Source: OCS155 cluster bacterium AG-422-J23
Lineage (GTDB): Bacteria > Actinomycetota > Acidimicrobiia > Actinomarinales > Actinomarinaceae
Assembly: GCA_003213625.1 (NCBI GenBank)
Contig: QCMT01000001.1
Span: 369,568-433,567 of the forward strand
Length of the DNA: 64,000 nucleotides
Direction of reading: 5' to 3'
Shown: one piece after another, positions 1 through 64,000 of the stretch
Position numbering within the stretch: the first letter of the stretch is position 1
Layout: each line of letters opens with the position of its first letter
The notes under the pieces: generated by a model
The model's database searches: none
Seen by the model: the letters and a program-made list of their open reading frames with translations, nothing else
What the model was told of the DNA's origin: nothing
Made by a program: the position numbers and the translations under genes

Positions 1-160
1 AATCTTCATTATCAAATAAATTTTTTTGTGAATTTTTTAAATAATCAAAATATTGTTCTAGATCATTTTTGTATGCCGTGGTTGTATGATCTGAATAGTT
101 TTTTACATTTTCAAGATAATTTATATATTTTTCTAGTAATTCTTTATTCTGTGTTTTCAA
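1..160 (-). CDS. Site-specific tyrosine recombinase XerC/XerD family, N-terminal part (partial, runs off the window)
   Basis: Minus-strand translation ...LLEKYINYLENVKNYSDHTTTAYKNDLEQYFDYLKNSQKNLFDNED matches the XerC/D N-terminal core-binding motif (YL..E+..S..T..AY..DL..F..FL). Possible TTG start near 158-160, overlapping the permease stop. Truncated at the window edge. Confidence 0.4.
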   Translation of the reverse strand, partial: MKTQNKELLEKYINYLENVKNYSDHTTTAYKNDLEQYFDYLKNSQKNLFDNED

Positions 161-902
161 GCCTTCGTTCCAACCTTCTTTGTAAACCTGAAAGCAATAA
201 TGTAATTATTAAGTAGAGAACTGTAAGAACAAGATATGTTTCTGCAAATCTAAACGTACTACCAGAATATAAACGACCTCTATAAGTTAAATCTTCAACT
301 GCTAAAACCGAAAGTAATGATGAGTCTTTCATCATTGATATGAAGTCATTACCCAATGCAGGAAGCATATTTCTAAAAGCTTGAGGTAACACAATAAATC
401 TCATTACTTGTCTTTCAGACATTCCTAGGGACGCACCACCTTCTCTCTGACCAACAGGAACTGATTCAATACCTGCTCTGAATACTTCAGCAATGTATGC
501 TCCATAAAATACCGACAAAGCAATTATTGCTCGAACTAACATTGGAACATTTCCATTATTAATATTTAAAAATTCAGCTACATCTACGACAACGACAAAA
601 GCAATGGTAAATATTAAAATCAGTACAGGGACACCGCGAATAAATTCAATATAAGTTCTTGAAATAGTACTAGCAATTCTATTTTTGGATATACGACCAA
701 TTCCAGAAACCAAACCAAGAAAAATTGCAATCAAAAAAGATACAACAGTGGAAAGAAATGTAATTCTTAAACCGGGAAGAATAAAATAAAAAGCCTTGTT
801 ATATTCAGGATTTGTAAAAATTGTAAACATCATCCAGAAAATGATTGATGCAAGTATTAATATCCACCAGTTTTCCGGTTTAAATAAGTTCTTTATTTTC
901 AT
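144..902 (-). CDS. Polar amino-acid ABC transporter permease (HisM/GlnP family)
   Basis: Multi-TM protein with the EAA-like ABC permease region (GIGRISKNRIASTISRTYIEFIRGVPVLI). Lies next to a family-3 substrate-binding protein. Confidence 0.85.
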   Translation of the reverse strand: MKIKNLFKPENWWILILASIIFWMMFTIFTNPEYNKAFYFILPGLRITFLSTVVSFLIAIFLGLVSGIGRISKNRIASTISRTYIEFIRGVPVLILIFTIAFVVVVDVAEFLNINNGNVPMLVRAIIALSVFYGAYIAEVFRAGIESVPVGQREGGASLGMSERQVMRFIVLPQAFRNMLPALGNDFISMMKDSSLLSVLAVEDLTYRGRLYSGSTFRFAETYLVLTVLYLIITLLLSGLQRRLERRLENTE

Positions 903-920
903 TTCTTACCATATTAAAGC

Positions 921-946
921 AATAGGCACGGACTTCCGTGCCTATT
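921..946. promoter_or_regulatory. GC-rich intercistronic stem-loop between the SBP and permease genes (aataggcacgga-ct-tccgtgcctatt)
   Basis: Perfect 12-bp inverted repeat in an otherwise AT-rich spacer. No clear U-tract. Likely an mRNA-stabilising or partial-terminator hairpin setting SBP:permease stoichiometry. Confidence 0.45.
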
Positions 947-975
947 ACAAATTTAAATTATGTTTAATTTAAAGG

Positions 976-1875
976 TTAAACTTCACAGCCATCTGGACGA
1001 TATTCTTCTGGAATGTTTTCATCACATTCTGCAATATCATCATAGGTTACTGAGAAATCTGGTGAGAAAAACTTATTATTTATCTCTTTAAGTTTTCCGT
1101 TAGCTTCCATTTCAGCCAAACCTTGATTTATGACATCTACTAATGGACTTCCATTAGGAAATGCGAAACCAAGCTGTTCGGATGTTAGATCTTCACCAAC
1201 TAATTTAACCTGATCTTTATTAGCTCCCATATACCCAAGACCAGCAGTTTCATCAATTATTGATGCATCTGCGTCTCCTGAAATGACAGCTTGAATAGCA
1301 AAGTTGAAGTCATCAAAAGCCTGAACTTTATCCTCACCAAGTGCTGAAACAGCAAATTCATAGTTTGTTGTTCCTTTTTGAGTAGCAACTGTATAGTCAC
1401 CATCTATAAGATCTTGGAGACTTGTAATTTCAGTATTACCTGAAGCTACAAGGACTCTTTGAGCTAAATTAATATAACCGTTTGAAAAATCAACAATTTC
1501 ATCTCTCTCTTCAGTTATAGTTATTCCATCACCTGCGATCATAAACTGACCGTCAGCTGTAGCTTGAATCATTCCGTCCCAAGCTGTTGGAACATAAACA
1601 GGTGTAAAGTTCATTAATTCACCCATATAGTTAAATACATCATAATCCCAACCCATTGCTTCGCCAGTTTCAGCGTCAATGTAGTTGAACGGTAAGTATG
1701 CATTTTCTACGGCAAATGTGAACTCACATCCGTCAAGATCTGGTAAACCATTTTCACCAGTTGTAATTTCTACTTCATCACAAGGAACTGCCGCACTAGA
1801 ACATGCGGTTGCAACCATTGCTAAAGCAAAAAATAAAATTAATGTCTTTTTACTTTTCAAGTTATAGACCTCCAT
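976..1875 (-). CDS. Amino-acid ABC transporter substrate-binding lipoprotein (family 3)
   Basis: Lipoprotein signal (LILFFALAMVATACSS) and periplasmic-binding-protein fold motifs. Operon with the permease. Confidence 0.8.
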   Translation of the reverse strand: MEVYNLKSKKTLILFFALAMVATACSSAAVPCDEVEITTGENGLPDLDGCEFTFAVENAYLPFNYIDAETGEAMGWDYDVFNYMGELMNFTPVYVPTAWDGMIQATADGQFMIAGDGITITEERDEIVDFSNGYINLAQRVLVASGNTEITSLQDLIDGDYTVATQKGTTNYEFAVSALGEDKVQAFDDFNFAIQAVISGDADASIIDETAGLGYMGANKDQVKLVGEDLTSEQLGFAFPNGSPLVDVINQGLAEMEANGKLKEINNKFFSPDFSVTYDDIAECDENIPEEYRPDGCEV

Positions 1876-1932
1876 TTATATAAAATTATTATTGCATATC
1901 TATTCATTAATTTGAATAAATATTAATTTAAT

Positions 1933-2688
1933 TTATTCATCTAATGTATTTTTATATTCTGGTTGTCTTTTTTCTACAAATGCAGACATGCCTTCCATTA
2001 CATCAGAATGTACAAATCTGCTATTTTGATTGTCAGTTTCATTACTTAATGACTCATCAAAGTTTGTGTTTAAACCTTTTCTTATTTGATCTTTTATCAT
2101 GCAGATAGATATAAAACTTTGCTTGTCGAGAAGGCCAACTAAATTATCTAATTCACTATCTAGATCTGGTTTCTCTACTAGTTTGTAAAGAACTCCATAA
2201 TCATTTAGTGTATTACCGTTTATTTCAGTAGCAGTCATCATAAGCTCCTTGGCTTTCTGAACTCCAATTATTCTTGGTAGTATCCACGAACCACTAAAGT
2301 CTACAACTAGCCCTCTTCTTGCAAAGACTTCTATAAATCTTGTTTCAGGTGTAGCAATAATGAAATCACTAAGCAAGATCATGTTTGAAGCAGCACCTGC
2401 GCAAACACCATCTACAACAGCGATCACTGGTTTTTTACATTCCCATAACATCTTTGATGCTTCGGATACATCTTCCATAGATGCATTTAAATTTTCAGCT
2501 AATTGAGCACCGGAGGAGAAATTGTCATTAACTCTGTTTAAAACTAAATATTTTGAGTCACTTTTTTCAAATTCTTTAATTTTCTCTTTTAATTCTTTCC
2601 AATCATCAGCAGATATAGAATTAGAAGTTTTTGGACTATTAAAAGAAATAACCAAGCAGTTATTTGTTTCGTTACTTTCTAAAACCAT
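1933..2688 (-). CDS. Enoyl-CoA hydratase/isomerase (crotonase) family protein
   Basis: Crotonase fold motifs (VVDGVCAGAASNMILLSDFIIATPETRFIEVFARRGL). Confidence 0.8.
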   Translation of the reverse strand: MVLESNETNNCLVISFNSPKTSNSISADDWKELKEKIKEFEKSDSKYLVLNRVNDNFSSGAQLAENLNASMEDVSEASKMLWECKKPVIAVVDGVCAGAASNMILLSDFIIATPETRFIEVFARRGLVVDFSGSWILPRIIGVQKAKELMMTATEINGNTLNDYGVLYKLVEKPDLDSELDNLVGLLDKQSFISICMIKDQIRKGLNTNFDESLSNETDNQNSRFVHSDVMEGMSAFVEKRQPEYKNTLDE

Positions 2689-2774
2689 AATATAAATATT
2701 AATCAGTTTTTATATAGAATGTAGACATGGGTTTTGATCCGAATAAACCATATAAAGCTAACAAAGTAGATTAT

Positions 2775-2791
2775 GCAAATATCATATTTGC
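2775..2791. promoter_or_regulatory. 17-bp perfect palindrome gcaaatat-c-atatttgc upstream of the crotonase gene
   Basis: Seen directly in sequence, about 85 nt upstream of the minus-strand ORF start at 2688. Operator-like dyad symmetry. Confidence 0.3.
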
Positions 2792-2799
2792 GTTAATCA

Positions 2800-3402
2800 T
2801 CACCCTGGCGGTTGTTGCATGGGCCCTAAGTTAAAAGAAAGTCTATGGATATCACAAACTCCATATTTTTGAATCATATTTAAATGTTCTCTTGTTCCGT
2901 AACCTTTATTTTTTTCAAAAAAATATTGAGGATATTTTGATCCAAAATCTACCATTAAATTATCTCTATAGACCTTTGCAATAATACTTGCCAATGCAAT
3001 GGAGTAACTATTATCTTCTCCCCTAACCAGAGAAATGGAACCAAATTTGTCAATTTTGAAATGATCAACATAGACTTTATCTGATTTCTGATACAACTTA
3101 TTGATGGAATTTAACAACACTTCTTTGTTTGAGACAGATATGCCATTTTTGTCAATATGTAAATTTGAACATTCTGAAATAGAATATTCGATTCTATTAT
3201 CTTTTACCCTTTCATAAATTTCTTCTCTTTTTTTCGGAGATAATTTTTTAGAATCTTTTACATCACTTAATAAATCTAAATGTTGAAATTCAAGCTTTAC
3301 GGCAGCTCCAACAATAGGCCCAGCTAACGAACCACGACCAACTTCGTCAGCGCCGATAATTCTTTGATTTAGATTTTTGGCCCAATTTTGATCTTCAATC
3401 AT
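2800..3402 (-). CDS. rnhB: Ribonuclease HII
   Basis: Motif ADEVGRGSLAGPIVGAAV. Conserved position downstream of rplS-lepB. Confidence 0.85.
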   Translation of the reverse strand: MIEDQNWAKNLNQRIIGADEVGRGSLAGPIVGAAVKLEFQHLDLLSDVKDSKKLSPKKREEIYERVKDNRIEYSISECSNLHIDKNGISVSNKEVLLNSINKLYQKSDKVYVDHFKIDKFGSISLVRGEDNSYSIALASIIAKVYRDNLMVDFGSKYPQYFFEKNKGYGTREHLNMIQKYGVCDIHRLSFNLGPMQQPPG

Positions 3403-3880
3403 TTAAATTCTTGAATTCACTAAAAGGATATATTTTAAAATAGGCTTTACCAATTATTCTATCGCTTGAGATAGGACCAAACATTCTCGAATCGAAACTG
3501 TTCTCTCTGTTATCTCCTACAAGAAAATATTCATTATCAGATAATTTAATCTCAAATATATCTCCGTTGTTTGTATTTACGTTTTTGATTTCTAACTCAA
3601 TGTCATTAACGAAAATTGATCCATTACTTTCTAAATTTATCTGATCACCAGGTGTACCTACTATTCGCTTAATATATACTGTGGCTTGATCATTAACTTC
3701 ATTTTGAGTAATTAGATTCCATATTTTTAAATTACTAACCAAAAGGTCAGTGCTTAATGGAATTGAGGACTGTGGAGCGTAAAATACGACAATATCACCC
3801 AAATTATATTCGTAATTAATAATCTCATCTTTTACAACTAAAACTCTATCGTCAATATTTATATTGGGGAACATTGACAA
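3395..3880 (-). CDS. lepB: Signal peptidase I (the in-frame upstream region 3881-3988 encodes the expected TM anchor but has no canonical start codon)
   Basis: Catalytic-box motifs (KRIVGTPGDQI; GDNRENSFDSRMFGPI). The annotated ORF starts at TTG 3880. The frame stays open back to a stop at 3989-3991 and encodes a hydrophobic segment, TTILAAFVLATVLRTFLFQIYFIPS. Confidence 0.8.
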   Translation of the reverse strand: MSMFPNINIDDRVLVVKDEIINYEYNLGDIVVFYAPQSSIPLSTDLLVSNLKIWNLITQNEVNDQATVYIKRIVGTPGDQINLESNGSIFVNDIELEIKNVNTNNGDIFEIKLSDNEYFLVGDNRENSFDSRMFGPISSDRIIGKAYFKIYPFSEFKNLND

Positions 3881-3993
3881 GCTTGGAATGAAATATATTT
3901 GAAATAAGAATGTTCTTAAAACAGTAGCAAGTACAAAGGCAGCTAATATAGTTGTAAAATTTTTAAGAAATTTAATAATAATTTTATTTTACT

Positions 3994-4341
3994 TTAGGTA
4001 GTTCTGTCTTCTTTGATTTTTGCAGATTTTCCGATTCTATCTCTTAGATAATAAAGTTTTGATCTTCTTACTTTACCTTTACGAGTAACCTCTATTGAAT
4101 CAATAATTGGTGCATGTATTGGAAATATTCTTTCAACACCAACTCCAAAAGAAAGTTTACGGACTGTTATCGTTTTGTTTACAGTAACACCTTTTAAAGA
4201 GATAACAACACCCTCGTAGGTTTGAATTCTCTCTCTATTGCCCTCAGAAACTTTGACATTAACTTTTACAGTATCACCAGCTTTAATATCAGGTAAATCT
4301 TTTTTTAGTTGATTGTTTTCAATTTCTTGTATTAAATTCAT
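3994..4341 (-). CDS. rplS: 50S ribosomal protein L19
   Basis: Typical L19 sequence and length (115 aa). trmD-rplS synteny. Confidence 0.95.
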
Positions 4342-4377
4342 GTTCCCTCAGATTGAAATTATAGATATAAAAAGAGT

Positions 4378-5016
4378 TTAAATGTCTTTTAAATTATTCT
4401 TTTTCCATTCTTCAATTCTTTTATGATCGCCAGATAGCAAAACTTCAGGAACATTAAGTTTTTCATAAATTTCGGGTCTTGTATACACAGGAAAATCAGA
4501 TTTGTTGTTTATAAATGATTCATTTGTTAGAGATTCTGAATTCCCAAGAATTCCTGGAATTTTTCTTACTAGAGCTTCAATTAAAAACATCGCAGGAATC
4601 TCTCCGCCAGAAACAACCGTCTGTCCGATCGCAATTTCATAATCGCTGTGCATTTCGATTATTCTTTGATCAAAGCCTTCATATCTTCCACAAATAATAT
4701 TCGCTGATTCATATCCATGAAGATCTTGTATCAAATCTTCATTTAATTGTTGTCCGCTTGGTGTTAAGAAGATGTTGATATCTTTCTTTGATTCCTTAAT
4801 TGCATTATCTAAAGGCTCAACCATTAATACCATACCTGGTCCTCCACCGTATGGAGCGTCATCCACTTGTTTATAAGAACCAATGCCATAGTCTCTTAAA
4901 TTAGTGCTGCTAAATTCAAATAATTTTTCTTCAATACCATGGGAAAGAACGCCAACATTAATCCAATTTTGAAATATCTCAGGGAATAAAGTAATAACGT
5001 TAAAGTTTGATAACAT
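4378..5016 (-). CDS. trmD: tRNA (guanine37-N1)-methyltransferase
   Basis: SPOUT TrmD motifs (VITLFPEIF...GGGPGMVL). Confidence 0.95.
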   Translation of the reverse strand: MLSNFNVITLFPEIFQNWINVGVLSHGIEEKLFEFSSTNLRDYGIGSYKQVDDAPYGGGPGMVLMVEPLDNAIKESKKDINIFLTPSGQQLNEDLIQDLHGYESANIICGRYEGFDQRIIEMHSDYEIAIGQTVVSGGEIPAMFLIEALVRKIPGILGNSESLTNESFINNKSDFPVYTRPEIYEKLNVPEVLLSGDHKRIEEWKKNNLKDI

Positions 5017-6871
5017 TCTCTAAATTTGAAATTGCAGACAAGCTCTTTTTTTCTGTATAAAGAGTATTTCTTAAAAAAGGCTTCTTATTACTTTTCTCAA
5101 TAAGTTCAACAAATTCTATATCAGTTGTGTGCTGACCGTGATCAGCACCTGAAGCTCTACTAATATTTTCATTGATTAGTGTTCCACCAAGGTCATTTAC
5201 ACCTGCATGAAGTAGTTTTGAAGCACCATCGTGTCCCAGTTTTACCCAACTTGCCTGAATATTATCGATTAAACCGTAAAAATAAATTCTTGCAAGAGCA
5301 TGGATTAAAGTTACTTCATCCCAAGTAGGTCCTGGCATGCTTTTTCCTTGAAGAAAAATTGGCGAACCCATGTGAACAAAAGGCAATGGAACTATTTCAG
5401 TAAAGCCCATTGTTCTCTTTTGAATTCTTTTAATTAAATCAAAATGATTGACCCAAGATTTTACATCATCAATGTGACCAAACATAATTGTTGCAGTAGA
5501 TTTAATTTCTAAAGAATGGGCCACTTCCATAACATATCCCCATTGTTCAGATGTAATTTTATCTGGACATAAGTATTTTCTTATTCTGTTATCAAGTATT
5601 TCAGCTGCTGTCCCTGGTAGTGTATTTAATCCTGCATCCTTAAGTAGAGTTAGGTAATCTTCGACACTTAAATTTATAGTCTCAGCACCCTGCCAAATTT
5701 CTAAAGGAGTAAATCCATGTATATGTAAATCAGGTACTTCTTTTTTAATCTGTTTTACAAGTTCTAAATAAAATTTACCCGTGTACTCAGGATGAATACC
5801 CCCTTGCAAGCATACTTCAGAAGCTCCGTCTTTAAATGCTTCGACACTTCGTTTCACAACTTCTTGTGGCTCTAAATTGTATGGTTTTTCTTTGAGGTTA
5901 AGACTTTTTGGTCCTTTTGAGAATCCACAAAAGCCACACTTAAAATAGCATTGGTTTGTGTAGTTAATATTACGATTTTTAACAAAAGTTACATCATCTT
6001 TATTAATTGATCGATTTAAATTATCTGCAACTTCTGCGATTTTGTTTATGTACTTACCAGACGTTTTAAAAAGTTCTTCTAATTCATCATTACTAATCTC
6101 ATTTCCTTCTTGAGCTTTAGATAAGATTTTTTCAAAATTAGTTGATTTGAAGGAAGATGAAACGTTATATGTTAATCCATTTAGTTTAGGAATTTCCTTT
6201 CCAGAGCCTGGAGACCAATTTGTAGGAAATCGTTTATACCCTCTTACATCTCGTAATTGTAAAAAATTAGTAAATTGAATTTTTGATAGTAATTTTCGAG
6301 CTTTATTTACATCAACAAGAGAAAATAGTGTTCTCTCGAATAATTCAAAGTTTGAATTATTTTTTAATTCTTTTATCTCTTTATAACTCCAGTCTCTTAG
6401 CCAGAGATCTTGCACTCCTTTTGCCATAGATTCCTTTGCCTCCTCTATGGAGTTAACATATTTTGATATTTTAAAATTAAGTGAAGGTTGAATACTCTTT
6501 AGAAATTTTATGTTTTCTAAATCTGTTAGAAGTACAAAGGATGGATTTAATCGTGTAATTGCTTCAATATCATTTTCTAAATTATTAGAGGATCTATAAA
6601 CTATCCTATGGGAATCAACATCTTCAAATTCTTTCCAATTTTTGTAAGTTACAAACCATTGAAATGATTCATCAAGTTTGGTGTCTGAAATTGTTTGAAA
6701 ATCTTTTTTATGTATTTTTTCAAGATCAACTGGTTTGTCTATGTAAAAAGATGAAGTTCCCTCTTTTTTTCTTGAATTTAAATAAATTTCATTATCTGAA
6801 TCACACGGACGAATCCTCAGAAAAGATATGTTATTTTGTAAATTCATGTTCTTTTGGGTATCCATTTTCAT
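5000..6871 (-). CDS. cofH: FO synthase subunit 2 (CofH-like radical-SAM protein) with a roughly 240-aa N-terminal extension of unknown function
   Basis: Radical-SAM CxxxCxxC (CYFKCGFCGF) followed by a CofH-like body. Paired with cofG upstream. 623 aa against about 380 for a typical CofH. Confidence 0.7.
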   Translation of the reverse strand: MKMDTQKNMNLQNNISFLRIRPCDSDNEIYLNSRKKEGTSSFYIDKPVDLEKIHKKDFQTISDTKLDESFQWFVTYKNWKEFEDVDSHRIVYRSSNNLENDIEAITRLNPSFVLLTDLENIKFLKSIQPSLNFKISKYVNSIEEAKESMAKGVQDLWLRDWSYKEIKELKNNSNFELFERTLFSLVDVNKARKLLSKIQFTNFLQLRDVRGYKRFPTNWSPGSGKEIPKLNGLTYNVSSSFKSTNFEKILSKAQEGNEISNDELEELFKTSGKYINKIAEVADNLNRSINKDDVTFVKNRNINYTNQCYFKCGFCGFSKGPKSLNLKEKPYNLEPQEVVKRSVEAFKDGASEVCLQGGIHPEYTGKFYLELVKQIKKEVPDLHIHGFTPLEIWQGAETINLSVEDYLTLLKDAGLNTLPGTAAEILDNRIRKYLCPDKITSEQWGYVMEVAHSLEIKSTATIMFGHIDDVKSWVNHFDLIKRIQKRTMGFTEIVPLPFVHMGSPIFLQGKSMPGPTWDEVTLIHALARIYFYGLIDNIQASWVKLGHDGASKLLHAGVNDLGGTLINENISRASGADHGQHTTDIEFVELIEKSNKKPFLRNTLYTEKKSLSAISNLENVIKL

Positions 6872-7997
6872 TAACTACACTACTTACTTTTTCATAAATA
6901 CTTGGGCTTAACCAGTCTTTATTTATATACGAAGGATAGACAGGTAAACGAGGGATAAGATTTTGATCTGTTTTTTTAATTACACTTTTAAGTTCGATGA
7001 GATTTGGCCAATTATGATCTGGATTAACCCAATCAATTGTTTTTGGAGATATTCCTCCAAGATCATTTATTCCAGATTTTAAAAATAATTCAATATTGCT
7101 TGCTAAATTTGGAGGTATTTGTAAAGAAATGTGATTTGGCAAAAATAATCGTGTTGTTGCAATAATTCTCATAAATAGGTCGTTTACAATTTCTGAATGA
7201 TTCTTCATTAATGTATTTTGCTTGGCTCTGAAATTTTGAAGTATCACTTCCTGTATGGATGTATTAACTTCGCAGGTTTTAATAAGTTGATATATGTCTT
7301 GAATGATTTCATTTTTAGTATCAGTAATTCCTAACAATAGACCAGTGGTCATTGGATATTTTTCACTCATTGCATTTTCAAGAGTTTCTAATCTTAAGTT
7401 TATATCTTTAGTTTTTGCCCCATAATGTGCTTTACCTTTTTGAGATAAGTTTTTTGAAAAGGATTCAAGCATTAAGCCCCCAGATGGTGAATGTTGCCTG
7501 TATTCTTTAATTTCCTTTCTTGACATTAAACCAGGATTAATATGGGGAAATAAATGGTATTTCTCATTTACTCTTTTTGCATTTTCAATCAAGTAATCAA
7601 AAGTTGTACTAAAACCTAATCGTTCTAGCTCCTCTTTTGCAAAAGACCATTTAACTTCTGGTTTATCCCCGAGTGTAAAAAGAGCTTCAAAACATCCTGA
7701 TTTTTCTCCCACATTTGCTATCGCATCAACTTCTTCAAATGTAAGATAGGTACCTCCATCTTTGGGTGTTTTTACAAAAGTGCAATAAGCACAAGCGTCC
7801 TGACATAATGTTGTTAAAGGGATAAATACTTTAGGACTATAAGTAATTGTTTTACCAAAATTTTGAACTTTTATATCATAGGCCTTATCAAGTAACTCTG
7901 AAGTTGGAATGTTTCCAAAAATATAATTTTCAATTTTTTTATCTAAAGTAGACATAATTTTCAACAATTCGATAATATTATGATTTGATTGTACCAA
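6831..7997 (-). CDS. cofG: FO synthase subunit 1 (7,8-didemethyl-8-hydroxy-5-deazariboflavin synthase, CofG)
   Basis: Radical-SAM motif CQDACAYCTF and CofG-like length. Overlaps cofH by 41 nt in a different frame. Confidence 0.8.
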   Translation of the reverse strand: MVQSNHNIIELLKIMSTLDKKIENYIFGNIPTSELLDKAYDIKVQNFGKTITYSPKVFIPLTTLCQDACAYCTFVKTPKDGGTYLTFEEVDAIANVGEKSGCFEALFTLGDKPEVKWSFAKEELERLGFSTTFDYLIENAKRVNEKYHLFPHINPGLMSRKEIKEYRQHSPSGGLMLESFSKNLSQKGKAHYGAKTKDINLRLETLENAMSEKYPMTTGLLLGITDTKNEIIQDIYQLIKTCEVNTSIQEVILQNFRAKQNTLMKNHSEIVNDLFMRIIATTRLFLPNHISLQIPPNLASNIELFLKSGINDLGGISPKTIDWVNPDHNWPNLIELKSVIKKTDQNLIPRLPVYPSYINKDWLSPSIYEKVSSVVNENGYPKEHEFTK

Positions 7998-8032
7998 TAT
8001 TTTTGTAAAAAAACAGAAGTGAGGAATGGCAG

Positions 8033-9043
8033 TTGGTTAACGTATCTTTAGTTGGTTTCGGAAGAGTTGGAAGAGACATCTTTAGACAAACTCTTGAAGA
8101 AGACAATATAAATATCGTATCTGTATCTGATACTGCAGATAAAGATAATTTAATTTACTTACTTAAATACGATTCAATTTATGGAAAATTGCGTCATGAA
8201 GTAAATATCTCTGATGACACAATAACGGTTAATGGAAAAGAAACTATCTTTAATTCTTGGAAAAATGCAGATGAATCTGATTGGACGAGTCTAAATACAG
8301 ACATTGTCATATTAGCTACTGGTAAACCTCAAAATTTAGATGAAGCTCAAAGTCATATCTCTAAAGGTGCAAAGAAAGTATTTATAGCTTCAACTCCAGT
8401 TGATTTTTCAAATATTCCATTGCTCGTGTCTGGATGTAACGATGAATCTATCAGTTTGGAATCAGACATTATTTCTTTTGGCTCAAATACTGCAAATGCG
8501 GTTGGTCCCATTCTTAAAGTTATTGAGTCTGAGTATGGAATTAATGAAGTATTTTTAACAACGGTTCATGGATATTCAAATTCGAATCGTCTTGCTGATG
8601 TTGCGGGTGCTGGATTTAGAAAAAATCGAGCAGCTGGAGAAAATATCATTCCATCAGTTACTAATTCATCAAAAGTTATTGAGAGTGCATTACCAATGCT
8701 TAAAGATAAAATAGCTTCGTTTTCAATGACAGTACCCGTTCCAGATGGAAGTACGATCGATTTGACTTTGAATTTAAAAACTAAAACTTCTAAGGATGAG
8801 GTAAATAGTTACCTTGAGAAAGTAACCTCAGATAATTCGTTGAAAAATATTATTGGATTTACATATGATCCAATAGTTTCTTCAGATGTGGTTGGAAATT
8901 CTCTTTCTGGGTTAATTGATGGATTATCAACTATGTGTATTGATGAAGATAAATTAAAACTAATCATTTGGTTTGATAATGGATGGGGTTATGCCTCAAG
9001 AATCATTGAAGCCGTGAAATCATCGGAGGTACAATTTGAATAA
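8033..9043 (+). CDS. Glyceraldehyde-3-phosphate dehydrogenase-family paralogue lacking the catalytic cysteine (probable non-canonical enzyme or pseudoenzyme)
   Basis: NAD-binding GFGRVGR, TTVHGY and WFDNGWGY motifs are kept. The active-site S-C-T-T-N-C is replaced by SNTANAVGP (Cys149 to Asn, Cys153 to Ala). Confidence 0.75.
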   Translation: MVNVSLVGFGRVGRDIFRQTLEEDNINIVSVSDTADKDNLIYLLKYDSIYGKLRHEVNISDDTITVNGKETIFNSWKNADESDWTSLNTDIVILATGKPQNLDEAQSHISKGAKKVFIASTPVDFSNIPLLVSGCNDESISLESDIISFGSNTANAVGPILKVIESEYGINEVFLTTVHGYSNSNRLADVAGAGFRKNRAAGENIIPSVTNSSKVIESALPMLKDKIASFSMTVPVPDGSTIDLTLNLKTKTSKDEVNSYLEKVTSDNSLKNIIGFTYDPIVSSDVVGNSLSGLIDGLSTMCIDEDKLKLIIWFDNGWGYASRIIEAVKSSEVQFE

Positions 9044-10040
9044 TATTGGAATAAATGGCTTTGGAAGAATAGGTAGGTCTATTTTAAGAATAATTGTTGA
9101 ATCAAATTCAGATTTAAATGTAATTGCAATTAATGACCTAGGTGATAAGGAAACATTATCATATTTATTTAAACATGATTCAATAATGGGAATTTTAAAC
9201 ATGAATGTTGAATTAGAAGATGATTCCTTAATTGTTGGAGACAGAAAAATTAAATTAATATCCCACAGTGATCCTGGAGAGATTCCTTGGAGTGATTTAG
9301 GTGTTGATTTGGTCGTAGAATCAACTGGCTTTTTTAGAGATAAAGAGTCGTTAGATAAACATATCTCCTCAGGTGCAAAAAAAGTTGTCCTAACAGTACC
9401 CCCTAAAGATGAAATAGATGCAACAATAGTTTTAGGTGTAAACGACAATTCCTTAAATCCAGACGATAAGTTGATTTCTAATGCATCTTGTACGACTAAT
9501 TGTTTAGCTCCAATAGCAAAGGTATTAAATGACAACTTTAAAATTAAATCAGGATTGATGACAACCGTTCATGCTTATACAAATGATCAAGCGTTAGCAG
9601 AGACAACTCACAGTGATTTTAGAAGAGGAAGGAATGCAACACAAAATATAATTCCAACATCTACTGGTGCTGCAAAGGCTGTTGGTATGGTTCTTCCTGA
9701 ATTAAATGGAAAACTTGATGGAATGGCAATGAGAGTTCCTGTCCCGAATGGTAGTGTTGTAGACCTTGTTGTTGAGGTAGAGAAAGAAGTAACTATTGAT
9801 GACATAAATAATGCAGTAAAAAAAGCCTCTGAAAATGAACTTAAAGGAATTTTAGATTACTCAGATATTCCACTTGTTTCTACAGATATTCTCAAGAATC
9901 CTCATTCAAGTATTTATGATGCTTCATCAACACAAATACTAAATAACAACCATATCAAAGTAGTTTGCTGGTATGACAACGAATGGGGTTATTCAAATCG
10001 TGTTGTAGATTTACTTGAAAAATTATCAAAAGATGAATGA
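9036..10040 (+). CDS. gap: Glyceraldehyde-3-phosphate dehydrogenase, type I
   Basis: Canonical motifs INGFGRIGR, SNASCTTNCLAP, TTVHAYT, WYDNEWGYS. Confidence 0.9.
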   Translation: MNNIGINGFGRIGRSILRIIVESNSDLNVIAINDLGDKETLSYLFKHDSIMGILNMNVELEDDSLIVGDRKIKLISHSDPGEIPWSDLGVDLVVESTGFFRDKESLDKHISSGAKKVVLTVPPKDEIDATIVLGVNDNSLNPDDKLISNASCTTNCLAPIAKVLNDNFKIKSGLMTTVHAYTNDQALAETTHSDFRRGRNATQNIIPTSTGAAKAVGMVLPELNGKLDGMAMRVPVPNGSVVDLVVEVEKEVTIDDINNAVKKASENELKGILDYSDIPLVSTDILKNPHSSIYDASSTQILNNNHIKVVCWYDNEWGYSNRVVDLLEKLSKDE

Positions 10041-10452
10041 TAAATTGCCTGAGGCACCAAAAGCAGCTGGCAACTATGTAACAGTGAAAAAAATTGGTGA
10101 CTTTATATATACTTCAGGACATGTTCCGATAACTGACGAAAAGAAAATTATAGGCAAAATCCCTAATGAAATTTCTATAGAAGAAGGGTATGATGCAGCA
10201 TCATTATGTGCGGAACTTACTATTGCTTCACTTTTAACAATTTCAGATATAAAAAAATTGATTCCTGTAAATGTTTTAGGATTTGTAAATTCTTCATCGG
10301 ACTTTACAGATCAACCAAAAGTATTAAATGGGTTTACTGATAAATTAGATGAGTTCTTTTCGGAAAAACCAACAAGGTCTGCGGTGGGAGTTTCAAGTTT
10401 GCCACTTAATGTCTGTGTTGAAGTTCAATCTGTATTTTATATAAATGAATAA
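10033..10452 (+). CDS. RidA/YjgF-family reactive-intermediate deaminase
   Basis: C-terminal RidA signature (KPTRSAVGVSSLPLNVCVEV). Probable ATG at 10033, overlapping the gap stop. Confidence 0.7.
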   Translation: MNDKLPEAPKAAGNYVTVKKIGDFIYTSGHVPITDEKKIIGKIPNEISIEEGYDAASLCAELTIASLLTISDIKKLIPVNVLGFVNSSSDFTDQPKVLNGFTDKLDEFFSEKPTRSAVGVSSLPLNVCVEVQSVFYINE

Positions 10453-11149
10453 TTTTATAGTAGGAATTAGTACAGGGAATAAAGATGTAAAAATGTCTGC
10501 CGGTGAAATAGAATGCTCAGTTTTAAATTTTGATTTTATAAAACAATGTAACAATCATGGAGCACAAGTTAATATTATTCCGCAACAAAATAGGGAATCA
10601 ATTAATTTATCTGGTATAAACGCGCTCATAGTTACTGGTGGAGGTGATATAAATCCAAAAATGTATGACCAAAACCAAGATGATACTGTAGAAAGAGTGG
10701 ATGATTTACGTGATTCAACAGAATTTAACCTACTGAAAGAAGCAGAGAATAAAAATATTAGAACATTGGCTATATGTAGAGGCCATCAACTATTAAATGT
10801 TTACAAGGGTGGAACACTACATCAAGATCTAAAAAAAAGTGGTTTTAATGAAATTGAACATCAAAAACCTTATGATGACGCGAGAAGATATGTTCATAGA
10901 ATAAACATTGAAAAAGAAACAAAATTAGAAGGAATTGTCCAAGAAAACAATATTGAAGTTAATAGTATTCATCATCAAGGTATCGATAAATTAGGTGATG
11001 ATTTAATTATTTCTGCAAGATCTGAGGATGATGTTATCGAAGGAATTGAAATAACAAATGGCTGGGACGCAATTGGGATACAGTGGCATCCTGAATATTT
11101 AGATGATGAACCAACAAGTAATATATATGACTGGTTAATTAACAGTTAG
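10445..11149 (+). CDS. Class-I glutamine amidotransferase-like gamma-glutamyl hydrolase (PuuD / peptidase C26 family)
   Basis: Catalytic-triad context LAICRGHQLLNV ... GIQWHPE. Confidence 0.7.
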   Translation: MNNFIVGISTGNKDVKMSAGEIECSVLNFDFIKQCNNHGAQVNIIPQQNRESINLSGINALIVTGGGDINPKMYDQNQDDTVERVDDLRDSTEFNLLKEAENKNIRTLAICRGHQLLNVYKGGTLHQDLKKSGFNEIEHQKPYDDARRYVHRINIEKETKLEGIVQENNIEVNSIHHQGIDKLGDDLIISARSEDDVIEGIEITNGWDAIGIQWHPEYLDDEPTSNIYDWLINS

Positions 11150-11611
11150 ATAAAGAGTATCGTCTTTATAAAAAAAATTATCTTTATCATAAGATACAAC
11201 AAATACCTCATCTTTTTTTTGAACATTACAAAGAATTAATTTTGACGAATAAAAGTAATCTAATATTATTACTTCATCTGATAATTCATAATTAATAAAA
11301 AATCCTGGCCATGGTAAGAGTTCTTTATTTTTTAAAGATCTGTACTTATCACTTATGTAGACATCAAAGTTTCTATTATTTTCAGCTTCGTCAATTGAGT
11401 TGATATGTTTAAATTTAATTAAATTTCTATCTTTAAGGTGTGATTTAAAGTCTTCGATTTGATAGGAATGATTATCTACAACGACGGAAACATCATTCAT
11501 ATTTATATCTCTAAAATATTTGTCAATATTTATATACTGATATCCTTGAAGACCGTGAGGTTTACCTAATTTTCCGATTAAATATGAACTATTTTCAGTC
11601 AATAAATTCAA
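11135..11611 (-). CDS. rimM: Ribosome maturation factor RimM
   Basis: N-terminal motif IGKLGKPHGLQGY. Position between the KH protein and trmD. Confidence 0.85.
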   Translation of the reverse strand: MNLLTENSSYLIGKLGKPHGLQGYQYINIDKYFRDINMNDVSVVVDNHSYQIEDFKSHLKDRNLIKFKHINSIDEAENNRNFDVYISDKYRSLKNKELLPWPGFFINYELSDEVIILDYFYSSKLILCNVQKKDEVFVVSYDKDNFFYKDDTLYLTVN

Positions 11612-11849
11612 CAGTTGATTGAAGACCCTCTTCGTCTGCAGCAGCTTGAGCTACAGTTCTGATTGCTCGGGCAACTCTTCCACGTTTTCCAATGACTCTT
11701 CCCATGTCACTTGGAGCAGTTCTTACTTCAATGGCAACATTCTCATCATCAGAAGATGAGATATCTACTTTTACAGATTTTTCATCTTCTACAATTTGTG
11801 AAATTATATATTCAACAACATTTCTGACAATTTTTCCAGTATCACTCAT
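11595..11849 (-). CDS. KH-domain RNA-binding protein (YlqC-like)
   Basis: KH motif VIGKRGRVARAIRTV. Conserved rpsP-KH-rimM arrangement. Confidence 0.8.
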   Translation of the reverse strand: MSDTGKIVRNVVEYIISQIVEDEKSVKVDISSSDDENVAIEVRTAPSDMGRVIGKRGRVARAIRTVAQAAADEEGLQSTVEFID

Positions 11850-12247
11850 TCTTCTTCACCTTTATTTCCTTCATCAGCGGATTCTTCATTAGTGTCTTCA
11901 GCTTGATCTTCATTTTTCTTGTTGTGTGCTTTTGAGCTGCTTTTTATTTTTGGTTCAGGAGGTGTAGGGATAGATACAACTTCACCCTTTGAGGATCTCC
12001 ACTGGGCCCATGCTCCCGATATCTCCAATATCTTCTGTGCTCTTTCTGAAGGTTGAGCACCTTTTTCTAACCATGACACAGCTTTCTCAACATCAATTTC
12101 AACTGATGAGGGATTATCTTGTGGATTATAAAATCCGAGATCTTCTATGAATTTTCCATCTCTCGGAGACCTTGAATCAGCAACAATAACTCTAAAAGTT
12201 CTATTCTTTTTTTTACCTCTTTGGGCTAGCCTTATTTTTACTGGCAT
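11846..12247 (-). CDS. rpsP: 30S ribosomal protein S16 with a K/E-rich C-terminal tail
   Basis: MPVKIRLAQRGKKKNRTFRVIVADSRSPRDGKFIEDLGFYNPQ. The extended charged tail is typical of actinobacterial S16. Confidence 0.95.
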   Translation of the reverse strand: MPVKIRLAQRGKKKNRTFRVIVADSRSPRDGKFIEDLGFYNPQDNPSSVEIDVEKAVSWLEKGAQPSERAQKILEISGAWAQWRSSKGEVVSIPTPPEPKIKSSSKAHNKKNEDQAEDTNEESADEGNKGEEE

Positions 12248-12268
12248 TTAAATCCTTATCTATTAGCA

Positions 12269-12287
12269 ATTAACTATATTAGTTAAT
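12269..12287. promoter_or_regulatory. Perfect inverted repeat attaacta-tat-tagttaat in the divergent rpsP / upp promoter region
   Basis: Seen directly in sequence. AT-rich, so weakly supported. Confidence 0.25.
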
Positions 12288-12371
12288 ATTTAACTTAATG
12301 ACTTATGAATTATATTTACTATAAATAATTAGTGCTAGTAAAGATAAATTATTTAATGTACCCTAAGAAAT

Positions 12372-12992
12372 ATGGAATTAATAGAAATTTCACATCCTCT
12401 TAAAGATCATTACCTAACTAATTTAAGAGACAAAAATACAGATTTTGATACATTTCGAGATTCTGCATCAAAACTATCTTATTTTTTAGTTGTTGAGGCT
12501 ACAAAACATCTCACTACCCTTTCAAAAGAAATAGATACACCACTTACAAAGACTAAAGGTGTACAAATCGAAAATAATTCGGTTGCGATTTCTGTTTTAA
12601 GAGCTGGTCTTGGACTCATGGATGGCGTGCAACAATTAATTCCAAATATCTCATTTGGTTATATCGGAGTTCAAAGAAATGAAGAAACAGCTCAACCAGA
12701 AAATTATTATGAAAAGCTTCCTGATTTAGTTGATAAAAATGTATTTATCTTAGAGCCAATGTTAGCAACTGGAGGTTCATTATCGTTCGCCATTGAAACT
12801 GTAAAAAAATATAACCCGAAAAATATACATGCCTTAACAGTAATCTCAGCGCCAGAAGGCATAAACAAAATCAAGGAAAACCATCCTGACATTACGCTAG
12901 TAACTGCTTCAATAGATGAAAAATTAGATGATAACTGGTACATTGTTCCTGGTCTTGGGGACATGGGCGATAGGCTATTTGGAACAACTTAA
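12372..12992 (+). CDS. upp: Uracil phosphoribosyltransferase
   Basis: UPRTase sequence and length. C-terminal PGLGDMGDRLFGT. Confidence 0.9.
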   Translation: MELIEISHPLKDHYLTNLRDKNTDFDTFRDSASKLSYFLVVEATKHLTTLSKEIDTPLTKTKGVQIENNSVAISVLRAGLGLMDGVQQLIPNISFGYIGVQRNEETAQPENYYEKLPDLVDKNVFILEPMLATGGSLSFAIETVKKYNPKNIHALTVISAPEGINKIKENHPDITLVTASIDEKLDDNWYIVPGLGDMGDRLFGTT

Positions 12993-12997
12993 AAGTA

Positions 12998-14155
12998 ATG
13001 TCTAAATGCATTTTGATTGTAATAGATTCCCTAGGTGTTGGTGAAGCTCCAGATGCTGAAAATTATGGTGACATAGGTGCAAATACTTTTGGTAATGTAG
13101 CACAAGCAAATGGGCAGCTTAATCTACCTACTTTTGAAAAGCTTGGTTTTGGTGCAATTACAAATATAAACGGACTCAAAGATGAGGTTACTTGCTCTAT
13201 AGTAGGAAAACTTGCAGAGTCATCAAAAGGAAACGATTCAACCACTGGACATTGGGAAATCGGTGGATTAATAACACAAAGAGATTTTTCAGTTTTTCCA
13301 AAGGGTTTTCCAGGCGAACTAATTGATAAAATATCTTCAGAAACAGGACACGAATTTATAGGCAATTATCATGCGTCTGGAACAGAAATAATAAATGAAC
13401 TTGGTGAAGAACATCTAAGTAGTGGTAAATTAATTCTTTACACGTCAGGTGATTCAGTTTTTCAAATAGCCGCTCATGAAAAAATTCTCTCAGTAAATGA
13501 TCTTTACAAAATTTGTAAAATATCAAGAGAATATTGCAACGAATACAATATTGGCAGAGTAATCGCTAGACCATTTATTGGTGATAAAGGAAAATTTCAA
13601 AGAACTTACGATAGAAAAGATTTTGGAATTACACCCCCAGGAGAAACTATTCTTAGCCAATTATTTAAAAACGGGAAGAATTCTTTGGGAATTGGAAAAA
13701 TTTCTGATTTATTTGGTGATGAGTTTCTCAGTAATTCAATTCACACAGAAGGTGATAAAAATGGATTGGAAATATTGATTAGTGAATATGAAGACAACCG
13801 TTATGATTTTTATTTTATTAACTTAGTTGACCTAGACATGCTGTACGGTCACAGAGAGGATCCAGCAGGTTATTATGATGGTTTAAAAATTATTGATAAT
13901 GGCTTAGATAAGCTAATCAGTGTTTTAAATGATGACGATATAATTATTATTACTGGTGATCATGGTACTGACCCAACTGATGGTAAGACTGATCACTCTA
14001 GAGAATATGTACCATTTATTATTTACAAAAATAACCTAAAACCTAAATATATTGGTGAAGGTGATACTTTTTCAGATATTGCTGCAACTATTTCAGATAT
14101 TTATGAAATCGAAAATATATTTCCAGGTAAAAGCAGTGCCAATCATTTATCATGA
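12998..14155 (+). CDS. deoB: Phosphopentomutase
   Basis: N-terminal IVIDSLGVGEAPDA and DeoB length. Confidence 0.9.
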   Translation: MSKCILIVIDSLGVGEAPDAENYGDIGANTFGNVAQANGQLNLPTFEKLGFGAITNINGLKDEVTCSIVGKLAESSKGNDSTTGHWEIGGLITQRDFSVFPKGFPGELIDKISSETGHEFIGNYHASGTEIINELGEEHLSSGKLILYTSGDSVFQIAAHEKILSVNDLYKICKISREYCNEYNIGRVIARPFIGDKGKFQRTYDRKDFGITPPGETILSQLFKNGKNSLGIGKISDLFGDEFLSNSIHTEGDKNGLEILISEYEDNRYDFYFINLVDLDMLYGHREDPAGYYDGLKIIDNGLDKLISVLNDDDIIIITGDHGTDPTDGKTDHSREYVPFIIYKNNLKPKYIGEGDTFSDIAATISDIYEIENIFPGKSSANHLS

Positions 14156-14991
14156 CTGATAGGGACAGAATGCTAGATAAAATTAATGAAGCAAGTAATT
14201 ATTTAAAGGAAAACTTTAATGCAGAGGTTTCTTCTGCAATTATTTTAGGCTCAGGTATGGGAGGCTTTGAGAATAGCTTTAATCCTATTGCAACTTTTGA
14301 TTATTCGGAAATACCAAACTTCATAAAACCAGCTGTACAGGGGCATACTGGTACTTTAACCTTTGTTGAAGTTGAAGGTAAAATTACCGCAATATTATCT
14401 GGTAGGGCACATTATTACGAGGGCTATGATATTCATGACCTTGTATTACCCACTAGAGTCTTAGCTACGTTAGGAATTAAAAACCTAATTGTAACTAATG
14501 CTGCTGGTGGCATAAACGAAAATTACTCGCCAGGAGACATAGTTGCAATTAAAGATCATATAAATTTAACGGGCAATAACCCATTAATAGGTAAAAATTT
14601 AGATGAATTTGGTCCAAGATTTCCTGATATGTCAGAAGTTTACTGCTTAAAGTTTAGAAATTTAGCAAAAGAAGTTTCTAAAGAATATTTTGAATACAAG
14701 GAAGGTGTTTACGCTTGGTTTACAGGACCAACTTATGAAACTCCTTCAGAAGTAAATTTTGCAAAAACTATTGGTGCTGATTTGGTTGGAATGTCCACAG
14801 TTCCAGAAGCAATAGTGGCGAAGCATTCTGGAATTGATGTAACTGCATTTTCATTGGTTACAAACTTAGCAGCTGGTATTTCTGATTCACCATTATCACA
14901 TGAAGAAGTGATAGAAATTGCTGACAAAACATCAAAAACATTTCAAAATTTTATGAAAAGTTTTTTAGGTCAAATTAATTTAGCTATTTAA
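14152..14991 (+). CDS. Purine nucleoside phosphorylase (PNP family I)
   Basis: PNP/MTAP fold motifs (ILGSGMGGF; TGPTYETPSE; VGMSTVPEAIVA). Confidence 0.85.
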   Translation: MTDRDRMLDKINEASNYLKENFNAEVSSAIILGSGMGGFENSFNPIATFDYSEIPNFIKPAVQGHTGTLTFVEVEGKITAILSGRAHYYEGYDIHDLVLPTRVLATLGIKNLIVTNAAGGINENYSPGDIVAIKDHINLTGNNPLIGKNLDEFGPRFPDMSEVYCLKFRNLAKEVSKEYFEYKEGVYAWFTGPTYETPSEVNFAKTIGADLVGMSTVPEAIVAKHSGIDVTAFSLVTNLAAGISDSPLSHEEVIEIADKTSKTFQNFMKSFLGQINLAI

Positions 14992-15015
14992 ATTTGTAAT
15001 ATTAAAATAGAAGAC

Positions 15016-15765
15016 ATGAAAATAGCAGTCTGTGCAAAACAAATTCCTGATCCAGCTTTAGATATTACATATTCGGAAGGTCTTGTAAGTAGGCCAGATG
15101 AACAAGTTTTAGATGATACAGACAGATACGGAATAGAAGTCGCGTTACAGTTAAAAGAAAAATTTGATGCAGAAGTAACTGTCATTTCTATGGGGAAAAT
15201 GGGTACAGAAAAAGGAATACAGCAAGCTTTACAAATGGGCCCAGACAAAGCTCTTGTTTTAGAGGATGATTCTCTTTCTGGATCAAATTCATTGATGACA
15301 GCAAATGTCTTAAGTGAACTTTCCAAAAAAGTTGGAGCTGATATTACAATTTTTGGTACTGAATCAACAGATGGATATTCAGGTGTTATCCCTCAACAAG
15401 TATCAAGAATGCTTGGCCTGCCTTGTATCTCCTATATAAAAGCAGTAGAGATAGCTGATACTGTTTCTCTTACCAGGCAGACTTCTACAGGTTCTGAAAA
15501 AGTTCAAATGCCTTCAAATTGTGTACTATCTGTTACAGCTGGAGGTGTAGAGCCAAGATATCCAAACTTTAAAGACATCATGGCGGCAAAATCTAAACCA
15601 GTTGAAAAAATATCTCTAAGTGATATAGAATTTAGTGCTGTTCAGAATATAGAATTTATAGACATTAAAGATGTCTCAACAACAAAACAAGGTGAAAAAA
15701 TAGTAGATGAGGGCGATGGCTTTCAAGTAATAATTGACAAACTTAAGGAATTAAAAGCTATATGA
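15016..15765 (+). CDS. etfB: Electron transfer flavoprotein, beta subunit
   Basis: MKIAVCAKQIPDP... ETF-beta family. Confidence 0.9.
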   Translation: MKIAVCAKQIPDPALDITYSEGLVSRPDEQVLDDTDRYGIEVALQLKEKFDAEVTVISMGKMGTEKGIQQALQMGPDKALVLEDDSLSGSNSLMTANVLSELSKKVGADITIFGTESTDGYSGVIPQQVSRMLGLPCISYIKAVEIADTVSLTRQTSTGSEKVQMPSNCVLSVTAGGVEPRYPNFKDIMAAKSKPVEKISLSDIEFSAVQNIEFIDIKDVSTTKQGEKIVDEGDGFQVIIDKLKELKAI

Positions 15766-16682
15766 AAACATTAATTATTGGTGAAGTTGTAGAAGGTAAG
15801 CTTTCAAGTGGAGCTTTGGAAATAATTGCAAAATCAAAAGAACTAGGACTAGAGTTCGAAGTTGCAACAGTGGGAACAGTGGATTCACCAAATATAGGGT
15901 CTGATAGTTTCAAAAATACATATTTAAAATGCAATGAAAGCCAGCTAAGTCTCGGATCAGTTGCAAATACTCTAAAAACAATGGTGGATGAACAATCAAT
16001 TTCACTTGTTATGGCTCCATCAACGTATGTTGGTAGAGATTTAATTGCATTCTTGTCTGTAGATTTTGACTCTAGTCAAGTGTCAAATGTTATCAATTTC
16101 TCCGTTGATGGTGAAAATGTCATAACTTCTAATTCAATAAATGGTGGAGAAAGTGAATATAATTCAAAAATTACTTCTGATAAAAAGCTTCTTTTAATTA
16201 GACCTAAATCTTTTGAAGAAGTTCAAATTGAACTAAATAGTACAAATTATGAAACAGTTGAAATAAATTCTGAAGAGCCAGAGGTATTTGATATATTTAT
16301 TGAAGAGAAATCTGGACCACAGTTAGAGGATTCAAAAATAGTTGTGTCTGCTGGTCGAGGAATGGTTGATAGTTCAAACTTGTCTTTAGTAGAAGATCTT
16401 GCAAGTAAACTTAACGCTGCAATTGGAGGCACAAGGGCCATAGTTGATGCAGGTTGGATGCCTTATTCACAGCAAGTTGGTCAAACTGGTAAAACTGTCA
16501 AACCTGATGTTTATATTGCATTAGGTATTTCAGGAGCTACCCAACATCAAGTTGGAATGAAAGATTCAAAATATATTATTGCAATAAATAAAGATGAAGA
16601 AGCTCCTATATTCCAAATTGCTGATCTTGGATTGGTTGCTGATACTTTATCTATAGTTCCAAAAATTACTGAAAATTTATAA
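15762..16682 (+). CDS. etfA: Electron transfer flavoprotein, alpha subunit
   Basis: FAD-binding signature IALGISGATQHQVGMKDSKYIIAINKDEEAPIFQIADLGLVAD. Confidence 0.9.
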   Translation: MKTLIIGEVVEGKLSSGALEIIAKSKELGLEFEVATVGTVDSPNIGSDSFKNTYLKCNESQLSLGSVANTLKTMVDEQSISLVMAPSTYVGRDLIAFLSVDFDSSQVSNVINFSVDGENVITSNSINGGESEYNSKITSDKKLLLIRPKSFEEVQIELNSTNYETVEINSEEPEVFDIFIEEKSGPQLEDSKIVVSAGRGMVDSSNLSLVEDLASKLNAAIGGTRAIVDAGWMPYSQQVGQTGKTVKPDVYIALGISGATQHQVGMKDSKYIIAINKDEEAPIFQIADLGLVADTLSIVPKITENL

Positions 16683-16683
16683 T

Positions 16684-17073
16684 CTAAAACTTAAAGTCAA
16701 AAGGTAATACCTCTTCAAACTTATATTTTTGAAAGTCGTTATCATTTACGACGATTACATGTTCAGTATTGAATTCTGACATCCTTTGTCTTGAAATTCC
16801 ACAGGGAAATATTGCTGTCTCGCTTTTTGCATCAATACATGCAACTGCAATTGTATCAATCTTTGTCTCACCTTCTGAAATAGCTTTTAAGATTGCTACA
16901 TCTTCACCACATACTGTTGCAGGATATGAAGCATTTTCAATATTACAACCTGTATATATGTTTCCAGAGTCAGTTATTAAAGCCGCGCCTACCCGAAAAT
17001 TAGAATATGGTGCATAGGCTTTTTTAGCGATCTCTTTTGCTAAGTCTGCTAATTTTTGATCGTTAGAAGACAA
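16684..17073 (-). CDS. cdd: Cytidine deaminase (tetrameric type) with an unusual PCGISRQ zinc-ligand region
   Basis: CGE (in place of CAE) and PCGxxRQ motifs, 129 aa. The second Cys of the canonical PCGACRQ is Ser. Confidence 0.75.
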   Translation of the reverse strand: MSSNDQKLADLAKEIAKKAYAPYSNFRVGAALITDSGNIYTGCNIENASYPATVCGEDVAILKAISEGETKIDTIAVACIDAKSETAIFPCGISRQRMSEFNTEHVIVVNDNDFQKYKFEEVLPFDFKF

Positions 17074-19722
17074 TTACTCCCCTTTCGTAATTAAAGTTTC
17101 AAAATCTTTTTTAGTTTTTGTAAATACTCTTGAGCCAGATCCTGGTTGCATAGTTACTCCATAAAGAACATCACCTGCCTGCATAGTTTGTTGCTGATGA
17201 GTGACAATTAAAAACTGTGCATCTTCCTTTACGAACTCAAGTAAATTTAGCATTCTATGTAAATTAGCGTCATCTAGAGCAGCTTCAACCTCATCTAGTA
17301 TGTAAAAAGGACTTGGGAAAGATTTAAATACAGAGAATAAAAATGCAATTGCAGCTAATGATCGTTCTCCTCCAGAAAGTAAACTCAATTTTTTCACTTT
17401 CTTACCTCTAGGTTGCACACTTATTTCGATGCCTGATTCAAGTAAGTTATCAGGATTTGTCAATGTTAAAGATCCCTTACCACCTGGGAAGAGCTTTTCA
17501 AAAACTTCTTCAAAATTTACAGAAATAGTGTTGAATGAGTTCTCAATTCTAAATTTAATTTCTTCTTCGATTTCGCTTATATATTTTAAAAGTTCTTTTT
17601 TAGTTGTATTCAATTCCTCTATGTTTGTTGATATATCTTCATATCTAGTGTTTAAAGATTCAAAATCTTCGGAAGCTAAGTAATTGACAGTACCAAGTTC
17701 GTCCAGTTGTTTTTCAGTTTTTGAAATAATATTATCAATATCATTTATTGACTCATTTCCAGTTTCATAATCATCGATCTGATCAATACTTAATCCACTT
17801 ATGTTTGTTAGATTTGAGTAATAAAGAGCTCTTTGTGACATATATTCTGATTCTTTAACCATTAAGTCACTTTTTTTATCTTTGTAATTAAATAAACTAT
17901 TTGAAACATCTTCAAGATTTTCTTCAATTTCATTTATTTGCTCATCATTGTCACTATAATTTTCATCTAGTTTTTGATTTCTCTCTGATAAATTTGAAGA
18001 GAGTTCATTTAGAATCTTATAAGCTTGTGAAGCTTTTGAATTTATAGCTTCATAATTATTTATCTCCTCAGAATTATCATTTGAATTTAATTCTTTGACC
18101 TTGTTAGAAAGGTTTTTATTTTCATCTGTAAGATATTTAATCTTTTCAGAAGATGAAATAAGTTGTTCATTTATTGATGAAGTTTCATTTTCTAAATATT
18201 CCTTTTCGGTAAGTAATGATTCCTCCCTCTCTTTTAAAGTCTGTTTAAATTTATCAGAATTGCTATATTCACTAATTAAAGAAAGTTTCTCATCAAGACT
18301 TTTTTGTATTTCATTTTTATTAAGTAATGCATTTTCATTTTGAATACTCAAATCTGTAATCTCTCTATGTAACAAACTATCTGTATGAATCTTTACTTTA
18401 TTAAAGGATCTAGAATTTATTTTTTTTCTATTAAGGAATTTATCATGCTTCATTAGGTGTTTATTAATAATTTTTTTATCTTTGATCCAATTATTTAAAT
18501 TGTCTGTAGATTTATCAAGTATGTCAGTTTTTGATGATAGATCATTCTTTAAGAACTTAATCTCATTTTTAAGTAAAGCTTCATTTACTTCCAAACTAGA
18601 CGATTGTTTACTTTTTACATCTTCAATTTCAAGATTCAAATTTTCAATCTTTTTTGAGTTAACTGTAGCAATATCTTTTTTATCAATTATTAGTTTGGAC
18701 AATTGTGAAATTTGGTTGTTGTTTTGATAAATCTGATTTGTGTATCTTTTTAATTCACTAGTAGATTGTTCTTTTATTCTTTCTAATGACAATTGTCTTT
18801 CTGTTGAAATTTGATATAAAGATTTAAATTCTTCACTGTATTTGTTTACTTCAGTAATTGCATTGGCAAGAAAAGATTTTACAGAAACATTTTCTCCAAA
18901 ATCTTTTCTAAGTTTGTTCTTGCTAACTTTGAAATCTTCAAGTTTAGATTCAAGATCATTAATAAATCGGTTTACTTCATTTAGTTGTGATTTGATATCA
19001 TCATATTTTTTATTGAAATTTCTATATTGGAGAATATTAAGTTTTGTTTTGTTTAATTTTAAAACTTCAGACAACTCCTTATGAAGCTGAGCTTGTTCAG
19101 CCTGTTTTCTTAGTGGATCAATTTGTTTTTTTATCTCACGAAGAACATCTTTTGCTCTTTTAATTTCCTTTTCCCCAGATTCTATTCTTTTTAAAGCTTT
19201 GTCTTTTTTTAACTTGTATGGGAGTATCCCAGATGCTTCTTCAATAGTAATTCTATGGTCTTCAGGCTTAGCATTCAAAATTTCTGTAATTTGGCCTTGA
19301 GAGATAATTATGTGCTGTTGTTTGCCTATACCCACATCATTTAAAAATTCTTGAATATCAAGCAGCCTACAAGTTAGACCATTCATGAAATATTCAGAAG
19401 TACCATCTCTGTATAATTTTCTTCCAATAGATACTTCACTTGAATTGAAATTGTTATTATCGCCTAGATCAAAGACTAAATATACTTCAGCAAAACCTTT
19501 TTCTCCAAGTTTTTCTGTTCCTGCAAAAATTACATCTTCCATTTTGTTCGTTCTTAGAGAACCTGGACTTTGATTACCTAATACCCATGAAATAGCGTCA
19601 ACTATATTTGATTTTCCAGATCCATTAGGGCCCACAATTACGTTGGTGTATTCAGATAAATTTATTGTAGTTTTTTCAGCAAATGACTTGAATCCACTCG
19701 CAACTATTGATTTTAAGTGCAT
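17074..19722 (-). CDS. smc: Chromosome segregation protein SMC (short, 882 aa; no hinge signature recognised)
   Basis: N-terminal Walker A head (GFKSFAEKTTI...VGPNGSGKSNIVDAISWVLG). C-terminal LSGGERSLAAIAFLFSVF...ILDEVEAALDDANL...GVTM. rnc-smc synteny. Confidence 0.85.
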   Translation of the reverse strand: MHLKSIVASGFKSFAEKTTINLSEYTNVIVGPNGSGKSNIVDAISWVLGNQSPGSLRTNKMEDVIFAGTEKLGEKGFAEVYLVFDLGDNNNFNSSEVSIGRKLYRDGTSEYFMNGLTCRLLDIQEFLNDVGIGKQQHIIISQGQITEILNAKPEDHRITIEEASGILPYKLKKDKALKRIESGEKEIKRAKDVLREIKKQIDPLRKQAEQAQLHKELSEVLKLNKTKLNILQYRNFNKKYDDIKSQLNEVNRFINDLESKLEDFKVSKNKLRKDFGENVSVKSFLANAITEVNKYSEEFKSLYQISTERQLSLERIKEQSTSELKRYTNQIYQNNNQISQLSKLIIDKKDIATVNSKKIENLNLEIEDVKSKQSSSLEVNEALLKNEIKFLKNDLSSKTDILDKSTDNLNNWIKDKKIINKHLMKHDKFLNRKKINSRSFNKVKIHTDSLLHREITDLSIQNENALLNKNEIQKSLDEKLSLISEYSNSDKFKQTLKEREESLLTEKEYLENETSSINEQLISSSEKIKYLTDENKNLSNKVKELNSNDNSEEINNYEAINSKASQAYKILNELSSNLSERNQKLDENYSDNDEQINEIEENLEDVSNSLFNYKDKKSDLMVKESEYMSQRALYYSNLTNISGLSIDQIDDYETGNESINDIDNIISKTEKQLDELGTVNYLASEDFESLNTRYEDISTNIEELNTTKKELLKYISEIEEEIKFRIENSFNTISVNFEEVFEKLFPGGKGSLTLTNPDNLLESGIEISVQPRGKKVKKLSLLSGGERSLAAIAFLFSVFKSFPSPFYILDEVEAALDDANLHRMLNLLEFVKEDAQFLIVTHQQQTMQAGDVLYGVTMQPGSGSRVFTKTKKDFETLITKGE

Positions 19723-19790
19723 ATATTTAACCCTGTTGTTACCTTTAAGGATACTAAATATTTATATTTTTGCTTTAATTAAAAAAAGAT

Positions 19791-20474
19791 TTATTCCTTA
19801 ATATCAGAAAATGCATTCTTTGCAGCCATTTGTTCTGCATTTTTCTTGGATTTTCCAGTTCCTTTTCCTATAACTTTATTTTCAAGAAAAACAGAAGCTT
19901 CAAATTCTTTGTTATGATCTGGACCCTTCGATAAAGTTTCATAATTTACTTTTTTACCTTTTTTAGCAAAATGTTCTTGAAGACGTGTTTTGTAATCTTT
20001 TTCTCCTGGATTTTTTGATAAATTTTCAATCAATGGATATATATACTTTGAAACAAAATTATTTACTTCTTTTAGTCCCCCATCAAAATAAATTGCGGCA
20101 ATTAACGCTTCAACAGCATCCTCAATGATTGAACTTTTATCTCTCCCACCAGTGCTATCTTCTGCTTTGCTTAACAATAAGTAATCACCTATCTGAATCT
20201 TCTTCCCAAGTTCAACAAGAGCATTTTGATCTACAGCTCCAGATCTTATTTTTGTAAGACTGCCTTCATCTAAGTTTGGATAATTGTTAAATAGAAATAT
20301 TGATAAATCGAAATCAAGTATGGTATCACCGATGAATTCATATCTTTGATTAGTTTGTGAAGTCGGATCTTCATCAATATAAGACTTATGAGTTAGAGCT
20401 ATTTTTAAATGTTCAATATCTTTAAATGAGTATCCAATATTTTGTTCAAATTTTTTTAAATCCTTTTCATTCAT
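19791..20474 (-). CDS. rnc: Ribonuclease III
   Basis: Signature ERYEFIGDTILD, plus a dsRBD. Confidence 0.9.
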   Translation of the reverse strand: MNEKDLKKFEQNIGYSFKDIEHLKIALTHKSYIDEDPTSQTNQRYEFIGDTILDFDLSIFLFNNYPNLDEGSLTKIRSGAVDQNALVELGKKIQIGDYLLLSKAEDSTGGRDKSSIIEDAVEALIAAIYFDGGLKEVNNFVSKYIYPLIENLSKNPGEKDYKTRLQEHFAKKGKKVNYETLSKGPDHNKEFEASVFLENKVIGKGTGKSKKNAEQMAAKNAFSDIKE

Positions 20475-21442
20475 AATTCACTTGAAACTTCTGTAAATTT
20501 ATTAATGAATCGCTTTTCTACAGCTCTACTTGTAAACAATAATGCGTTCTTAATAGCTTCAGAGTTTGAAGAACCATGGCCAATAATTACAAGTCCATTA
20601 ACACCTAGTAAATATGATCCATTCGTTGAATTTGGATTAAGCATACTTTTTACAGGTGATATTGCATTTTTTACAGGTATTAGAAGAGGTTTGAATAAAT
20701 TTTCTTTTAAAGATTTTGAAATAAGATCTTGCTGTAATTTTGCAACTCCCTGCAAAGTTTTTAGTACAACATTCCCTGTAAAACCATCTGTAACAAAAAC
20801 ATCGACTTTTGAATTTGCAAAATCTTTACCTTCAACATTTCCAATAAAATTTAATTGTGATGATTTCAGAAGCTTAAATGTAGCTTTTTCTAATTCTCTT
20901 CCTTTTGAACTTTCCTCACCGTTGTTGATAAGTCCAATTCTTGGATTTTCGATATCAAATAAAAGTTCTGATAATTTTGAACCCATGATTGCAAATTGAT
21001 AGAGAACTTTTGGCTTTACTTCTAAGTTTGCCCCTGAATCAACCAGTATTACCTCTTTTTCTTTACCTGGTAATACAGATGCAATAGTAGGTCTTGTTAC
21101 ACCTTTAATTTTTCCTAATACTGATATTGCACCAATAAGTGTTGCCCCTGTTGAGCCTGCAGAAAATACCGCGTCAGCTTTTTTTTCCTTTACTAAATTT
21201 AATGCTCCAATAATTGAGGAATCTTTATTTGATCTTATAGCTTTTGCAGGATCATCATCCATTGATATAACTTGTGGATAATTTATAACCGGTATTTTTT
21301 CATTACCAAGATAGCTTTTAATAAGATTTTCGTCACCTGAAAGAATTACATCGACTCCTTCTTTTTTTGCAAGAATAGCTCCTTTTACAACTTCTTCAGG
21401 AGCAGAGTCACCACCCATTGCATCAACAGCAATCGTACTCAT
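20471..21442 (-). CDS. plsX: Phosphate acyltransferase PlsX
   Basis: N-terminal IAVDAMGGDSAPEEVVKGA. Confidence 0.9.
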   Translation of the reverse strand: MSTIAVDAMGGDSAPEEVVKGAILAKKEGVDVILSGDENLIKSYLGNEKIPVINYPQVISMDDDPAKAIRSNKDSSIIGALNLVKEKKADAVFSAGSTGATLIGAISVLGKIKGVTRPTIASVLPGKEKEVILVDSGANLEVKPKVLYQFAIMGSKLSELLFDIENPRIGLINNGEESSKGRELEKATFKLLKSSQLNFIGNVEGKDFANSKVDVFVTDGFTGNVVLKTLQGVAKLQQDLISKSLKENLFKPLLIPVKNAISPVKSMLNPNSTNGSYLLGVNGLVIIGHGSSNSEAIKNALLFTSRAVEKRFINKFTEVSSEL

Positions 21443-21448
21443 GATTAA

Positions 21449-21631
21449 TTAATTTGATTCAGGGTCTTTAACTTGGCGACCATTATAAGTCCCATCAACA
21501 GGATTAACCCTATGAGATTGTTTCGCAACACCAGTTTCAGGATCAACTATATAATGCGGTTTTGCTACTTTATGTTGAGCTTTACGCCTTCTTGTCCTAG
21601 ATTTTGACATTTTCTTCTTAGGTACTGCCAT
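21449..21631 (-). CDS. rpmF: 50S ribosomal protein L32
   Basis: MAVPKKKMSKSRTRRRKAQHK. Confidence 0.9.
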   Translation of the reverse strand: MAVPKKKMSKSRTRRRKAQHKVAKPHYIVDPETGVAKQSHRVNPVDGTYNGRQVKDPESN

Positions 21632-21648
21632 AATTATTTCCTTTCAAC

Positions 21649-22149
21649 TTACAAATCTAGCTCAGTTAGAGAAGAAAATGGACTTTCTTTTATATTTTTT
21701 TTCGGATGTTTGCATTCAAATAAATTTTGGTTTTTACCACAATCTGAACATAAGCCTTTACAGCTTGATTTACATATATATTGAATTTTCATTTCGTTTA
21801 AAATCGCTTCAGAAATAACTGGTGACAAATCAATTTTTTCTGAATTAAAGTCAATCTCATAGTCATTTTCCTGATTCTTATAAAAATCTATTTTCAAACT
21901 ACTTTGCTTATTAATATTATTTGCATCAAGACACCTTGAGCACTCTGACTTAAAATCAAAATCTAAATCCATAATTATCCAAAATTTTTCATACAAACTA
22001 CTAATTTCCAATTTTAGATTTATTGTTTTATCTTTTAAGGTTTCATTTCCAGCATATTTGACATCAAACAAACCATGTACATCAAAATGAATACTGTTAT
22101 CGCTTAGTAAAAGTGAACTTACATCAAATTGAGTTTGAAGCTTATTCAT
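21649..22149 (-). CDS. DUF177 / YceD-family protein (large-subunit rRNA accumulation)
   Basis: C-terminal Cys pairs (CSRCLD ... CSDCG). Conserved position upstream of rpmF-plsX. Confidence 0.75.
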   Translation of the reverse strand: MNKLQTQFDVSSLLLSDNSIHFDVHGLFDVKYAGNETLKDKTINLKLEISSLYEKFWIIMDLDFDFKSECSRCLDANNINKQSSLKIDFYKNQENDYEIDFNSEKIDLSPVISEAILNEMKIQYICKSSCKGLCSDCGKNQNLFECKHPKKNIKESPFSSLTELDL

Positions 22150-22154
22150 TTAGA

Positions 22155-22658
22155 TTATTCAGGATCAGAAATTTTTCTAGGTTGTCTTAAGTTTGATTTC
22201 TCGCGTTCAATAATTTCATTCAATTCATCAAATTTTAATTGAATTTCATGAAGCTTAGTGTCAAGTTTATCTTCAACGTTAGCTCTATTTAAAATTGCTT
22301 CTTGTTCAGCTTGTTTTACAAGGGCATTTGCTTCTACTACTGCTTCTTGTAAAACAAAGGATTCTGATATTAATCTTGATGACTCTTTGTCAGCATTAGC
22401 AAGTATTTCCTCAGCTTCTTCCTTTGCTTTTTTTAAATATAGTTCTTGCTCTCGGACAATAAATCTTGCAGTTCGAAGTTCGACAGGCATTAAATCAATT
22501 AAATTTTCAACAAGTTTAAGTAGTTCCTTTTTATTTGATTTGTTGTTTAAGAAAGAGTTTGAAGACAAATTTTCTCTAAGTAATTCTAGTTGATCAACAT
22601 ATTCCATTTTTACTTGTCCACTTACGACATCTTCAATAGATATTTCCTCTTTAGACAT
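22155..22658 (-). CDS. Coiled-coil protein of unknown function (positional analogue of the mycobacterial SepIVA/DivIVA-like gene)
   Basis: Charged coiled-coil composition only. Sits between coaD and DUF177, as Rv2927c does in mycobacteria. The function is inference. Confidence 0.35.
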   Translation of the reverse strand: MSKEEISIEDVVSGQVKMEYVDQLELLRENLSSNSFLNNKSNKKELLKLVENLIDLMPVELRTARFIVREQELYLKKAKEEAEEILANADKESSRLISESFVLQEAVVEANALVKQAEQEAILNRANVEDKLDTKLHEIQLKFDELNEIIEREKSNLRQPRKISDPE

Positions 22659-23115
22659 CTTTTAGTCTCTCAACGACAATTGATGGAACTAGTGCATTTA
22701 CATCGCCACCGTATGAAAATATTTCTTTTACCATTGAGCTTGAAACATATCCATATTCTGGTGAAGCTGCAATAAATATTGTTTCAAAATCTGCCAAATT
22801 GAAATTCATTTGAGCCATTTGAAATTCATAATCAAAATCTGTCATCGCTCTTAAACCTTTTACAATTGCACTTACATTCATCTGTTTAGCAAAATCCACC
22901 AGTAATCCTTCAAAACTTTTAATTTCCACATTTTTGTAATCTTTTAGAATTTCAATCAACATATTTTCCCTTTGACTTACATCAAACATTGACTCTTTTT
23001 GTGGATTTACAACAACTCCAACAATCACCTCGTCAAAAACACTAGATGATCGTTTAATGACATCGATATGTCCATTTGTTGGTGGGTCAAATGATCCTGG
23101 TATTAAAATTTTCAT
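22651..23115 (-). CDS. coaD: Phosphopantetheine adenylyltransferase
   Basis: Motif GSFDPPTNGHIDVI. Confidence 0.9.
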   Translation of the reverse strand: MKILIPGSFDPPTNGHIDVIKRSSSVFDEVIVGVVVNPQKESMFDVSQRENMLIEILKDYKNVEIKSFEGLLVDFAKQMNVSAIVKGLRAMTDFDYEFQMAQMNFNLADFETIFIAASPEYGYVSSSMVKEIFSYGGDVNALVPSIVVERLKDV

Positions 23116-23645
23116 TTTTTCAATATTGTTATATTACTTTGGCCATATTTTTTTTCCTTATATAATTCTAGTCCTTCTGGATAAACAAACTGCACTGAAC
23201 TTTTATGTCTATGGATAATAAGTTTTGAGTTTTTTCTCATTAAATTTTGTATAGTGTTTAAGTCCGAATTTATCTCATTAACTAAAAAAGAAAATGGTGG
23301 ATCATAAAAAATAATATCAAATTTTTTCTCAGATTGAGTAATGTAATCGTGGACGCTTAAAACAAGAACGGTAAAATTTTGATCAATATCGGATAAATTT
23401 TTATCTATAATTTTTTTACAATCTACCGATGAATCTACAAAAGTAACAAAGCTTGCACCTCGGCTTAACGCTTCAATACCAAGTGATCCAGAACCCGCAA
23501 ATAAATCAAGTACCAAAGAATTGTTAAAGTCATTTTGAAGTGAATTGAATATGCCTTCCCGAGCCCTACTCATCATTGGTCGTGTTGATGGATCATTAAT
23601 AGTTTTAATGTTCAACCCCTTAAATTTTCCAGCAATAATTCTCAT
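23112..23645 (-). CDS. rsmD: 16S rRNA (guanine966-N2)-methyltransferase RsmD
   Basis: Motifs DLFAGSGSLGIEALSRGA and DPPF. Confidence 0.85.
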   Translation of the reverse strand: MRIIAGKFKGLNIKTINDPSTRPMMSRAREGIFNSLQNDFNNSLVLDLFAGSGSLGIEALSRGASFVTFVDSSVDCKKIIDKNLSDIDQNFTVLVLSVHDYITQSEKKFDIIFYDPPFSFLVNEINSDLNTIQNLMRKNSKLIIHRHKSSVQFVYPEGLELYKEKKYGQSNITILKK

Positions 23646-25768
23646 GTAGAATCTTTTGTCTTACCAAAGTTGGGAAACAACAAGTTAGCTTCTAGAAAAA
23701 GTTCTGATTTAATTTCCTCATCTTCCATACTTAAAAAATATTCTTTTGATGTTTCAAGTATTTCATAATCCGTTCGTAAATTAGCAATCTTGAGATCTGA
23801 TAATCCAGACTGAGATGTACCAGTAACTTTACCCTCTCCACGTATTTGTAAATCTAACTCAGATAATTTAAAACCATCATCGTTTTGTTCTATTGCATTT
23901 AACCTTTCCTGCCCATCTTTAGTTATCTTTGAAAAACTTTTTCCTTCTGTGATATGAAATATACATTCAGATTGTTTATCTCCTCTACCAACTCTTCCTC
24001 TGAGTTGATGTAATTGGTTTAAACCAAATCTTTCGGCACTTTCAATTATCATCAATGTTGCGTTTGTGATATCAATACCAACTTCAATGACAACTGTTGA
24101 TACCATGATGTCAATTTCACCGTTCTTCATTTTTAGCATTTTATTTTCTTTTTCATCGGCTTTCATTTTTCCATGAAGTAACTCGACATTATATTTGTTG
24201 AATTCTGACTTATATAACTCATAGACTTTTTCAGCAGCTTTAATATCACTATTTTCACTTTCTTCAATGTATGGGCAAACAACAAAAATTTGTGATTTTT
24301 TTTCCAAATGCTCACGAGCAATGTTAAAAACTTCATTACTTTCACGTTTTCCTCCAGCAAGAACTTTCGAATTAATTTTTTTTCTTCCTGGAGGCATTTC
24401 ATTAATAATTGAGAGCTCTAGATCTCCATATATTGCAAGAGCAGTTGTTCTTGGAATTGGAGTTGCAGTCATTACTAACTGATGCGGTGTTAAATCATCA
24501 CTTATCATTAATTTTTTTCTTTGCTCTACTCCGAACCGTTGTTGTTCATCAATAATTGCCAATCCTAAATTATTAAATTTTACGTTTTCCTGAATTAATG
24601 CGTGTGTCCCAATTATCAATGCTGGGTCACCGTTTTCGATTACTTTCATAACGCTTTTTCTATCTTTTACAGATGATGTCAGAATATGCATATCTATATC
24701 AAAAAAATTCAGATACTTTTCAAAAGAATTTAAATGCTGTTCTGCTAAAACTTCCGTTGGGGCCATTAATGCAACTTGCTTTCCATTCTCAATAGCTGCA
24801 TAGACACCAGCTGCAGCAACAATAGTTTTACCAGATCCAACATCGCCTTGAAGCAATCTTTTCATTGGGTAATTGCTACTAAGATCTTCAAAAATTTCCT
24901 TAATACAACTTTTTTGCGAATTGGTTAGTGAAAATGGTATTTTTGTTTCAAAACTCTTTAATAATGAGGAATCTATTTTCATTGAATAAGATTTTTGTTC
25001 TGTTTTATAAATGTCTTTTGAATGACTAAATAAGCTTTGTAAATATATGAATTCATCAAAAGCAAGTCGTTTTTTTGCTAATTTATATTCCTCAAAACTT
25101 TCAGGAAAATGGATTTTCTGATAACTGTCTAATCTTGTATAAAGAGAAAATTTGTTTCTATCTTTATCTGGGATAATATCCTTTAATTCTGGAATTCTTT
25201 CCAAAGCTTGTTTAATACCACTTCTTAATACTTTGTTTGGTACACCATCAATTTTTGGATAAAAAGATATGAATGAACCTGTTTCTGAAAGGTCTTGCTC
25301 GGATGAAAAAGACTCAATAACTGGATTCTTAAATTCTACAGTTCCTGTTTTTTTGACATCAGGAACACCTGCAACCGCAACAATATCATCTTTTTTGAAT
25401 CTACTTTCTATGTATTGAGGACCAAACCATTTTGCTCTTGCAATTCCGGTTTCGTCATTAATAGTTAAAGTAGTAATTCTGAGTCTTGTCTTTGTTGTAA
25501 AAACTGAAATATCGGTAATTTTGCCAAATATAGTTATCTCTTTTTCAATATTTGGTGGAACTTCGCTCAAGTTCATAATTTTTGATCGGTCGTAATGTTT
25601 TCTTGGAAAGATTCTTATCAGATCTGTAACTGAATTGATTCCATGCTTCTTCAGAGAATTAATTCTTTTTTCACCGAAGCCTTTCAATTCAGAAACTGAA
25701 ATTTCACTTAAATAACTTAAACTTCTCTCCATCACAATCAAACAATACCTAAAAAGATTTAAAATCAA
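23642..25768 (-). CDS. recG: ATP-dependent DNA helicase RecG
   Basis: Wedge/OB N-terminus, helicase motifs (GDVGSGKT, DEQQRFG) and TRG region. Confidence 0.9.
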   Translation of the reverse strand: MILNLFRYCLIVMERSLSYLSEISVSELKGFGEKRINSLKKHGINSVTDLIRIFPRKHYDRSKIMNLSEVPPNIEKEITIFGKITDISVFTTKTRLRITTLTINDETGIARAKWFGPQYIESRFKKDDIVAVAGVPDVKKTGTVEFKNPVIESFSSEQDLSETGSFISFYPKIDGVPNKVLRSGIKQALERIPELKDIIPDKDRNKFSLYTRLDSYQKIHFPESFEEYKLAKKRLAFDEFIYLQSLFSHSKDIYKTEQKSYSMKIDSSLLKSFETKIPFSLTNSQKSCIKEIFEDLSSNYPMKRLLQGDVGSGKTIVAAAGVYAAIENGKQVALMAPTEVLAEQHLNSFEKYLNFFDIDMHILTSSVKDRKSVMKVIENGDPALIIGTHALIQENVKFNNLGLAIIDEQQRFGVEQRKKLMISDDLTPHQLVMTATPIPRTTALAIYGDLELSIINEMPPGRKKINSKVLAGGKRESNEVFNIAREHLEKKSQIFVVCPYIEESENSDIKAAEKVYELYKSEFNKYNVELLHGKMKADEKENKMLKMKNGEIDIMVSTVVIEVGIDITNATLMIIESAERFGLNQLHQLRGRVGRGDKQSECIFHITEGKSFSKITKDGQERLNAIEQNDDGFKLSELDLQIRGEGKVTGTSQSGLSDLKIANLRTDYEILETSKEYFLSMEDEEIKSELFLEANLLFPNFGKTKDST

Positions 25769-25825
25769 AGTACCTAATAATTATTAGACAAGTTATAGTT
25801 ATACTTGTATTTTAGAGGGAATTAT

Positions 25826-26062
25826 ATGGCTAACAGATGTCAAGTTACAGGTAGAGTGCCGAGGTCAGGAAAACATGTTTCCTTTTCTCATAAAAGAAAC
25901 CCACGATGGTTTAAACCAAATATTCAAACTAAAAAATATTGGCTACCTAGCGAAAAAAGATGGATAAAGTTAAAAGTTAGCACAAAAGGAAATAAAATCA
26001 TCGACAAGCGTGGTATTGAATCTGTTGTAAGAGATATTAGACAAAGAGGCGAAAAAGTTTAA
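25826..26062 (+). CDS. rpmB: 50S ribosomal protein L28
   Basis: MANRCQVTGRVPRSGKHVSFSHKRNPRWFKPN. RBS agaggga 6 nt upstream of the ATG at 25826. Confidence 0.9.
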   Translation: MANRCQVTGRVPRSGKHVSFSHKRNPRWFKPNIQTKKYWLPSEKRWIKLKVSTKGNKIIDKRGIESVVRDIRQRGEKV

Positions 26063-26277
26063 TGGCTCAGGGGGTTGTAAAGTCGTACGATCCTAATTCA
26101 GGTAACGGTATTGTAGTTCTAGACAGTGATAAATCAGAAGTTTATTTAAAAGCCGGTTCGCTAAAAGGTTCTATATTTAGAACTTTAAGACAAGGACAAA
26201 GAATAAATTTTGATATCGTGGAAGAAGAGGATATCAAAATCATTTCAAACGTCAAAATTGGTCAAGGTGACTATTAA
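26062..26277 (+). CDS. Small cold-shock-domain-like nucleic-acid-binding protein (tentative)
   Basis: 71 aa, MAQGVVKSYDPNSGNGIVV, loosely CspA-like. Weak similarity only. Confidence 0.35.
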   Translation: MAQGVVKSYDPNSGNGIVVLDSDKSEVYLKAGSLKGSIFRTLRQGQRINFDIVEEEDIKIISNVKIGQGDY

Positions 26278-26284
26278 TTTTTAG

Positions 26285-27481
26285 ATGCCTGAAATTAATT
26301 TAAAATCAAGTAACGAAGAAATAGTAAATACATTCTTTAAAGATATTACTTGTGATGATTACCAGGAGTCTATATTCAAAGGTGGACAGTCATTTGCAGA
26401 TAAAGCCCTTAACAATTTGGACATTAATGGTTATGCAAAAAAGAGAAACAATGTATATCCAACTGAAAAAAGGGGATCTTCATACTTATCACCATATATA
26501 AGACATGGTCTTTTGAGTCTTAAAGAAGTATGGAAACACGTAGATTCGTTTGAATATCAAGACAAAACTAAATTTAGAAATGAGCTTTTATGGCAAGAAT
26601 TTTCTAGGCATCTATATGCCATTGTTGGAAGCCAGAACAGGGAATTTCTAAATTTTTATGTTCAAAATGATCCTAACGAAGTAGTTGAAAACGAAAAAAT
26701 GAACTGTATTTCAACGGTAGAACAAGAACTCGAATCAACAGGTTATATGGTAAATCAAACCAGAATGTGGTACTCATCACATCAGATGTTTAGAACAAAT
26801 CAGTACTGGCTAGAAAGTGAAAATTACATGTACAAGCATCTTGTAGATGGCTCTAGATTTGCAAATAGATTAGGTTGGCACTGGGTAATGGGTTCTCAAA
26901 CAGGCAAGATATATGGGTTTTCAAAATTCCAAGTCAATAAAAGAGCACCAAAAATATGTAAAGAATGTGAATTGATAAATAATTGTCCTATTGAAAATTG
27001 GCCAGAAATAATGAGTATCTCTAGTAAAGATATCAAGGTAGATTTAGACATAGAAAAAAATTTTGGACCAAAAACAGTATTAACTTCTGACCAAAAACCT
27101 GATTTTGTATGGATTAATGGAGAATCACTTGGTGATGAAGATCCTGCTTTAAATAATCTTTCAGACCTTCCAGTAGTGTTTATATTCGATATAAAGTTGT
27201 TAAAAAGTTTAGATTTATCAACAAAGAGAATTATTTTTTTACTGGATACTTTGAAGGAGATTAATGAAAAAAGAGAGCTTAAAGTTTATCTAGACAATCC
27301 ACTAGATGTATTATCTGGTATAAATTACGCATCTACATTTGCACCAGTACCAAAATATAAAAGGATAACTCAACAAATAAAACCCTCCATGGAGTTTCCG
27401 GCAAATAGATTAGTTGATCCAGTCAATTTTTATCCAAGAAGTTTCTCTTCGTGGAGAAAAAAAACAAAATTAGCTCAATGA
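26285..27481 (+). CDS. Cryptochrome/photolyase-family protein with apparent circular permutation (FAD-binding domain at the N-terminus, alpha/beta antenna-binding domain at the C-terminus)
   Basis: N-terminal part aligns to the photolyase FAD-binding domain (RGSSYLSPYIRHGL; ELLWQEFSRHL; TGYMVNQTRMW; GWHWVMG). C-terminal DFVWINGESLGDEDPAL...VVFIFD matches the N-terminal alpha/beta domain signature of photolyases. Cys triad CKECELINNC in between. Confidence 0.7.
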   Translation: MPEINLKSSNEEIVNTFFKDITCDDYQESIFKGGQSFADKALNNLDINGYAKKRNNVYPTEKRGSSYLSPYIRHGLLSLKEVWKHVDSFEYQDKTKFRNELLWQEFSRHLYAIVGSQNREFLNFYVQNDPNEVVENEKMNCISTVEQELESTGYMVNQTRMWYSSHQMFRTNQYWLESENYMYKHLVDGSRFANRLGWHWVMGSQTGKIYGFSKFQVNKRAPKICKECELINNCPIENWPEIMSISSKDIKVDLDIEKNFGPKTVLTSDQKPDFVWINGESLGDEDPALNNLSDLPVVFIFDIKLLKSLDLSTKRIIFLLDTLKEINEKRELKVYLDNPLDVLSGINYASTFAPVPKYKRITQQIKPSMEFPANRLVDPVNFYPRSFSSWRKKTKLAQ

Positions 27482-27900
27482 GAAGAAAAATTATATTTTT
27501 TGTACTGTTTTTACATAACTATATTTATATCTATTCAAACGGAAGATTTGGGAAAACAATATCTGACAGACCTTGTTTAATTCTTGAAAGTATAGGAGGG
27601 AAAACCGGAAAATTGCGTAAAAACGTCCTTGTGTATTTAAAAGAGGATAATTTAATTTGTATAGTAGCTTCTAAAGGTGGTAATCCTAAAAATCCAGGTT
27701 GGTACCACAATCTTAAAAACAATCCGGAAGCCAAAATCCAAATAGGTAGAGAAAGATTTAATGTGGTTGCTAGAGAAATTTTTGATCTTGAAAGAACTGA
27801 ATGGTGGAAAAAAATGGACTTTATGAATAATGGGGTATATGAACAGTACCAAAACAGAACAAGTAGAAAAATTCCAGTAATGTTATTAGAAATTACTTAG
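27478..27900 (+). CDS. Deazaflavin(F420/FO)-dependent oxidoreductase, nitroreductase (Ddn-like FDOR-A) family
   Basis: Hallmark ASKGGNPKNPGWYHNLKNNPEAKIQIG ... RKIPVMLLE. Start ATG 27478 overlaps the photolyase-like gene stop (ATGA). Confidence 0.85.
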   Translation: MRRKIIFFVLFLHNYIYIYSNGRFGKTISDRPCLILESIGGKTGKLRKNVLVYLKEDNLICIVASKGGNPKNPGWYHNLKNNPEAKIQIGRERFNVVAREIFDLERTEWWKKMDFMNNGVYEQYQNRTSRKIPVMLLEIT

Positions 27901-27953
27901 TCACATATTGCGCCTAAGTCAGTTTTGTAATTTATTTTAAAAAAAGTCAAATA

Positions 27954-28586
27954 TTAAAGGGTTTGAAGTAATGATCTAATATTAATTGGATCTAATTCTT
28001 TGACTATTAAATCAGCGTTAGAAAGTTGATCTTTGGTAAACATACCTCTATCTACAGCGATAACAAAATTATTCGATTCTTTTCCAGACAAAATACCAGT
28101 TGGGCTATCTTCAACGATAATATTTTTTGTAGTACCTAATTCATCGATAGCTTTTAAATATATTTCAGGGCTAGGCTTGTTGTTCGAAACTTCATTTCCA
28201 CCTATGACATGATCGAAATAGTTAATAATTTTTGCATCTTGTAATTTAAAGTTTAGAACCTCTTTTGGAGATGCTGATACACAAGCTTGCAAGACATCTC
28301 CATGGAATTCTTTCAAGCATTGCAAGGAATCCTTAAAGAGTATCTTTTCAGAAAACTCTACTCTCATAATTTTATGAAGCTCATCCATAGTCGAATCGAA
28401 ATTATCAAGTTCAACAATCTGAGAGAATTCAGCATGTACGATTCTGTCATCTATCCCAACAAATTTATCAAACTCTTCAATCGGTAGATCTAATCCTTTA
28501 CTAGATAAAAAATCTTTCCATGCATAAGCATATGATTTTTCCGTATCCATAATTGTTCCATCACAATCCCAGTAAATTCCGAACAT
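27954..28586 (-). CDS. HAD-superfamily hydrolase (subfamily IA phosphatase / beta-phosphoglucomutase-like)
   Basis: N-terminal DxD motif (WDCDGTIMDTE) and HAD core motifs. Confidence 0.75.
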   Translation of the reverse strand: MFGIYWDCDGTIMDTEKSYAYAWKDFLSSKGLDLPIEEFDKFVGIDDRIVHAEFSQIVELDNFDSTMDELHKIMRVEFSEKILFKDSLQCLKEFHGDVLQACVSASPKEVLNFKLQDAKIINYFDHVIGGNEVSNNKPSPEIYLKAIDELGTTKNIIVEDSPTGILSGKESNNFVIAVDRGMFTKDQLSNADLIVKELDPINIRSLLQTL

Positions 28587-28589
28587 GAT

Positions 28590-29666
28590 TTATCCAAGCT
28601 TTGATGCAATATCTTTTGCACTTTTTAATGCAATCCCATCGGAACCAGTAAGTGACCAATTATCAACTTGTCTAGACAATGCTTCGTCAATCATGGAGTC
28701 TAAAAGTTCAAATTTTGAACTATTTAAATTCTTCCATAAATAAAGCGCATGGCTTCCAGGAATTGTGTTTATTTCATTTATGTACAATGCATTTTCATGC
28801 AATAGAAAATCATATCTGTATATCCCTCGGGTAGGAATTATTTGATTTATTTTATTGACCATCTCAATCAATTTTTTTTCTATTTGTTCGTTTAGATTTG
28901 CTGGTAATTCTCTTTTTGAACCTTCCAGTCCCCCGTTTTCCAAATATTTGTCAGTATACGAAAAGAGTGTTTCGTTTTTAAGTGGTTTTTCAATCTCAGA
29001 TACATCAAAATCTGGAAAACTTCTAACTCCTATAAGTAAATCTATTGAATTTTCTAAATACTTTTCAATAACAGCCCCTTGTGAATATAAATCAGAATTC
29101 GTTATTAGTTTTTGAACGGTTGGTGCATCATTTATTAACTCAACTCCAATAGAAGATCCTCCAAATCGTGGTTTTAATACATAATTTCCATCAATATTCA
29201 TTTCTTCAGTATTTACTAACTTTTTTTCTATAACAGGCAACCCATTTTCTTTCATTACGGTATAAAAAGCATACTTATCCATGCAAATTTGAGCAGAAAT
29301 CTGATCTGGGCCAGTATATTTAATTCGAAATATGTTTAGTAATGACTGAAGTGAGCCATCCTCTCCAGGCCCTCCATGACAAGCATTGATTAGGACATCA
29401 AAGTGTAATTTTTTTCTTTTTTGATAAAATCCTGGATCATCGTTAAATTTCATCTCAAGTTTGTTTTTATATATTTTTTTATTACTCAAAAAATCTACAG
29501 ATTCGTATTCATTATCAACTAAATACCATTCATTATTTTTTGACCAATATAAAGCTATTACATCATACTTTTTTGATAAGATTCGAACACTTTGTAAACC
29601 GGTGAGTATTGATATATCATGTTCGGGAGAAGGCCCTCCGAATACTACTCCAATTGTTTTACTCAT
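28590..29666 (-). CDS. ddl: D-alanine--D-alanine ligase
   Basis: IGVVFGGPSPEHDISILTG ... ATP-grasp Ddl. Confidence 0.9.
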   Translation of the reverse strand: MSKTIGVVFGGPSPEHDISILTGLQSVRILSKKYDVIALYWSKNNEWYLVDNEYESVDFLSNKKIYKNKLEMKFNDDPGFYQKRKKLHFDVLINACHGGPGEDGSLQSLLNIFRIKYTGPDQISAQICMDKYAFYTVMKENGLPVIEKKLVNTEEMNIDGNYVLKPRFGGSSIGVELINDAPTVQKLITNSDLYSQGAVIEKYLENSIDLLIGVRSFPDFDVSEIEKPLKNETLFSYTDKYLENGGLEGSKRELPANLNEQIEKKLIEMVNKINQIIPTRGIYRYDFLLHENALYINEINTIPGSHALYLWKNLNSSKFELLDSMIDEALSRQVDNWSLTGSDGIALKSAKDIASKLG

Positions 29667-29671
29667 TTAAT

Positions 29672-31198
29672 TTAAGGATAGTGGTCTGGAAGATCATTCT
29701 CATATAAAACAATATCTTCTGATTTTACAACAGAATTTAGATAATTTACAGCTTCGTCCCTGTTTTGAAATATTTCGTAATCAACATCATTTTCTTGAAA
29801 TCCCGCTTTCAATGAATTTTTATTTGTTTTACCAACAATGAGTGCCTTATCAACTACTTGACTAGCCTCTAACGCAAAAGCATAATTTATAGCATACTGA
29901 TCACTACCAAGTTCGACCATGCCAGGAGTGACAAGATAACGTACAGATTCTTCTGATGCAAGCTCCTGTAGAGTCTCTAAACTATATTCAATTCCCATAG
30001 GATTGGAGTTAAATGAATTATCAATAATTGTGTGGCCCAAGTCACTTTTCAAAATGTTTTGACGATGTTTAGATTTATCAAGAGAATCTAATTTATTTAA
30101 GTACTTTCTCACATCCAAATCTAATGCGAGCATGACCCCTATAGAGAGGGATATTGATAGTTGTAAAAGCTTAGGACCGTTAACAGAACCCAGTAGATTA
30201 TTTGCAACATAAATATCGTGCTTACCATTTTGATACTCTACGCAGACAGTTGCTTCTCTGGAAGTAATTGAGCAATCGTAAACATTTTTCTGATTTGTCC
30301 AAAGCCTTGCTTCATTCAATAGCATTTCGTCATCACCATTGATTACCACCGAACCGGCAAGTTCTACTATTTCTGACTTAGCATCAAGAATATTTTCTAA
30401 AGATTTCATTCTCTCCAAATGAACTGGAGCAATTCCGGTTATAACGGATACATGTGGCCTAACCCATGAACAAATTTCACGTATTTCCCCATTTGAATAT
30501 GTTCCCATTTCAATAATTGCTAGTTCATGATCGTCATTAAATCCTTCATTTATTGCTTTTGCTATTCCTAAGCGATTGTTATAACTTTCTGGAGTTACAA
30601 AAACATTATTTGATTCATCAAGAATCTTGGCAAGAACATTTTTTGTTGTTGTTTTTGAATATGAACCTGTGATTCCTATTACAGGAATTGCGTTAGAGTT
30701 CAGTTTTTTTGAAGCATCATTAATGAACGGTCTGGATTTATTTTTTTCATAATTAAACATAAGCCTAAGTGCTTGATCAAAAATAAAGTAAGAGAACATA
30801 TTTGCAGCTAATGCAAGAAAATAGCCATACCCTAAGGTGTATGAAAAAATAGACACTAAAACTACAAGGAAGTAATAACAATATGTGACCCTATTAAGTC
30901 TTTCTGTTTTATCAACTTTGCTAGTTCTTGACTTTAATGACAATCCAACTGGTGTGTAAATATTGATAACTGAAATGATTATTGGAATATAAGCAAAGAA
31001 AAGAGAGATGATACAAAGAACTAATGTAATAAATAGAATGAACCTATTTAATCCCCTTGACCTCACCCATCTAAAATAAAATTTGGTTATATAACCTGGT
31101 ATGTAATGCTCTCTTTGAGCAATTCTCTGCCATCTAATTGCATTGAAACATGTTCCAATAGTTATTATCACTAATGTGGCGATAGAGATTAAATTCAT
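29672..31198 (-). CDS. murF: UDP-MurNAc-tripeptide--D-Ala-D-Ala ligase (MurF)-like Mur ligase with an N-terminal polytopic membrane domain
   Basis: Mur ligase central domain (IGITGSYSKTTTK) and MurF C-terminal motif IDNSFNSNP (DDSYNANP-like). The first ~150 aa are about four hydrophobic helices instead of MurF domain 1. ddl-murF arrangement. Confidence 0.7.
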   Translation of the reverse strand: MNLISIATLVIITIGTCFNAIRWQRIAQREHYIPGYITKFYFRWVRSRGLNRFILFITLVLCIISLFFAYIPIIISVINIYTPVGLSLKSRTSKVDKTERLNRVTYCYYFLVVLVSIFSYTLGYGYFLALAANMFSYFIFDQALRLMFNYEKNKSRPFINDASKKLNSNAIPVIGITGSYSKTTTKNVLAKILDESNNVFVTPESYNNRLGIAKAINEGFNDDHELAIIEMGTYSNGEIREICSWVRPHVSVITGIAPVHLERMKSLENILDAKSEIVELAGSVVINGDDEMLLNEARLWTNQKNVYDCSITSREATVCVEYQNGKHDIYVANNLLGSVNGPKLLQLSISLSIGVMLALDLDVRKYLNKLDSLDKSKHRQNILKSDLGHTIIDNSFNSNPMGIEYSLETLQELASEESVRYLVTPGMVELGSDQYAINYAFALEASQVVDKALIVGKTNKNSLKAGFQENDVDYEIFQNRDEAVNYLNSVVKSEDIVLYENDLPDHYP

Positions 31199-31902
31199 CT
31201 TTTAATTATCTCAATAATCTGATCTTTTGAGGTATCCAAACAAAAATGATTTTCTTTTAGCAATACTGTTAATTCTGAATCAGGAATTAGACTGTCAGCA
31301 ATTTTTCCATTTTCAAGTGGAGCAATTAAGTCATACTCTCCATACACAAGTTGTACATGTGTATTTATTTTTGGAAGAATTTCAGACATATTATGATTTA
31401 CAGCCTGAACTAACGTATCTCTCAAGTCCTTATTAGCGTTTTTATAATCGTCAGAGCCATAATTTTTTTTAATCTTTTCCATTCTTTGATCACCAATAAT
31501 ATTTAATTTATTTAAAAATTTGAATAATTTAAACAAGGAAAAAGGGTTTGGTTGAATAGGTGATCTTATAAGTGGAGATCCAATTACAACTATTTTTTTA
31601 TAATTTTTTAATTGAGATAAATGTACAGCAACCGTTCCACCAAAAGAGTGACCAACAATTACTTCTACAGAATCTGGAATTAATTCAATTAAATATTCTG
31701 CATAAAACTCAGGTGGTCCGCTTTGCTCAAATGGCACCGATTTTCCAAATCCTGGAATGTCAATAGCAATGCTTTCAAATTCTTTTGAGATATTTTTCCA
31801 GTTATTACTTTCTCCACCCCAACCATGTAGAAAACAAATGTTTGGATTCTCTGAATTTACTTGAGCATAAGTTAAATTATCAGAGAGAATTTTAGCGATC
31901 AT
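31195..31902 (-). CDS. Alpha/beta-hydrolase fold esterase
   Basis: Nucleophile elbow GHSFGG and oxyanion region HGWGG. Confidence 0.7.
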   Translation of the reverse strand: MIAKILSDNLTYAQVNSENPNICFLHGWGGESNNWKNISKEFESIAIDIPGFGKSVPFEQSGPPEFYAEYLIELIPDSVEVIVGHSFGGTVAVHLSQLKNYKKIVVIGSPLIRSPIQPNPFSLFKLFKFLNKLNIIGDQRMEKIKKNYGSDDYKNANKDLRDTLVQAVNHNMSEILPKINTHVQLVYGEYDLIAPLENGKIADSLIPDSELTVLLKENHFCLDTSKDQIIEIIKR

Positions 31903-32273
31903 TAGTTTAGATATTCTCCTATTGTATCTATTGTTCTCATTTCAAGACCCATAAGATAAAGTAGAGCAATACCCCAATAAAGATAATATTTTTCATTCAT
32001 TTGAAATCTATAAACGTACAAAAATGTAAGTGTAAACAGCACAACTACTGCATAAAACAAATAAAAAGATCCAATATTTTCATTTATTGTATAAGTATAT
32101 GAAACAAGCAACGATTGAATTATCAATGAAATGACTGATATAAATATTAAAGTATTTCCAATTTTTTTACTTTGATATTTTTTTATGAAATTCATTGTCA
32201 GCATCATTAATCCACTTATTCCACAAATTGTAGCACTGACGGTTCCTATAAAATTTAAGGTACTTGTTTCCAT
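31902..32273 (-). CDS. Small integral membrane protein of unknown function
   Basis: About four predicted TM helices. No recognisable motif. Confidence 0.35.
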   Translation of the reverse strand: METSTLNFIGTVSATICGISGLMMLTMNFIKKYQSKKIGNTLIFISVISLIIQSLLVSYTYTINENIGSFYLFYAVVVLFTLTFLYVYRFQMNEKYYLYWGIALLYLMGLEMRTIDTIGEYLN

Positions 32274-32297
32274 TAAATCATTTTAATAGCTATTAAA

Positions 32298-33602
32298 TTG
32301 AGTATTTATCCTATTTCAGTTACAGTAAAATCTATGCCTTCCCAGAATATGAGTTCAATTAAAAAAAATGTTCCTTCAGCATGGTATCCAACAATGGATT
32401 CATTTATAGCTAAAGGTAAAAATGCTGAAATTTGGGATAAAAATAATAACCGTTACCTAGATTTTGTAGGCGGATATGCCGTCCTTAATACTGGACATTT
32501 AAACCCAAGAGTTGTGAGAAGAGTTAAAAAACAATTAAATGACTACTCACATTCATGCTTTGCATTTGCACCACATGAAAATGCCGTTGAACTATGTGAC
32601 CAAATAAATAAAAGATATCCAATAAATCAAAAAACGAAAACCTTCCTTGTAAATAGTGGAGCTGAAGCGGTAGAAAATGCAATAAAAATAGCAAGGTATG
32701 CAACCGGAAGAGAAAAAATAATTGCATTCAAAGGGGGGTTTCATGGAAGAACTTACTTGGCTATGGGTTTAACAGGCAAAGAAAAACCGTATAAAGAAGG
32801 ATTTGGACCTTTTCCAAAATTTATAAGCCATATTGATTTTCCATATGATTACAGAGGTATATCTGATGATAAAGTTATAAAACAACTTCAAAACTTAATT
32901 TCAAAAAAAATTGACCCTAATGATATTGCTGCAATAGTCGTTGAAATTCAACTAGGTGAAGGAGGATACATACCTGCGTCTAATGGATTTCTTAAAAAAC
33001 TCAGAGAGATAACCAAAAAACATAATATTTTGTTAATTTTTGATGAAGTTCAGACAGGATTTGGTAGAACTGGTGAAATGTTTGGTGCAACAAAAGTAAA
33101 TGTTGAGCCTGATATGGTTACTTTAGCTAAAGGTATTGGTGGGGGCTTTCCTCTTGCAGCTGTTGTTGGAAAATCTAAAATTATGGACTCTGTTCATGAT
33201 GCGGGAATTGGTAGTACATTTGGCGCTTCACCTATTTCATGCGCTGCTGCTCTTGGCGTACTGGATGTTTTTGATAAAGACAATCTCCTACAAAAAGTAA
33301 ACAAGCAAGAATTAATAATGAAGAAATCTCTTGAAACCATGAAAGAAAATTTTGAGTTTGTTGGAGATGTCAGGGGTTATGGAATAATGAAGGGTGTAGA
33401 AATTGTCGAAAATAAAGAAAATAAAACAGCATCTAAAGAATTGGCAACGAAAATCATAAGTAATTCAAAAAAGAATGGATTGCTTCTTGTGAACTGTGGA
33501 AAAGAGGGAAACGTTATAAGGTTTATGGGCCCTTTAACTACACCATTAAATCAAGTAAGAGAGGCAATGGAAATGTTTAATAACGCTTTGGAGAAAATTT
33601 AA
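32298..33602 (+). CDS. Class-III (PLP-dependent) aminotransferase, GabT / 4-aminobutyrate aminotransferase-like
   Basis: AT-III motifs (FDEVQTGFGRTG; TLAKGIGGGFP). The true start may be 12-18 codons into the ORF. Confidence 0.8.
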   Translation: MSIYPISVTVKSMPSQNMSSIKKNVPSAWYPTMDSFIAKGKNAEIWDKNNNRYLDFVGGYAVLNTGHLNPRVVRRVKKQLNDYSHSCFAFAPHENAVELCDQINKRYPINQKTKTFLVNSGAEAVENAIKIARYATGREKIIAFKGGFHGRTYLAMGLTGKEKPYKEGFGPFPKFISHIDFPYDYRGISDDKVIKQLQNLISKKIDPNDIAAIVVEIQLGEGGYIPASNGFLKKLREITKKHNILLIFDEVQTGFGRTGEMFGATKVNVEPDMVTLAKGIGGGFPLAAVVGKSKIMDSVHDAGIGSTFGASPISCAAALGVLDVFDKDNLLQKVNKQELIMKKSLETMKENFEFVGDVRGYGIMKGVEIVENKENKTASKELATKIISNSKKNGLLLVNCGKEGNVIRFMGPLTTPLNQVREAMEMFNNALEKI

Positions 33603-34672
33603 TCTTCTTGATGTGTAAGTTCATGTAACTTTTGTAAAGTATCAGAATCTTTTGCAGCTATAGCAGGAGCCTTCATTAACCAAGCTGATACTAAATCAAG
33701 AGATTCTAAATCATCAGCATCTTTAAAAAATTTCATATATCTAACAGCATCAATTACTACGCCTGCACTATTTGGTGAATCCCATACTTCTAATTGAACT
33801 TCTATATTTAGAGGCACTCCTCCAAATGATTCACCCTCTAAACGAATAAATGCTTTTTTTCTATCTTCAAGCCATTCGACATAATCTGATGGACCGATTC
33901 TAACATTTTTTGGATCCATTCCTTTACCTTTGTTTGCTACAGATGTAACTGAAGATGTTTTACTTGTTCTTTTTGTTTCAAGACGATCCTCTTCAAGCAT
34001 ATTCAGAAAATCCATATTTCCACCCACGTTCAACTGATAAGATCTTTTTAAATTAACTCCCCTATCAGAAAATAATTGAGCTAAAACTCTATGAACAATT
34101 GTTGCACCGACTTGGCTTTTAATGTCGTCTCCAATAAGAGGGACATTATTGTCTTTAAACTTTTTATACCATTCATCGTCTCGAGCAATAAAAACAGGGA
34201 TACAATTTATAAATCCAACATTTGCAGCAATCGCACAATCAGCATAAAATTTGACTGCCTCATCAGAACCGACCGGAAGTAAATTTATTAATATTTCCGC
34301 ACCAGATTCTTTTAAATCTTTTATGACATTTTCTGAATCTTCAGTGGGATCAATAATGTCTTCTACAAATTTACCTATACCGTCAAGAACCTTTCCTGGT
34401 TTTACGTTTACACCTAAATTAGGTACTTCGGCGAATTTTACAGTATTGTTTGGTTCTTCAAATATTGCTTCCGATAAGTCTTTTCCTACTTTTGATTTAT
34501 TTATATCAAATGCACAAACAACTTCTATATCTGAAACACGATAGCCACCAATTACATCTGAAATTAAACCATTTTCATCTTGTTCACTTTTATAATATTC
34601 AAGTCCCTGTACAAAAGAACTGGCACAGTTTCCTACACCTAAAATTGCAACATTTATTTTTGAATCGGTCAT
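33599..34672 (-). CDS. ino1: myo-Inositol-1-phosphate synthase (archaeal/actinobacterial short type)
   Basis: NAD-binding N-terminus VAILGVGNCASSFVQG, 357 aa. Confidence 0.75.
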   Translation of the reverse strand: MTDSKINVAILGVGNCASSFVQGLEYYKSEQDENGLISDVIGGYRVSDIEVVCAFDINKSKVGKDLSEAIFEEPNNTVKFAEVPNLGVNVKPGKVLDGIGKFVEDIIDPTEDSENVIKDLKESGAEILINLLPVGSDEAVKFYADCAIAANVGFINCIPVFIARDDEWYKKFKDNNVPLIGDDIKSQVGATIVHRVLAQLFSDRGVNLKRSYQLNVGGNMDFLNMLEEDRLETKRTSKTSSVTSVANKGKGMDPKNVRIGPSDYVEWLEDRKKAFIRLEGESFGGVPLNIEVQLEVWDSPNSAGVVIDAVRYMKFFKDADDLESLDLVSAWLMKAPAIAAKDSDTLQKLHELTHQED

Positions 34673-34888
34673 TAAATTACTTTAACTGATATGGGATATA
34701 ACAAAAATAACATCTATATTTAACCACCAAATATGTGGTTATACCAGCTGGCAGAATTATATAAAATAGCAACAATGAAGTACAAGATAAACGACAGAAC
34801 TCCAAGTATTTGTAAAATTTTTAAAAACTTATCCACAGACAAAGACTACTTGACAATAAAATAAATATTAAATAGTTAAGATTTAAAT

Positions 34889-35860
34889 ATGATTAAAAAT
34901 TTGTCACCATCAAGAGCATCTCAGTTTAAAACCTGCCCTAAACAATTTAAGTTTGCGAATATTGACAAAATTAAAGAGCCAACTAATGAAGTACAAGCCA
35001 AAGGAACAACTGTACACGAAGCTCTAGAAAAAATATTTGATTTACCTAAAGAAGAAAGAAATTTAGAAAATCTTCATAACTTATTCAGGAAAGTATGGAC
35101 AGATGTACGAGCAAGTGATGAACATGTTCATCTTTTTAATGATCAATCCGAAGAAAGGGAATGGGGATTGGATGGGTTAAAGCTTCTTTCAAATTACTTA
35201 ACTCTTGAAAATCCTGCGTTATTTGATCCTTTAGAGAGAGAAAGATGGGTCAGAGGCTCTATAGAGGATTTAAATTTACGTGGAATATTAGACCGGATGG
35301 ATAGAAATGATAAAGGTGAATTAATTATTGTAGATTACAAATCAGGGAAAGCTCCAAATGCTAAATACAAAGAACCAAGATTTTTTGCATTAAAGTTGTA
35401 TGCATTATTGATCAAAAACGAAATTGGTGAAACACCAGCTGAATTAAAATTAATTTATTTACAAAACTCAACCATTCATACAATGAAAGTAGATGAAGAA
35501 ATGCTTAGGAATGCGGAAAAAGAGATTTTAGAGATATGGAATAATATTAAAGTTGCATTTGAAAGTAACAATTTTCCAACAATCAAAAATACATTATGTG
35601 ATTGGTGTTACTACAAGCCAATTTGCCCAGAGTTTAATAAAAATGCACCAAGTACAGTTGAGCTGGAAAATTGTAATGAAAAAATAGATGAAATTAATGA
35701 AACATTAGAAGCTATAAATTTAGTTGGAGGTTTAGATAATCTTCCAGATAACAGTCCATTAAAAAATACAAATCTAGATGAAATCAATAAAAATTTGGAA
35801 GAATTGAATATTACAAAAAATAAAATAGTTAAAGATATAGAAGAATTTTTACGGAAATAA
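34889..35860 (+). CDS. PD-(D/E)XK nuclease, RecB/Cas4-like with an Fe-S Cys cluster and an acidic low-complexity C-terminal tail
   Basis: Motifs VHEALE, ILDRMD, IVDYKSGK (D...D/ExK). Four Cys (one in FKTCPKQ, three in CDWCYYKPICP), as in Cas4/AddB-type nucleases. Confidence 0.65.
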   Translation: MIKNLSPSRASQFKTCPKQFKFANIDKIKEPTNEVQAKGTTVHEALEKIFDLPKEERNLENLHNLFRKVWTDVRASDEHVHLFNDQSEEREWGLDGLKLLSNYLTLENPALFDPLERERWVRGSIEDLNLRGILDRMDRNDKGELIIVDYKSGKAPNAKYKEPRFFALKLYALLIKNEIGETPAELKLIYLQNSTIHTMKVDEEMLRNAEKEILEIWNNIKVAFESNNFPTIKNTLCDWCYYKPICPEFNKNAPSTVELENCNEKIDEINETLEAINLVGGLDNLPDNSPLKNTNLDEINKNLEELNITKNKIVKDIEEFLRK

Positions 35861-37111
35861 TCCTCTAGTTAACTTTGCAGCAGCCACTTTTTTAATTCCT
35901 TTAATTAAAGCAGCAGTTCTTAAGTCAACTTTATTCTTTTCAGAAATAATCCATATCTCTTCAAAGGCTGAGGTCAGAACATCGATCAATCGATCGTGTA
36001 ATTCTTTTTCTTTCCATAAATAGTTCTGTGTATTTTGGACCCATTCAAAATAACTGGCAGTAACACCACCTGCATTTGCAAGAATATCAGGTATTAGTAA
36101 AACTCCATTATCCCTTAATATTTTATCTGCATTAAGGGTTGTTGGTGAGTTTGCTCCCTCAACAATAATTTTTGCTTTGATATTGTCTGCGTTATTTGAT
36201 TTGATAACACCTCCAACAGCAGCAGGAATTAAAATATCACATTCAATTTCCAATATTTCATCGTCAAAATTATCTGCACCATCAAAATCTTTTACAGATT
36301 TGTTTTTAGCTATGTACTTAAAGAGTTCAGGAATATTAATTCCATTCTTATTATAAATAGCACCACCTAAATCATTTACAGCAATTACTTTTGCTCCTCT
36401 TTCATACGAGTCAAGAGCCGCATACCGCCCAACATTTCCAAATCCCTGGATAACAACTGTTGAGTTTTCATATTTTAAATTTAATTTATCTAAAGCAGCG
36501 TTTGCAATAGCTACAACTCCTCTACCGGTTGCTTCTCTTCTTGTGATCGAGCCTCCAAGTGAAGCTGGTTTACCAGTTACAATTCCTGGTTGTGGTGAGC
36601 CAACGAAATTACTGTAGGTATCCATGATCCATGCCATAGTTTGTTCATCTGTTCCAAGATCTGGACCTGGGATGTCCTTGTCAACACCAATTACTGGCAA
36701 CAACTCAGCTGTGTATCTTCTTGTAACCCTTTGTTTCTCTTGTTTTGAAAGAGGGGTTGGATCAATTGCAACACCACCCTTTGCTCCACCATAGGGTAAT
36801 CCAACAATTGCGGACTTCCATGACATCAAAATTGCTAATGCTGTAACTTCGCCTAAATTTACATTCGAAGCATATCTGATACCTCCTTTAGTTGGTCCCA
36901 TTGATAAGACGTGTTGTACTCGGTATCCAATTACAGTTTCAACCTCATCATACTCATCTCTTCTGAATGGAAATGTCACCGTTAGTGCTCTTTGAGGGAG
37001 TTTTAATCTTTCTCTAATATTCGAATCAAGATTAATGAATTCAGTTACTTCATCATATTGCTTAATGACCTCTTTATACATGTTTGACTCAAAAAGGTCT
37101 GAATTACTCAT
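35849..37111 (-). CDS. gdhA: Glutamate dehydrogenase (Glu/Leu/Phe/Val dehydrogenase family)
   Basis: Catalytic motif LSMGPTKGGIRY and NAD(P)-binding GFGNVG. Confidence 0.9.
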   Translation of the reverse strand: MSNSDLFESNMYKEVIKQYDEVTEFINLDSNIRERLKLPQRALTVTFPFRRDEYDEVETVIGYRVQHVLSMGPTKGGIRYASNVNLGEVTALAILMSWKSAIVGLPYGGAKGGVAIDPTPLSKQEKQRVTRRYTAELLPVIGVDKDIPGPDLGTDEQTMAWIMDTYSNFVGSPQPGIVTGKPASLGGSITRREATGRGVVAIANAALDKLNLKYENSTVVIQGFGNVGRYAALDSYERGAKVIAVNDLGGAIYNKNGINIPELFKYIAKNKSVKDFDGADNFDDEILEIECDILIPAAVGGVIKSNNADNIKAKIIVEGANSPTTLNADKILRDNGVLLIPDILANAGGVTASYFEWVQNTQNYLWKEKELHDRLIDVLTSAFEEIWIISEKNKVDLRTAALIKGIKKVAAAKLTRGLFP

Positions 37112-37325
37112 TACATGGCTATCTTATTCTAAAAAATTACTTGTTGTATGTTTTTTTATATTTTTTGTCATATCCGTTTTCTATTATTTCTTTTATGAAA
37201 AATAACAAAATTGAAGATATTCTTAAATCATGCGGGTTGGAAGCAGTGATTGTTTGCTACCAACATAGTGACAGCTGTAGATGTCATGAAGACTATAGAA
37301 AAGCCGCTTAGTTTAGGAGTACATA

Positions 37326-37885
37326 TGAGTAATAATTTAGATGAAATATTATCTTTAACAAAAGAGATAACATATCAGGATAGTGATGACTTTGATATTA
37401 CTGTTACTGAATATGGCGAGGAACTTTCCAAAACAAAAGATATTGAGTTCCTTTGGATAGCTAGAAATACTAGCTCAACTGTAAAAAAAGCAAGTACAAA
37501 TATTAAGTCTTTTAATGATCAAAATATTGCAAAAAATGTCGAAGAAAACGGACCTGTAAGGCTTGGTGATGAAGTATTTGTATTTAATAAATCTTATAGT
37601 TGGAAAGTTCAAGATTTAAGAAAATTTATTGAGTGGATTATTGAAAAATCAGATAACAATGAAGAGCTAGTTGAATCTCTACTTGCAATACTTGGACAAA
37701 CCTTTGTTCCTAAACTAAAGGGTCTTGATGCTTTTTCAAATTCTAAGAATATTAATCCCGAAATGATTCGTGATACTTTTTTATATAAAGAATGGAAAGA
37801 AAAAGCTGACTTAAAAAGTATAAATACAAACAACAGTACAGCCCCAAAGTGGGCAAAAGAGCTAGGTCATAAAGAAAGGAAATAA
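37326..37885 (+). CDS. Hypothetical protein (partner of the Rad52-like gene, no recognisable domain)
   Basis: ORF with RBS AGGAG 7 nt upstream of ATG 37326. Ends exactly at the start codon of the downstream gene (coupled). Confidence 0.4.
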
Positions 37886-38313
37886 TGAATCAATTATATG
37901 AACTATCAAGACAATTTCCAGATGAGTGGATTAAGCCCGCTCCAAAAGGTAAATTTGGAAACTATATTCCTCATTCTGTCATTACTCAAAGACTTTTAGA
38001 GGTATGTGGGCCTTTTAATTGGGAAGTTGTTCAATTAATTAGACAAGATAATAGTGGAAAAGTAGTTGGTTGCTTTGGCAAACTAACAACACAAATTGAT
38101 GGCAAATCAGTAACCATAACATCAATTGGAGATGTTGAACACGATCAAGGAAGTGACGGCATGAATGCTAAGCATGCTGAATCAGATGCATTCAAAAGAT
38201 GTGCTATGAAAGTTGGTCTTGGATTACATCTTTGGGCTGGTGAAGAATATTATTTAGATAAAAAACTTAGTGAAGCTGAAGGAAAGAAAAATATAAAGTT
38301 ACAATCTGCTTAA
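37885..38313 (+). CDS. Rad52/Rad22-family single-strand annealing protein (Sak-like), minimal 142-aa form
   Basis: Alignable to the Rad52 N-terminal domain: [20 protein letters not shown] ~ [40 protein letters not shown] ~ [20 protein letters not shown]. Confidence 0.6.
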   Translation: [142 protein letters not shown]

Positions 38314-38765
38314 CTTTGAATTTTTCCATCTCTTGATTCAATAAACATTGTTAAAGGACCATCGTTAATAAGTGAAACTTCCATTAAAGCTCCAAAGATA
38401 CCTTGTTTAAGGGTTAATTTGTCAGAAAATATCTCAGCAACATCATCAATCATTTTTTTTGCAATCTCAGGATCTTGAGAATTTATAAATGATGGTCTAT
38501 TTCCTTTTTGAATATTTCCACTTAATGTAAATTGGCTTACTAAAAGTATTTCTCCATTAGCATCAATTATTGATTTATTCATTTTTCCTTGTTCGTCAGG
38601 AAATATTCTCAAATTAATAATCTTGTTTGTTAGAGTTTCAATATCTTCTGGAGTATCACCTTTTTCAATACACCATAAAAGGAGATAGCCACTGCTAATT
38701 TCTGAAATTAAAGAGTTATCAACTTTCACTGATGCTGATTTAACTCTTTGCAAAACAACTTTCAT
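38310..38765 (-). CDS. dtd: D-aminoacyl-tRNA deacylase
   Basis: MKVVLQRVKSASV ... SQFTL..N..KG.RPSF motif. Confidence 0.9.
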   Translation of the reverse strand: MKVVLQRVKSASVKVDNSLISEISSGYLLLWCIEKGDTPEDIETLTNKIINLRIFPDEQGKMNKSIIDANGEILLVSQFTLSGNIQKGNRPSFINSQDPEIAKKMIDDVAEIFSDKLTLKQGIFGALMEVSLINDGPLTMFIESRDGKIQS

Positions 38766-38784
38766 AATATTCTATGATAATTAT

Positions 38785-39204
38785 ATGGGATTAGATAAAA
38801 AAACGATTGCAATGGCAAAAGAGCCTAATTATGCAACTTTAACGACGCTCTTTAAAAGTGGTGCCCCTCAAACACACGTAATGTGGGTTGATACAGATGG
38901 TGAAAATATTTTAATAAATACAGAGATCCACCGTAGAAAATATTTAAATGTAAAAGATGATCCAAGAGTCAATGTTATGATCTGGAAGCATGATAATGAG
39001 TTTAAATTTGTGGAAATTAGAGGAGAGGTAGTTGGTGAAATTACAGGTGAAGACGCTTTAAAAAATATTAATGATCTATCTCAGAAATATTGGAACAAAC
39101 CATACCCTTTTGAAATTCAATCTGAAAGAATAATTTTAAAAATAAAAGCCGAAAGAGAATTCTTTTTTAATCTTAAAGATCAAGACTTTGAAGGTTTGTC
39201 ATAA
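38785..39204 (+). CDS. Pyridoxamine-5'-phosphate-oxidase-fold protein, probable F420-dependent class (FDOR-B-like)
   Basis: Split-barrel PNPOx-like sequence (ATLTTLFKSGAPQTHVMWVDTDGENILINT). F420 dependence is inferred from the family and the cofGH context. Confidence 0.55.
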   Translation: MGLDKKTIAMAKEPNYATLTTLFKSGAPQTHVMWVDTDGENILINTEIHRRKYLNVKDDPRVNVMIWKHDNEFKFVEIRGEVVGEITGEDALKNINDLSQKYWNKPYPFEIQSERIILKIKAEREFFFNLKDQDFEGLS

Positions 39205-40046
39205 TTGTAAAAACCTTCTCCTGTTTTTACACCCAATTTCCCATCTTTAACTTTTTCTTCTAGAAATTTTTTGGGTTTATCTTTTGGGTTTTTTGTTTCA
39301 TTATAAATTTTAAGTTTTGAATAATAACTAATATCCAAGCCTGAGTAATCAGTCAATTCAAATGGTCCTAGTGGATGGTTCAATCCTTTCTTAATTGCCA
39401 TGTCTATATCTTTGAAGTCGGCTATTCCTTCGTCATATAATTCGTAGGCCTCATCAACTAACGCACCTAACATCCTGTTTACAATAAAGCCTGGCGTTTC
39501 TTTATTTAAAGTTACGACTGTTCTTCCCATCAATTTGCTCAGTTTTTTAGTCCTATCAACTATTTCTTTGTTAGTGGATTCTGGAAATGAAATTTCAATG
39601 AGATCCATTCTTAATGGAGGGTAAAAGAAGTGCATATTTATAAATCTCTCGGGATGTTTACAGTGTTGCGCAATTTCTGATGCAGCTATAAATGAACTGT
39701 TTGTTGCAAGAACAACATCCTCATCGAGTATTTTTGAAATCGTTGAAAAAATTTCTTTTTTTACGTCAAATCTTTCAACTACAGCTTCAATTACAAATGT
39801 TTTATCATCTACCACCGTTTCAAGTGAATCATAAACTTTAAGATTTTGGTTAAAATTATCCAAGCTTTCTTTTTTTATCAAGTCTTTAGAAACTAAATTT
39901 TCTATATTCTCTTTGGTAAAAACTAATTTGCTATCTAAATATTCTTTATTGCTATCAAAGATACTTGTTTCATGACCTGACATTGCTGATAAAGCCGCAA
40001 TCTGACTTCCCATTTGTCCACCACCGATAACTGCAACTTTTTCCAT
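39180..40046 (-). CDS. 3-Hydroxyacyl-CoA (3-hydroxybutyryl-CoA) dehydrogenase
   Basis: MEKVAVIGGGQMGSQIA Rossmann N-terminus. HCDH family. Confidence 0.85.
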   Translation of the reverse strand: MEKVAVIGGGQMGSQIAALSAMSGHETSIFDSNKEYLDSKLVFTKENIENLVSKDLIKKESLDNFNQNLKVYDSLETVVDDKTFVIEAVVERFDVKKEIFSTISKILDEDVVLATNSSFIAASEIAQHCKHPERFINMHFFYPPLRMDLIEISFPESTNKEIVDRTKKLSKLMGRTVVTLNKETPGFIVNRMLGALVDEAYELYDEGIADFKDIDMAIKKGLNHPLGPFELTDYSGLDISYYSKLKIYNETKNPKDKPKKFLEEKVKDGKLGVKTGEGFYNYDKPSKS

Positions 40047-40048
40047 AA

Positions 40049-41257
40049 TTATCTATGTTTATTAATTTCTCTTCTTGCTATTGATCTTAAATGAACTTCA
40101 TCTGGTCCATCTGCAATTCTTAATACACGAGCTCCTGCAGACATCCTAGCTAGTGGAGTATCTTGGGATAACCCCATTGCGCCAAACGTTTGTATAGCTT
40201 TGTCGATGACGTAAGAAGCAGCCTCAACAACAGATACTTTTATAGATGAGATTTCTATTTTTGCTTCTTCTTTACCAACTGTATCTATTAGCCATGCAGT
40301 TTTCAAAGTTAGTAATCTTGCTTCCTCTATTTTTATTCTTGAGCGAGCAATCCAATCTTGAATAACACCTTGTTCAGCTAATTTTTGACCAAATGTTTCT
40401 CTTTCAAGTGATCGGTCGATCATAAGAGATAATGCTCTCTCTGCCATTCCGATAGCCCTCATACAATGATGTATTCTTCCAGGCCCAAGCCTTGCTTGAG
40501 CTATTTTAAATCCCATTCCTTCTCCCCCAATGATGTTAGATTTTGGAACAACGACATTTTCAAATAAAAGCTCTGGATGTCCTGTGTATCCATCATCATA
40601 TCCAAATACTTGCATTGGTCTGATTATCGATAGTCCCTCGCTATCCATAGGCACTAATACTTGGCTCTGCCTTTGGTATGGAGGACTATCTGGGTTTGTC
40701 ACACCCATAAAAATACATATTTTTGCATTTGGATTTATTGCATTTGAAGTCCACCATTTACGACCATTAATTACATAATTGTCACCGTCACTGACAATTG
40801 AACTTCCTATGTTTGTAGCATCTGAGGAAGCTACATTTGGCTCAGTCATTGCAAAGCATGATCTTATTTCTCCTTCAAGAAGTGGTTCAAGCCATTGTTT
40901 TTTTTGTTCTGCTGTTCCAAACTCTGCTAAAATTTCCATATTTCCTGTATCAGGGGCAGAGCAATTAAATACTTCAGGAGCCCACCAATTATGACCTGTT
41001 ATCTCAGCTAATGGTGCATAGTCAACATTTGATAATCCATATCCATATTCATTGTCAGGGAGAAATAAATTCCACAAATTTTCACTTTTAGCTTTTGATT
41101 TAAGCTCATTTAATATTTCTGGAATATGCAATGGATCTCCTGAATCAATAATTGCCTTCTCATAGAGCTCCTCATTTGGGTAAATATGGTCAGCGAAAAA
41201 GGTTTTTAGCTTATCTTGTAATTCAAGTGATTCTTTAGAGAAATTAAAATCCATCAT
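40049..41257 (-). CDS. Acyl-CoA dehydrogenase
   Basis: ACAD N/M/C domain pattern, 402 aa. Confidence 0.85.
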   Translation of the reverse strand: MMDFNFSKESLELQDKLKTFFADHIYPNEELYEKAIIDSGDPLHIPEILNELKSKAKSENLWNLFLPDNEYGYGLSNVDYAPLAEITGHNWWAPEVFNCSAPDTGNMEILAEFGTAEQKKQWLEPLLEGEIRSCFAMTEPNVASSDATNIGSSIVSDGDNYVINGRKWWTSNAINPNAKICIFMGVTNPDSPPYQRQSQVLVPMDSEGLSIIRPMQVFGYDDGYTGHPELLFENVVVPKSNIIGGEGMGFKIAQARLGPGRIHHCMRAIGMAERALSLMIDRSLERETFGQKLAEQGVIQDWIARSRIKIEEARLLTLKTAWLIDTVGKEEAKIEISSIKVSVVEAASYVIDKAIQTFGAMGLSQDTPLARMSAGARVLRIADGPDEVHLRSIARREINKHR

Positions 41258-41311
41258 TCTTATTGTATCAATTTAAACTTCTGAACCAAAAAACTTTCAT
41301 TAATATGTTGT

Positions 41312-42331
41312 TTGATGGACTTTTTTAGCGACAAACTAAAGAAATATATTTCTACAGTTGTAGATATTTCAGAAGATTTTAACTTTGAACAATTTAAAGT
41401 AGGAAGATCAAATATTACATTTAAAATTTTTGATGATTCAAATACATTTGTATTAAGACGGCCTCCATTTGGACTCAAATTAGAATCTGCACACAATATG
41501 GGTAGGGAATATAAAATATTAAAAGTTTTAAATGAAAATGGTTTAAGGGTTCCAAAACCACTCTATCTATACAATAAGAAGGAGCTATCTACAGATGATT
41601 TTTATATTATGCAATTTATCGAGGGTGATACGATAGCTAACGACCAAGTAGCAGAACGCTATGACCAATCACAGAAAAAAACAATTACTGAATCATTCAT
41701 TAAAGCTCTTACAGAAATACACAATTTTAATGTTATAAATTCAGAATTAAGTAATTTAGGTAAACATGAGGATTACGTAGTAAGACAAATAAACAGATGG
41801 AACAAACAATTCCAATCTCAAAAAGTTAGAGAAATAAAAGAACTAGAAAGTGCGACTAATTTACTTCTTGATTATATTCCTCCTCAACAAACTGTTGGAA
41901 TAGTTCATGGAGATTACAGATTAGACAATGTTCGAGTAAAGGATAATAAAGTAACAGCCGTACTGGATTGGGAACTTTGTACTTTAGGAGATCCGCTTGC
42001 AGATATGGGAACAGTTATAGCTTCTTGGAATACAAAGAAAGAAAAAGACTCACCATTTATTTACTCTCCTACCCTGTCTGGTGGATTTCCTACACGTGAG
42101 GATGTAATTAAATTATATCTAAATGAATCAAATCTAGATTTAAAAGATATTGAATTTTACACAAGGTTATCTTATTGGAAACATGCAATGATAATGGAAG
42201 GGGTGTACATAAGATATTCCATGGGATCATATGGAAAAACAAATGAAAATGAAATAGAATCATTTAAGGACAGTACAATAAAGTTTGCAAATAAAGCTGC
42301 GAATAAAAATTTATTAGAGGAGATAACATGA
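41312..42331 (+). CDS. Phosphotransferase (APH / choline-kinase-like) family protein, ACAD-associated type
   Basis: Catalytic loop IVHGDYRLDNV and DWE motif. Confidence 0.75.
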   Translation: MMDFFSDKLKKYISTVVDISEDFNFEQFKVGRSNITFKIFDDSNTFVLRRPPFGLKLESAHNMGREYKILKVLNENGLRVPKPLYLYNKKELSTDDFYIMQFIEGDTIANDQVAERYDQSQKKTITESFIKALTEIHNFNVINSELSNLGKHEDYVVRQINRWNKQFQSQKVREIKELESATNLLLDYIPPQQTVGIVHGDYRLDNVRVKDNKVTAVLDWELCTLGDPLADMGTVIASWNTKKEKDSPFIYSPTLSGGFPTREDVIKLYLNESNLDLKDIEFYTRLSYWKHAMIMEGVYIRYSMGSYGKTNENEIESFKDSTIKFANKAANKNLLEEIT

Positions 42332-42789
42332 TGATTGTACCTGCAGAGGAAATGGAAAAATATATTGGTCAAGAGGTTGGTGTTTCAGACTGGTTCGAAA
42401 TAAATCAAGATAGGATAAATCAATTTGCAGAAGGTACAAACGATCATCAATTTATTCATGTTGATGAAGAAATGGCTAAAAGCACTCCATGGGGAAGTAC
42501 AATAGCTCATGGATTCCTGACATTGAGTATGATAACTTACTTATCTGCAGACAACACTGTCATGCCAGAAAATATTCAAATGGCAATTAATTACGGACTT
42601 GATAAAGTTCGTTTCATGGAAGCTGTTCCAGTAAATAGCAAGATTAGAGGGAGATTTGTTTTGTCAGATGTCCAGTATAAAAAAGCTGGTAGATGGTTGG
42701 TAAAGCATACTGCTACAATTGAAATAGAAGGTAAAGACAAGCCAGCAGCTATTGTTGAGCCTTTAACTTTATTTATAATTACAGAATAG
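42328..42789 (+). CDS. MaoC-like (R)-specific enoyl-CoA hydratase (hotdog fold)
   Basis: MaoC dehydratase motifs. 153 aa. Confidence 0.8.
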
Positions 42790-42806
42790 AAGAAAGAAGA
42801 CTAAAG

Positions 42807-43985
42807 ATGAGAGAAGCAGTAATAGTATCAGCAGCAAGAACACCTATTGGAAAAGCTTATCGTGGAGCATACAACAAAACAGATGCTCCTACATTAGGTT
42901 CTTATTCAATCAAAGAAGCTGTTGAAAGAGCAAATGTTGATCCAAATGAAATAGAAGATGTCATTATGGGTTGTGCTCAACAACAAGGCTCACAAGCATT
43001 GAACATTGGAAGACTAAGTGGAATCGCAGCAGGATTACCAATTACTGTTCCAGGAATGACAATAGATAGACAATGTTCTTCTGGCCTAATGGCCATTGCT
43101 ACTGGTGCAAAACAAATAATGACAGACAATATGAATGTTGTTGTTGCAGGCGGTGTTGAATCTATATCTTTGGTTCAAACTGCTGAATTGCGATTTGCTC
43201 CAGATCCAAATGTCGTAAGACTTGCTGATAACGCTTATATGCCTATGATCGAAACTGCTGATTTTGTTGCTGAAAAATATAATATCTCAAGAGAATATCA
43301 GGATGAATATTCATTACAAAGTCAACAAAGAACTGCAGCTGCTCAAGAGGGAAACAAGTTTGATGACGAAATTATTTCAACAACTACAACAAAAAGTGTC
43401 AAAAATAAAGAAACTGGTGAGGTTACTGATGAAGAGGTTGAATTAACAAAAGATGAAGGAAATAGACCAGAGACCAATTTAGAGGGTTTATCCTCTCTTC
43501 CTCCGGTTTATGGAGAAGGAAAGTTCATTACAGCTGGTAATGCTTCACAATTATCAGATGGTTCAGCTTCTGTTGTTTTAATGGAAGCAAGTGAAGCAGA
43601 AAAAAGAAACCTAGAACCACTTGGATATTATAGGGGTATGACTGTATCAGCATTAGCACCAGAGGAAATGGGAATAGGTCCTGTATATGCAGTTCCAGAT
43701 TTATTAAACAAATTTAACTTAAAAATTGAAGATATAGACCTCTGGGAACTAAATGAAGCGTTTGCTGTTCAAACTTTATACTGTAGAGATGAGCTTGGTA
43801 TTGACAACAGCATATATAACGTTAATGGTGGTTCAATATCAATAGGCCATCCTTACGGAATGACTGGTGCAAGAATGACGATGCATGCATTAATAGAGGG
43901 TAAAAGAAGAAACGCGAAATTCGTAGTTGTAACTATGTGTGTCGGTGGTGGCATGGGTGCAGCTGGTTTATTTGAAGTTATCTAA
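42807..43985 (+). CDS. Acetyl-CoA C-acyltransferase (thiolase)
   Basis: Thiolase active-site regions (RQCSSGLMA; [19 protein letters not shown]; CVGGGMGAA). Confidence 0.9.
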
Positions 43986-44039
43986 ATTTAAAATTTGTAA
44001 CTAAATTTTAAATCACAATCTTACAATTTATAATGTTGT

Positions 44040-45494
44040 ATGGAAAAAATTCATACAAAAGCTGACTATCTAGATTCTCTTAAAAATAGAAACCTAACAA
44101 TCTACTTAATGGGTGAGCTTGTAGAAGATCCATTGACACATCCAATAATAAAGCCAAGCATAGAAGCAATGGCTGAGACCTATGCTCTTGCTGAGAGAGA
44201 ACCTGAATTAGCATCTGCAATATCTCCTTATACCAATGAGCCAATTAATAGGTTTTTACATATTGCTGAAAATAATCAAGATTTATATCTACAAAACCAA
44301 ATGCAAAGAAAGTTGGGACAATTAACTGGGACTTGTTTTCAAAGATGTGTTGGTATGGATGCATTCAACGCTCTTCATTCAGTAACTTACGAAATTGATG
44401 AAAAATATAAGACTGATTATCACAAAAAATTTATAAGTTTCTTAACAAAAATGCATGAATCCAATCTTGTTATTGGGGGTGCAATGACTGATGTCAAAGG
44501 TGATAGATCAAAGCCACCACATCAACAGGCAGACCAAGATTTATATCTCAGAGTTGTGAAACGAGACAATAAAGGTGTGTACGTTTCTGGAGCAAAAGCT
44601 CATCAGACAGGTTGTTTAAATTCCCATTGGATGGTGGTCATGCCAACTTTAAGACTTACAGAAGATGATAAAGATTATGCAATAGTTGGAGCGCTACCAA
44701 TCGAATCTGAAGGAATAACTTACATTTATGGGCGTCAATCATGTGACACGAGAAGTATGGAGCCTGGTGAATACGATGTTGGTAATAAGTACTTTGCTGG
44801 CCAGGAAGCAATGGTAATTTTTGACAATGTATTTATACCAAATGAATACATATTTATGAATGGTGAATACGATTTTGCAGCAATGTTGGTTGAACGATTT
44901 ACATGCTATCACAGAAGATCTTATGTTTGTAAAGCTGGAGTAGGAGATGTAATGATTGGAGCAGCTGCAACCATTGCTGAATACAATGGAGTCGAAAACA
45001 AATCACATATCAGAGAAAAATTAGTTGAGATGAATAAATTAAATGAAACAATATACGCGACGGGAATTGCTTCGTCATTACAAGGAAAAGAAACTAAAAG
45101 TGGAAACTTTATCAATGACGATTTACTGGCAAATGTTTGTAAGCAACATGTAACAAAAGAAACATATGAAATTGGAAGATTAGCACAAGATCTTGCGGGA
45201 GGATTAGTTGCTTCAATGCCCTCAGGAATTGACATTCACGAAAGTGACATGTCCCCAAATCTCAAAAAATACTTAAAAGGTAAAGAAGATATAAATACTG
45301 AAGATCGTGTCAAAATGTTGAGACTAATAGAAAATATGACTTTAGGAAGAAATGCTGTAGCTTATTTAACTGAGTCTATGCATGGAGCTGGATCCCCTCA
45401 AGCACAAAGAATCCAAATTTCAAGAAAAGTTGATATTGAAGAAAAGAAGAACTTTGCAAAAAAATTGTCTGGAATAATTAAAAGAGAAGAGTAA
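44040..45494 (+). CDS. 4-Hydroxybutyryl-CoA dehydratase / vinylacetyl-CoA isomerase (AbfD)-like enzyme of the HpaB fold
   Basis: 484 aa. Cys pair CFQRC (Cx3C) and a later H...C (YHRRSYVC) consistent with the AbfD [4Fe-4S] ligand pattern. The call is tentative. Confidence 0.6.
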   Translation: MEKIHTKADYLDSLKNRNLTIYLMGELVEDPLTHPIIKPSIEAMAETYALAEREPELASAISPYTNEPINRFLHIAENNQDLYLQNQMQRKLGQLTGTCFQRCVGMDAFNALHSVTYEIDEKYKTDYHKKFISFLTKMHESNLVIGGAMTDVKGDRSKPPHQQADQDLYLRVVKRDNKGVYVSGAKAHQTGCLNSHWMVVMPTLRLTEDDKDYAIVGALPIESEGITYIYGRQSCDTRSMEPGEYDVGNKYFAGQEAMVIFDNVFIPNEYIFMNGEYDFAAMLVERFTCYHRRSYVCKAGVGDVMIGAAATIAEYNGVENKSHIREKLVEMNKLNETIYATGIASSLQGKETKSGNFINDDLLANVCKQHVTKETYEIGRLAQDLAGGLVASMPSGIDIHESDMSPNLKKYLKGKEDINTEDRVKMLRLIENMTLGRNAVAYLTESMHGAGSPQAQRIQISRKVDIEEKKNFAKKLSGIIKREE

Positions 45495-46465
45495 TGAAAG
45501 CTGTAGTTTGTACAACACTTGGAGAGCCTAATCTCCTTGAAATTCAAGATAATCCTATCCCAGAACCCCAAAAAAATGAAATATTAATAAAAGTTGAAGC
45601 TGCAGGTGTAAATTTTCCAGATGCTTTGATGGTACAAGGAAAATATCAGATTGTTATGGACCCACCATTTACACCCGGAACAGAAGTTTGTGGGATTGTA
45701 GAAGACGTTGGAGAAGATGTTGAAATTAAGATTGGTACAAAAGTTATAGCTTTACCTCCAATGGGTGGTTTTGCAGAATATGTAAGTGTACATAAAAGTT
45801 TAGTTATACCGGTATCTGAAGCAGTTGATTCCTATGCTGGGGCAAGCTTACCTATAAACTACGGAACTTGTTATTACGCATTAAAAAGAAGAGCAAATAT
45901 ACAGAAGGGTGAAAGTTTACTTGTTCTTGGTGCTGCAGGAGGAATTGGAACTGCAACTATCCAGTTGGCAAAAGTTATGGGTGTAAAGACTCTATGTGCA
46001 GTTGGCAGTGATGAAAAAGAGGAATATGTAAAATCATTGGGTGCAGATCAAATTATACGATATGACCAAGTTGATTTAAAGGAAACAACAAAAGAACTAA
46101 CTAATGGTAAGGGTGTTGATGTGGTCATGGACCCAGTTGGTGGTAATGTGACTGAGCAAGCTTTGAGAGCTACAGCTTGGAATGGGAGGCTACTTGTAAT
46201 TGGTTTTACAGATGGAAACATTCCAAAGATACCTCTTAATTTAACTTTGGTAAAAGGTGTTTCGATAGTTGGAGTGTGGTGGGGAAGATGGACAACAACT
46301 TCACCAGAAGAAACGGCAGAAGATTTTGGAGAACTTTTAAGTTTTATTGAAAAAGGTGAATTAAATATTGTGCCAAAAAATGTTCATACAATTGAAGAGA
46401 CTCCCCTTGCATTAGAAAATTTTTTATCTCGTAAAAATATAGGAAAAACAGTTATTAGCTTTTAA
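45494..46465 (+). CDS. NADPH:quinone oxidoreductase / zinc-independent MDR-family alcohol dehydrogenase
   Basis: MDR fold with GAAGGIGTATIQLAK cofactor motif. Confidence 0.8.
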   Translation: MKAVVCTTLGEPNLLEIQDNPIPEPQKNEILIKVEAAGVNFPDALMVQGKYQIVMDPPFTPGTEVCGIVEDVGEDVEIKIGTKVIALPPMGGFAEYVSVHKSLVIPVSEAVDSYAGASLPINYGTCYYALKRRANIQKGESLLVLGAAGGIGTATIQLAKVMGVKTLCAVGSDEKEEYVKSLGADQIIRYDQVDLKETTKELTNGKGVDVVMDPVGGNVTEQALRATAWNGRLLVIGFTDGNIPKIPLNLTLVKGVSIVGVWWGRWTTTSPEETAEDFGELLSFIEKGELNIVPKNVHTIEETPLALENFLSRKNIGKTVISF

Positions 46466-47098
46466 TTACTTCTTTGAAGATTCAAAATAAGGATTTGAAC
46501 CAGATGCGTGATCAGTTGCATCGATAATATTACCTATCTCTGGTACTGCATCTCTTAATGCCTTTTCAATACCTTGTGTCAAAGTTACTTGTGCCATACC
46601 ACATCCTTGGCAACCTCCACCAAGTCTAAGATACACATCTTGGCCTTCTACTCCTACAAGACTTGCTTGACCACCGTGGGAGGCTATTGCAGGATTTATC
46701 TGACTCTCTAAAACTGTCTGTACTTTCTCTGCTAGTTCACCTGTAAGTTCAGGCATGTCTTCAGGGTTGCCAAACATTGCTGGGCTTGGAGTGTTAGGAT
46801 TATCCATTGTTAATCCAGGAGCATCTGGATCCTCTGACATATCTAGACTTGCTCCGTTAAAATTATCAACATCTTTACTAGCAATGACTACAGACAATTC
46901 ACCAAATTCTATTCTTTTATCATCTGGTCTCGCCTGATCTAAGTCAAGGAAACTTAAGTCATAAGTATATTGATTACCTTGGACACCATCTATTTGTAGA
47001 AACAAGGCATAATCTTTTTCACCTGGTTCTTGCTCTCTCAATTCAAGAATTTTAGTAACGGCGGTATCACCAATATTGAATTTAAATTCGTCAGTCAT
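46466..47098 (-). CDS. NfuA-like Fe-S cluster biogenesis protein (degenerate A-type N-domain plus Nfu C-domain)
   Basis: C-terminal Nfu CxxC (GGGCQGCGMA). The N-terminal IscA-like domain has no Cys. Confidence 0.65.
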   Translation of the reverse strand: MTDEFKFNIGDTAVTKILELREQEPGEKDYALFLQIDGVQGNQYTYDLSFLDLDQARPDDKRIEFGELSVVIASKDVDNFNGASLDMSEDPDAPGLTMDNPNTPSPAMFGNPEDMPELTGELAEKVQTVLESQINPAIASHGGQASLVGVEGQDVYLRLGGGCQGCGMAQVTLTQGIEKALRDAVPEIGNIIDATDHASGSNPYFESSKK

Positions 47099-47138
47099 AT
47101 ACTTAATATTAGTAAGCTCAAGATATGTGTAAATAAAT

Positions 47139-48320
47139 ATGAAGAAACTATTACTTGTTATTCCAGAAAATAGCTACAAATCAAACGATTTTGTTACATC
47201 AGCTGAAAAATTAGATCTTGATTTCTTGGTAATTACAGATAGCCAGCAGGTTTCCGGTCAATTCTCAGATACAGTAATAATTCATAGTTTTGATAAGGAA
47301 TTAGAGAATGATGTAAGAGAAAAACTTCAAGATGTAACTCATGTACTTCCAGTAGACCATAGTGCTCTTAAATTTTCTGCATATCTCGTAGATTTATTGA
47401 ACGCTAAAGGTAATAACACTAAATCAATTAATACAGCGATGAACAAATTTGAATCTAGAAAGATATTTAATTCAATATCTGAAATAAAAATTCAAAATGC
47501 AATCGTAAAAAAAATTGAAGATATAGAGATATTTATAAATGAAAATGGAACCTCTGTGTTAAAACCTATTTACGGCACAGCCAGCAAAAGTGTTATAAAA
47601 GTTGAAAGTTTTCAAGAAAACAGAACTGCAGTGGAAAAATTAATGCAAGACTGTTCAGATCAGGATTTAATTATCGAAAAATTTGTCGATGGAAGTGAGT
47701 ATGCATTAGAAGGAAATTTAATTAATTCTGAATTAAACAAGATAGTTATATTTGACAAGCCAATTAATTATAAAGAGCCTTATTTCGAAGAATCTATATA
47801 TATTGCTCCAACAGGAATACCAGATAAAACTCAAAAAGAAATAGTTAATTTAATTGGAAAAGCTTGTAAAAAATTAGGTCTTGAAAATGGACCTGTACAC
47901 GTTGAGTTTAAAATACATAATAACGAAATATTCATAATTGAGATAAATCCAAGAATGATTGGTGGTTTATGTTCAAGATGCTTAAGTTTTGGTTTGTTTA
48001 GAACTTCACTTGAAGAAATCGCACTTCACGCATTTTTAAATAATGAATTAAAGAGTATTGATCTGCTCAGTAATTTTGTAGGGGTACTAATGATACCAAC
48101 ACCAATATCAGGAAAATTTATCTCGATCAATAAGAATGAGCTTGAAAGTATACCTAATGTTTCTGGGGTTGAGATTACTGTATCAGAAAACTCAAATCTT
48201 TTAGAACCACCTTTTGGAGATAAATATTTAGGTTTTGTTTTTTCACAGGGAGATAGCAAAGAAAAAGTAATGGAGTCACTCACTTTAGCTTTGAATTTAG
48301 CCAATCCGATTATCAAATAA
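47139..48320 (+). CDS. ATP-grasp domain protein (carboxylate-amine ligase family, substrate unknown)
   Basis: ATP-grasp core (GPVHVEFKIHNNEIFIIEINPR). Confidence 0.6.
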   Translation: MKKLLLVIPENSYKSNDFVTSAEKLDLDFLVITDSQQVSGQFSDTVIIHSFDKELENDVREKLQDVTHVLPVDHSALKFSAYLVDLLNAKGNNTKSINTAMNKFESRKIFNSISEIKIQNAIVKKIEDIEIFINENGTSVLKPIYGTASKSVIKVESFQENRTAVEKLMQDCSDQDLIIEKFVDGSEYALEGNLINSELNKIVIFDKPINYKEPYFEESIYIAPTGIPDKTQKEIVNLIGKACKKLGLENGPVHVEFKIHNNEIFIIEINPRMIGGLCSRCLSFGLFRTSLEEIALHAFLNNELKSIDLLSNFVGVLMIPTPISGKFISINKNELESIPNVSGVEITVSENSNLLEPPFGDKYLGFVFSQGDSKEKVMESLTLALNLANPIIK

Positions 48321-48343
48321 AGTATGATAACCTTCAATAAAAT

Positions 48344-48961
48344 ATGAAAAATGCATTAATCATTAATGGTGGTGATAATACGACACATAGAGATCAAATA
48401 GAGAAATTTGATTATATTGTTGCTGTTGATTCCGGAGCTGAACATGCTTACAAATTATTTTTGAAGCCTGATTTGATTATTGGCGATCTTGATTCCATAA
48501 GTACAAAAACATATGACAGAGTAAATAAAGATAAAATTGAGATTTTGGAATATAAAAAAGATAAAGATTATACAGATTTTGAAATTGCATTAAACCACGT
48601 AATAAATTTAAAAATCAAAGATGTAACTGTAATCGGAGGTGAGTATGGTGATATTGATCACCTATTTGGATCATTGTTTGCTATAGCTAAATTACATACA
48701 GACCAAAATATTTTATGGCTTCACGGTGAACAGAAGATTCTATTTCCAGAATCTGAAAGCATCAAAATAGGTATAAACAATAAATTTAGTGTTTTACCAT
48801 TTTCAGATTTAATAAACTTAAATATTACCGGAGCGGAATGGAATTTAGAAAATGAAAATATAGAGTTTGGGCAATCTAAAACGCTTCGAAACATTGCAAG
48901 AAATGAAAAAATAGATATATCAGTTTCTGATGGAAAGTTTTGTTTAATTATTTACAGTTAG
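48344..48961 (+). CDS. Thiamine pyrophosphokinase-like protein
   Basis: TPK motifs GDLDSI, KDKDYTDFEIAL, GGEYGDIDH. Confidence 0.6.
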   Translation: MKNALIINGGDNTTHRDQIEKFDYIVAVDSGAEHAYKLFLKPDLIIGDLDSISTKTYDRVNKDKIEILEYKKDKDYTDFEIALNHVINLKIKDVTVIGGEYGDIDHLFGSLFAIAKLHTDQNILWLHGEQKILFPESESIKIGINNKFSVLPFSDLINLNITGAEWNLENENIEFGQSKTLRNIARNEKIDISVSDGKFCLIIYS

Positions 48962-50175
48962 GACCTTGGCAAATCTTTCCATGCCTTGTCTTTATCTAGT
49001 TTAGGTTCGCTAGGAAGACCAAGAACTCTTTCAGCAATGATATTTCTCATTATTTCAGATGTACCACCTTCTATTGAGTTCGCACGAGATCTTAAAAATA
49101 AACTTTGTGTATCTGTAAATCCATAAGAATCATTATCAAAATTTAATTCAGGTTGAGATAACTCATAACCTCTAGGAAATAACAATCCATCATTTCCTAA
49201 CATTTCCATACCAAATTCATAGGAAGATTTGTTAATTTCAGCCTCGTGAAGCTTACTGGTAGACCCTTCAGGACCAGGCGTTCCCTTCTCTCTCAATTCT
49301 GAAGCTCTCATGTTCGTAAGGCGAACAGCTTCTTGTTGAATCCATAACTCTACAAGTTTGTCCTTAACAACAGGATCATCTAAGTTTCGATCTTTCCAAA
49401 GTTGTACAAGATGCCCAGGTGCTCCACTTCCTCTTTGTCTTACGTTACCACCAATAGCAACTCTTTCATTCATCAATATGGCTAGTGATACTCTCCATCC
49501 ATCACCCACTTCTCCTAAAACGTTCTCTTTTGGGATTTTTACATCAGTAAAATAAACTTCATTGAACTCTGCTTCTCCAGTAATTTGTCTTAATGGCCTT
49601 ACCTCGACTCCCTCAGATTCCATATCTACTATAAAAAATGTTAATCCACGGTGCTTTGGAACATCCGGATCTGTTCTTGTAACAAGTAAGCCCCATTTTG
49701 ATAAGTGACCTAATGTAGTCCAAACTTTTTGACCATTAACAATGTAACCATCACCGTCATCTACTGCTTTTGTTGAAAGGCTTGCTAAATCTGAACCAGA
49801 TCCTGGCTCAGAAAATAATTGACACCATATTTCATCAGCAGTGAACATGGGTCTTAGATATTTATCAATTTGCTCCTGAGTTCCATATTCCTTAATTGTT
49901 GGAGCGCCCATTCCAATACCAAGTAAATTAGCTATCCGGTTACTGGTTGAAATTCCTTCATTACGAAGGGTCTCATTCACAAGTAATTGAAACTTTGGAT
50001 TTACGTTTAAACCACCAGAGCCTTCTGGAAAATGAACCCAAGCTAAACCTAAATCAAATTGTTTTCCCCAAAAATCCTTAATATCTTGATTTTCTTCTCT
50101 GAATGAAATTAATTCTTTGAGTCTATCTTTAACTAACTCTTCTGCATCAGCTGGTTTTGTTTCAATTTTTGCCAT
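48958..50175 (-). CDS. Acyl-CoA dehydrogenase
   Basis: ACAD family, 405 aa. Confidence 0.85.
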   Translation of the reverse strand: MAKIETKPADAEELVKDRLKELISFREENQDIKDFWGKQFDLGLAWVHFPEGSGGLNVNPKFQLLVNETLRNEGISTSNRIANLLGIGMGAPTIKEYGTQEQIDKYLRPMFTADEIWCQLFSEPGSGSDLASLSTKAVDDGDGYIVNGQKVWTTLGHLSKWGLLVTRTDPDVPKHRGLTFFIVDMESEGVEVRPLRQITGEAEFNEVYFTDVKIPKENVLGEVGDGWRVSLAILMNERVAIGGNVRQRGSGAPGHLVQLWKDRNLDDPVVKDKLVELWIQQEAVRLTNMRASELREKGTPGPEGSTSKLHEAEINKSSYEFGMEMLGNDGLLFPRGYELSQPELNFDNDSYGFTDTQSLFLRSRANSIEGGTSEIMRNIIAERVLGLPSEPKLDKDKAWKDLPRS

Positions 50176-50192
50176 ATTAAATTATACACTGA

Positions 50193-51107
50193 TCACTCGT
50201 TAGAGCTATTTCCTTGTAAGGCTTTCATTATCAACATATTTTCATCATCATTACTTAAAGGATAAGTTCCATCTGTAATAGTTCTTATCTCATCTATGTT
50301 ATTGGCAATGTCTTCTGCCGTTGCTTGTTGGTTAACATAGCCTTCATGTGTAATTATCCCAATTCTTGCAAACCTACCTGCAGCAACCCCATATATTTCA
50401 TGGGTTGGTTCACAAGCTTCAGATGCAAGATATGTAACTAATGGTGTGACAAGCTCAGGGGTCATGAATTTGCCAACATCTTCAGGGATAAGTCCTTCTG
50501 TCATCCTTGTGTAAGCAGTAGGAGCTATAACATTAACCTTAATATTGTATTTAGCTCCCTCAATAGCTAAGACATTAGTGAGACCAACTATACCCATTTT
50601 TGCTGCACCATAATTTGCTTGACCAAAATTTCCAAATAATCCTGATGGAGATGCAACATTTACAATTCTTCCATAGTTGTTTTCCTTCATTATTTTGAAT
50701 GCAGGATGAGTCACATAAAATGTTCCTTTTAAATGTACATCAATAATCAACAAAAATTCTTCCTCTGTCATATTTGCAAAACTTCTATCTCTCAATATCC
50801 CGGCATTATTAATTACAGCGTCAACAGTCCCAAAATTATCTACTGCAGTTTGAACTATTGACTCTCCACCATCTTTTGAAGCAACAGAATCATAATTTGC
50901 AACAGCTTCTCCACCATTTTTAATAATTTCATTAACAACATCGTCAGCTGGGGAACTACCTGAACCAGAACCGTCAACAGCACCTCCGAGGTCATTTACT
51001 ACAACTTTTGCACCTCTTTTGCCAAGCTCTAGCGCATATGCTTTACCTAATCCATTGCCAGCACCTGTAACAATTGCTACTCTGTTTTCAAAATTAACAT
51101 CTGACAT
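50193..51107 (-). CDS. Short-chain dehydrogenase/reductase (hydroxyacyl-CoA dehydrogenase-like, MFE-2 N-domain type)
   Basis: VAIVTGAGNGLGKAYALELGKRGAKVVVNDLGG. Confidence 0.8.
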   Translation of the reverse strand: MSDVNFENRVAIVTGAGNGLGKAYALELGKRGAKVVVNDLGGAVDGSGSGSSPADDVVNEIIKNGGEAVANYDSVASKDGGESIVQTAVDNFGTVDAVINNAGILRDRSFANMTEEEFLLIIDVHLKGTFYVTHPAFKIMKENNYGRIVNVASPSGLFGNFGQANYGAAKMGIVGLTNVLAIEGAKYNIKVNVIAPTAYTRMTEGLIPEDVGKFMTPELVTPLVTYLASEACEPTHEIYGVAAGRFARIGIITHEGYVNQQATAEDIANNIDEIRTITDGTYPLSNDDENMLIMKALQGNSSNE

Positions 51108-51109
51108 AT

Positions 51110-53038
51110 TTAAGCCTCCTCATACATTGATTGAATTTCGTTTTTGTATCTCTCAGCAATAACATTTCTTTTTAATTTCAAAGTTGGTGTTAATTCACCA
51201 CTAGAGTCTGTCCATTCATTTTCAAGAAGTGTAAACTTCTTTATTTGCTGAACTCTAGCAACTTTGGAATTTGCTTCATCAATCTGTCCTTGTATTGCAT
51301 CGATAACTTTAGAATTTTTTGACATATCACTAATGTTATATGCAACTCCATTTTCTTCCGCCCATTTTTCAGCGCCACCATCGCCATCAAGAACAATTAA
51401 GGCTGATAAGAATTTTTTACCATCTCCAACAACACAAATTTGACCTACGAGTGTATGAGGCTTTACATGATCTTCAATTTCAACAGGTGCTATATTTTTT
51501 CCACCTGATGTAATAAGTATTTCTTTTTTTCTTCCAACGATTTTGACATATCCATTATCATCGATCTCTGCAAGATCACCAGTGTGTAACCATCCATCTG
51601 AATCAAATGTTTCTTTTGTCTCATCATCAAGTTTGTAGTACCCCTTAGCAACATGTTTACCCTTTATACAAAGTTCACCATCATCAAGGACTTTTACTTC
51701 AGTACCTGCGAGGGGTATTCCGACCTTTCCTATTGGATTTAATACCTCGGGAATAGCCACATTATTAGACTTAAACATACTCTCAACATAATTGATAGCA
51801 TGATTTGGAATTCCTATTGTTGCAGGTCCTGTGTCTTCTGTCATTCCATAGATTTCTGTAACATCAATATGTATTGCATGAAACCATTTATGAACCTCAG
51901 GGTTCATTGGTGCTGCAGCAGTTGCAAATATTTCAGTATTACTTAATCCCAAACCTTCTTTGAAAGATCTCTCAAATACAAGTCTTTTGAACACTGCATC
52001 TTTAATTCTTACTCCTAAAGGAGGTGTTTCACCTCTTTGCTCATATTCGACTCTTTCTAAACCGTTATCAATTGCCTTTAATGCAAGATCTTTCTTATCA
52101 GATTCATTAATTTTGTTTAGTAAACCAGATTGAAATCTTTCCCAAACCCTAGGTACAGCTAAAAAGATAGAGGGTTTAATTGTAGGTAATGCTTTTGCCA
52201 TATCTTCTAATACTGGGACTGGAAATATCTGACCTCTTCTATAGATTGACTGATAGTGGTCACCAAGTCTTGCAGCTATATGAGCCATGGGTAAATAGGA
52301 TACAATTCTTGGATTAGTTGAAAGCTGTACTGTTTCGGCAAAGAGACTTTGAGCAGTCCATAATACATTTTCGTGAGTTATCATCACACCCTTTGGATTT
52401 CCTGTTGTTCCAGAAGTAAATATCAAACAGGCCAATGAATCAGGGGTGACAGATGAAATTGCTTCATCTAGTTTCGATCTATCTGAAGAATTAATATCCT
52501 TACCTTTTTGAATTAAATCCGAAAAACTTAGAACATAATCGAGATCTTTATAGTCTTCGAAATCTTCTATCATTATCAAGTACTTCAAGTTTGGAGAATT
52601 CTTTTTTGCTGCATTAACTTCATCAAACAATTGGGCATTTCCAACAAATGCTATCTTTGCATCAAGTAAATTAACAATATACTCAATCTGTCCGGATTTA
52701 AGTTGTTTATAGATAGTTGAAGGTGTTCCTCCTGCGTGCATAATTGCGAGATCAGATATGAAGTGTTCTTTTGTATTATCACTAACAATAAAACCATTCT
52801 CACCTGCACTAAAACCAATATCGATCAGGCCGGAAGCTAAATTATGGACCATCTCCCTATATTCAGACCATGAAGTTGAGTTCCAACCAGAATATTCATC
52901 ATTAATTGGGGTATTTAATGCTGGATAATCGGGATAATCATCAGCATTCTGATTAAAAAAGTCAATTATTGTTTTGCCATCTACAACGCTTGTAACTGAA
53001 GATTCCCTGTTTTTCATGAATTCATGAATATTTGTCAT
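51110..53038 (-). CDS. Long-chain fatty-acid--CoA ligase (AMP-binding)
   Basis: AMP-binding motifs (IFTSGTTGNPKGV; hinge GWLHTGD). Confidence 0.85.
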   Translation of the reverse strand: MTNIHEFMKNRESSVTSVVDGKTIIDFFNQNADDYPDYPALNTPINDEYSGWNSTSWSEYREMVHNLASGLIDIGFSAGENGFIVSDNTKEHFISDLAIMHAGGTPSTIYKQLKSGQIEYIVNLLDAKIAFVGNAQLFDEVNAAKKNSPNLKYLIMIEDFEDYKDLDYVLSFSDLIQKGKDINSSDRSKLDEAISSVTPDSLACLIFTSGTTGNPKGVMITHENVLWTAQSLFAETVQLSTNPRIVSYLPMAHIAARLGDHYQSIYRRGQIFPVPVLEDMAKALPTIKPSIFLAVPRVWERFQSGLLNKINESDKKDLALKAIDNGLERVEYEQRGETPPLGVRIKDAVFKRLVFERSFKEGLGLSNTEIFATAAAPMNPEVHKWFHAIHIDVTEIYGMTEDTGPATIGIPNHAINYVESMFKSNNVAIPEVLNPIGKVGIPLAGTEVKVLDDGELCIKGKHVAKGYYKLDDETKETFDSDGWLHTGDLAEIDDNGYVKIVGRKKEILITSGGKNIAPVEIEDHVKPHTLVGQICVVGDGKKFLSALIVLDGDGGAEKWAEENGVAYNISDMSKNSKVIDAIQGQIDEANSKVARVQQIKKFTLLENEWTDSSGELTPTLKLKRNVIAERYKNEIQSMYEEA

Positions 53039-53099
53039 ATAACTCCGCTCTTTATTATATGAATTTTAATAATCAAATTAAAAATTCTCTAATCTATAT

Positions 53100-54146
53100 C
53101 TAAAATTGTTCTTCAACATTAACCCAAATACCATTATTTTGATAAGAATCTAATGTACACATTACATCTAATACATGAAAGGGTAAATTTACATTTTCTC
53201 TCGAAATATTATTTTTAGTTATGCATTTAACCATCTCAACTACACCAAGTCCCCTATAGTAATTATTTTCGTTATCAACAGGTGTATAGATACTTTCCCA
53301 TTCATAAGTTTCCTTATTAAATATTGAAATTTCACCATCATAATTGTTTGGGTCCGCAAGTTTTAAAGAGGAGTTTTCACCATATATTTCTAATTTAGGA
53401 TCATATGGTTTCCATATATCAAAACTTACTTGAAAATCTACAACAATATCACTCTCAAACTTTAATAAAGCAAAATAATGGGTATCAATATCAACCTTAA
53501 TCTCGTTGTAGTCAACATCTGGATTTTCTACTTTACGTGTGTCGAATGTTTTTTGTGAGTAAGATATCACTTTCTCCACATTTCCAAATATCTTGATTAA
53601 AGATGTTAAATAATATGGCCCCATATCAAATAATGGACCTCCTCCTCGTTTATAATAAAAACTTGGATTAGGATGCCAACCTTCAACACCATGACTTGTA
53701 AAACTAGCAGACCCTCCAATAATTTTTCCGATTTTATTTGAAGATATTATTTGTTGAGCCTTCTTAAATGCCGGCCCAAGATATGTGTCTGGTGCAGAAA
53801 ATAAATAAACATTATTTTTTTTCATTGTAGAATACAGTTTTTTTCCTTCTTCAATTGTTAAGGAAACTGGTTTTTCTGAAAAAACATGCTTTCCATTTTC
53901 TAATGATTTCAGAGATATATCAAAGTGTGATGAAGGAGGAGTTAAATTGACTATAATATCTATATCTTTATCCATCAGCAATGCCTCAACAGATAACGGA
54001 TTTATATTATATTCTTTAGCAAAAAATTCTGATTTATTCTCATCTTTATCGGCACAAGCTAGGAGATTAATTTCTTTTTTATTTTTTTTAAGACCAATCA
54101 TGTATTGGCTAGAAATTGCACCGCATCCGATTATTCCAACATTCAT
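53100..54146 (-). CDS. Gfo/Idh/MocA-family NAD(P)-dependent oxidoreductase (ThuB-like)
   Basis: N-terminal Rossmann VGIIGCGAIS. Adjacent to a ThuA-like gene. Confidence 0.8.
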   Translation of the reverse strand: MNVGIIGCGAISSQYMIGLKKNKKEINLLACADKDENKSEFFAKEYNINPLSVEALLMDKDIDIIVNLTPPSSHFDISLKSLENGKHVFSEKPVSLTIEEGKKLYSTMKKNNVYLFSAPDTYLGPAFKKAQQIISSNKIGKIIGGSASFTSHGVEGWHPNPSFYYKRGGGPLFDMGPYYLTSLIKIFGNVEKVISYSQKTFDTRKVENPDVDYNEIKVDIDTHYFALLKFESDIVVDFQVSFDIWKPYDPKLEIYGENSSLKLADPNNYDGEISIFNKETYEWESIYTPVDNENNYYRGLGVVEMVKCITKNNISRENVNLPFHVLDVMCTLDSYQNNGIWVNVEEQF

Positions 54147-54147
54147 A

Positions 54148-54816
54148 TTATTTAGTAGTCCAATTTATACCCTGAATTATAAGCTTTACAACATTTTCAT
54201 TTTCAAAATCTTTTAAATAATGACCGATAGAGCAGTGAAATACTTTTCCATTTCCCCATGATTTTGTATAAGCTACAGGCATCTCTACATCATCTATCCA
54301 CTCATGATATTCTTTGGTGAATTTTGTTGAAGCAATGATATTTATAGATGGATCGATGTGAAGAAAGTACTGTTCAGAAAAAACTTTAAAATTGTTTATT
54401 CCATCTACTATTTCATGATGTTTATCAATTATATTTACTTCGTAATCAACAAAATCACCTGGGTGGCAAACAAATTGACTGCCCACAAGAAATTGATAAT
54501 TTGTATTATCTCTAAATGCATCGGTCATACCACCGTGCCAACCTGCAAGCCCAACACCAGAATGGACTGCTTCTTGTAAATTTCCAATTTTTGAATTCTT
54601 AATATCCCAATTGTTATCATCTATTTGCCCCATCGTCCAAACAGGAAGTATTACATCAAAACTTTTTAAATACTCAAGATCAGTCATGACATCAAGATCA
54701 TTTACTATTTTGCTCTCAATATTGTATATCTTAATCTGTTCGCTTATAAATTCCGAAGTTTCAACAGGTTCATGCCCATCCCATCCACCAGAAATAAAAA
54801 GTGCTTTTTTTGTCAT
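54148..54816 (-). CDS. ThuA-like (trehalose-utilisation) class-I glutamine-amidotransferase-like protein
   Basis: ThuA family sequence. Probable start MTKKALFISGG at 54816, overlapping the permease stop (ATGA). Confidence 0.7.
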   Translation of the reverse strand: MTKKALFISGGWDGHEPVETSEFISEQIKIYNIESKIVNDLDVMTDLEYLKSFDVILPVWTMGQIDDNNWDIKNSKIGNLQEAVHSGVGLAGWHGGMTDAFRDNTNYQFLVGSQFVCHPGDFVDYEVNIIDKHHEIVDGINNFKVFSEQYFLHIDPSINIIASTKFTKEYHEWIDDVEMPVAYTKSWGNGKVFHCSIGHYLKDFENENVVKLIIQGINWTTK

Positions 54817-55685
54817 CCTTTTATTGATCCTGCAGTAAGACCTCCAGTTATTTGCTTTTGAAAAAACAGAAATAATACAGCTATTGGAGTAGCTGCTATT
54901 ACAGAAGCTGCGGCAATACTTCCCCACTCATTACTGAAATCATCCGTGAAGACCACATTAATTCCTAATGCTACGGTGTATAAGTTTGTGTCCTTTAGAA
55001 AAACAGCAGCGAGTATATAGTCTGAATATATACCTATAAACGTAAGAACAAATAGTACAACTATGATTGGTCTTGCTAATGGTGCAACAATTCTGAAAAA
55101 TATTTGTGAATCGGTAGCACCATCGACCTTAGCTGCTTCATCTAATGATTCAGGAATTGTATCCATAAACCCTTTAATTAACCAAGAATTGAAACCTATT
55201 GATCCACCAAGATAAACACAAATAAGTCCGAAATGAGTTCCTAAGCCCATAAACGGAGCAATATCACTAATTTGAAAAAATAGTAAATAAATCGCAACAA
55301 ATGCGAGAAATGCTGGAAACATCTGAATAAGTACAAGGGTAATTAGTCCTACCCTACGCCCTCTAAATTTTAACCTAGCAAATGCATATCCTGCAAAGGT
55401 CCCTAAAAGAACATTAAAAATACCTGCTAGTGAAGCAATTTTATATGTATTAAATAGCCACTTAAAGTATGGAACAAGTGGGTCTCCATACAACGATTGA
55501 TAATGCTTTAAAGTAAAACTACCTGGAATGAGCTTAGAGTTTTCCAAATTCGGAAAATCAGCAAATGAATTAGATAGAACATAAAGTATTGGATACATTG
55601 AAAATACTACAAAAGTTAAACCAACTAAATGCCTCCATCCATACTCTCTAAACCAGGTAGATAATTTATATGTTTCCATAAACAC
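54813..55685 (-). CDS. Carbohydrate ABC transporter permease (MalG-like)
   Basis: Six-TM permease with EAA loop (LDEAAKVDGATDSQIFFRIVAPLARP). Confidence 0.85.
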   Translation of the reverse strand: MFMETYKLSTWFREYGWRHLVGLTFVVFSMYPILYVLSNSFADFPNLENSKLIPGSFTLKHYQSLYGDPLVPYFKWLFNTYKIASLAGIFNVLLGTFAGYAFARLKFRGRRVGLITLVLIQMFPAFLAFVAIYLLFFQISDIAPFMGLGTHFGLICVYLGGSIGFNSWLIKGFMDTIPESLDEAAKVDGATDSQIFFRIVAPLARPIIVVLFVLTFIGIYSDYILAAVFLKDTNLYTVALGINVVFTDDFSNEWGSIAAASVIAATPIAVLFLFFQKQITGGLTAGSIKG

Positions 55686-57258
55686 GCTCTAGTCTTTTTG
55701 AGTATCTGAATGAAATAGCTGAAATTATTAGTACAAGAAAAAATATTAATGTTGTTACAGCTGCAGCAAGACCAAATTGTACACCCCTGCCACCAGATAC
55801 AGCTAAGTTATATGTGAAAGAAATGAGTATATCAGTATATCCAACGGAAACGTCAGCTCCAACAATAGGAGGACCTCCACCAGTAAGTAGAAATATTAAT
55901 GTGAAATTATTGAAATTAAATGCAAACGCTCCTATCAAAAGTGGCGATATTGACACTAGCAATAATGGAAAAGTTATCTTAAAAAAAGATTGTCTAGGAG
56001 TAGCACCGTCAACCTTAGAAGCTTCAATTAATTCATTTGGAATTGACTGTAAAGCACCTGTAACAATTAAAAACATGTAAGGAAATCCAAGCCATGTGTT
56101 GACTAATAAAACTGCTGCTTTAGAGCTTTCTTCCGTTCTAAACCATCTAATTGGTTCAATATTAAACAATTGGTATAAAGGATCAAGCCAATCATTTACA
56201 AGACCAAAATCTGGATTTAGTAATCCCCTAAAAACGAGTATTGATATAAAAGCTGGTATTGCATAAGGAATAATATATATAGATCTATAAAGTTTCTGAA
56301 ATCTTACTTTTTCATTATTAAGAGTTATCGCTAAAAGAAGGCCAACAATGAACGCAAGGGCCACTGAGAAAAAAGCAAATTGGAAAGTCCATTTTGCGAC
56401 TGTACTTAAAGGTCCTCTAAATCGTTGGTCATCAACTATTCTTTGATAATTTTCTGTACCAACATTAATTCTCCAGCCTGGATCTACCGATTCACCACCA
56501 CAAATAAAATTTCCACGATCACCAAGTGTACAGGCAACATTTTTTCTATTGTCATATAAAATTTCAGAATCTTTATCGTATGTATATTTTTGCTGTGATG
56601 AAAATATTCTTCCACTTGAAGCACCGAATACAGAAATATTGTAAAGTTTTATTCTTGTATTTTTATCAACTAATAGTGAAAGATCCTGTAATGTACTGGA
56701 GTTCGCAATTTGTTCTTTACCTGACAGTAAATAAAAGGATTCAGGAATAGTAATATTGTTATTTGAGTCTTTAAAAGATGGCTCATGTGTCGCGTATTCA
56801 ATATCTTCAAATTGATCAGAAGTAACAGCTCTTCCAAACAATAGATTGTCTTGATCGAAGTCTGCAAGAAAGAAAAAATCTAAATTTGAATCTTGCATAA
56901 CATATAAATCAAATTCAACACCTTTTTGCTCTTCTGTGGAATAAGTTAAATCCTCTAGACGCTCTATGACTTGAGTTTTAGTTAATATATGACCAGTTTG
57001 CCAATTTGTAAATGAAACATAAAAGTTGTAACCCGCAGGAAATAAGACAAAAGAAATCAGAAATACAAACCCAGGGGTAATCCACTTTAAAGGCTTTAAT
57101 TTATTTGTTATGTAAGTGATGTTTATTAGAAAAGTGATGATCCCAATGATTATTAGAAGAAACCAAGACTCATAACTTATTGCTAAAGGAACAACATAAA
57201 ACATTAAAGCATTGAAAATACCAAGTAATATATACTTCAAAATTGTCGAAGTTTTCAT
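55666..57258 (-). CDS. Carbohydrate ABC transporter permease (MalF-like, with a large extracytoplasmic loop)
   Basis: EAA loop ELIEASKVDGATPRQSFFKITFPLL. N-terminal extra loop as in MalF. Confidence 0.8.
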   Translation of the reverse strand: MKTSTILKYILLGIFNALMFYVVPLAISYESWFLLIIIGIITFLINITYITNKLKPLKWITPGFVFLISFVLFPAGYNFYVSFTNWQTGHILTKTQVIERLEDLTYSTEEQKGVEFDLYVMQDSNLDFFFLADFDQDNLLFGRAVTSDQFEDIEYATHEPSFKDSNNNITIPESFYLLSGKEQIANSSTLQDLSLLVDKNTRIKLYNISVFGASSGRIFSSQQKYTYDKDSEILYDNRKNVACTLGDRGNFICGGESVDPGWRINVGTENYQRIVDDQRFRGPLSTVAKWTFQFAFFSVALAFIVGLLLAITLNNEKVRFQKLYRSIYIIPYAIPAFISILVFRGLLNPDFGLVNDWLDPLYQLFNIEPIRWFRTEESSKAAVLLVNTWLGFPYMFLIVTGALQSIPNELIEASKVDGATPRQSFFKITFPLLLVSISPLLIGAFAFNFNNFTLIFLLTGGGPPIVGADVSVGYTDILISFTYNLAVSGGRGVQFGLAAAVTTLIFFLVLIISAISFRYSKRLERVYGNI

Positions 57259-57274
57259 GTATATATAAATATAT

Positions 57275-57310
57275 CACAAAAAAATCGGGGCTCTAGATGA
57301 GCCCCGATTT
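57275..57310 (-). terminator. Rho-independent terminator / attenuator between the SBP gene and permease genes (aaatcggggctc-tagat-gagccccgattt followed by a U-tract on the minus strand)
   Basis: 12-bp GC-rich stem seen in sequence. On the minus strand the hairpin is followed by TTTTTTT. Confidence 0.65.
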
Positions 57311-57328
57311 AAGTAATAATTTTGTTAA

Positions 57329-58630
57329 TTATCCACCAGCAATGGCATCTCTAACTTGCTGAGCAGCTAATTTCATAGCGTCAGCGGCTGAATCAACAGT
57401 TACTCCTGTATCTTCATTAGTACCATAATTCTGATCTCTAATAATTAAAAGAGCATCTCCGACTGGTCCCCATACGCTTCCCATTTCTGGAATGTTAGGC
57501 ATTGGGATTCCATTTGATGCACTTGCTGCAAACTGTGCTGCAATTGGATCTTCTTTTTCAACAATTGCAAACAATGATTTTGTTGCAGGTAGTCTTGGAT
57601 CTTCAGCATACATAGCAGCTTGAACATCTACAGTAGCAAAAAAGTCAAGTATAAAGCTTTGTGCTAATACTTTCTTTTCGCTAAATGATGATATAAACAT
57701 ACCTCTAACACCAACGAATGGAGTTGCGGCATTGCCACCAAATGTAGGAATTAATCCAACACCATAATTAACAGCAGCGGCATCGTTTCTAGCCCAAGGA
57801 CCTGTCATCCAAAACAAAGATCTGCCTTCTTGAAAAGCAGACATAGATGCACCATAGTCAGTCGCTGCGACTGTACCATTTTTAACTAATGAATCTAGAA
57901 ACTCTGCAGACGCTAATGCGCTAGCATTGTCTAATCCAACATCAGAAGGATCAAATCCTCCATCAAATTTAAAAATGTATCCACCATCAGACTGAACAAA
58001 TGGAATATTGTGGTAAGCGTCTCCGCCTCCACCACCACCTGGTGCACCCACACAGAGTTCAGTACCTGCAGCATCACAAGCTGCTTTTACTTCTTCCCAT
58101 GTTGATGGAACACCATCGACTAAATCTGAGTTGTAAAACATTGCTATAGCTTCTGTTGCATATGGGAATCCATAAACTTCTCCACCATAACTAAATGCTG
58201 AGATACCAACGTCAAAAATATCTGATTGAATTGAACCAAGATCAATTGGAGCAACAACACCATTAGTGACAACTTCACCAACCATGTCATGTGGTCCAAT
58301 AAAAAGGTCTGGTCCTTCGCCAGCAGGTCCTGCTGTAAGTACATCATCCTTAATTGATCCAAAATCATAAATTACCACTTCAACATCAACTCCAGCTGCA
58401 GATTCATATGCACCTACAAGAGGATCTAAAGCAACGGCAATTTTTTCTTCAGCCCAAATTAACAACTTTTCCGGTGGTGGAGAAGTTGTTGCAGGGGCTG
58501 CAAGTGTTTCAGCTGGTGCTTCTTCAACTGCTGGCTCTTCAACTGTTTCTTCAGTTGAACCGCCACAGGCTACTAACACCAGTGAAAGAATTAATAAAAT
58601 TGCACCAAATCGCAATTTTGTATTATTCAT
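57329..58630 (-). CDS. Sugar (maltose/trehalose-type) ABC transporter substrate-binding lipoprotein
   Basis: Lipobox LVLVACGGS plus a P/A/E/T-rich linker. MalE/ThuE-like family. Confidence 0.85.
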   Translation of the reverse strand: MNNTKLRFGAILLILSLVLVACGGSTEETVEEPAVEEAPAETLAAPATTSPPPEKLLIWAEEKIAVALDPLVGAYESAAGVDVEVVIYDFGSIKDDVLTAGPAGEGPDLFIGPHDMVGEVVTNGVVAPIDLGSIQSDIFDVGISAFSYGGEVYGFPYATEAIAMFYNSDLVDGVPSTWEEVKAACDAAGTELCVGAPGGGGGGDAYHNIPFVQSDGGYIFKFDGGFDPSDVGLDNASALASAEFLDSLVKNGTVAATDYGASMSAFQEGRSLFWMTGPWARNDAAAVNYGVGLIPTFGGNAATPFVGVRGMFISSFSEKKVLAQSFILDFFATVDVQAAMYAEDPRLPATKSLFAIVEKEDPIAAQFAASASNGIPMPNIPEMGSVWGPVGDALLIIRDQNYGTNEDTGVTVDSAADAMKLAAQQVRDAIAGG

Positions 58631-58689
58631 ACACTCCCTTTCTTAATATACGTATATTCACAAAATGAACTATTTGAATTATATGATTT

Positions 58690-58709
58690 AATTAGAAAAA
58701 TTTCTAATT
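58690..58709. promoter_or_regulatory. Inverted repeat aattagaaa-aa-tttctaatt in the SBP promoter region
   Basis: Perfect 9-bp arms, 60-80 nt upstream of the SBP start. Operator-like. Confidence 0.3.
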
Positions 58710-58720
58710 GATTGAAAAAT

Positions 58721-60652
58721 TTAGCTCTCTTTAATTATGAGCCCATAATTATCTGCTATATCTGTAATTTTCAATTTACCTGAATCAAGTTCAATAGTGC
58801 AATCACCATAGACCATATCGACACTATGAGCATTTGTATTTAATTCTATGTCTTTGTTGTTAAGGTCCCTATTTACGATACACAAAAGTGACTCATCATT
58901 TAAAACTCTTCTGAAAATGACATAGTTATCATCATAAGTAACCATTTCAAAGTTGCCATATCTTAGAATTGGTTGACTTGTTTTTATATTCATTAGTTCA
59001 CTTGTAAACTTTAAAAGGTCTTTATTCCATTTATCTTCCGATTCCCAAGGAAATGGCTCTCTATTAAATGGGTCATCTGCTCCTCCCAGCCCAATTTCAT
59101 CACCATAGTAAATTCCAGCTATACCTGGGAAAGTTGCCTGAAGGAATACAGCTCCAAACATGCCGTCAGTATTTGCTCCACAACGATTAAGGAATCTTTT
59201 CACATCGTGTGAACTTAGTAGATTTTGACATGAAGATAAGGCCTCAAAAGAGTACATCGAATATAAGTTGGAGAGAGAGTTTGCGAACTCTTTGTTATCA
59301 ATTCTTTTCGTAGCAAAATAGTCTGTCATAGTCTCTCTAAATGAATAGTTCATTGTTCCATCAAATCTCTCTCCCTGAAGCCATTGTGAAGTATCTCCAA
59401 ATATTTCTGAAATAAGCAATATATCTTTTTTTGCACTATAAGCAACGTCTCTAAAATCTTTCCAAAATGAAAAATCTAGCTCTTTCGCAACATCCATTCG
59501 CCAACCATCTATATCAAAATTTTTAATCCAGTGTTCTGTAACATCCAGTGCCCACTGCCTAGCACCATCATTTTTGAAGTTTATTTTTGGCATATCGGGA
59601 ACACCCCACCATGCTTTGAATGTTGGTTCTATAATTGGTCCATCATCATCAACAACTTCAACGGGAACTTTTGTTTCTTTAAAAGTCTTTTCAAGGTATG
59701 TCTTATATTCTTCAGCATTACCATCCCATCCTACTTTGTGAGTATTCGCGTATAAGTGTGGTCTATGTAAAAACCGGACCGGATAGTCAAATACGGTAAA
59801 CCAGTCTTTATATTCTGATTTTTCCCCTTTTTCTACTATATCTTGAAAGGCAAAGTGTCTTGGATGCACATGATTTAAAGAGCAATCTAATACAACTTTT
59901 ATATCCCTACTGTGAGCTTCTTTGATAAGAACTTTTAATGCCTCGTCACCTCCAAAAGTGTCGTCGACTTTAAAATGATCCCAAGCATCATATTTATGGG
60001 TACTTGATGATAAAAATATAGGATTTAAATAAATTATATTTACACCTAAATCTTTGATGTAGTCTATTTTTTCTGTGACTCCATAAAGATCTCCACCGTG
60101 AAAACCTAATCTAGTTGGAGTACTTTCCCAAGGAATAGAATTTTCAGGAGTAATTTCATCATTTCCATTCCTAAATCTTTCAGGAAATATCTGATACATG
60201 ACACCTCCATAAACCCAATCAGGGATGGTGTGTCGAGGAAAGTCCTCTGAGCTATAAATCCATTTTTCTGAAGGAGAAATAAAATTAGCTACCCCACTTG
60301 TTCCAAAATAAATATTTAACTCATCTTCTGTTTGAGCTGCAAAACTAAACTTTGAGACTGTAGTTCTAAAATTAAAATTTAAATTCCAAAACTTAAATCT
60401 ATCTGTTTCAGCATACATATCAAGCTCTAATGGTCTTAAATCATCATCCTCAACTAAAAGCCAGACCTTTGCTATCTTTGGCTCACTGTGGATTCTAAGA
60501 TTTACGGTACCGTCTGCTGAAATTGAGAAAAACTTTTTATCGTTAAAATCAAAACGAAAATCATAATGGCCTAGATGTACATCACCCTCAAAAAATTCGA
60601 GCTTTTGTGCTTCATCTTTATCTGTAAATTCAACTGAGTGTCTTTCAACCAT
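58721..60652 (-). CDS. GH13 alpha-amylase-family glycoside hydrolase (neopullulanase / alpha-glucosidase / trehalose-synthase-like, with an N-terminal N-domain)
   Basis: GH13 conserved regions (GVNIIYLNPIF; DGWRMDVA; EIFGD; NHD-like). Confidence 0.85.
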   Translation of the reverse strand: MVERHSVEFTDKDEAQKLEFFEGDVHLGHYDFRFDFNDKKFFSISADGTVNLRIHSEPKIAKVWLLVEDDDLRPLELDMYAETDRFKFWNLNFNFRTTVSKFSFAAQTEDELNIYFGTSGVANFISPSEKWIYSSEDFPRHTIPDWVYGGVMYQIFPERFRNGNDEITPENSIPWESTPTRLGFHGGDLYGVTEKIDYIKDLGVNIIYLNPIFLSSSTHKYDAWDHFKVDDTFGGDEALKVLIKEAHSRDIKVVLDCSLNHVHPRHFAFQDIVEKGEKSEYKDWFTVFDYPVRFLHRPHLYANTHKVGWDGNAEEYKTYLEKTFKETKVPVEVVDDDGPIIEPTFKAWWGVPDMPKINFKNDGARQWALDVTEHWIKNFDIDGWRMDVAKELDFSFWKDFRDVAYSAKKDILLISEIFGDTSQWLQGERFDGTMNYSFRETMTDYFATKRIDNKEFANSLSNLYSMYSFEALSSCQNLLSSHDVKRFLNRCGANTDGMFGAVFLQATFPGIAGIYYGDEIGLGGADDPFNREPFPWESEDKWNKDLLKFTSELMNIKTSQPILRYGNFEMVTYDDNYVIFRRVLNDESLLCIVNRDLNNKDIELNTNAHSVDMVYGDCTIELDSGKLKITDIADNYGLIIKES

Positions 60653-60735
60653 AAATGTATTTCCGAATAAGTATTGTACTATATACTTTAGTTGAAAGGA
60701 TTGAATTGGATATCAAAAAATCATCTGGATTAATA

Positions 60736-62244
60736 ATGCACCCAACTGCATTACCTTCAAAGTATGGAATTGGTGATTTTGGTAATACATCGAAAGAGTT
60801 TATCGATTTTCTAGAGGAAACATCTACAAATGTATGGCAGGTACTTCCATTAGGACTAACTAGCCTTGATGAATTTTCACCATATTCAAGTCCGTCATCA
60901 ATCTTGGGAAATAGATATTTAATTGATATTGAGCAATTGGATGGCTTTGATAACAAGAATTATAATGTAGAGAATTTCTCAAAAGAATACGTTGAATATA
61001 AAAAAGTATATGATTTCAAAGATTTAGTCTTTAAAGACTTATGTCAGACTATAAATCCAGATGATGAAATTTATTCAAATTTTTTAAATGAAGAATTAAT
61101 AAAACAACATATTACTTTCTTAGTATTAAAAGATCTTAACAAAACAGTATGGACTAGTTGGGATAACGAATACAAAGAATATAGTGAAAAGTTATTTGAA
61201 AAATTGTTAAAAGATGAATCTAATTTAATGAATTTTCATATTTTTACACAATATGAATTCTTTAAACAATGGAATGATTTAAAAAAATATGCCAATGATA
61301 AAAAAATAAACATTCTTGGTGATATTCCAATTTATGTAAACCATGATTCAGCAGATGTATGGTTAAATAAAGAAATTTTTGAGTTAGATCAAAGTGGTGA
61401 GATGGAGTTTATTTCTGGTGCAGTTCCTGATAGTTTTAACCAACAAGGACAGGTATGGGGTAATGCTCTATATAAATGGGATAAGCATAAATCTAGCAAC
61501 TTTAAATACTGGAAAGAAAAGTTAAACAAATCTCTAAATCTTTACGATTATTTAAGAGTTGACCATTTCGTAGGATTCTTCAAATTCTGGGCAATTCCGA
61601 AAGGAGAGTCTGCACTTAATGGACACTGGAGAGAGGGGCCTCGACATGACTTTTTTGAATCTATTTCTCAAGATGTTGATTTAACCAAATTACTAGCTGA
61701 AGATCTTGGTGTAATTCTTAAGGAAACAAAAGAGATATTAACTAAATACAACATACCTGGCATGAAGGTGCTTCAACAAAGAATACCAGATGATGTTGAG
61801 GACTTACCCTTTCTAGGAGATACAGAAGTCATAGATAAAGAATCTTTATTTGAGGAAGCTTCTGATGATTATTTTGAGGAAACTCATCCAAATGAATGGG
61901 ATTATAATCTAGCAGCCTACACAGGAACTCATGATAGTCCTACAACTCAAGAGTGGTTCGATGAAGTTAATGAGTCAAAATATAGAAATTACAAAGAATA
62001 TACCAAAACCCTAAAAAATTCTTTTAACAGTGATGTTTGGGATTTCATTGCTTTAGTTTGGGAGTCTAATTCCCAATTAGCAATTACAACAACTCAAGAT
62101 TTATTAAAACTAGATTCTAAAGCACGTTTTAATATTCCTGGAACATCAGAAAACAACTGGGTATGGAGACTGGAAGATTTGAAAAATTTAGAGCCAGTTA
62201 AGGAAGATCTTAAAACACTTAATAAATCAACAGATAGGGGTTAG
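60736..62244 (+). CDS. malQ: 4-alpha-Glucanotransferase (amylomaltase, GH77)
   Basis: N-terminal HPTALPSKYGIGDFG. Start chosen at ATG 60736, because the longer ORF would leave no room for divergent promoters. Confidence 0.85.
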   Translation: MHPTALPSKYGIGDFGNTSKEFIDFLEETSTNVWQVLPLGLTSLDEFSPYSSPSSILGNRYLIDIEQLDGFDNKNYNVENFSKEYVEYKKVYDFKDLVFKDLCQTINPDDEIYSNFLNEELIKQHITFLVLKDLNKTVWTSWDNEYKEYSEKLFEKLLKDESNLMNFHIFTQYEFFKQWNDLKKYANDKKINILGDIPIYVNHDSADVWLNKEIFELDQSGEMEFISGAVPDSFNQQGQVWGNALYKWDKHKSSNFKYWKEKLNKSLNLYDYLRVDHFVGFFKFWAIPKGESALNGHWREGPRHDFFESISQDVDLTKLLAEDLGVILKETKEILTKYNIPGMKVLQQRIPDDVEDLPFLGDTEVIDKESLFEEASDDYFEETHPNEWDYNLAAYTGTHDSPTTQEWFDEVNESKYRNYKEYTKTLKNSFNSDVWDFIALVWESNSQLAITTTQDLLKLDSKARFNIPGTSENNWVWRLEDLKNLEPVKEDLKTLNKSTDRG

Positions 62245-62528
62245 TTACTATCTCTTATATAATCAATTACGATTTGCGCTTGTTCTTCGGTTATACGAAC
62301 TGCAGGCATTGACCCTTTTCCTTTTAAAATAGTTTGAAGCCAATATGAATCTGGTTTATTAAGCACTGATGTCGTTTTAAGACTCGGTCCTACCCTACCG
62401 GAGAAATCTTCTTGGTGACAAGCAGAGCATCTAGCTGTGTAAATCTCTTTTCCAGTTGTGAGCTCTACAGTTTCTTGAGATCCGCATGCAATAAATAAAA
62501 AAAGAAACAATACGATTGCTTTTTTCAT
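62241..62528 (-). CDS. Class-I c-type cytochrome lipoprotein
   Basis: Haem-binding CSACH and lipobox LFIACGS. 95 aa. Confidence 0.7.
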   Translation of the reverse strand: MKKAIVLFLFLFIACGSQETVELTTGKEIYTARCSACHQEDFSGRVGPSLKTTSVLNKPDSYWLQTILKGKGSMPAVRITEEQAQIVIDYIRDSN

Positions 62529-62530
62529 GT

Positions 62531-62668
62531 TTATTCTTCTTCTAGGCCAGTTTTAAACTCTCTAGTTGATTTACCTAAGGATCTTGCCAAACCCGGGAGT
62601 CGCTTTGCTCCAAAAAGTAACAATAAAATTGATAAAATTATAAGTAATTCAGGTAGTCCTAATCTCAT
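62531..62668 (-). CDS. tatA: Twin-arginine translocase subunit TatA (45 aa; not in the supplied ORF track)
   Basis: Own translation of the minus strand: MRLGLPELLIILSILLLLFGAKRLPGLARSLGKSTREFKTGLEEE. TatA TM helix followed by the FGxKRLP...LG+S.+EFK amphipathic motif. Confidence 0.75.
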   Translation of the reverse strand: MRLGLPELLIILSILLLLFGAKRLPGLARSLGKSTREFKTGLEEE

Positions 62669-62687
62669 AATTTAATTTTAACTTAAT

Positions 62688-63599
62688 CTATTCTTTATTA
62701 TCTTCTAAAGATTTCTTTTGTAAAAAATTGATTATTACATATCCAAATATTGTAAAAACAAGAAAGAATATAATTTCTTCAACATTGGTAGCGTTTGGTA
62801 GTTCAGGTCTTGTTACAACGGCCTCCAATTCACCTTCACTGTTTACTCTTGATTCAAGAACATTTCTAAATGGCCATATCTTGATAAGAGAGCCAATAAG
62901 AAATCCGGAAAGTAGAGATAATATTTCATTCTTAAAATTTGCAAACATAAATGATAAAACCCTACTAAAAATAATTAAGCCTAAGATACAACCAAGAGCA
63001 AAGACTGACAAAATTTGTAAATCAAAACTTTTGATTGCATTAATAATAAATTCATACTTTGAAAGAAGTAACAATATAAACGAACCACTTATTCCTGGAA
63101 GAATAGTTGCGGTAATTGCTATAGAGCCTGATAAAAATACAAAAATAGGTGTTTCAGGAGTTGAGGCTGGAGAAAGAAATGAGATAAGTCCCGCAACAAC
63201 TACCCCTAAAAATAGGTAAACAAAATTTTTATTTGTAAGTTTTTCAACTTGACTAAGGATCATAAAGGCTGACGCAAGTACTAATCCAAAAAATAATCCC
63301 CAAATCTTATATTCATGATTTGAAAGTAAATAACTAATTAAATTAGCTAATAGAAAGACAGCAGCTGTTATTCCAAGATAAATCGTTAAAAGAAAATTAC
63401 CATTAAGTTTTTTCCAAAAGTCTTTTATTCCAGCTTTAAATAATGTTTGAAATAAAGATAAATTAATATTTTTAATTGATTCAATGAGCTCTTCATATAT
63501 ACCTGTGATAAGTGCAATAGTTCCTCCTGATACACCTGGAACAATATCTGCAGCCCCCATCGCAACACCTTTAAAGAAAAGACCAATTCTCTGTTTCAA
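62688..63599 (-). CDS. DUF368-family membrane protein (putative polyprenyl-phosphate transporter family)
   Basis: N-terminal GVAMGAADIVPGVSGGTIALITG. Polytopic. Confidence 0.8.
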   Translation of the reverse strand: MKQRIGLFFKGVAMGAADIVPGVSGGTIALITGIYEELIESIKNINLSLFQTLFKAGIKDFWKKLNGNFLLTIYLGITAAVFLLANLISYLLSNHEYKIWGLFFGLVLASAFMILSQVEKLTNKNFVYLFLGVVVAGLISFLSPASTPETPIFVFLSGSIAITATILPGISGSFILLLLSKYEFIINAIKSFDLQILSVFALGCILGLIIFSRVLSFMFANFKNEILSLLSGFLIGSLIKIWPFRNVLESRVNSEGELEAVVTRPELPNATNVEEIIFFLVFTIFGYVIINFLQKKSLEDNKE

Positions 63600-63600
63600 T

Positions 63601-64000
63601 TTAAGCCTCTGTCGATTTTGGAGAAAAAATTCTATAGAAAATTGGTGAAATTGTTGCAGTTAGTACAGCAAGCAAGATAATCTGCTGCTCCAATGCTTTT
63701 GAAATAAGTTCCAGCTCTACACCAATCTCGGCCATAGCAATAATTAAGCTAAATCTTGCAGCTAATAAAAAGCCGCCTGCAACTAATTGTCTAAATTTTA
63801 TTTTTGTAAATATAAGAAATAGTGAGGGCACAATTTTAACAATGAGTGCAATTCCTAAAAGACTCAACACCTGAATATAAAATTCTGTATTTTTAAAAAC
63901 TTCAATATCGTAATTTAGACCAATGTTTATAAAGAATATTGGAATGAGAAATCCATAGGAAAAACCTTTTAGGCTGTTTTCCAAACTTCCTCTATTTGGA
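63601..64000 (-). CDS. C-terminal part of a cation:proton antiporter-like membrane protein (partial, continues beyond the window)
   Basis: Hydrophobic multi-TM C-terminus. The reading frame is open to the window edge. Confidence 0.45.
   Translation of the reverse strand, partial: PNRGSLENSLKGFSYGFLIPIFFINIGLNYDIEVFKNTEFYIQVLSLLGIALIVKIVPSLFLIFTKIKFRQLVAGGFLLAARFSLIIAMAEIGVELELISKALEQQIILLAVLTATISPIFYRIFSPKSTEA

What the first reader, a model, noticed from the sequence alone, without database searches (positions are those of the whole stretch)
8033..10040. Tandem GAPDH genes: a catalytic-cysteine-less paralogue overlaps the start of the canonical gap
The upstream 336-aa paralogue keeps the NAD-binding GFGRVGR, the His of TTVHGY and the C-terminal WFDNGWGY. 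The catalytic S-C-T-T-N-C segment is SNTANAVGP, so both Cys149 and Cys153 equivalents are lost. The phosphate-site TGAAKA segment is also altered (VTNSSKV). Its stop overlaps the canonical gap start by 8 nt, implying co-expression. This looks like a dedicated pseudoenzyme or repurposed GAPDH-fold protein (regulatory hetero-oligomer partner, or binding protein), not an E4P dehydrogenase, which retains the Cys.
Basis: seen in the sequence. Interest (0 to 1): 0.6.

Follow-up and report, generated by a model that had tools for sequence, protein, structure and literature searches.

The report
Cysteine-less GAPDH paralogue coupled to gap
Just upstream of its normal glycolytic GAPDH gene, this marine actinobacterium (Candidatus Actinomarina) carries a strongly conserved second GAPDH-like gene that has lost the catalytic cysteine and both substrate-phosphate arginines, and similar paired genes occur in several other bacterial phyla and appear undescribed.

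Summary
Window 8033-9043 (+) encodes a 336-aa type I GAPDH-fold protein, here called GapX. It reads S-N-T-A-N-A where GAPDH has S-C-T-T-N-C. It keeps GFGRVGR, Asp32, His176 and Asn313. Its TAA stop overlaps the TTG start of a fully canonical gap (9036-10040) by 8 nt.

This is not an error or a decaying gene. Asn149 is invariant in 120 + 120 database clusters and 80 genome loci across the class Acidimicrobiia. dN/dS is 0.04-0.12, against 0.03-0.08 for gap. In all 86 junctions measured the two genes overlap or lie at most 2 nt apart, apart from two outlying start calls.

GapX belongs to a wider clade (NJ bootstrap 94) found in Acidobacteriota, Marinimicrobia, a worm-symbiont proteobacterium and others. 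Members examined always sit directly upstream of a canonical gap. All lack Arg231 and have a remodelled 208-211 loop. Many keep Cys149, but it was lost at least five times (to N, S, V, I, A, G or P).

Best reading: a non-catalytic, probably NAD(H)-binding partner of Gap. Physical interaction is untested. No description was found in the searchable literature.

The parts
8033..9043 (+). gapX: 336-aa type I GAPDH-fold paralogue lacking Cys149, Cys153, Arg195, Arg231 and Gly209 (TTG start, TAA stop)
   Evidence: ORF and translation. Pfam Gp_dh_N and Gp_dh_C. TIGR01534 scores 283.5 bits, below its cutoff of 367.2. AF2 model pLDDT 88, pTM 0.88. Foldseek top hits are type I GAPDHs with TM 0.86-0.89.
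8021..8025 (+). Shine-Dalgarno-like GAGGA, 7 nt before the gapX TTG start
   Evidence: Read from the sequence. Function is inferred.
8054..8074 (+). Codons for GFGRVGR (residues 8-14), the dinucleotide-binding glycine motif, retained
   Evidence: G7, G9 and R10 are 100% conserved in 81 Acidimicrobiia GapX sequences.
8483..8500 (+). Codons for S-N-T-A-N-A (residues 151-156), replacing the S-C-T-T-N-C active-site segment. AAT at 8486-8488 is Asn at GAPDH position 149.
   Evidence: Asn is invariant in all Acidimicrobiia sequences examined.
8567..8569 (+). CAT codon for His179 (GAPDH His176), retained
   Evidence: 100% His.
8618..8632 (+). Codons for R-K-N-R-A (GAPDH positions 194-198). Arg194 and Arg197 are kept. 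Arg195 (Ps site) is replaced by Lys.
   Evidence: position 195 is L, K, Q or N in Actinomarinales and S, T, L or M in other Acidimicrobiia, against R in 100% of partner Gap.
8660..8671 (+). Codons for T-N-S-S (GAPDH 208-211, the T-G-A-A phosphate loop), remodelled
   Evidence: T208 is kept; G209 becomes N or K; A210 becomes S; A211 becomes S or P.
8729..8731 (+). ACA codon for Thr233 at GAPDH position 231 (Arg231 lost)
   Evidence: T in 100% of Actinomarinales, N in 100% of other Acidimicrobiia.
9025..9030 (+). GGAGGT Shine-Dalgarno for gap, lying inside the 3' end of gapX
   Evidence: SD-like GGAGG is visible at the same place in the distant loci printed.
9036..9043 (+). 8-nt overlap TTGAATAA: gap start TTG (9036-9038) and gapX stop TAA (9041-9043)
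   Evidence: Spacing over 86 junctions: -8 nt (26), -4 (28), -1 (5), 0 (18), +2 (7); two outliers at -17 and +26 depend on the start call.
9036..10040 (+). gap: canonical type I GAPDH, 334 aa, with Cys149, Cys153, His176, Arg195, TGAAKA and Arg231 all present
   Evidence: TIGR01534 scores 441.6 bits, above its cutoff of 367.2. Site table.
10015..11149 (+). Downstream RidA/YjgF-family gene (10015-10452) and peptidase C26 / class-I glutamine amidotransferase-like gene (10445-11149). Each overlaps the gene before it. They are co-operonic in Actinomarinales only and are not part of the conserved module.
   Evidence: Synteny is conserved in 52 Actinomarinales loci but not in other Acidimicrobiia.

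Best explanation
GapX is a conserved, expressed GAPDH-fold paralogue that can no longer carry out phosphorylating oxidation of glyceraldehyde-3-phosphate. The thiol nucleophile, both arginines of the substrate-phosphate site and the glycine of the phosphate loop are gone. The dinucleotide-binding residues, His176 and the S-loop are kept. It is translated from the same mRNA as the canonical Gap, immediately before it, through an overlapping stop/start. I infer that it works together with Gap as a non-catalytic, NAD(H)-binding partner. The most likely form is a subunit of mixed GapX/Gap tetramers, or a Gap-binding modulator, analogous to dead-paralogue 'prozyme' subunits.

Shown here: loss of catalytic and phosphate-binding residues; retention of NAD-site residues; strong purifying selection; strict, tightly coupled gene pairing over large evolutionary distances; repeated independent loss of Cys149 within the clade.

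Inferred: NAD(H) binding, co-translation and physical association with Gap.
For: 1. Active-site state. C149 is Asn in 100% of sequences; C153 is Ala; R195 is K, L, S, T or Q; R231 is T or N; G209 is N or K. G7, G9, R10, D32, T96, N313, Y317, S148, T150, H176, R194, R197 and T208 are 98-100% conserved in Actinomarinales GapX; in the other Acidimicrobiia T96 is 72% conserved.
2. Purifying selection. NG86 dN/dS is 0.04-0.12 for gapX and 0.03-0.08 for gap, excluding the nearly identical pair L010/L012 (0.38 and 0.19).
3. Pairing. All 76 genome loci that reach far enough have gapX followed by gap. Junction spacing is -8, -4, -1, 0 or +2 nt in 84 of 86 junctions.
4. The same arrangement occurs outside Acidimicrobiia. 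Five of six non-Acidimicrobiia relatives looked up sit directly upstream of a canonical gap: P0126, P0128, P0131, P0146 (Cys-less) and P0276, P0371 (Cys kept). The contig of P0159 ends right after the gene.
5. The R231-less proteins form one clade (bootstrap 94), placed next to the clade of partner Gaps. Cys149 was lost at least 5 times within it, to N, S, V, I, A, G or P. The replacements are chemically unrelated, so they are not substitute nucleophiles.
6. Fold is intact: pLDDT 88, TM 0.86-0.89 to GAPDH structures.
7. Precedents for dead paralogues that act with their active counterparts: the AdoMetDC prozyme (PMC6221367) and PDX1.2 (PMC6829848).
Against: No direct evidence of GapX-Gap contact exists. 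The apparent natural fusions turned out to be frameshifted read-throughs.

The substituted active-site residues are themselves strictly conserved (Asn149, Ala153, Ser210, Asn/Thr231, Gly314). A pure scaffold would not need this, and it hints at a specific ligand or reaction in the pocket.

Many clade members keep Cys149, His176, Thr179 and Arg195 and may be real enzymes. The family's primary role could therefore be catalytic and independent of Gap.

Tight gene coupling also occurs between consecutive enzymes that do not form complexes.

Trees are neighbour-joining only. Expression was not measured.
Confidence: 0.5

Rival explanations
1. GapX is a repurposed enzyme. It uses NAD(H) and His176 for chemistry that needs no thioacyl intermediate, such as direct hydride transfer from a hydrated aldehyde, hemiacetal or alcohol, on a substrate without a phosphate group. 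It sits next to gap for metabolic reasons only.
For: The substituted pocket residues are invariant over about 42% sequence divergence: Asn149, Ser148, Thr150, His176, Thr208, Ser210, Asn/Thr231, Gly314. The pocket remodelling (R231N, 209-211 loop, E314G) predates Cys loss and is shared with Cys-retaining relatives that look catalytically competent. NAD-site residues are retained. From my own recollection, not checked here: engineered C149A GAPDH was reported to retain a low Cys-independent oxidoreductase activity (Corbier et al. 1992).
Against: Position 149 is N, S, V, I, A, G or P in different lineages that share the same gene arrangement, so no common replacement catalytic group exists. No pathway genes apart from gap are conserved next to it. 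Acidimicrobiia GapX also lost Arg195 and Asp181.
Confidence: 0.3
2. GapX is a ligand sensor or moonlighting binder, for example of NAD(H), a metabolite or a nucleic acid. It acts independently of Gap, and the pairing is a historical remnant of a tandem duplication.
For: NAD-site conservation. The trypanosome GAPDH-like protein is an inactive homologue with a conserved cofactor region and a non-glycolytic, structural location (PMC4106842).
Against: A remnant arrangement would be expected to break up. Instead, order, orientation and a spacing of 2 nt or less persist across several phyla and from 31% to 69% GC.
Confidence: 0.12
3. GapX is still a working phosphorylating GAPDH that uses another nucleophile.
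For: The overall fold, His176 and the NAD site are intact.
Against: There is no Cys or Ser at position 149. Asn is not a nucleophile for thio- or oxy-ester catalysis. Arg195, Arg231 and Gly209 are also lost. The score is below the TIGR01534 cutoff. A complete canonical Gap is encoded next door.
Confidence: 0.03
4. The Cys-less state is a sequencing or assembly error, or the gene is a decaying pseudogene.
For: None beyond the unusual residues. A few database entries of relatives are frameshifted.
Against: The motif is identical in hundreds of independent single-cell genomes, MAGs and metagenome contigs. The ORFs are intact. dN/dS is about 0.04-0.12. The gene is retained in about 1-Mb streamlined genomes (contigs of 0.9-1.0 Mb).
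Confidence: 0.01

Closest known systems
Canonical type I phosphorylating GAPDH (for example Geobacillus stearothermophilus GapA, PDB 1GD1; Bacillus subtilis GapB, 8WWZ)
   Same: Same two-domain fold (TM 0.86-0.89, 34-38% identity). Same GxGxxG, Asp32 and Asn313 NAD-site residues, His176 and S-loop.
   Different: Cys149, Cys153, Arg195, Arg231, Gly209, Ala210/211 and Glu314 are replaced. It scores below the TIGR01534 cutoff.
Engineered C149A / C149S GAPDH mutants (PDB 1NPT, 1NQ5)
   Same: They are the best sequence and structure matches in the PDB, and they lack the nucleophile.
   Different: They are laboratory mutants that keep the phosphate sites. GapX is a natural, selected protein with Asn at 149 and no Ps-site arginines.
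Trypanosomatid GAPDH-like protein TbGAPDHL (PMC4106842)
   Same: A natural GAPDH homologue predicted to be inactive, with the glycine-rich cofactor region conserved.
   Different: It is eukaryotic, flagellar and structural, poorly conserved between species, and not linked to an active paralogue. GapX is bacterial, strongly conserved and gene-coupled to gap.
Dead-paralogue partner subunits: trypanosome AdoMetDC prozyme (PMC6221367) and plant PDX1.2 (PMC6829848)
   Same: A catalytically dead duplicate maintained by selection that acts through hetero-oligomers with the active paralogue. This is the mechanism proposed here.
   Different: They are unrelated folds, and for GapX the interaction is not demonstrated.
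Plant chloroplast GapA/GapB A2B2 GAPDH (from general knowledge, not tested here)
   Same: A hetero-tetramer built from two GAPDH paralogues, one of which carries a regulatory feature.
   Different: Both plant subunits are catalytic and keep Cys149.
Erythrose-4-phosphate dehydrogenase (Epd; TIGR01532 / NF010058)
   Same: A divergent GAPDH paralogue with altered function.
   Different: Epd keeps the catalytic Cys. GapX scores 205 and 213 bits against cutoffs of 530 and 539.

Membership tests
Type I phosphorylating GAPDH (EC 1.2.1.12; TIGR01534) | Gp_dh_N + Gp_dh_C architecture and GAPDH fold | tested here: met
   Pfam E-values 5.8e-24 and 5.3e-38. AF2 pLDDT 88. Foldseek TM 0.86-0.89 to GAPDH structures.
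Type I phosphorylating GAPDH (EC 1.2.1.12; TIGR01534) | Score at or above the curated equivalog cutoff | tested here: not met
   283.5 bits against a cutoff of 367.2. The neighbouring gap scores 441.6.
Type I phosphorylating GAPDH (EC 1.2.1.12; TIGR01534) | Catalytic nucleophile Cys149 | tested here: not met
   Asn in the window and in every Acidimicrobiia homologue examined.
Type I phosphorylating GAPDH (EC 1.2.1.12; TIGR01534) | General base His176 | tested here: met
   His179 in the window protein; 100% conserved.
Type I phosphorylating GAPDH (EC 1.2.1.12; TIGR01534) | Substrate-phosphate (Ps) site Arg195 + Arg231 (with Thr179, Asp181) | tested here: not met
   Position 195 is Lys, 231 is Thr, 181 is Ser and 179 is Ser in the window protein.
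Type I phosphorylating GAPDH (EC 1.2.1.12; TIGR01534) | Inorganic-phosphate (Pi) loop Thr208-Gly209-Ala210 | tested here: not met
   The loop reads T-N-S-S. Thr208 is kept, Gly209 is Asn and Ala210 is Ser.
Type I phosphorylating GAPDH (EC 1.2.1.12; TIGR01534) | NAD-binding residues (GxGxxG, Asp32, Asn313, Tyr317) | tested here: met
   All are present and 98-100% conserved. Actual binding was not measured.
Erythrose-4-phosphate dehydrogenase (TIGR01532 / NF010058) | Score above cutoff, and catalytic Cys | tested here: not met
   205.2 and 212.8 bits against cutoffs of 530.55 and 539. No Cys.
'GapX' clade (provisional name, defined here) | GAPDH paralogue lacking Arg231, with a remodelled 209-211 loop and Glu314Gly, encoded directly upstream of a canonical gap | tested here: met
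   Site table. Clade bootstrap 94. Gene order and spacing.
Pseudoenzyme partner subunit (prozyme-like) | Loss of catalytic residues with maintained purifying selection | tested here: met
Pseudoenzyme partner subunit (prozyme-like) | Physical and functional association with the active paralogue | not testable with these tools
   Only gene coupling is available. No multimer prediction or experiment was possible. The putative fusions were rejected.

The most novel reading that the evidence does not exclude
GapX-Gap is an ancient, widespread and so far unrecognised two-gene GAPDH module, present in Acidimicrobiia, Acidobacteriota, Marinimicrobia, a symbiont proteobacterium and Eisenbacteria. Its products assemble into mixed tetramers. 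The upstream subunit first lost its phosphate-site arginine and then, at least five separate times, its catalytic cysteine. It became a dedicated non-catalytic NAD(H)-binding subunit that tunes or protects the glycolytic enzyme, including in some of the most abundant actinobacteria of the surface ocean.
Probability: 0.35. Interest if true: 0.75.

Novelty: new variant of a known kind. Interest (0 to 1): 0.64.

Why it matters
GAPDH is among the best-studied enzymes, and its Cys149/His176/Arg195/Arg231 site is treated as essentially universal in type I enzymes. Here a naturally selected type I paralogue lacks the cysteine and both arginines. It is kept under strong constraint in an extremely streamlined, ecologically dominant marine lineage and is always translationally coupled to the real gap.

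That implies a non-canonical role for the GAPDH fold in central carbon metabolism that current annotation hides. NCBI names seen here include 'type I glyceraldehyde-3-phosphate dehydrogenase' and 'hypothetical protein'.

The wider clade has Cys-bearing and repeatedly Cys-less members in the same gene arrangement. This gives a natural series for studying how an enzyme subunit turns into a pseudoenzyme. It also means metabolic reconstructions that count these genes as a second GAPDH are probably wrong.

Tried and rejected
1. Natural GapX-Gap fusions as evidence of interaction. P0270 (673 aa), P0327 and P0271 looked like fusions. Inspection showed the GapX C-terminal half is out of frame: the WYDAGWGY...stop reading is in another frame. 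They are frameshifted read-throughs or assembly errors. P0279 is a 5'-truncated in-frame read-through of uncertain reality. None was used as evidence.
2. The first NJ tree, with uncorrected BLOSUM distances, placed Actinomarinales GapX with unrelated Cys-bearing proteins. After L-INS-i realignment, Kimura correction and bootstrapping, Acidimicrobiia GapX is monophyletic at 98%. The first placement was treated as long-branch attraction.
3. A pathway clue from neighbouring genes led nowhere. In the window gapX-gap is flanked by cofH/cofG, trmD, a RidA-like gene, a C26 amidotransferase-like gene, rimM, upp, deoB, PNP, etfBA and smc. In other Acidimicrobiia and other phyla the neighbours differ. 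Only gap is constant, and there is no pgk or tpiA next to it.
4. Six literature searches found no description of a bacterial Cys-less GAPDH paralogue or of the tandem module.
5. The PDB holds no natural Cys-less close relative.
6. There are no Rfam or tRNA features in the window. The promoter and terminator scans were no better than shuffled sequence.
7. A search for a cultured host of the Acidimicrobiia form returned only MAG and SAG names.
8. E4P dehydrogenase and ArsJ-associated GAPDH were rejected on score and residues.
Full report
**Observation**

The window holds two adjacent GAPDH-family ORFs on the + strand.
- ORF 8033-9043 has a TTG start with GAGGA 7 nt upstream and encodes 336 aa.
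- ORF 9036-10040 has a TTG start with GGAGGT at 9025-9030 and encodes 334 aa.
- The two proteins are 35% identical over 330 residues (E 2e-76).
- Both have the Pfam Gp_dh_N and Gp_dh_C domains.

The downstream protein is canonical. It has SCTTNCL, TTVHAY, FRRGR, TGAAKA, MRVPVP and WYDNEWGY. It passes the NCBIfam type I GAPDH equivalog cutoff (441.6 against 367.2 bits).

The upstream protein, which I call GapX, keeps GFGRVGR, Asp32, His (TTVHGY) and WFDNGWGY. It reads G-S-N-T-A-N-A where GAPDH has the active-site segment, and VTNSSKV for the phosphate loop. Its TAA stop (9041-9043) overlaps the gap TTG start (9036-9038) by 8 nt.

Both arginines of the substrate-phosphate (Ps) site are gone: Arg195 is Lys and Arg231 is Thr. 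Asp181 is Ser and Glu314 is Gly. GapX scores below the cutoffs of every NCBIfam GAPDH and E4PD model (283.5 against 367.2 for TIGR01534; 205 against 530 for E4PD).

**Organism, and whether the feature is real**

A scan of one genome per GTDB species gave 80 loci. Loci at 93-98% identity are single-cell genomes and MAGs of Candidatus Actinomarina (the OCS155 marine actinobacteria, class Acidimicrobiia). Identity falls through Actinomarinales (58-77%) to other Acidimicrobiia from sediment, sand and saline sites (41-46%).
- All 120 nearest database clusters carry GSNT[A/T][N/I]A.
- A second search seeded with a 66%-GC Acidimicrobiia homologue gave 120 more clusters. All have S-N-T at 148-150 (one S-N-S), His176, a non-Arg at 195 and Asn at 231.
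- Pairwise NG86 dN/dS for gapX is 0.04-0.12, against 0.03-0.08 for the adjacent gap in the same genome pairs. The nearly identical pair L010/L012 is an outlier at 0.38 and 0.19.

Sequencing error and pseudogene decay are excluded. The gene is kept under strong purifying selection, only about 1.5-2 times more relaxed than gap, in genomes of about 1 Mb.

**Anatomy of the family** (56 Actinomarinales and 25 other Acidimicrobiia GapX sequences)
- Invariant or nearly so in Actinomarinales: G7, G9, R10, D32, T96, S148, T150, H176, R194, R197, T208, W310, D312, N313 and Y317. In the other Acidimicrobiia T96 is 72% conserved.
- Consistently replaced: C149 to N (100%); C153 to A (100%); R195 to L, K, Q or N, or to S, T, L or M; D181 variable; G209 to K, N or S; A210 to S; A211 to S or P; R231 to T (Actinomarinales) or N (others); E314 to G.
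- The 80 partner Gap proteins keep every canonical residue at 98-100%.

An AlphaFold2 model built from an 86-sequence alignment is confident (pLDDT 88, pTM 0.88). The exception is the S-loop (residues 182-205, pLDDT below 50), which in GAPDH is ordered by inter-subunit and NAD contacts. Foldseek returns only type I GAPDHs, with TM 0.86-0.89. The top hits are the engineered C149A mutant 1NPT and B. subtilis GapB. No natural Cys-less relative is in the PDB.

**Gene pairing**

In all 76 of the 80 genome loci that extend far enough, gapX is immediately followed by a canonical gap on the same strand. I measured the junction in 86 loci, including non-Acidimicrobiia ones.
- The gap start lies -8 nt (26 loci), -4 nt (28), -1 nt (5), 0 nt (18) or +2 nt (7) from the end of the gapX stop.
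- Two outliers (-17 and +26) depend on which start codon is called.
- A GGAGG-like element lies inside the gapX 3' end in the loci printed.

This is the geometry of translational coupling. It is maintained from 31% to 69% GC. Nothing else in the neighbourhood is conserved beyond Actinomarinales. There the block trmD-cofH-cofG, then divergently gapX-gap-RidA-like-C26 amidotransferase-like, then rimM, is fully syntenic. Other Acidimicrobiia have unrelated neighbours. No pgk or tpiA is adjacent.

**A wider clade**

An exhaustive search of 1.84 billion cluster representatives showed the GSNT type in only a few 50%-identity clusters. It also revealed other Cys-less GAPDH-like proteins, with S, V, A, P or G at position 149.

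Context look-ups:
- P0126 is Ser149, from 33%-GC DNA; a 97%-identical cluster is named Candidatus Marinimicrobia.
- P0128 is Val149 (54-56% GC), P0131 is Ala149 (68% GC) and P0146 is Ser149 (44% GC).
- Each of these four lies directly upstream of a canonical gap.
- The contig of P0159 (Val149) ends just after the gene.

A profile of these proteins retrieved a large set of 333-347-aa proteins.
- They retain Cys149, His176, Thr179 and Arg195.
- They share the GapX signature: Arg231 to Asn or Cys; Gly209 to Trp, His or Asn; Ala210 to Ser; Ala211 to Pro; Glu314 to Gly; and often Cys153 to Ala.
- Source names place them in Acidobacteriota (Terriglobia, Polarisedimenticolaceae), Candidatus Eisenbacteria and an Olavius-associated proteobacterium.
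- The two looked up (P0276, P0371) are again directly upstream of a canonical gap.

Kimura-corrected NJ trees with 100 bootstraps give these results.
- All Arg231-less proteins except one unrelated outlier (P0211) form one clade (94%), placed next to the clade that contains the partner Gaps.
- Acidimicrobiia GapX is monophyletic (98%).
- Cys-bearing and Cys-less members are interleaved.
- Fitch parsimony needs at least 6 changes at position 149 over the tree, so at least 5 inside the clade.
- A less-derived tandem also exists. P0165 keeps Cys149, Arg195 and Arg231, has Gly209Ser, and is followed by another gap. Its relative P0160 is solitary.

**Interpretation**

The data show an old tandem duplication of gap. 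The upstream copy first lost Arg231 and remodelled the phosphate loop. In several lineages it then lost the nucleophile. In Acidimicrobiia it also lost Arg195 and Asp181.

The residues that replace Cys149 are chemically unrelated (N, S, V, I, A, G, P) in proteins sharing the same gene arrangement. None of them can be a substitute nucleophile. The function that keeps the protein under selection therefore cannot depend on thioacyl catalysis.

What stays constant is the fold, the dinucleotide-site residues, His176, the S-loop and the coupled position in front of gap. I therefore favour (about 0.5) a non-catalytic, NAD(H)-binding partner of Gap. This would most simply be a subunit of mixed tetramers, by analogy with the AdoMetDC prozyme (PMC6221367) and PDX1.2 (PMC6829848).

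The main rival (about 0.3) is a repurposed NAD-linked enzyme or specific ligand binder. Its support is that the substituted pocket residues (Asn149, Ser210, Asn/Thr231, Gly314) are themselves invariant across the class, which a mere scaffold would not require. The two ideas are not exclusive: a regulatory subunit could sense a ligand in the old active site.

An active GAPDH with another nucleophile (0.03) and an artefact or pseudogene (0.01) are effectively excluded.

**Comparison with what is known, and novelty**

GapX has the type I GAPDH fold and descent. It fails the defining catalytic features (Cys149, Arg195, Arg231, Pi loop, curated score). It should not be filed as a GAPDH or as Epd.

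The nearest natural precedent for an inactive GAPDH homologue is the trypanosomatid flagellar GAPDH-like protein (PMC4106842). That protein is eukaryotic, poorly conserved and not linked to an active paralogue. A 2025 review of the GapDH superfamily treats the Cys as essential in most members (PMC12041015).

Six full-text searches found no account of this bacterial family or of the tandem module. The library lacks most subscription journals, so absence of a report is not proof. Public annotations seen call these proteins 'type I glyceraldehyde-3-phosphate dehydrogenase', 'NAD-binding domain-containing protein' or 'hypothetical protein'. I rate it a new variant of a known kind: a GAPDH paralogue turned pseudoenzyme or partner.

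**Limits**
- There is no expression or interaction data.
- Trees are distance-based.
- The taxonomic range outside Acidimicrobiia rests on a handful of named MAGs.
- The putative fusions were artefacts.
- Only one genome per species was scanned, and only the best 80 of 279 matches were kept.

Noticed in passing
window 5000-6871 (-) and 6831-7997 (-): FO synthase genes cofH and cofG lie divergently upstream of gapX, only 35 nt from its start, and overlap each other by 41 nt. The CofH ORF is 623 aa, with the CofH domain at residues about 239-609. That leaves an N-terminal extension of about 240 aa with no family match.
   Followed up: no
L068, L072, L078, L079 (distant Acidimicrobiia loci): cofG, with or without cofH, also lies divergently upstream of gapX in 4 of 25 non-Actinomarinales Acidimicrobiia loci (41-46% identity). 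The cofGH / gapX adjacency is therefore older than Actinomarinales. Whether this is ancestral synteny or a functional link to FO/F420 is unknown.
   Followed up: partly
window 10015-10452 and 10445-11149 (+): A RidA/YjgF-family gene and a peptidase C26 / class-I glutamine amidotransferase-like gene follow gap, with overlaps of 26 nt and 8 nt. This gives a four-gene overlapping string, gapX-gap-ridA-like-C26, conserved in 52 Actinomarinales loci.
   Followed up: partly
P0183, P0202, P0206, P0210, P0212, P0231, P0239, P0243, P0249, P0268: A group of roughly 800-930-aa proteins has an N-terminal GAPDH-like domain reading C-A-S-S-T-L-Y-C (Ser at position 149; Arg231 and T-G-A-C-K kept), followed by about 500 extra residues. 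Taxon and function are unknown.
   Followed up: no
L094-L096 (P0165): Another tandem pair of GAPDH genes. The upstream copy keeps Cys149, Arg195 and Arg231 but has Gly209Ser and T-S-A-G-K. It may be a less-derived stage of the same kind of tandem, or an independent duplication.
   Followed up: partly
P0139 and relatives (420 aa): A Ser149 GapX-like group carries an N-terminal extension of about 85 aa rich in K, R and N (MNRSEIFTTLLEKRPWTDYEWEKRT...). It could be a real extra domain or a mis-called start.
   Followed up: no
L091 (P0270), P0327, P0271: Several database 'fusion' proteins of GapX and Gap are frameshifted within the GapX C-terminal domain. They are assembly errors or true pseudogenisation of gapX in those genomes. 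If real, gapX can be lost while gap stays intact.
   Followed up: partly
L018, L066, L080: Contigs carrying Actinomarina-type or Acidimicrobiia-type gapX-gap are filed under MAGs named Methanobacteriota archaeon and Gammaproteobacteria. These are probably mis-binned contigs.
   Followed up: no
window 1-64000: No tRNA genes and no Rfam family at gathering score were found in the whole 64-kb window. Many ORFs in the region have TTG as the first possible start.
   Followed up: no
window 9020-9535 (-): A 171-aa antisense ORF lies entirely inside gap. It is most likely a spurious ORF of the AT-rich sequence.
   Followed up: no

Follow-up and report, generated by a model that had tools for sequence, protein, structure and literature searches.

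The chromosome of Candidatus Actinomarina carries a three-gene operon that encodes a short Cys/His peptide, an acidic accessory protein and, as its last gene, a predicted Rad52-fold single-strand annealing protein. The explanation that we prefer, and to which we give a probability of about 0.6, is that this operon is old and derived from phage, has been inherited vertically, and has become a fixed part of the core genome throughout the order Actinomarinales. The central part of this explanation is near certain, namely that a cellular core genome contains, as a fixed gene under constraint, a Rad52-fold annealase of phage ancestry, within a three-gene operon that has a conserved promoter. The locus was analysed in a 64-kb window, by which we mean the whole stretch of DNA considered here. 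The window is low in GC (about 32%), and its composition at the locus shows no anomaly and appears native. In a second single-cell genome, AG-919-G14, proteins are 99 to 100% identical to those of the window across ten genes. The features discussed below are collected in Table 1.

Table 1. Features of the operon and of its flanks, with positions in the 64-kb window
Feature	Position	Strand	Basis or remark
Stand-alone Cas4/AddB-like PD-(D/E)XK nuclease, C-terminal cysteines	34889..35860	+	PDDEXK_1, phrog_69
Glu/Leu/Phe/Val dehydrogenase (gdh)	35849-37111	-	Pfam
Conserved predicted promoter element TGTCATATCCGTTTTCTATTAT	37166..37187	+	TGTC-N12-TAnnnT, 53/53 orthologous loci
Small Cys/His ORF, 38 aa, MKNNKIEDILKSCGLEAVIVCYQHSDSCRCHEDYRKAA	37195..37311	+	First operon gene; all 53 loci
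Partner, 186 aa, pI 5.1	37325..37885	+	Undescribed acidic family; association with annealing-protein genes
Predicted Rad52-fold single-strand annealing protein (minimal), 142 aa	37885..38313	+	PF04098, phrog_3290, AlphaFold model
D-Tyr-tRNA deacylase (dtd)	38310-38765	-	Pfam

A preliminary description of this DNA had recognised two genes, the second of them translationally coupled to the first. Both ORFs are present as described, and the coupling was borne out: the stop codon of the partner (TAA, 37883-37885) and the ATG of the annealase gene overlap by one base, and across 53 orthologous loci this junction ranges from a 4-nt overlap to a 1-nt gap. At its 3' end, the operon overlaps the convergent dtd gene by 4 nt; terminator prediction for the operon returned nothing. 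Of the two lengths proposed for the partner, 186 and 211 aa, the shorter was retained. Orthologues begin at the corresponding ATG (37325), which has AGGAG ahead of it, and the sequence upstream of this ATG belongs to another small ORF, also conserved but read in a different frame; the TTG start of the 211-aa form is not supported. The two-gene unit has therefore to be extended to three genes with a conserved promoter of their own.

This third gene lies in the 213-nt spacer between gdh and the partner. It was seen in an alignment of the spacer from 14 diverged genomes and then in all loci (53/53), where it specifies 36 distinct peptides. The 38-codon frame that starts at the conserved ATG is open in every locus, and a few loci have an additional in-frame ATG two codons 5'. 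A C-x2-H-x3-C-x-C-H pattern and the C-terminal -AA are invariant. Variable sites amount to 29, 20 and 37 of 38 at the first, second and third codon positions, the third being the most variable, and dN/dS is about 0.40. Because the ORF ends 13 nt ahead of the partner ATG, we consider the operon to consist of three genes. The peptide matched nothing in Pfam or PADLOC; that it could be a zinc-binding subunit or regulator is speculative.

Upstream of the small ORF, a putative promoter of the form TTTGTCAyAc-N-TAnnnT (TGTC-N12-TAnnnT), made of a -26 element and a -10 hexamer, was found in 53/53 orthologous loci. Among 32 distinct instances, TGTC, A7, TA17-18 and T22 are invariant, while conservation is lacking in the rest of the spacer. 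The -10 hexamer stops 7 nt short of the ATG of the small ORF (6 to 8 nt across loci), so that a leaderless mRNA is expected, and TGTC lies 12 nt from the hexamer, which is too close for a -35 box. The element is the sole intergenic instance of the pattern in the window. Since the bare TGTC-N12-TAnnnT pattern is not enriched there (4 found, 5.6 expected), it is conservation and position, not occurrence, that support the promoter. PafBC, a regulator of the actinobacterial DNA-damage response, has the consensus tGTCgg(N10)tA(N3)T, likewise a -26 element plus a -10 (PMC8635444), and PafBC-dependent (RecA-NDp) promoters have been described in Actinobacteria (PMC6789036). The operon promoter has the same bipartite architecture with identical, fixed spacing and no -35 at the canonical distance, but it differs at positions 5 and 6, where A/T/G followed by C/T replaces the gg of the mycobacterial consensus. 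Control of the operon by DNA damage through this predicted PafBC-type promoter is plausible. Two tandem ORFs of about 335 aa (8033-10040) were considered as candidates for PafBC itself and discarded, as they are GAPDH paralogues.

The proposal that the 142-aa product is homologous to Rad52 was upheld by profile searches and by structure prediction. The Pfam profile Rad52_Rad22 (PF04098) scored 23.4 bits against it, above the curated cut-off of 20.3 bits (E = 6e-5, residues 7-129 on profile positions 9-147 of 153), and many of its homologues have a precomputed PF04098 match. Two PHROG families also matched, phrog_3290, annotated 'single strand annealing protein' (E = 5e-13), and phrog_1097 (E = 8e-10). 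An AlphaFold model built on 18 homologues (pLDDT 88, pTM 0.80) comprises strands at residues 45-53, 60-71 and 74-83 and a helix at 91-109; a three-stranded sheet on a long helix with N-terminal strands, as in the Rad52 annealing domain, was recognised in it. The 17 best Foldseek matches of the model in the PDB were all to the N-terminal domain of human RAD52 or to yeast Mgm101 (E between 7e-6 and 3e-3, probability 1.0).

Direct comparison with human RAD52, the sequence of which was entered by hand, gave less. Two motifs had been proposed to match; only the second aligned with the annealase family profile (E = 0.02, probability 2%), and by itself this similarity is not significant. A search of PDB sequences with the same family profile did not retrieve RAD52. 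The Rad52 identity of the protein is thus based on the Pfam profile and the fold rather than on a pairwise motif match. Within the second motif, 18 diverse homologues of the annealase all have K104 and R105, which align, in a weak local alignment (E = 0.02), with a KR pair of RAD52, K152/R153, which we take to be basic residues of the ssDNA groove; the pair thus appears to have been kept. We conclude that the 142-aa protein is, as judged by profile and model, a Rad52-fold annealing protein.

To examine the distribution of the operon, one genome for each GTDB species was scanned with the annealase as seed, so that the scan covers genomes that carry it. The annealase was found in 54 Actinomarinales species representatives at 77 to 100% identity, all other matches being at most 52% identical. 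Both flanks were present in 53 of these 54, and the order gdh-partner-rad52-dtd was the same in 53/53, with partner orthologues in all Actinomarinales loci. The gdhA-dtd junction comparison suggested in the preliminary description thus gave a uniform result, the insert being present in every representative with two flanks. Conservation extends further, since a ten-gene block (amt-ino1-PDDEXK-gdh-partner-rad52-dtd-pnpox-hcdh-acad, for aminotransferase, inositol-1-phosphate synthase, nuclease, gdh, partner, rad52, dtd, PNPOx, 3-hydroxyacyl-CoA dehydrogenase and acyl-CoA dehydrogenase) was found in 52/53 loci. The sole locus that departs from it does so only upstream of gdh. The same block was present on a 155-kb metagenome contig at 73% identity. 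A metagenome scan for empty sites, seeded with gdh, returned distant gdh genes only (46 to 58% identity), with no operon nearby, and carries no information on the Actinomarinales.

Selection and divergence were then compared between the operon and its neighbours. The dN/dS ratio was 0.09 for rad52 and 0.31 to 0.34 for the partner, compared with 0.06 for gdh, 0.11 for PNPOx and 0.26 for dtd. Protein divergence of rad52 reaches at most 0.30, as it does for gdh, acad and ino1, and the pairwise divergences of rad52 correlate with those of these housekeeping neighbours (Spearman 0.50 to 0.84). Because the divergence of rad52 tracks that of its neighbours, and because synteny is order-wide, we favour vertical inheritance. 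The operon is a fixed core part of the Actinomarinales chromosome. The islet between core genes that was first proposed does not stand: gene order, native GC and divergence all speak against this view. Universal core synteny with a known function had been named as the outcome that would overturn the first interpretation; the synteny is indeed universal in the lineage, whereas a known function did not come with it.

These data also bear on the idea that the locus is a functionless remnant of a prophage cassette, or else an anti-phage element acting as a decoy or by recombinase-based exclusion. Its relatives are phage genes, which would agree with either version, and several defence systems have been found to sense phage annealases (PMC11846896). 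A decaying cassette is nevertheless difficult to reconcile with purifying selection on both the annealase and the partner, with a fixed position in a conserved block in every genome seen, and with native composition. The ORFs and contig annotations inspected on either side of the locus included no integrase or other phage gene, as the preliminary description had observed, and no tRNA gene was found in the 64-kb window. As to defence, which had also been suggested, the three operon proteins match no known defence family in PADLOC. We regard the remnant or anti-phage explanation as highly improbable.

The fixed operon nonetheless appears to descend from phage. A neighbour-joining tree was computed from 101 distinct sequences; it unites the 39 distinct annealases of the Actinomarinales in one clade (199/200 bootstraps), which is surrounded by sequences from viral contigs. 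Homologues 34 to 51% identical were found on 53 viral contigs in IMG/VR, and phage-like contigs with homologues of about 50% identity carry genes for tape-measure protein, integrase, endolysin and WhiB (L004 to L007 for tape-measure protein, integrase and WhiB). On 14 marine viral contigs with a GC content of 0.32 to 0.34, a homologue of the partner (about 40% identity) lies directly 5' of the annealase; one such partner cluster was labelled 'uncultured Mediterranean phage uvMED' by its source. The module of contig L125 comprises an exonuclease (phrog_284, 2e-53), the partner, the annealase and a weakly SSB-like ORF in this order, and a gene for a PD-(D/E)XK superfamily nuclease lies immediately 5' of the Rad52-like gene in three other phage contigs (L116, L132 and L102). 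Among 50,697 GenBank phage records, tblastn (E <= 1e-3) detected no homologue of the annealase, and tblastn with the partner and three of its remote homologues likewise detected nothing, as did IMG/VR searches with single partner-family proteins.

As the Actinomarinales sequences make up a single clade nested among phage sequences, the operon is best described as an old domestication of phage-derived genes. The occurrence of the pair in phage contigs such as L125 suggests that a phage recombination sub-module was captured once, early in the order. Among the possibilities listed in the preliminary description, a domesticated recombination module is the one that fits best. The exonuclease of the ancestral phage module was not kept in the Actinomarinales.

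No exonuclease adjacent to and co-transcribed with the annealase was found in the operon, and the gene upstream of the annealase gave no nuclease match. The classical two-component scheme of phages is therefore incomplete here, unless a host nuclease fills in. A candidate is the nuclease encoded beyond gdh as a unit of its own (Pfam PDDEXK_1, 6e-33; phrog_69 'exonuclease', 1e-29), which holds the same position in nearly all Actinomarinales loci and, unlike the three operon proteins, matches PADLOC models, of Cas4/DruK type. The TGTC promoter element is absent from this gene. Whether the nuclease belongs to the system is uncertain, and a role in providing resection is speculative.

The preliminary description had found no recognisable domain in the partner, and we obtained the same result: the protein matched nothing in Pfam, PHROG, NCBIfam, PADLOC or PDB sequences. 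Its AlphaFold model is of moderate quality (pLDDT 80.7, pTM 0.59), with low confidence in the 50 N-terminal residues and a confident alpha/beta domain at residues 76-186. No match was found among PDB folds (best E-value 0.96), and matches to viral models were weak, the best being an uncharacterised protein (E = 1.7e-4, TM 0.34). An exhaustive profile search of 1.84 billion representatives collected 107 relatives, mostly of 170 to 210 aa; the ten of these that were tested had no annotation either. The family is acidic (median pI 5.2; median net charge of the 50 N-terminal residues, -7), and an alignment of 40 sequences shows no conserved catalytic residues. A nuclease was considered and set aside, given that conserved acidic/Lys catalytic residues and profile matches were both lacking; a weak structural match to a RecB-like exonuclease of an Arthrobacter phage was noted (E = 0.016, TM 0.39). 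The partner was also compared by hhalign with 19 phage proteins encoded 5' of annealases, as a possible domain of one of them, and all probabilities were below 0.5%.

The neighbourhoods of the relatives are informative. A protein 26% identical to the partner (P0284) is followed by a Rad52-like gene, and remote homologues adjoin Rad52-like genes in contigs L134/L135, L087 and L140, overlapping the Rad52-like gene in L087 and standing in the order annealase, partner, VRR_NUC nuclease in L140. In contig L081 the distance to the Rad52-like gene is about 800 nt, the homologue being 5'. Other annealase families are found as well: one relative (P0301, contig L137) has a RecT-family gene directly after it (PF03837, 41.8 bits), and another (P0305, contig L138) is followed by a 68-aa ORF and then an ERF-family gene (PF04404, 34.1 bits). 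Two further relatives lie 5' of a protein of 353 to 359 aa that belongs to an unannotated family, phrog_19042. The partner thus appears to be a member of an undescribed family of acidic proteins encoded beside Rad52-like, RecT or ERF annealases in phage-like contigs. That the family accompanies three annealase families points to a generic role in the pathway rather than one specific to a fold. A function as non-enzymatic co-factor, adaptor or regulator is speculative and of low confidence: with an unmatched fold and a moderate model, it is deduced from neighbourhood, charge and missing catalytic residues.

The likely activity of the annealase is to anneal complementary ssDNA independently of RecA, in the course of repair or recombination. 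The protein would form oligomeric rings that bind ssDNA in a basic groove including K104 and R105, and would pair complementary strands without RecA. Strand pairing could then serve the repair of double-strand breaks or gaps, or the integration of ssDNA at the replication fork. To the acidic partner we would assign the part of a non-enzymatic co-factor, either an adaptor or a regulator of the annealase, which it may also play in phages for three annealase families. Transcription into a leaderless mRNA from a PafBC-type promoter would make the operon inducible by DNA damage. A more ambitious version can be formulated, in which the partner defines a new and widespread class of co-factors for Rad52-like, RecT and ERF annealases, for example by linking them to the host SSB or replisome or by regulating the DNA groove through its acidic character, and in which the Actinomarinales recruited the pair, together with a zinc-binding micro-protein and under PafBC control, as a cellular RecA-independent pathway of repair and recombination that partly replaces RecFOR in a genome that is among the smallest of free-living organisms. 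We hold this version to be unlikely.

A different function that we considered is end protection. Deinococcus DdrA is a chromosomal protein of the Rad52 family, induced by DNA damage, that binds and shields 3' ssDNA ends. The Actinomarina annealase might do the same, with the partner as an end binder or nuclease inhibitor similar to Gam or Gp157. A chromosomal core gene with a damage-type promoter would suit such a role, and the partner is acidic, like inhibitors that mimic DNA. Sipho_Gp157 (PF05565) and Mu Gam-like proteins are, moreover, encoded directly upstream of annealases in some phages and have about 180 aa, as does the partner; in contig L119, a gene annotated Sipho_Gp157 or 'Mu Gam-like end protection' occupies the partner's position. 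In structural comparison, a Gp157 model (E = 0.047) and a 'host-nuclease inhibitor' (E = 1.1) were weakly matched by the partner. Homology was nevertheless not detectable. An initial match of the partner profile to the L119 upstream protein was circular, since L119 was part of the seed alignment, and when the partner family and the Gp157 protein of L119 were aligned independently by hhalign, the probability was 0.2%, so that the partner was rejected as a Gp157/Gam homologue. None of 40 partner-family members matched Gam or Gp157 profiles in Pfam or PHROG (PF05565, phrog_253). For the annealase, the invariant KR pair of the RAD52 groove and the fact that its closest relatives are proteins of phage recombination modules also argue against mere shielding of ends. 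End protection is in our opinion doubtful as the main function.

The strength of selection raises a further possibility. RecO is the bacterial functional analogue of Rad52, and the operon could be the non-orthologous replacement of a recombination mediator that the host has lost, taking over from RecO/RecFOR or even in RecA-dependent steps, and so be essential for recombination in these streamlined genomes of ~1.1 Mb. Constraint on the annealase is as strong as that on housekeeping genes, in line with this idea, and the gene occurs in all 54 species representatives found by the annealase-seeded scan; homologous recombination has also been reported to be unusually influential in the order (PMC7771536). 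Two genome papers on Actinomarina make no mention of recA, recO, recR or recF. We consider such a replacement rather improbable, and retain the explanation of a domesticated annealing operon of phage origin.

Bacterial Rad52-type annealases are generally treated as genes of phages or prophages, and a survey equates bacterial with phage origins (PMC11783212). Here, a Rad52-type annealase is a fixed and strongly constrained core gene in a whole order of very abundant, streamlined ocean bacteria. The annealase itself adds one more member to a known family; what is new is its order-wide domestication in a genome of ~1.1 Mb, along with a previously undescribed family of putative co-factors linked to three annealase families, a conserved micro-protein and a predicted damage-type promoter. 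The operon goes unmentioned in the same two genome papers. As such a genome discards almost everything dispensable, retention of the operon argues for a real cellular role. It offers a testable handle on the strong homologous recombination that population genomics has inferred in Actinomarina (PMC7771536). In Actinobacteria, recombineering is limited by the portability of annealases, and the partner family, being undescribed and linked to three annealase families, is a candidate accessory factor for this use.

Several known systems resemble the operon in part. In structure, the closest counterparts of the annealase are the N-terminal domain of eukaryotic RAD52 and mitochondrial Mgm101 (TM 0.5 to 0.6), but identity to them is just about 16 to 22%, and the C-terminal region by which RAD52 binds RPA and RAD51 is missing. 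DdrA of Deinococcus is, like the annealase, a Rad52-fold protein of a cellular chromosome, and the annealase plausibly takes part in a DNA-damage response as well; compared by description, the two differ in lineage, the Actinomarina protein having an independent, phage-derived origin, a conserved partner and a small peptide gene. In lambda Red and RecET, an exonuclease is combined with an annealase, and the related phage contigs L125, L116, L132 and L102 likewise pair their annealase with a nuclease, whereas in the Actinomarina operon the exonuclease is missing and the gene coupled to the annealase bears no nuclease signature. The mini-Rad52 annealases of phages, placed in a Rad52/Sak/Erf group in the classification of Lopes et al. 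2010 (PMC2896510), share the fold and the family profiles of the annealase (PF04098, phrog_3290, phrog_1097); its closest relatives, up to about 50% identical, belong to replication/recombination modules of uncultured actinophage-like contigs. Unlike these phage proteins and their systems, the Actinomarina annealase consists of the 142-aa annealing core only, stands without an adjacent exonuclease, and resides in a cellular core genome, in which it has been transmitted vertically across the whole order.

The locus that carries the partner and the Rad52-like annealase proved to be highly collinear within the Actinomarinales. Among the 53 species representatives with both flanks present, 52 share the same 10-gene block, amt-ino1-PDDEXK-gdh-partner-rad52-dtd-pnpox-hcdh-acad (12-kb loci, L008-L061). 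The sole exception was L015, from AH-321-L10, which has different genes upstream of gdh: its locus lacks the aminotransferase and inositol-phosphate synthase genes, and the PD-(D/E)XK nuclease is represented only by a 26% match on the opposite strand. Even there, the order gdh-partner-rad52-dtd is kept. A 2026 preprint (bioRxiv 10.64898/2026.04.03.716425) reports that Actinomarina has no universal gene adjacency and that conservation of gene order falls off steeply from one species to another. Either the 10-gene block is exceptional, or the measure used in that work understates synteny.

Outside this order, Rad52-like homologues with 41 to 52% identity were found, without the partner, in contigs of further bacterial metagenome-assembled genomes (L062-L079) from soil Actinomycetes, Actinomycetota and one Pirellulaceae; they may represent prophages or additional domestications. 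The contig carrying L079 is 328 kb long. The partner-annealase pair was found in marine phage contigs (L111, L113, L125, L130 and related IMG/VR contigs), one of which, L125, also has genes for a RepB-type primase and for a class-II glutamine amidotransferase-like protein. The GC content of these pair-bearing contigs is Actinomarina-like, at 0.32 to 0.34; that of the remaining annealase-bearing phage contigs is 0.41 to 0.73. The former may belong to phages of Actinomarina or of a different low-GC marine host.

In two unrelated high-GC phage-like contigs, L133 and L142, the partner homologue is followed by a protein of the unannotated family phrog_19042 (see the table below), in the position taken by an annealase in other contigs. 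This family may be a recombinase family that has so far gone unrecognised.

Two other places in the window were singled out. One is a small hydrophobic ORF in the spacer that separates the PD-(D/E)XK nuclease gene from that for inositol-1-phosphate synthase. Its conservation in an alignment of 12 diverged genomes is periodic and codon-like, and it probably encodes a membrane micro-protein that lacks annotation. Elsewhere, two paralogous genes for glyceraldehyde-3-phosphate dehydrogenase (GAPDH) lie in tandem and overlap, a redundancy that is surprising for a streamlined genome.

Coordinates of the phrog_19042 proteins and of additional features of the window
Feature	Location	Strand	Remarks
phrog_19042 protein	L133 3162-4223		353-359 aa (range over L133 and L142)
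phrog_19042 protein	L142 2967-4046		353-359 aa (range over L133 and L142)
Small hydrophobic ORF, VDKFLKILQILGVLSFILYFIVAILYNSASWYNHIFGG	window 34720-34842	(-)	38-40 aa; conserved
GAPDH paralogue, first	window 8033-9043	(+)	E 2e-72 against PDB GAPDHs
GAPDH paralogue, second	window 9036-10040	(+)	E 2e-118 against PDB GAPDHs

Finally, all 36 distinct peptides encoded by the small ORF of the operon end in Ala-Ala (window 37300-37311, the end of the ORF), and the residue before this pair is charged (…KAA, …EAA, …QAA, …DAA). This ending is reminiscent of ssrA-type C-terminal degradation signals, and instability of the peptide might be deliberate.
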